Part shown: piece after piece, positions 1 through 64,000 of the stretch
Numbering within the stretch: the first letter of the stretch is position 1
Layout of the letters: every line of letters begins with the position of its first letter
Origin: Escherichia coli
GTDB lineage: Bacteria > Pseudomonadota > Gammaproteobacteria > Enterobacterales > Enterobacteriaceae
Assembly (NCBI RefSeq): GCF_024700885.2
Contig: NZ_CP117016.1
Length of the DNA stretch: 64,000 nt
Reading direction: 5' to 3' (one strand)
Program-made: the position numbers and the translations under genes
Notes under the pieces: model-generated
Told to the model about the DNA's origin: nothing
What the model saw: only the letters and a program-made list of their open reading frames with translations
Databases searched by the model: none

Positions 1-68
1 GCTCTACAAAGCAAAGAAAGCCGGACGTAACCGCACCGAAGTGGCGGCCTGACGTCCGGCAAAAATCA

Positions 69-878
69 TCAGGATTTGCTGAGTTTTTCTGATTTTTCCA
101 TACACTTCGTCATCGCTTCGATCACTGCGGCACGGAAGCCTTTCTCTTCCAGTACGCGTACCGCCTCAATGGTGGTGCCTCCCGGTGAGCAGACCATATC
201 TTTCAGTGCCCCCGGATGTTCTCCCGTTTCCAGCACCATTTTTGCGGAACCCATGACCGCCTGAGCGGCAAATTTATACGCCTGGGCGCGTGGCATCCCG
301 CCCAGCACGGCGGCGTCGGCCATCGCTTCGATAAACATAAAGACGTAGGCTGGCGAAGAACCGCTCACACCGACCACCGGGTGGATCATCGGCTCAGCAA
401 TTACTTCCGCTTCGCCAAAGCAGCGGAAAATATTCAGCACATCAGCGGTATCTTCTGGGGTTACCAGCGCGTTTGGCGTTACGGAGGTCATCCCGGCATT
501 AACCAGCGCGGGAGTGTTCGGCATGGCGCGGATAATTTTCCGGTCATGGCCCAGCGCGCGGGCAAGCTGGTCGAGTGTGATACCTGCAGCAATAGAAACG
601 ACCAGAGAGTCTTTATTCAGGCTGGAGGTGATTTCGCTAAGCACTTTAATCATGATGCCAGGTTTAACGGCGGCAAAAATGATGTCGGCGATTTGCGCCA
701 CTTCTTGCGCCGATTCTGCGGCGTTGATGCCGAACTGGTCATGCAGGGCGGCGACTTTATCCGGGGAGGGGGTATATACCCAGATTTGCCCTGGAAGCAC
801 CTGACCGCTGGCAATCAGACCGCCGAGAATGGCTTTTCCCATATTGCCGCAGCCAATAAAACCGATTTTCTTTTCCAT
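69..878 (-). CDS. proC: Pyrroline-5-carboxylate reductase
   Basis: ORF translation begins [21 protein letters not shown] (Rossmann NAD(P)-binding motif); start moved to internal ATG at 876-878 within the longer six-frame ORF. Confidence 0.93.
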
Positions 879-997
879 TGCCTCACTCCTGCCGTGAAAT
901 TCATTGTTTTGATAATCGCTGGCAGAAGCATAAACAGAACTATGCCGGAAGGCAAAAGCGCGACACAATAGAGGATTACCCAACAAAGGATGACTTT

Positions 998-1456
998 ATG
1001 ACAATTTGGGTGGATGCCGACGCGTGTCCCAATGTAATTAAAGAGATTTTGTATCGCGCGGCGGAACGTATGCAGATGCCGCTGGTACTGGTAGCAAACC
1101 AGAGTTTACGCGTGCCGCCATCGCGATTTATTCGTACGCTGCGCGTCGCGGCAGGTTTCGACGTTGCCGATAACGAAATTGTCCGGCAGTGTGAAGCGGG
1201 CGATTTGGTGATCACCGCAGATATTCCTTTGGCTGCTGAAGCCATCGAGAAAGGCGCGGCGGCGCTTAATCCTCGCGGCGAACGTTATACGCCAGCGACC
1301 ATTCGTGAGCGCCTGACGATGCGCGATTTTATGGATACCTTACGTGCCAGTGGGATCCAGACCGGAGGACCAGATAGTCTTTCACAACGTGACCGCCAGG
1401 CCTTTGCCGCGGAGCTGGATAAGTGGTGGCTGGAAGTGCAACGTAGTCGTGGCTAA
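998..1456 (+). CDS. yaiI: UPF0178 family protein YaiI
   Basis: Translation [28 protein letters not shown] at 998 preceded by AAGGA; divergent from proC. Confidence 0.85.
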
Positions 1457-1638
1457 ATGTAATTTATTATTTACACTTCATTCTTGAATATTTATTGGTA
1501 TAGTAAGGAGTGTATTGAGATTTTCACTTTAAGTGGAATTTTTTCTTTACAATCGAAATTGTACTAGTTTGATGGTATGATCGCTATTCTCATGATACCG
1601 GCTTTCGCCGCATTGCGACCTATTGGGGAAAACCCACG
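1457..1638 (+). promoter_or_regulatory. aroL promoter/operator region with TyrR-box-like palindrome (TGTAAT-N6-TTTACA, 1458-1475) and CTAG-core TrpR-like operator (GTACTAG, 1561-1567)
   Basis: Palindromes read directly in the sequence; aroL is known to be TyrR and TrpR regulated. Confidence 0.5.
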
Positions 1639-2163
1639 ATGACACAACCTCTTTTTCTGATCGGGCCTCGGGGCTGTGGTAAAACAACGGTCGGAATGGC
1701 CCTTGCCGATTCGCTTAACCGTCGATTTGTCGATACCGACCAGTGGTTGCAATCACAGCTCAATATGACGGTCGCGGAGATCGTCGAAAGGGAAGAGTGG
1801 GCGGGATTCCGCGCCAGAGAAACGGCGGCGCTGGAAGCGGTAACTGCGCCATCCACCGTTATCGCTACAGGCGGCGGCATTATCCTGACGGAATTTAATC
1901 GTCACTTTATGCAAAATAACGGGATCGTGGTTTATTTGTGTGCGCCAGTATCAGTCCTGGTTAACCGACTGCAAGCTGCACCGGAAGAAGATTTACGGCC
2001 AACCTTAACGGGGAAACCGCTGAGCGAAGAAGTTCAGGAAGTGCTGGAAGAACGCGATGCGCTTTATCGCGAAGTTGCGCATATTATCATCGACGCAACA
2101 AACGAACCCAGCCAGGTGATTTCTGAAATTCGCAGTGCCCTGGCACAGACGATCAATTGTTGA
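1639..2163 (+). CDS. aroL: Shikimate kinase II
   Basis: 174 aa, [19 protein letters not shown]alker A motif, shikimate kinase fold. Confidence 0.95.
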
Positions 2164-2203
2164 TTTTCGAGCGCCTATACTTAACGTTCATCCCGTGAAA
2201 TAA

Positions 2204-2404
<201 letters not shown>

Positions 2405-2661
2405 CCGCATCAGACTGCTCGGAAGGGATTCTGAGTGCCACCACAAGGGATCTGCGTCACATTTTTCACAATTCATGTTTTTCAAATAATTAGAATATTA
2501 AACAATAACAATCCATTACTGGAATCATTTGGAATCTTTACATTATGCCGTGTAGGTCTGCTGCTACGCTTTTTGTCATTTGTAGCACAGGTAAGTGTCA
2601 GCAGTGGTGCTTAGCGCTTGCCCGGTAATTAACGACGAAATAAAAGTAAGGTGGAAGAACA

Positions 2662-3339
2662 ATGAGTGCGTCGTTGGCGATCCTGACCATCGGCATTGTA
2701 CCTATGCAGGAAGTTTTGCCGCTCCTGACAGAATACATTGACGAAGATAATATTTCCCATCATAGCCTGCTGGGGAAGTTAAGCCGCGAAGAAGTGATGG
2801 CGGAGTACGCGCCAGAAGCAGGCGAAGACACAATTCTCACATTATTAAATGACAACCATCTGGCCCATGTTTCGCGTCGCAAAGTAGAGCGTGACCTGCA
2901 AGGTGTGGTTGAAGTGCTCGATAATCAGGGCTACGACGTCATTATATTAATGAGTACGGCAAACATTAGTAGTATGACTGCGCGTAATACGATCTTTCTT
3001 GAGCCGTCGCGGATATTGCCACCGCTGGTTTCCTCTATTGTTGAAGATCATCAGGTAGGGGTTATCGTACCGGTTGAGGAGTTGCTGACCGTTCAGGCGC
3101 AAAAATGGCAAATTTTGCAGAAACCGCCGGTATTTTCATTGGGTAACCCCATTCATGATTCAGAACAAAAAATCATTGATGCCGGGAAAGAATTACTGGC
3201 GAAAGGCGCAGATGTCATCATGCTGGATTGTTTGGGATTTAACCAGCGTCATCGCGATTTACTGCAAAAACAGCTCGATGTTCCTGTCTTGCTGTCTAAC
3301 GTATTGATTGCACGGCTGGCTGCGGAATTACTGGTGTAA
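2662..3339 (+). CDS. aroM: AroM family protein
   Basis: 225 aa ORF, RBS AAGGTGGAAG upstream; operon context. Confidence 0.85.
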
Positions 3340-3410
3340 TTTTGCGTGACAGCCAGCGCCTCTGGCCCCTATAGTGAAGTAGATGTTCAACTACCAGACA
3401 GGGCCAGTTT

Positions 3411-3695
3411 ATGCTTCAAAGTAATGAGTACTTTTCCGGCAAAGTGAAATCGATCGGCTTTTCCAGCAGCAGCACTGGTCGCGCCAGCGTGGGGGTTATG
3501 GTTGAAGGCGAATACACCTTCAGCACCGCTGAGCCTGAAGAGATGACGGTAATCAGTGGCGCGCTGAATGTGTTACTGCCTGACGCGACCGACTGGCAAG
3601 TGTATGAAGCCGGTTCGGTGTTTAATGTTCCCGGTCACAGTGAGTTTCATCTGCAAGTTGCCGAACCCACCTCTTATCTGTGCCGCTATCTGTAA
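3411..3695 (+). CDS. ppnP: Pyrimidine/purine nucleoside phosphorylase PpnP (YaiE)
   Basis: 94 aa cupin-like [20 protein letters not shown]. Confidence 0.85.
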
Positions 3696-3902
3696 TTCCT
3701 CGCCTTCCCCTTGAACGGGAGGGCATTTTTCTGAAATGTCCTCTCTTTAACCCATAATAATATTTCCTTTGCTGGGATTTTTTCGATTTCCGATATATTC
3801 ATAATTCATCAAGGTTGATATAAATATCAGCGAAGATCTCCAGATATTTTTGCGGAACTGGCCACGATAAAAGATAAATCAGATGATGAATGGTGGCGTG
3901 CA

Positions 3903-4232
3903 TTGCTGCAAAGTCGCAATGATCATTTGCGCCAAACGGCATTGCGCAACGCACATACCCCGGCGTCTTTGTTAACGACATTGACTGAGCCTCAGGATCG
4001 GGCGTTGGTTATTAATAATCCACAGTTGGCTGCCGATGTGAAAACGACGTGGTTAAAAGAGGATCCATCATTACTCTTATTTGTCGATCAACCCGATCTT
4101 TCGCTGTTACGTGATTTAGTGAAAACAGGGGCAACGCGGAAAATTCGCAGTGAAGCGCGTCACCGGCTTGAGGAAAAACAAAAAACGCATAATATTGCTG
4201 CGCTAAAAATTATTGCCCGCCGTAGCGAATAA
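3903..4232 (+). CDS. ykiA: Hypothetical protein (ykiA-like); start uncertain, TTG at 3903, no in-frame ATG upstream
   Basis: 109 aa ORF in an AT-rich patch; open frame extends upstream to 3819 without ATG. Confidence 0.35.
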   Translation: MLQSRNDHLRQTALRNAHTPASLLTTLTEPQDRALVINNPQLAADVKTTWLKEDPSLLLFVDQPDLSLLRDLVKTGATRKIRSEARHRLEEKQKTHNIAALKIIARRSE

Positions 4233-4257
4233 TTATATGCCTGGTGTAGCTTCGTAC

Positions 4258-4290
4258 GCCGGATAAGACGCGGCAGGCGTCGCATCCGGC
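4258..4290. repeat. REP (repetitive extragenic palindrome) element
   Basis: GCCGGATAAGACGC...GCGTCGCATCCGGC imperfect palindrome between convergent ykiA and rdgC. Confidence 0.6.
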
Positions 4291-4309
4291 ATTAAAGGAA
4301 AATCAGCAA

Positions 4310-5221
4310 TTAACGTTGTGCTTCGCCACCTAATCCTTCAATCAGGTTTTGAATTAACGCTGCCAGTTCACCAGTCATCAGGATGAAATCGGCATCAAAG
4401 CGCTGGGCGAAATCTTCACGGTCGATATCTTCGTTTTGATCGCGCAACTCGTCGCAGAACTTCAGACGCTTGAGCGAACCATCGTCGCACATCACAAACT
4501 GAATGCGCTGCTGCCAGTCGAGCGCCAGTTTAGTCACCACTTTTCCGGCTTCGATGTGATTGGTGATCTCTTCGCTGGTCAGATCTTGTTTCTTCGCGCG
4601 GATCACTCCACCATCTTCCAGCAGCGATTTCAGCTCGGCTTCATCAAGCAGCTGGAAGCCCTGTGCCGCGCTGCCGGAGCGTACCCATTCGGTCAGCGTC
4701 AGTTCAATCGGGTTTTCCATGCTCAATGGTACAACCGGTAACGACCCCAGGCTTTTACGCAGTAATGCCAGCGTATCTTCCGCTTTTTTGGCACTGGCGC
4801 AGTCCACCATAATCAAACCATTAACCGTGTCGATCCACATCATTGTCTGGCTAAAACGGCTGAAAGCACGCGGCAGCAGAGAGTGCAGCACTTCGTCTTT
4901 CAGCGAATCTTTTTCGGTTTTCTTCAGCTTACGCGCCTGTTCCGCTTCCAGTTTGGCGATTTTCGCTTCCAGCGCCTGTTTAATCACCGGAGACGGGAGG
5001 ATTTTTTCTTCTTTGCGCGCGCAGATAACAATTTGACCATTGGCAACGTGCGTTAACGCATCGCTGTGCGATCCCATCGGAGGAACCCAGCCCATCTTCG
5101 CCATGTCCTGGCTGCCGCATGGGGTAAATGCCATCGAGGCTAGCTGTTTTTCCATCTCTTCTGCACGCAACGAAATCTCGCGGCTAAGACGGTAAACCAT
5201 TAAATTTTTGAACCACAGCAT
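4310..5221 (-). CDS. rdgC: Recombination-associated protein RdgC
   Basis: Translation [16 protein letters not shown]...; start moved to internal ATG (303 aa). Confidence 0.92.
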
Positions 5222-5345
5222 GATAATTTCCACGGCCTTGTCGTTAAATTTAGCGGGCATGATAACGAATTGTCGGCGGCCTTGCATTGCCAATCCAGTT
5301 GTCCGTCTCTACGCTATTGATATTGAAAAAAATAAGGAGAGTACC

Positions 5346-6254
5346 GTGCGTATAGGTATCGATTTAGGCGGCACCAAAACTGAAGTGATTGCACTGGGCG
5401 ATGCAGGGGAGCAGTTGTACCGCCATCGTCTGCCCACGCCGCGTGATGATTACCGCCAGACCATTGAAACGATCGCCACGCTGGTTGATATGGCGGAGCA
5501 GGCGACAGGGCAGCGCGGAACAGTGGGGATGGGCATTCCTGGCTCAATTTCGCCTTACACCGGCGTGGTGAAGAATGCCAATTCAACCTGGCTCAACGGT
5601 CAGCCATTCGATAAAGACTTAAGCGCGCGGTTGCAGCGGGAAGTGCGGCTGGCAAATGACGCCAACTGTCTGGCGGTTTCAGAAGCGGTAGATGGCGCGG
5701 CAGCGGGAGCGCAGACGGTATTTGCCGTGATTATCGGCACGGGATGCGGCGCGGGCGTGGCATTCAATGGGCGGGCGCATATCGGCGGCAATGGCACGGC
5801 AGGTGAGTGGGGACACAATCCGCTACCGTGGATGGACGAAGACGAACTGCGTTATCGCGAGGAAGTCCCTTGTTATTGCGGTAAACAAGGTTGTATTGAA
5901 ACCTTTATTTCGGGCACGGGATTCGCGACGGATTATCATCGTTTGAGCGGACATGCGCTGAAAGGCAGTGAAATTATCCGCCTGGTTGAAGAAAGCGATC
6001 CGGTAGCGGAACTGGCATTGCGTCGCTACGAGCTGCGGCTGGCAAAATCGCTGGCACATGTCGTGAATATTCTCGATCCGGATGTGATTGTGCTGGGGGG
6101 CGGGATGAGCAATGTAGACCGTTTATATCAAACGGTTCCGCAGTTGATTAAACAATTTGTCTTCGGCGGCGAATGTGAAACGCCGGTGCGTAAGGCGAAG
6201 CACGGTGATTCCAGCGGCGTACGCGGCGCTGCGTGGTTATGGCCACAAGAGTAA
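5346..6254 (+). CDS. mak: Fructokinase/mannokinase (ROK family)
   Basis: [17 protein letters not shown] sugar kinase N-terminus, GTG start at 5346 preceded by AAGGAGA; CxCGxxGC zinc motif (CYCGKQGC). Confidence 0.9.
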
Positions 6255-6279
6255 AAAACGTAGGCAATTGGCGCATCAT

Positions 6280-6362
6280 GCCTGATGCGATGCCGCGTCT
6301 TATCAGGCCTGCAAAATGTGCCGGAACCGCAGGCCGATAACGCGTTCACGCCTCATCCGGCA
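6280..6362. repeat. BIME: two inverted REP elements
   Basis: GCCTGATGCGATGCCGCGTCTTATCAGGCCTGC followed by inverted GCCGGATGAGGCGTGAACGCGTTATCGGCCTGC copy between mak and araJ. Confidence 0.6.
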
Positions 6363-6389
6363 ATAAGCAACGCGCACCGTGACAGTAAT

Positions 6390-7574
6390 CTACCCCAGTG
6401 GTTTCGCCAGCACCGGACTATCCGCCGCTTGCTGGCGTTTATAGCGACCATACAGCAGCAACGACGACATCGCAGCAAACGAAAGCAGGGCGGCAGGCAG
6501 CGCCACGTAATTATATGCCAGCCCCAGCGTCAGCATCATACCACCGCAATATGCGCCGACGGCGCTACCGAGGTTAAACGCTATTTGCCCACCTGCGGCA
6601 CCTAATAACTCTCCGCCTTTGGCATTTTGCAGTAACAATATTTGCAGTGGTGCTGAAAGGGCAAATAATCCCGCGCAACAAATAAATGCAAAAATAAGCG
6701 ACGTTGTTTTCATGCCGCCGAAGAAAAAGAGCATCAGCAGTGCCAGCACAATAATAAAGTCAGTTACTGCCGCAATGCGCAGTGGTGAATAACGTCCTGA
6801 AATCCGGCCACTTAGCACATTCCCCAGCACCATCCCTAGCCCAACTAACATCATAATAAAAGTCATCGCCGTTTCCGAAAAACCGGAAATAAACATCATG
6901 TATGGCTTTACGTAGCTGAACCAGGCAAACACACCTGCGTTGCCAAACATGGTGGCGGCGAAAATTAACCACGGGGCCGGGCTGCGCAAAAAGTGAAATT
7001 GTTCGCGTAGCTTTCCTTTCGCCTCGTCGCGAATATCCGGCACCCAAAAATAGACCGATGCCATCACCGCAATATTAAAAACAGCGATCAATAAAAAGGT
7101 GTAACGCCAGCTAAATTCCTGACTTAAATACGTTCCCAGCGGAATGCCCAGCAAATTGGCGACTGTCATCCCGGAAACCATCCCCGCCACGGCGGCGGTG
7201 ACTTTGCCGGGTTTGATAATTTTTGATAACACGATCGCTCCGACGCCAAAAAATGCACCATGCGGAAAGCCGGAAACCAGCCGACCAATGGCGAGCATCA
7301 GGTAAGACGAAGAGAGCGTGAACATGGCGTTGCCAATGACGCACAACGCCACCAGAAACAACAAGATATGTTTGAGTGAGTAGTGGCTGGAAAAGAGTGC
7401 GATGATTGGCGCACCGACCACCACCCCCAGCGCATAATACGAGATCATATGTCCGGCAGCAGGAATCGAAATTCCTACGTTATGCGCCAGCTCCGTGAGC
7501 ACGCCCATAATGCCAAATTCGGCCATCCCCAAACCAAACGTGCCCAGAGCCAAAGATAAAATGACTTTTTTCAT
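6390..7574 (-). CDS. araJ: MFS transporter AraJ
   Basis: Translation MKKVILSLALGTFGLGMAEFGIMGV, 12-TM MFS; start moved to internal ATG. Confidence 0.9.
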   Translation of the reverse strand: MKKVILSLALGTFGLGMAEFGIMGVLTELAHNVGISIPAAGHMISYYALGVVVGAPIIALFSSHYSLKHILLFLVALCVIGNAMFTLSSSYLMLAIGRLVSGFPHGAFFGVGAIVLSKIIKPGKVTAAVAGMVSGMTVANLLGIPLGTYLSQEFSWRYTFLLIAVFNIAVMASVYFWVPDIRDEAKGKLREQFHFLRSPAPWLIFAATMFGNAGVFAWFSYVKPYMMFISGFSETAMTFIMMLVGLGMVLGNVLSGRISGRYSPLRIAAVTDFIIVLALLMLFFFGGMKTTSLIFAFICCAGLFALSAPLQILLLQNAKGGELLGAAGGQIAFNLGSAVGAYCGGMMLTLGLAYNYVALPAALLSFAAMSSLLLYGRYKRQQAADSPVLAKPLG

Positions 7575-7699
7575 ACCACCATCACAACCACCAGAACGGC
7601 TACCAATCACCGTAGCCAATAAAGTGATAGCTTGCAGGATAACGACCAGCAAGGCCAAGAGATAATTCGCCCCTCTGTATTCATTATCCTGCTGAATAG

Positions 7700-10600
7700 T
7701 TATTTCACTGCAAACGCACTTTCCAGTTTGCTGTAGCCCAGGCCGTTGATCTTCTTCACTTTGATCTGCACCGGAATACGCTCTTTCATCGCTTCAACGT
7801 GGCTAATCACACCGATGGTTTTGCCACTGGCATTCAGGGCATCCAGCGCATCAAGGGCGGTATCCAGCGTTTCGCTATCCAGCGTGCCAAAACCTTCATC
7901 GAGGAACAGCGAATCAATACGCGTTTTATGGCTGACCAGATCTGAAAGCGCCAGTGCCAGCGCCAGACTGACGAGGAAACTCTCGCCACCGGAAAGGGTA
8001 CGGGTATCGCGTACCGCATCTGCCTGCCAGGTATCAACAACCTCGACTTCCAGCGCCTCGCTGGCTTTGCGCTGTAACAGATAGCGCCCGTGCAGCCGGG
8101 TAAGTTGCTGATTAGCGAGATGGACTAAATTATCCAGCGTCAGTCCCTGGGCAAACTTGCGGAATTTATCGCCCTCTTTGGAACCTATTAGCGAATTCAG
8201 ATATCCCCAGTCCTCAACCTGCTGCGTCATTTGAGCAATTTGCTGCATTAAGGTTTGTTGTTGCTGACGGTTGTCTGCATCCTGCTTCAGCTGCTGGCGA
8301 ATCTCGCCCTGACTGGTGGTGTTTTCACGCAACTTTTGGTGAGTTTGCGCTAACTCTTGCTGAATCTGCTCCACCGTTACAGTGAGAGCCAACCCGTCAG
8401 GTCGGTGTTGCTGATGCTGTGCCAGCGTTTCTGCTGTCTGAGTGACCAGTGTTTGCACCTGACGGCGCTGGTTTTCCAGATTCTGCTTGAGCTGTTCCAG
8501 TTGCGTTAGTGTTTGTTCATCCATTAGCGCCGCAAGGAACGCCTGCTGATCGTCAAAGATGCTGGCCTGTAGCGCGGTGTCAAACTGCGCCTGGGCTTTT
8601 TGCAGACTTTGCGCCGCCAGAACGTCCTGTTGCTGTAACGTCTGCTGCTGGCTGTGTAATGCGAGACATTGTTCATGAACCTGCCGCCAGTTTTCCAGTA
8701 CCACAGTTTCTTCGCTGTGCGGGAGTTCATCACTTTGCGGCAACGTTTCCAGAATCGGCGTCAGCTGCTGCATACGGTTTTGCAGCGCGGTTAATTCGTT
8801 CTGGCGTTGCTGCCACCTCTGCGCTTCTTGCTGACGTGTCGCCAACCAGCTCTCTTCTTCATCTTCCTGTGGCAATGTCAGTGCATAACCCGCCAATGCC
8901 GTTAAGAGTTGCTGCTGGCGTTGTTCAATTTGCTGTTGATACTGAATAATTTGCTGATTATGCGCGGCAATCTGCCCTTGTAATTCATGCCGTTGGCTGA
9001 GTAACCGCAGCTGGCGTTCGTGCTCATCTTGTGCATCCAGCCACGGTTGAATATCGTCCTGTGGCTGCAAGGTGATATTGAGGCTGGCCGTGACGGCTTG
9101 CCATTGTTGAGTAAGTGCTTGCTCATCTTGTCGGAGGCTTTGCGCTTCGTTTTCATCACGCTGAAGTTGCTTTGTTAAGGCGTCCAGTTGCCCACGTAGC
9201 GTCGCACCTTCTTCACCGAGCTTTTTAACTTCGTTTTCCAGCGCCAGTAATCGAGACTGATTAACGCCAGGCTCCAGCGCCTGATACGCCTCGACCGCCG
9301 GGTGGCTGGTGGAACCACAAAGAGGACAAGGCTGACCCGCCTGTAACTGTGCACGCTGGGCTTCCAGCGTTTTGATGCGCGCTTCCTGCTCGCAAATGGT
9401 TTTCACATCGGCAAGTTGCTGCGTCTTTTCTTTATAACGCTGGCGCATTTCGTTAAGTGCGGCGTTACGTTGCGTCTGTTCTTGCGTGACATTCTGGATA
9501 GTGACCTGTAATTGCGCCAGGCGTTTTTGTTGGGGAACAATCTGTCCATGCAGCGCGACCAGGCGCTGACGCAGCGTGCGTTGCTCAGCATGTTGCGCCA
9601 GGGCGGTAGCAACTTCATCGGCGGTTAACGTCAACGTGATCGCCGCAAGCGCATTAAGTTTTTGCTCAGCATGGGTTAACTGTTGCTGCCATTGCCGCAG
9701 ATGCTCGCGATCGCTGGTTTGTTGGGAGAACTGCGCACGCCAACCCGCCAGTTCGTTGTTCCACTGACGGAAGCGGTCGTGTTCCTGTAACCAGGCATTC
9801 AGGCTTTGTTGCTGCTGCTGTAATTCTGCAGACTGCTTCGCCGCGTGGTGGCGAATGCTCGCCCGAAGCGCCATTGTGCTCTGTAAGCGAGTATTTACTT
9901 CTTCAATCTGCTGGCGAGTATGCGCCAGCGCCGCGCTGTGTTCTGCGATGCGTTCCCAGTGTGGACGAAGATTTCGTGCCGGTTGTGCCAGACTGAGCGC
10001 CGCCAGTTGAGGTTGCGCTTTTTCTTCTTCGGCTAACGCCTGTTGCAAGGCCTGTTGACGGCGGCTGGCTTCTTGCTGCAATTCGTCCAGACGCGTTAAC
10101 CAGTTTAGTGATTGTTGTTCTTGCTGCTGCGCGGTAAGTAACTGTTTTTCTTCGTCAGTAAGTACCTGCAAACTCGCTGTCAGCGATTGCACTTGTTCTG
10201 GCGTGAGCAACGCGACGCCGCTGGCCTGCGCTTGCAGCTTCTCCAGCTCTGTGCGGGCCGATTTGTGCTGCTCAAAAACCATCGCCGAGATTTGCCCGTA
10301 GATTTCAGTGCCGGTTAACTCCTCGAGCAATTCCGCGCGTTCTTTTGGTTTGGCATTCAGGAAGGCAGCAAATTGCCCCTGCGAAAGCAGCATCGAACGG
10401 GTGAAGCGCCCGTAATCCAGTCCGGTTAACGTCGCCGTCAGTTCCAGCTTATCTTTCACTTTGTCGGCGAGAATTTTGCCGTCGGCGCAGCGCGCCAGCT
10501 CTACGCGTGGCACCTGCAAATTACCGTCGGGCTGGTTACGCGCCCGATTCTGGCTCCAGAACGCGCGATACGCTTCACCTTTGACTTCAAACTCCACTTC

Positions 10601-10843
10601 CGCCAGACATTCGGCGGTATCGCGGGTCATGAGATCATTTTGCGATTGTGAAACGTTAGAAAGGCGCGGAGTTTCGTGATACAGCGCCAGACAAATGGCG
10701 TCCAGCAGGGTGGTTTTCCCCGCACCGGTTGGGCCGGTAATGGCAAACAGCCCGTTGCTGGCGAACGGCTCGCGGGTGAAATCAATCTTCCATTCGCCTT
10801 TTAATGAGTTCAGGTTTTTCAGGCGCAGGCTGAGAATTTTCAT
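7700..10843 (-). CDS. sbcC: SbcCD nuclease ATPase subunit SbcC
   Basis: About 1047 aa, N-terminal Walker A (GPTGAGKTT), long Q-rich coiled coil with CPLCG zinc hook, C-terminal LSGGE signature. Confidence 0.95.
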
Positions 10844-12042
10844 GCTTCGTGTTCTCCTGCGAGGGTATGCAATGTCGTGGCGAAAAGATGCTGCAGACGT
10901 TGCTGCTGCGATTCATCCAGTTCTTCCAGTGCCAGACGGCGATTGAACACCTCTTCGACGCTGAGTTCGCTGAGGGTTTCACGCTGTTGGCTGGCTAACA
11001 CTCGCTCGCGCTGTTCACGACTCCGGCGTACCAGCAATACTTCGACAGGTAATGATTCGGTTAATGCCTGGATTTTGCGCTGAATATCATGCAGATACTC
11101 ATCAGTAGTGATTTCGATATCCAGCCAGACAGGTGGCTCCTGTGATACATCGCGCCACTGTTCCAGCTGTTCGGTAATCGACGCCAGATCGCCTTTCAGC
11201 ACCGCCATGGGTTGCGTTACCGGTACGTTCAGGTTTTCCACGCTCTCTAATTTGCCGTTTGAAAATGTCACTAGATGGACATATTTACTCTTACCGCATT
11301 CATCAAAACTCAGTGGAATGGGGGAACCGCAATAGCGAACATGTTCCATGCCGCCAATAATCTGTGCGCGGTGAATATGCCCGAGCGCGATGTAGTCGGC
11401 TGGTGGAAAGTTTTGTGCCGGAAACGCGTCCAGCGTGCCAATATAGATGTCACGCACGGCGTCACTTTTACTGGCACCCACGGTCGTTAAGTGTCCCGTG
11501 GCGATGATGGGCAGAGGCTGATCGCCGCGCAGTTTGCAGGCATCGGCATAGTGTTGTTGGTAATAATCGGTAATAGCTGCCAGCAAATGCTGCTGTTTTT
11601 CAATACTGTTAAGCCCCGCCTGGCTGGTAATAATGTCACGCGGACGTAAAAACGGAATAGGGCACAGCACTGCGCCTGGCGTCCCGTCGCGACGAGGCAA
11701 GATTTGCGGCGCATGTCCGGCGCTGGCGACCACGGTCGTATTGAGGAACGCCATGATATCGCGCGATTCATTCAGCGTGGCGACCGAGTCATGGTTTCCT
11801 GCCAGTACCACCAGATGACAGCCAGTTTGCTGTAAATTGACAACAAAACGGTTGTATAACGTGCGGGCGTAACTGGGGGGCGAGCCGGTATCGAAAACAT
11901 CACCGGCAACAATAATCGCATCCACCTGATGGGTTTGTGCTGTCTCCAGCAGCCAGTCAAGAAAAGCCTGATGTTCAGCTTCGCGGCTTTTACTGTAGAA
12001 GTTCTGGCCGAGATGCCAGTCTGAGGTGTGAAGGATGCGCAT
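10840..12042 (-). CDS. sbcD: SbcCD nuclease subunit SbcD (Mre11-like phosphoesterase)
   Basis: [13 protein letters not shown] metallophosphatase motif; 4-nt overlap with sbcC. Confidence 0.95.
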
Positions 12043-12150
12043 AACGGTTCCCTGGCGAAAAAGCATGGGCGCGATTATACCCAAACAGATGTGCCATTTG
12101 CTTTTTTCTGCGCCACGGAAATCAATAACCTGAAGATATGTGCGACGAGC

Positions 12151-12177
12151 TTTTCATAAATCTGTCATAAATCTGAC
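12151..12177 (+). promoter_or_regulatory. Pho box (PhoB binding site) in phoB promoter
   Basis: TTTTCATAAATCTGTCATAAATCTGAC, tandem CTGTCAT-like repeats about 55 bp upstream of phoB. Confidence 0.7.
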
Positions 12178-12231
12178 GCATAATGACGTCGCATTAATGA
12201 TCGCAACCTATTTATTACAACAGGGCAAATC

Positions 12232-64000: not shown

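Follow-up and report, generated by a model that had tools for sequence, protein, structure and literature searches.

The 109-codon open reading frame (ORF) at positions 3903..4232 (+ strand, TTG start) of the window, a 64,000-nucleotide stretch of Escherichia coli DNA, is very probably the relic of a gene, a pseudogene without function that is the 'ykiA' of E. coli and that takes the form of a chimera in this strain. Other E. coli carry intact genes at this locus, whose 3' ends share 95–99.7% DNA identity with the ORF, and its frame matches the Pfam family DUF2773 (PF10971) over profile positions 1–81 of 81 with 145.7 bits, against a cut-off of 25. The ORF corresponds to residues 667–759 of a DUF2773 protein (647–759 when counted from the deletion junction described below), followed by residues 136–151 of an SF0329-family protein, and since SF0329/ykiD, which supplies these last 16 codons, is a second gene, we term it a chimera. 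The region 3400–4600 is 100% identical to E. coli strain 1190 (NZ_CP023386), whose copy PGAP already flags as pseudogenic ('incomplete; missing N-terminus'). The exact 109-residue product has also been deposited as ATC13725.1, a 'DUF2773 domain-containing protein', and occurs on 51 contigs. In our reading the locus belongs in no count of protein-coding genes or of 'DUF2773 proteins', and the fusion of two genes together with a rare third decay step makes it slightly unusual for an ordinary pseudogene.

The gene order at the locus is aroM (2662–3339), ppnP (3411–3695, position 3696 being the first base past its stop codon), the ORF, and then rdgC (from 4310, minus strand), which is convergent with the ORF and is followed by mak. 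An earlier note on this DNA had described a 109-residue frame that can start only at TTG and is open from 3819 without an ATG, and both the ORF listing and the translation bear this out: an in-frame TGA lies at 3816–3818, the open frame 3819–3903 holds no ATG, GTG or other TTG, and the rare-start codons ATT 3846, CTG 3858 and ATA 3867 are the only ones in frame upstream of TTG 3903. The AT-rich patch reported there is equally real, with a G+C content of 0.36–0.37 at 3700–3924 against 0.44–0.57 around it (150-bp windows). The remark that the ORF has no clear ribosome-binding site was roughly right. The sole Shine–Dalgarno (SD)-like element is a GGUGG located 6 nt 5' of TTG 3903, and its anti-SD duplex (−4.9 kcal/mol) ranks among the strongest ~20% of window positions sampled (21.5% reach −4.0 or better). 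This site is weaker than that of SF0329/ykiD (−6.2 kcal/mol) and stronger than that of the intact DUF2773 gene (−1.0 kcal/mol). On the ppnP side, a terminator-like hairpin with a T-run (3702..3724, + strand) stands directly 3' of ppnP and comprises an 8-bp stem with 6 G–C pairs followed by ATTTTTCTGA, an assignment by consensus match only. On the other side, a REP-type palindrome (4258..4290) lies between the ORF and the convergent rdgC as an inverted repeat with 14-nt arms that are 86% complementary, and gives a sub-threshold match to the REP-derived naRNA4 (27.8 bits, gathering score 59.5), a family with hits below threshold on both strands. The rdgC ORF was listed at 4310–5293 on the minus strand with 327 codons from a TTG, as against 303 codons (912 bp) for the annotated rdgC of the identical strain; the 24 additional N-terminal codons are an artefact of the ORF listing.

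The earlier note proposed either a decaying gene remnant or a poorly expressed small protein, and suggested comparing orthologous regions for an intact ancestral gene. Such a gene, encoding 759 residues, does occupy the ppnP–rdgC interval of O157:H7, of other E. coli and of Escherichia sp. E4930, and the retention in the window of codons 647–759 only, the PGAP call and the relaxed constraint documented below all support the remnant interpretation. In E. coli O157:H7 the ppnP–rdgC interval carries a 2,280-bp DUF2773 gene (positions 563–2842 of the O157 locus, here L003, with the ATG at 563; product WP_120795310.1, 759 residues) and a 450-bp SF0329-family gene (product WP_001303823.1), the two overlapping at ATGA. 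The window is orthologous to this pair, with 3843–4181 equivalent to codons 647–759 of the former and 4182–4232 to the end of the partner gene. The islet is AT-rich (35–48% G+C). Since the intact gene is syntenic both in an E. coli allele of 90% identity and in Escherichia sp. E4930, where the copy is 73% identical and SF0329 is missing, its presence appears to predate its absence in the genus.

Breakpoints were placed by blastn against the O157 locus and by junction alignments. Window positions 3400–3837 are collinear with L003 124–561 at 97.7% and end 1 bp before the ATG at 563, positions 3843–4181 equal L003 2501–2839, and positions 4182–4600 equal L003 3244–3663, from the last ~15–16 SF0329 codons onward. 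The segment 3696..3837 (+ strand, G+C 0.36) is what the window keeps of the DNA 5' of the ancestral DUF2773 gene, an intergenic stretch that includes the promoter region. At the junction of the first deletion (3838..3842), CTCCA stands in place of 1,939 bp (L003 562–2500), with the loss of the start codon, the ribosome-binding context, the signal peptide and codons 1–646. The retained DUF2773 codons 647–759 (3843..4181, + strand) encode the last alpha-solenoid helices of the parent protein and cover all of PF10971; they are 95.0% identical to the O157 sequence and differ at a single position from the intact GF43 allele (338 of 339 identical; L016 3100–3438). An imperfect repeat, TGA(A/G)GAT, flanks the junction. 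The junction sequence GAAGAT-CTCCA-G is common to 13 of the 14 sampled deletion alleles in which it could be read, with small variations just downstream; strain F6326-C1 (L030) reads CTCCATG at this point and carries a 1-nt insertion adjoining the junction. The alleles with this junction include some in which other parts of the locus are still present and some in which they are gone. As the left junction is essentially alike in the sampled deletion alleles, the first deletion most likely arose once.

At the second junction (4181..4182), 404 bp are missing relative to the intact locus (L003 2840–3243), made up of a 372-bp deletion of the K-12 type and a further 32 bp. The K-12 ykiA (b0392) resembles the window in its locus, left junction, 113 codons (96.5% identical DNA), 372-bp deletion and upstream promoter region, and both remnants are PGAP pseudogenes. 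The 372-bp deletion is in frame, lies inside SF0329 and is bounded by the imperfect AGTTAC(A/G)GCG repeats AGTTACAGCGG and AGTTACGGCGT. The 32 bp that K-12 has kept (TGACACAACGTCCATGGAGCAAGTTACAGCGT) contain the remnant's TGA stop together with the ykiD ATG and ykiD codons 1–11, and in K-12, unlike in the window, the remnant TGA overlaps the ykiD ATG (ATGA) and the 27-residue YkiD is made. A second difference is found just 5' of the left junction, where K-12 has an in-frame TGA and the window has CGA. In the window the 32-bp loss lies between two AAAAC motifs and makes the remnant frame run on into the ykiD tail, that is, the last 16 codons and stop of SF0329/ykiD (4182..4232, + strand; KTHNIAALKIIARRSE followed by the stop), which are read in frame with the remnant. 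This tail is identical to the C-terminus of the 151-residue SF0329 of non-O157 intact alleles and to that of K-12 YkiD. The YkiD start and 27-codon frame MTQRPWSKLQRKTHNIAALKIIARRSE behind a GAGGA SD are absent from the window, which holds codons 12–27 only, fused to the remnant; with only these last 16 residues present, the window frame gives no SF0329 family match (PF25753 / NF049912) in Pfam or NCBIfam.

YkiD itself (27 residues; L002 2082–2165) consists of SF0329 residues 1–11 and 136–151, MTQRPWSKLQR joined to KTHNIAALKIIARRSE, brought together by the 372-bp deletion. Judging by this composition, the K-12 YkiD is what an internal deletion has left of the 151-residue SF0329, a description for which no paper was found in the literature searched. 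Chromosomal SPA tagging detects YkiD in K-12 (PMC6001520), and the case warns against taking a small protein for the product of a functional gene just because it can be detected.

We posit that the locus decayed in three steps, every one of which is present among sequenced genomes. In the first, CTCCA replaced 1,939 bp, removing the ATG, signal peptide and codons 1–646 while leaving the upstream promoter region. In the second, the 372-bp in-frame deletion shrank SF0329 to the 27-residue YkiD, giving the K-12 state, and in the third a 32-bp deletion took out the remnant stop and the ykiD ATG, so that the remnant reads into the last 16 SF0329 codons. If translated, the outcome would be a fragment that stays in the cytoplasm, has two to three helical repeats and cannot stand in for the secreted parent. 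An intermediate that combines the remnant with an intact 151-residue SF0329 is found in strains F6326-C1 and CUVET19-1704 (L032). A census over 5,426 complete E. coli genomes revealed the N-terminal bulk of the DUF2773 gene in 447 genomes (8%), mostly O157:H7 and relatives, and the SF0329 interior in 921, with about 474 genomes having SF0329 without an intact DUF2773 gene. The K-12-type ykiD junction is present in 4,467 genomes (82%) and the window-type junction in 25 (0.5%), all identical over the probe. A 73-nt probe for the left junction returned 3,033, an undercount (mismatches, E-value cut) on which no frequency rests. The result is a complete, population-sampled series of stepwise decay, which could be a teaching or benchmark case for pseudogene callers.

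The census also contains an SF0329-only side branch in which all but about 20 bp of the remnant has been deleted, including TTG 3903 and the whole DUF2773 domain. All four SF0329-only alleles sampled carry a +1 C frameshift at codon 6, CCCCC versus CCCC (L004 1763–2219; L029, L031 and L033 at ~1159–1615), and the surviving SF0329 gene is, on the face of this lesion, also dead in that branch. Beside an intact or truncated DUF2773 gene, SF0329 is intact and strongly constrained (dN/dS 0.06).

The alternative that survives best, although we consider it improbable, is that the ORF encodes a functional small cytoplasmic protein of 93 residues in most E. coli and 109 residues here, translated from TTG 3903, made up of the DUF2773 helical repeats and kept by selection once the remainder of the gene had gone. 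Gene callers and GenBank records list such a product, the GGUGG stands 6 nt before the TTG, the promoter is active and regulated in K-12, and the frame is open in 10 of 10 K-12- or window-type alleles sampled, none of which has a stop or frameshift within the 113 codons. This last observation is weak evidence against decay, however, since about one stop would be expected by chance. The earlier note had named purifying selection beforehand as the finding that would speak against a remnant, and what the alleles display is relaxed constraint. By the Nei–Gojobori method, with ten remnant and five intact alleles compared across the 339 bp that they have in common, and the intact alleles also across the full genes, dN/dS is 0.57–0.60 between remnants, compared with 0.23 for the whole intact gene, 0.21 for its deleted part, 0.38 for its retained part and 0.06 for SF0329. 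The variants private to remnants (19 nonsynonymous, 9 synonymous) fit neutrality (P = 0.20) and reject an omega of 0.23 (P = 0.006) or 0.06 (P = 1e-9), while being inseparable (P = 0.12) from the omega of 0.38 that intact alleles show over these 113 codons. Lesions are also on record among the alleles, namely an internal stop in CUVET19-1704 and a 3-bp deletion in L006 and L012, and the near-complete removal of the remnant in the SF0329-only alleles, which form part of the about 474 genomes noted above, further argues against a selected product. So do the lack of an ATG or GTG and the PGAP classification. Nor does the family match count in favour of a functional protein: the 81 positions of Pfam DUF2773 match only residues 679–759 of the 759-residue protein, which makes the 'domain' an artefact of the truncated K-12 entry, and the family appears to have been built on a truncated K-12-type relic.

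Divergence among remnants is 3–7%, against 1–3% in the flanks. The window remnant, nearly identical to the intact GF43 allele, differs from the K-12 remnant at 12 sites. In the shared segment, the intact EC1515 allele and the K-12 remnant are identical from about site 146 onward, a 3' stretch of ~190 bp. Mosaic alleles of this kind in combination with a common junction indicate recombination between intact and deleted alleles rather than recurrent deletion; independent recurrent deletions are rejected, as the sampled deletion alleles have one junction with the CTCCA filler.

Transcription of the pseudogene relic has probably persisted. For K-12, PMC3950696 places the ykiA promoter in the ppnP-side intergenic region, with a start determined by 5'-RACE and activation by BglJ-RcsB in lacZ fusions, and reports that mutation of a candidate site abolishes this activation. 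The corresponding part of the window contains promoter-like hexamers at 3731–3758, and CATAAT at 3800–3805 is a candidate −10 element. By analogy with K-12, transcription of the relic is probably low and BglJ-RcsB-inducible, from the retained promoter, and we infer that the message would be without an efficient start. Low-level translation from TTG 3903 may nonetheless take place, given that the GGUGG pairs more strongly (−4.9 kcal/mol) than the site of the intact gene (−1.0 kcal/mol). The bolder proposal that the 109-residue chimera, in which DUF2773 helical repeats are joined to the C-terminal SF0329 helix, is translated from TTG 3903 when BglJ-RcsB fires the promoter, and has acquired a function of its own, is one to which we give very little credence; if true, it would mean that a new gene had been born in a small E. 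coli lineage out of what two dead ones left behind.

Slighter again is the chance that the ORF acts as a non-coding or leader element, either serving expression of the ykiD/SF0329 frame or forming a 3' UTR or REP-stabilised transcript. The overlap of the K-12-type remnant stop with the ykiD ATG, in an arrangement from which YkiD is made, would suit such a role, as would the REP hairpin 3' of the ORF. In the window, however, the ykiD ATG and the overlap have been deleted and there is nothing downstream to serve, and even in K-12 coupling would be unneeded because ykiD has a strong SD of its own (GAGGA, −6.2 kcal/mol). An E-value scan of 3300–4700 against Rfam found no family at threshold, the sub-threshold matches being the REP-like naRNA4 and two chance matches. 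That the ORF arose by chance in AT-rich intergenic DNA and descends from no gene, as the missing ATG and AT-rich upstream sequence might suggest, is ruled out by the Pfam match (E = 4.5e-43) and by agreement at 338 of 339 nt with the 3' terminal part of an intact gene of 2,280 bp, which moreover is syntenic in several Escherichia lineages.

What was lost with the first deletion can be gauged from the intact protein. A search of 1.84 billion representative proteins yielded 169 relatives, about 35–38 of them full-length (750–820 residues, 25–35% identity). The AlphaFold model of the O157 protein, built with 39 sequences (pLDDT 92.4), comprises an N-terminal hydrophobic helix, a beta-helix at residues 68–176 and an alpha-solenoid of about 500 residues that extends from ~240 to 759, in which the part retained by the window equates to the helices from residue 646 onward. 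The N-terminus is read as a putative Sec signal peptide with an A-C-A cleavage motif, and on the model the parent is a putative secreted protein with signal peptide, beta-helix and LRV/HEAT-type alpha-solenoid. In contrast to the O157:H7 protein, the window has residues 647–759 only, the last 113 codons, and no start. Consistent with a solenoid of the LRV/HEAT type (PF01816, PF25591, PF02985), the full-length homologues match LRV_2 in 14 of 39 cases and HEAT and LRV in 11 each, and the helical part of the model resembles PP2A-A, importins and designed armadillo proteins (Foldseek E down to 5e-6). The likeness has its limits: for the E. coli protein itself the HEAT match is no better than E = 0.021, TM-scores to solved structures are low (0.1–0.3), the Foldseek matches are generic to HEAT/ARM folds, and no solved relative has the architecture of signal peptide, beta-helix and solenoid. 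As regards function, the intact protein has no sequence relative in the PDB, no PADLOC defence model and no NCBIfam match; five homologues outside ppnP–rdgC (49–26% identity) have neither shared neighbours nor an SF0329 partner, and nothing relevant on DUF2773, SF0329 or b0392 was found in the literature.

The SF0329 partner offers a comparison of its own. In two metagenomic contigs a tyrosine recombinase is followed by an array (34% G+C) of 10 or more small genes in one direction, among them Imm10 and an SF0329 homologue, and for this part only the arrangement fits the layout criteria of the recombinase-associated orphan-immunity arrays (rAID-1) of Ross et al. (2019, bioRxiv 10.1101/471110). 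Intact SF0329 has 151 residues (L013 3440–3895), and its conserved C-terminal helix, which is the part surviving at 4182–4232 of the window, contains the invariant N139 and R149. In non-O157 intact alleles the protein ends in KIIARRSE, as does the window frame. O157:H7 has six A's (CTAAAAAATT) where the other alleles have five (CTAAAAATT; L003 3230–3288 versus window 4200–4232), and with the additional A its otherwise conserved SF0329 ends in KNYCPP after 149 residues instead of KIIARRSE after 151, a lineage-specific C-terminal frameshift.

Follow-up and report, generated by a model that had tools for sequence, protein, structure and literature searches.

A probable BIME-2 unit with an eroded sequence between the convergent genes mak and araJ of Escherichia coli

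RESULTS

Repeats between mak and araJ

Between the 3' ends of mak and araJ, which converge, there is very probably one BIME-2-type unit, composed of a z2 and a y REP placed foot to foot (positions 6279 to 6362), and its alignment with other alleles marks it as a decayed copy. The unit lies in the window, i.e., the whole 64,000-nt stretch of DNA analyzed here, which its sequence identifies as E. coli chromosome: positions 404,767 to 465,397 of K-12 MG1655 aligned with it as a collinear counterpart, with 95.4 to 98.5% identity per aligned segment (97 to 98.5% in the long segments), and E. coli strain 1190 (NZ_CP023386.1) was 100% identical to it in four sampled segments. A sequence-only reading had described REP/BIME palindromes at four convergent gene junctions as a known class of E. 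coli core intergenic DNA. All four sites were found in place, each of them intergenic and 3' to the two converging genes, namely, the ykiA/ykiD pseudogene region and rdgC, mak and araJ, yajQ and yajR, and fadM and queC. Class, inversion and extragenic position matched the published definitions of the REP/BIME family (PMC3333891); the mak/araJ element is of an already known kind, and nothing is new at the four sites, as that reading had also held.

The mak gene (fructokinase; 5346 to 6254, + strand) was delimited from the RefSeq annotation of the identical segment of strain 1190, and its TAA stop at 6252 to 6254 was checked. The converging araJ gene (MFS transporter; 6390 to 7574, - strand) has its stop codon at 6390 to 6392. 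In the 135-bp gap between them, a z2-type REP on the + strand (TGCCTGATGCGATGCCGCGTCTTATCAGGCCTGC; 6279 to 6312), starting 24 nt downstream of the mak stop, was identified by an exact match to the REP pattern and by alignment with the K-12, IAI39, and A30 alleles. A short (S-type) linker of 16 nt (AAAATGTGCCGGAACC; 6313 to 6328) separates its foot from that of an inverted, y-type REP on the - strand (6329 to 6362; GCAGGCCGATAACGCGTTCACGCCTCATCCGGCA on the + strand), which lies 27 nt downstream of the araJ stop and was identified by alignment and by its match to the y consensus (92.6% identity over 27 nt, E = 5e-6). The earlier description of 6280 to 6362 as two inverted REP copies forming a BIME was borne out by this z2 (+) and y (-) pair at 6279 to 6362.

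In the published classification, BIME-2 combines z2 and y REPs with a short S linker, and BIME-1 combines z1 and y REPs with a long L linker containing an IHF site (PMC3333891). The succession z2 (+), 16 nt, y (-) is that of BIME-2, and no IHF-like site was found in the 16-nt linker, where the best match had five mismatches. BIME-2 is typified by several copies in tandem, accompanied by s/l/r flanking motifs, whereas the window has one unit. The REP head and tail (GCCKGATG ... YATCMGGC, within an imperfect palindrome of 30 to 40 nt) occur exactly at 6279 to 6312 and at 4254 to 4291, the REP of the ykiD/rdgC junction; the y REP at 6329 to 6362 escapes the exact pattern because of one 1-nt deletion and one substitution. 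The stem mismatch typical of REPs is present in all three and was kept as a 1-nt symmetric internal loop in their predicted folds. The conserved GTAG foot (PMC3333891) is replaced by GCAG at mak/araJ and by GTAC at 4254 to 4257.

Decay of the window allele

Alignment revealed the GTAG-to-GCAG change at both feet of the mak/araJ unit (the z2 tail has CTGC in place of CTAC). The z2 loop is 4 nt shorter than that of K-12, CGCT being missing, and the y REP has a 1-nt deletion in the stem and two substitutions. Unit 1 of the K-12 mak/araJ array has an intact GTAG, and because this orthologous copy has it, we read the GCAG feet as the decay of a true member of the REP family.

The predicted free energy of the z2 RNA hairpin was -15.6 kcal/mol (z -2.7) versus -21.3 for its K-12 orthologue, and that of the y hairpin was -14.6 kcal/mol versus -21.3, with a z score of -1.35 that sets it barely above shuffled sequence. 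By these predictions, the hairpins of K-12 would be more stable than those of the window by about 6 kcal/mol. In the minimum-free-energy fold of the whole intergenic RNA, the two REP feet paired with each other and the two REP hairpins were not formed. This pairing makes an RNA function of the window allele doubtful.

Of 5,424 genomes compared with a 251-bp query, 24 have the exact allele (100% identity) and 29 match it at 99% or more. The next most similar allele, found in the clade F strains IAI39, SMS-3-5, and CE10, has the GCAG feet and the y deletion in common with the window and keeps the z2 loop. The 4-nt loop deletion and one substitution are the only changes peculiar to the window lineage when it is set against IAI39.

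Variation among E. coli strains

The comparison of copy number with K-12, proposed as a check on the sequence-only reading, gave two REPs in the 135-bp gap of the window versus four in the 244-bp gap of K-12, where two tandem units recur with a 102-bp period. To survey other strains, 40 genomes were taken at even steps through the ranking of the 5,424 matching complete genomes. A single unit was present in 21 of the 40 (match length 799 to 808 bp), two units in 10 (910 to 912 bp), and two units with a longer spacer in 8 (933 to 934 bp), while the match was split by IS1397 in the last one. At the sequence level, A30, O78, and IAI39 have one unit, K-12 and NCTC9966 have two, and the B2 strains NC101 and CFSAN067215 represent the two-unit form with the longer spacer. 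The locus was syntenic in 5,424 of 5,426 genomes, and its variation consisted of changes in tandem unit number and small indels, with no new locations. Gap lengths of 135, 142, 133, and 244 bp were found between strains, and their differences are not multiples of 3.

IS1397 is known to insert specifically into REPs (PMC1525189). In strain BH100 MG2014, the two ends of the IS1397 copy at mak/araJ adjoin REP loops, that of the first z2 REP and that of the last y REP. In BH100 MG2017, a second copy interrupts the loop of the REP at ykiD/rdgC and is accompanied by a duplicated CAG. These natural insertions independently support the view that both sites are true palindromic units.

The suggestion that such repeats could serve as strain markers holds for mak/araJ, which was polymorphic among the 5,424 genomes and whose length can be used to tell E. 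coli lineages apart (one unit, two units, or IS1397 interrupted). It fails for the fadM/queC hairpin, which showed no length variation in the sampled genomes and is therefore no strain marker.

Recognition by RayT and mobility

REPs are substrates of the Y1 enzyme RayT (TnpA_REP), and mutation of GTAG to ACGA or removal of the stem mismatch abolished binding and cleavage by this enzyme in vitro (PMC3333891); the mutant foot of those experiments, ACGA, is different from the GCAG found at mak/araJ. A search of 5,426 complete genomes located the rayT gene in 3,575 of them. Strain 1190 has hicA-hicB in its place at the canonical locus between flhA/lfhA and yafL. Such a replacement of rayT by hicAB in some lineages has already been published, as has the unusually low REP number of the clade F strains IAI39 and SMS-3-5 compared with other E. 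coli strains; the erosion at mak/araJ fits both reports (PMC3333891). Given that both GTAG motifs are mutated and that hicAB occupies the rayT locus of the closest genome, the mak/araJ copy is most probably a relic, immobile and reduced in hairpin function, and weak or no recognition of it by RayT is to be expected.

We considered it unlikely that the allele records a stepwise erosion of the BIME that was finished in a lineage with hicAB in place of rayT. The order of events would then have been loss of GTAG on both REPs, followed by the stem deletion and lastly by the loop deletion, and, if this were true, such genomes would provide a naturally occurring test of the need for RayT in maintaining E. 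coli REPs. However, rayT is retained in IAI39, in a neighborhood that departs from the K-12 gene order, and that strain already has most of the decay, i.e., both GCAG feet and the y-stem deletion. Erosion as a consequence of rayT loss was therefore mostly rejected; the decay is not attributable simply to the loss of the enzyme, and the comparison of these alleles leans against a causal link.

The opposite possibility, a REPIN-like doublet currently copied or moved by RayT in the window strain, is very improbable. Two inverted REPs with a short spacer do have the REPIN/BIME architecture (PMC3116915, PMC3337134), and the number of units differs between strains, but the latter variation occurs at one syntenic locus (5,424 of 5,426 genomes) without new locations. 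Moreover, both feet are GCAG, RayT lost binding and cleavage in vitro when GTAG was changed to ACGA (PMC3333891), and hicAB takes the place of rayT in strain 1190, the genome to which the window is identical in four sampled segments. The REPtron, furthermore, is not regarded as a true transposable element by the authors of PMC3333891 themselves. An immobile relic of a BIME-2 unit remains our preferred reading.

Transcription terminators and chance matches

The position of the unit between convergent 3' ends, with a stem-loop on each strand 24 to 27 nt past a stop codon, is also what a bidirectional Rho-independent terminator of mak and araJ, unrelated to any repeat family, would show. We nevertheless give this explanation very little credence: a scan of both strands from 6150 to 6500 revealed no stem with a T-run after it, the sequence matches the dispersed y and z2 consensus sequences, and the unit is tandemly duplicated in K-12. 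No predicted intrinsic terminator coincided with any of the REPs or with the fadM/queC hairpin; none was found between 63300 and 63550, and no T-run follows 63413 to 63438. Terminator-like sites were detected at 43766 to 43781 (-) and 4216 to 4229 (-), both outside the REPs.

The search with a REP consensus, another check proposed at the outset, yielded three matches to TGCCKGATG-N8-22-YATCMGGC in the window, at 4258 to 4291 (-), 6279 to 6308 (+), and 63413 to 63438, versus none in 100 dinucleotide-preserving shuffles. The bare REP 10-mer with one mismatch allowed was weakly enriched (22 matches versus 11.8 expected, about 2-fold). As the 10-mer is weakly enriched and the full pattern is absent from the shuffles, it is the palindromic context that carries the REP signal. 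That the palindromes of the unit are coincidental in GC-rich intergenic DNA, or that they encode a small ORF or an sRNA, has a practically negligible probability: there are overlapping ORFs of 106 aa (6285 to 6605, +) and 73 aa (6128 to 6349, -), and the 10-mer enrichment taken alone is slight, but the ORFs run antisense into araJ or mak, the shifts in gap length are not multiples of 3, the full head-gap-tail pattern did not arise in the 100 shuffles, and an Rfam search gave no match in the mak/araJ gap. The sole Rfam match at the gathering threshold in the window was the sRNA sraA between clpX and lon (57322 to 57417, -; 106.7 bits).

Searches by blastn-short with REP consensus sequences were very noisy at permissive E-values and, at a stricter E-value, missed the REP at 4254 to 4291 and the K-12 pgpA/yajO REP; a head/tail mismatch scan with shuffle controls was used instead. 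This mismatch-tolerant scan of the window yielded no further credible REPs. REP-like matches in coding DNA at 47 to 74, 7269 to 7303, 54153 to 54179, and 55571 to 55606 were dismissed, as they stand at the two-mismatch level, at which 2 to 8 matches per shuffle arise by chance. The first of them, whose two-mismatch match is thus at chance level, is a palindrome (GCCTGACGTC...TCATCAGGA) that extends across both stop codons of the convergent genes dgcC and proC.

REP-like sequences at the other junctions

At the ykiD/rdgC junction, a single REP on the - strand (4254 to 4291), identical in sequence to that of K-12, combines a y-type head with a z2-like stem-loop. Its start is 18 nt past the rdgC stop, and its RNA hairpin was predicted at -25.0 kcal/mol (z -5.4). 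At position 4182, in the ykiA pseudogene/ykiD region, the window has a 32-bp deletion relative to K-12; differences in junction length across strains result from this deletion, independently of the REP.

Between yajQ and yajR, a degenerate y-like REP (43800 to 43834, +), a 24-nt linker (43835 to 43858), and a z1 REP (43859 to 43888, -) form a pair in which GTAG is intact on both sides (43831 to 43834, as CTAC, and 43859 to 43862). The z1 REP agrees with the consensus at 28 of 30 positions (E = 7e-8), and the length of the junction was constant in 24 sampled full-length matches. Since a zero-mismatch search for the IHF consensus missed even the canonical BIME-1 of K-12, mismatches were scored directly: the best match had two in the 24-nt linker and one in the 35-nt linker of K-12 yajD/tsx. 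On these sequence features, the yajQ/yajR pair is tentatively classed as BIME-1-like rather than as canonical BIME-1, as its linker is short and lacks a good IHF site.

The REP-like hairpins reported at 43801 to 43923 correspond to this pair in their left part (43800 to 43888) only. Positions 43883 to 43923 are not a REP; they form an unrelated inverted repeat, perfect over 11 bp (CAGGCAATTCG ... CGAATTGCCTG; loop of 19 nt), that reaches the yajR coding sequence. Its left arm overlaps the head of the z1 REP, the yajR stop lies in the loop, and the right arm is within the last yajR codons. About 140 of the 5,424 genomes gave no full-length match at the yajQ/yajR junction; in the one example inspected (NZ_CM173843.1), yajQ is immediately followed by genes that encode a tetratricopeptide-repeat protein and a protein with SEL1-like repeats.

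The fourth site, 63413 to 63438, has its start 12 nt past the fadM stop and its end 14 nt short of the queC stop. It is a REP-like perfect palindrome of 26 nt (GCCGGATGC / GCATCCGGC, 7-nt loop) with nine complementary pairs and with GACA and ACCA on its flanks; K-12 has the identical sequence, and the length of the palindrome did not vary among the sampled E. coli genomes. The predicted free energy of its RNA hairpin was -18.5 kcal/mol. It had been listed as a REP palindrome, and the loose head/tail pattern is indeed there; however, it has neither GTAG nor a stem mismatch, the hallmarks of REPs. By its sequence, we regard this hairpin as REP-like at most, since it departs from canonical REPs.

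REPs and insertions relative to K-12

The RefSeq feature table used for K-12 had no REP entries, and K-12 REPs were therefore compared by sequence. Over the same interval, the window has 5 REPs versus 10 in K-12, out of a published genome-wide total of 584 in K-12 (PMC3333891). The K-12 surplus comprises the additional BIME unit at mak/araJ, a canonical BIME-1 at yajD/tsx, and a z2 REP at pgpA/yajO. The K-12 BIME-1, consisting of a z1 REP, a 35-nt linker with ATTCAATATATTG, and a y REP, is missing at window position 27900, and the yajD/tsx junction has only a short hairpin there (AAAAATGCCGGATATGAAATCCGGCATTC). The position of the pgpA/yajO REP falls in a stretch of the window taken up by an insertion of about 2 kb (33904 to 35886; 34.1% GC), which encodes a 523-aa pentapeptide-repeat protein (34084 to 35655, -) whose resemblance to the Salmonella type III effectors PipB2 and PipB is weak and below threshold.

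Another insertion relative to K-12, of 1.65 kb (19423 to 21072), lies between malZ and acpH and has a GC content of 37.6% compared with 50.9% for the whole window. It contains an ORF of up to 507 aa (19532 to 21055, +), annotated as a hypothetical protein in strain 1190 and without Pfam or NCBIfam match. Between acpH and queA (21661 to 21870), where K-12 has no such element, the window has an ERIC/IRU-type repeat that is interrupted internally by about 70 to 80 bp; conversely, the K-12 ERIC between yajO and dxs (K-12 positions 438152 to 438276) is missing at window position 36878.

DISCUSSION

The consequence of this analysis is mostly one of annotation, in that the palindromes are standard REP/BIME repeats, not genes or terminators. 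With its two REPs in opposite orientations, the mak/araJ unit would provide each convergent transcript with its own sense-orientation REP, 24 nt past the mak stop and 27 nt past the araJ stop. By analogy with the family, REP stem-loops in RNA may act as 3'-end barriers that stabilize the upstream message, a mechanism that reportedly goes back to experiments of the Newbury/Higgins type. REPs can also assist Rho-dependent termination, and binding of REPs by Pol I as well as a role of IHF has been described (PMC2817692, PMC1525189). BIME-2 arrays bind DNA gyrase, with high-affinity binding and cleavage (Espeli and Boccard 1997, as cited in PMC2817692). Whatever may hold for transcript ends, gyrase binding, and RayT activity at mak/araJ, we infer from these properties of the family.

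Several known systems can be compared with these repeats. Like Rho-independent terminators, the mak/araJ unit has GC-rich stem-loops just past stop codons, but it lacks a U-tract and its sequence comes from a dispersed repeat family. It resembles the REPINs of Pseudomonas and E. coli in being an inverted doublet; these are proposed to be non-autonomous and to depend on a single-copy Y1 enzyme, rayT/yafM in E. coli (PMC3116915, PMC2817692). It differs from the REPIN-RAYT system in its mutated recognition tetranucleotide, in a variation that consists of tandem gain and loss rather than dispersal, and in that the canonical locus of the closest genome is without rayT.

BIME-1 (RIP) has its likeness in the yajQ/yajR pair, which associates a z1 with a y-like REP in a single copy with both GTAG motifs intact. 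That pair differs from BIME-1 by its 24-nt linker, in which the best match to the IHF consensus has two mismatches, and by its y arm, about 80% identical to the consensus in a manual alignment; the mak/araJ unit, for its part, has no L linker. The mak/araJ unit of the window departs from BIME-2, as defined in the classification of Bachellier, Gilson, and Hofnung (PMC3333891), in being a single unit with GCAG feet, a z2 loop shortened by 4 nt, a y stem shortened by 1 nt, and weaker predicted hairpins. It agrees with BIME-2 in its inverted z2 and y REPs, its 16-nt linker, and its extragenic location at convergent 3' ends, and the locus as a whole does so in its two tandem units in K-12, its strain-variable unit number, and the presence of IS1397 in REP loops.

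Follow-up and report, generated by a model that had tools for sequence, protein, structure and literature searches.

The 27-mer TTTTCATAAATCTGTCATAAATCTGAC, at positions 12151-12177 on the plus strand of the window (the 64-kb stretch of E. coli DNA analysed here), is almost certainly the PhoB operator of the E. coli phoBR promoter, made up of an activating Pho box and the start of a weak antisense repression site. A sequence-only reading had pointed to this segment as tandem CTGTCAT-type repeats lying where the PhoB autoregulatory site is expected, and the letters it quoted match the window exactly. Our own evidence for the assignment consists of the sequence, its position, chance statistics and conservation across species, and among the sequence, conservation and published data compared, nothing spoke against a Pho box. 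Two details of the earlier reading nevertheless had to be amended. The 27-bp span had been treated as one Pho box; its first 18-22 bp are indeed activating, but its last unit, AAATCTGAC, belongs to a repression site. Likewise, autoregulation at phoB was confirmed, but it is dual (activation, then repression) rather than positive alone.

The Pho box is located inside the 189-bp divergent intergenic region between sbcD and phoB, 109 bp from the sbcD start, in A/T-rich DNA (42% GC). The genes and regulatory elements on which the argument rests are the following.

10840-12042, minus strand: sbcD, the divergent neighbour, outside the control of the box (NCBIfam NF008206; annotated start)
12151-12168, plus strand: classical 18-bp Pho box, TTTTCAT-AAAT-CTGTCAT (consensus, matrix, ChIP-seq, EMSA, conservation)
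12151-12172, plus strand: PhoB contact span of 22 bp, two 11-bp units (22-bp definition from PMC4447250)
12174-12188, minus strand: low-affinity PhoB~P auto-repression site, CGTCA-N5-CGTCA (published oligo, half-site scores)
12179-12184, plus strand: phoB promoter -10 hexamer, CATAAT (10 bp 3' of the 18-bp box)
12191, plus strand: putative, approximate phoBR transcription start, placed 7 nt after the -10 hexamer
12232-12921, plus strand: reading frame of phoB, the gene under control of the box, encoding the response regulator (NCBIfam equivalog NF007546 at 540 bits, cut-off 471; RefSeq annotation)
12979-14274, plus strand: reading frame of phoR, encoding the sensor kinase and transcribed together with phoB (NCBIfam equivalog NF008235 at 889.9 bits; annotation)

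The sbcC gene also lies on the minus strand, together with sbcD. The sbcD strand also carries a terminator-like hairpin followed by a T-run (12066-12083, minus strand), close to the sbcD start on its upstream side; with one found against 0.5 expected, it is most likely a chance match. The sbcD-phoB intergenic region is base-for-base the same as that of MG1655, with the window coordinate equal to the MG1655 coordinate minus 404,910, and published coordinates therefore carry over directly. In 501 compared bases there are two differences from MG1655, at 12267 (A vs T) and 12387 (T vs C), both inside phoB, and these two substitutions mark the source strain as a non-K-12 E. coli. A 401-bp probe of the locus occurs in one copy in 5,424 of 5,426 complete E. 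coli genomes, and the 45-mer at 12146-12190 is mismatch-free in 5,407 of 5,415 E. coli genomes where it was matched. The same 401-bp probe is 100% identical to several clinical and animal isolates.

Within the site, the 11-mer TCATAAATCTG is perfectly duplicated in tandem on the plus strand, at 12154-12164 and 12165-12175 (repeat search, family D2, 100% identity, spacing 11), and this duplication gives the repeat its period of one helical turn. Such a period is what one expects of a Pho box, i.e., two 7-bp CTGTCAT-type direct repeats with a 4-bp A/T-rich spacer, repeating every 11 bp (PMC3465305). The Pho box consensus CTGTCATAWAWCTGTCAY, given in the same form, CTGTCAT-A(AT)A(TA)-CTGT(CA)A(CT), by Yang et al. 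2012 (PMC3465305), fits with two mismatches at each of two positions 11 bp apart, 12151-12168 and 12162-12179. No other position in the 64-kb window matches it with three or fewer mismatches, and dinucleotide-preserving shuffles put the chance expectation at 0.17 for up to three mismatches and at 0.00 for up to two. Comparison with the consensus had been suggested as a way to check the sequence-only reading, and the match at 12151-12168 upholds it. As a second measure, 57 PhoB ChIP-seq sites of Fitzgerald et al. 2023 (PMC10294691) were turned into a weight matrix, with the two phoB sites left out. On this leave-one-out matrix, positions 12152-12169 score 21.2 bits, which ranks first among about 128,000 window positions and exceeds both the best of 20 shuffled windows (17.05 bits) and 56 of the 57 training sites. 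Taken together, the consensus matches and the matrix rank indicate that the repeats are real, lie at 12151-12177 and go far beyond chance.

The 18-bp box, two 7-bp direct repeats around a 4-bp A/T spacer, is the high-affinity PhoB~P activation site and occupies about -40 to -23, in place of a -35 element. Every defining feature of a Pho box that can be tested on sequence is found at 12151-12168, and published work documents the binding and the regulation. The box runs to 12168 and CATAAT begins at 12179, an orientation and spacing that suit the phoB -10. Makino is said to have described, in 1986, a 10-bp distance between box and -10 for the Pho box family. Gao & Stock described a CATGAT mutant as being "at the -10 region" (PMC6194859), which implies that the wild-type -10 is CATAAT. 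Pho boxes overlap the -35 region of their promoters (PMC2695467), and a strict spacing of the PhoB site to the promoter is required (PMC10294691). A sigma-70 promoter scan detected no canonical -35/-10 pair within 11900-12400; a missing consensus pair is expected of an activator-dependent promoter, and the scan itself places no promoter. In the 22-bp definition, each 11-bp unit consists of a TGTCA-type major-groove tract and an A/T minor-groove tract (PMC4447250), and at phoB the span takes in a 3' AAAT extension (12169-12172); the upstream half-site of the phoB box reads TTTCA, not TGTCA.

For binding, activation and repression we draw on the cited papers. The PhoB ChIP-seq peak is centred at MG1655 position 417093, which is window position 12183, with a score of 11 and with the motif TTTCATAAATCTGTCATA at 12152-12169 (PMC10294691). 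By EMSA, PhoB~P bound a phoB promoter fragment with a KD of 0.25 uM (Gao & Stock 2018, PMC6194859), and that fragment matches the window exactly. The off-rate of PhoB is lower at phoB than at phoA, and Gao & Stock 2015 attributed the affinity of phoB above that of phoA to the A/T-rich 4-bp extension of the 22-bp span (PMC4447250). A phoB promoter-luciferase fusion was active in a PhoB-dependent way (Yang et al. 2012, PMC3465305). The ChIP-seq peak, the EMSA fragment and an oligo used to study repression all coincide with the segment singled out as the PhoB autoregulatory site of phoB. Footprinting data mapping the site elsewhere had been named as grounds for abandoning that assignment; the published ChIP-seq and EMSA data place PhoB here.

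The last unit of the quoted span needs to be read differently from the two before it. Gao & Stock 2018 (PMC6194859) reported that phoB is repressed by PhoB at high levels via a low-affinity site of two antisense half-sites, with a KD of 4.9 uM. Their oligo AATGCGACGTCATTATGCGTCAGATTTAT (AATGCGA-CGTCA-TTATG-CGTCA-GATTTAT) corresponds letter for letter to the reverse complement of 12167-12195, which puts the antisense CGTCA half-sites at 12184-12188 and 12174-12178, 5 bp apart and straddling the -10 hexamer. The third unit, CTGAC at 12173-12177, thus overlaps the antisense half at 12174-12178, and the site extends past the quoted span to 12188. Mutating both antisense halves (rp2) led to loss of binding and repression, and improving one of them (rp-hi) led to stronger repression (PMC6194859). 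According to PMC6194859, Makino et al. 1988 had already observed, at high PhoB, a protected region upstream of the -10. Among the three promoters tested there (phoB, phoA and phnC), PhoB-dependent repression at high PhoB was seen for phoB only (PMC6194859), and a similar decrease was reported for ugpB in the 2015 study (PMC4447250).

To compare the two possible orientations of the third unit, a 7-nt half-site matrix was pooled from 114 known half-sites, with the following scores.

12174-12180, plus strand: third unit read on the same strand and in phase, TGACGCA; -0.83 bits, top 6.4% of window 7-mers
12172-12178, minus strand: third unit read antisense, CGTCAGA; 3.24 bits, top 1.4% of window 7-mers
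12182-12188, minus strand: second antisense half, CGTCATT; 5.54 bits, top 0.4% of window 7-mers

The same-strand TGACGCA has a G at a position that is always A in the 114 known half-sites. Half-site scoring therefore favours the third unit as a poor same-strand half-site that forms part of the published antisense repression site, and the 27-mer as an activating site of 22 bp joined to the first 5 bp of an opposite-strand repressing site.

The scores bear directly on another reading, in which CTGACGC (12173-12179) is a true third same-strand PhoB half-site, bound by three in-phase protomers or by overlapping dimers (12151-12172 and 12162-12183), with repression exerted through this extension toward the -10. 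We regard this as quite unlikely. The consensus is matched again one 11-bp step downstream with two mismatches, as described above, and the overlapping site was first reported by Gao & Stock's own FIMO scan (PMC6194859); the negative same-strand score and the G at the invariant A, set against 3.24 bits for the antisense reading, argue the other way. The full-site matrix does give 13.2 bits to 12163-12180, rank 5 in the window, but the score comes almost wholly from the shared TGTCATA half and is lower than the maximum that shuffled windows reach on average (14.2 bits), and we rejected 12163-12180 as a second same-strand full site. Comparison between species lends the same-strand reading two further points: the C/G polymorphism at 12173 is that seen at the equivalent 12162 of the second unit, and the conserved half is the one adjoining the box, its antisense partner being variable. 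In contrast, an oligo without the upstream box half binds PhoB~P, and binding is lost with both antisense halves mutated (PMC6194859), although we would like to note that the published mutations hit the same bases of 12174-12178 on the plus-strand and minus-strand readings alike.

For a cross-species footprint, 120 phoB loci, one per species (66 Enterobacterales-type and 54 Vibrionales), were retrieved with a degenerate DNA pattern encoding the N-terminus of PhoB, with the box not being a selection criterion. A Pho-box-like 18-mer was present upstream of phoB in all 120 species, within 220 nt of the phoB start codon in 119 of them and 344 nt upstream in Serratia grimesii, and a NATAAT or CATACT hexamer followed the box at the same 10-bp spacing in every one of the 120 loci. 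The distance from box to phoB start is usually 66-106 nt. Among loci L122, L032, L004 and L034 the box stands farther out: two Photorhabdus species have leaders of 127 nt, Enterobacteriaceae RIT691 has one of 136 nt, and one S. marcescens reaches 209 nt. Like that of S. grimesii, these long leaders appear to carry insertions. In Enterobacter sp. BIGb0383 (L012), a Pho-box-like CCGTCATAAGACGGTCATC is found about 98 nt upstream of phoB, directly 5' of the conserved box, with which it makes four tandem half-sites. Four tandem half-sites are also the arrangement of the double Pho box of pstS.

The loci were aligned by anchoring on the box with a regular expression, which left out three of them: L019 and L075, with slight variants of the box, and L098 (S. 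grimesii), with its distant box. The block 12153-12185 is near-invariant in Enterobacterales, but columns 3-17 of the alignment are partly fixed by the anchoring, and only the columns outside them are independent evidence. In such unconstrained columns, across 61 Enterobacterales, 12169-12185 (AAAWCTGACGCATAATG) is invariant or nearly so, with both flanks below 0.7 bits, and the information content of columns 12169-12172 and 12180-12184 reaches or approaches 2.0 bits. The 3' extension of the box at 12169-12172 (unanchored columns) reads A-A-A-W without exception in the 61 Enterobacterales and A-A-T-T in Vibrionales. The 29 Vibrionales species with enough flank keep the AATT extension and the ATAAT, with the 7 bp between them variable. 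At the -10, Enterobacterales have CATAAT (57 of 65) or CATACT (8 of 65), and Vibrionales have NATAAT. The Vibrionales flank 1-27 nt 5' of the box is A/T-rich and conserved up to 2.0 bits, unlike that of Enterobacterales; an UP element could account for this, or extra Pho boxes like those reported for V. cholerae phoBR.

The two halves of the repression site fared differently in this comparison. Positions 12173-12179 read CTGACGC in 56 of 65 Enterobacterales, GTGACGC in seven and GTGAAGC in two, and are represented by 33 different 7-mers in Vibrionales. The box-proximal half at 12174-12178 is thus TGACG in 63 of 65 Enterobacterales and TGAAG in the other two, whereas the second antisense half at 12184-12188 is TGACG in 15, TGGCG in 24 and something else in 26 of the same 65; both are variable in Vibrionales. 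What is mildly new here is that the box-proximal repression half is fixed in Enterobacterales and its partner half variable, and that both are missing at this position in Vibrionales. Judging from these sequences, the two-half-site repression geometry may fail to hold across Enterobacterales. One could go further and suppose that, with TGACGC at 12174-12179 essentially fixed in about 65 Enterobacterales and the partner half E. coli-like in about a quarter, the auto-repression element is older and built differently than published. Most of the order would then repress phoBR via a single conserved half-site cooperating with the activating dimer (e.g., a third protomer reaching the -10), or via a different factor, with the Vibrionales sites lying elsewhere. 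We consider this unlikely.

It is improbable, by comparison, that the TGACGC beside the -10, invariant in Enterobacterales, has been kept for a reason unrelated to PhoB, i.e., as a spacer, as a core-promoter contact for polymerase, or as the site of another regulator. The 65 species do share it though they do not share its antisense partner half, and RpoS-dependent inhibition of phoB transcription has been reported (PMC6194859). Nevertheless, mutation of TGACGC together with the partner half relieves PhoB-dependent repression (PMC6194859), and Vibrionales, with the same box-to--10 geometry and 33 different 7-mers in between, indicate that the promoter architecture is independent of TGACGC. An extended -10 was tried as the cause of the conservation and rejected, because the TG lies at about -17/-16, not at -15/-14. 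Selection on the core promoter is suggested by the GC-rich segment that directly follows the -10 in most Enterobacterales, CATAATGGCGCC (E. coli has CATAATGACGTCGC, window 12185-12192). This segment may act as a discriminator that is selected in its own right, which would complicate the reading of a PhoB half-site there.

The published expression data also speak to which gene the box serves. The box could in principle act on the divergent sbcDC operon, instead of or besides phoB, given the shared 189-bp divergent region, the 109 bp to the sbcD start, and a ChIP-seq table that names the peak sbcD/phoB (PMC10294691). In RNA-seq of a phoB deletion, however, sbcD RNA is unchanged (274 vs 271) and phoB-locus RNA falls about 1,000-fold, from 32,731 to 34 (PMC10294691), and the orientation and spacing of the box fit the phoB -10, making a role at sbcDC very improbable. 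A chance A/T-rich tandem repeat without function can be practically dismissed: intergenic DNA at 42% GC is a permissive setting and slippage does yield short tandem duplications, but 0.00 matches are expected at up to two mismatches, the matrix score is the top one in 64 kb, the box recurs in 120 of 120 species amid diverged flanks, and binding and regulation have been found by direct experiment (PMC10294691, PMC6194859).

Two other PhoB-like sequences were noted near the operator. Inside phoB, ATTCACAGCACTGTCATA (12334-12351, minus strand) scores 16.1 bits, the second-best Pho-box score of the window, and an intragenic PhoB ChIP-seq peak at MG1655 position 417245 coincides with it (Fitzgerald 2023, PMC10294691). 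Read in reverse complement, its TGTCATA half corresponds to the codons TAT-GAC-AG (Tyr-Asp-Ser) of a conserved peptide, and from its sequence the motif may be largely a by-product of coding. Most intragenic PhoB sites are considered transcriptionally inert (PMC10294691). In the phoB 5' leader, just upstream of the ribosome-binding region, there is a lone but strong PhoB half-site, TGTAATA (12213-12219, minus strand; 9.0 bits, top 0.01% of 7-mers), which makes inverted repeats of 10-11 nt with the units of the Pho box. No conservation of this half-site across species was detected in the box-anchored alignment (columns 59-69), and it is therefore probably fortuitous.

The closest known system is the phoB Pho box of E. 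coli K-12 itself (Makino et al. 1986/1988; Gao & Stock 2015, 2018; Fitzgerald et al. 2023), which is the same element: the EMSA fragment, the repression oligo and the ChIP-seq motif all match exactly, and the regulatory region shows no difference. The Pho boxes of pstS (TGTCATAAAACTGTCATA) and phoA (TGTCATAAAGTTGTCACG) share the motif and, like that of phoB, stand in for a -35 and take a head-to-tail PhoB~P dimer. They differ in their upstream half, which is TGTCA in pstS and phoA and TTTCA in phoB, and the phoB box differs from that of phoA in its A/T 3' extension, which goes with higher affinity (PMC4447250). Per PMC6194859, which cites Diniz et al. 2011, the phoBR genes of V. cholerae have multiple Pho boxes and are likewise autoregulated, through one strong box that activates and weak sites that repress, with the repression sites, as that account has it, at other positions than those of E. 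coli. The Vibrionales phoB promoters sampled here have GGTCACAAAAGTGTCATAAT at an E. coli-like distance from an ATAAT -10, and their variability at the E. coli repression half agrees with V. cholerae repression sites lying elsewhere, as PMC6194859 describes them. The glnALG operon of E. coli (NtrC), as cited in the same paper, follows the same logic of a high-affinity activating and a low-affinity repressing site for an autoregulated response regulator. It differs from phoB in regulator family, sigma factor and site geometry, and the likeness is therefore one of circuit, not of site family.

The published mechanism is the best-supported account of this dual operator; the +1 and the protein-DNA contacts at the phoB promoter are what we infer. 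Under phosphate limitation, PhoR phosphorylates PhoB, and a PhoB~P dimer binds head-to-tail on the pair of 11-bp units at 12151-12172, where it would read TTTCA and TGTCA in successive major grooves, with the A/T tracts lying in the minor groove. The box, standing in for the missing -35 at 10 bp 5' of CATAAT, allows PhoB to recruit sigma-70 RNA polymerase, and this recruitment results in positive autoregulation of phoBR. Once abundant, PhoB~P also fills the roughly 20-fold weaker antisense site at 12174-12188 over the -10, which blocks polymerase and caps phoBR expression, coupling negative to positive feedback. The two together permit a fast response without overshoot (PMC6194859).

The phoB Pho box is already known as a classical example of its family, and the sequence described here is identical to the K-12 site. 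Confirming it adds no new biology, the site being a node of a well-studied autoregulatory circuit. What the exercise does show is that a regulatory site was correctly recognised from raw sequence, with one detail corrected, namely that the span of 27 bp joins two PhoB sites of opposite function, an activating one and a repressing one. The footprint that sets Enterobacterales apart from Vibrionales could, in turn, guide tests of how widespread coupled PhoBR feedback is.
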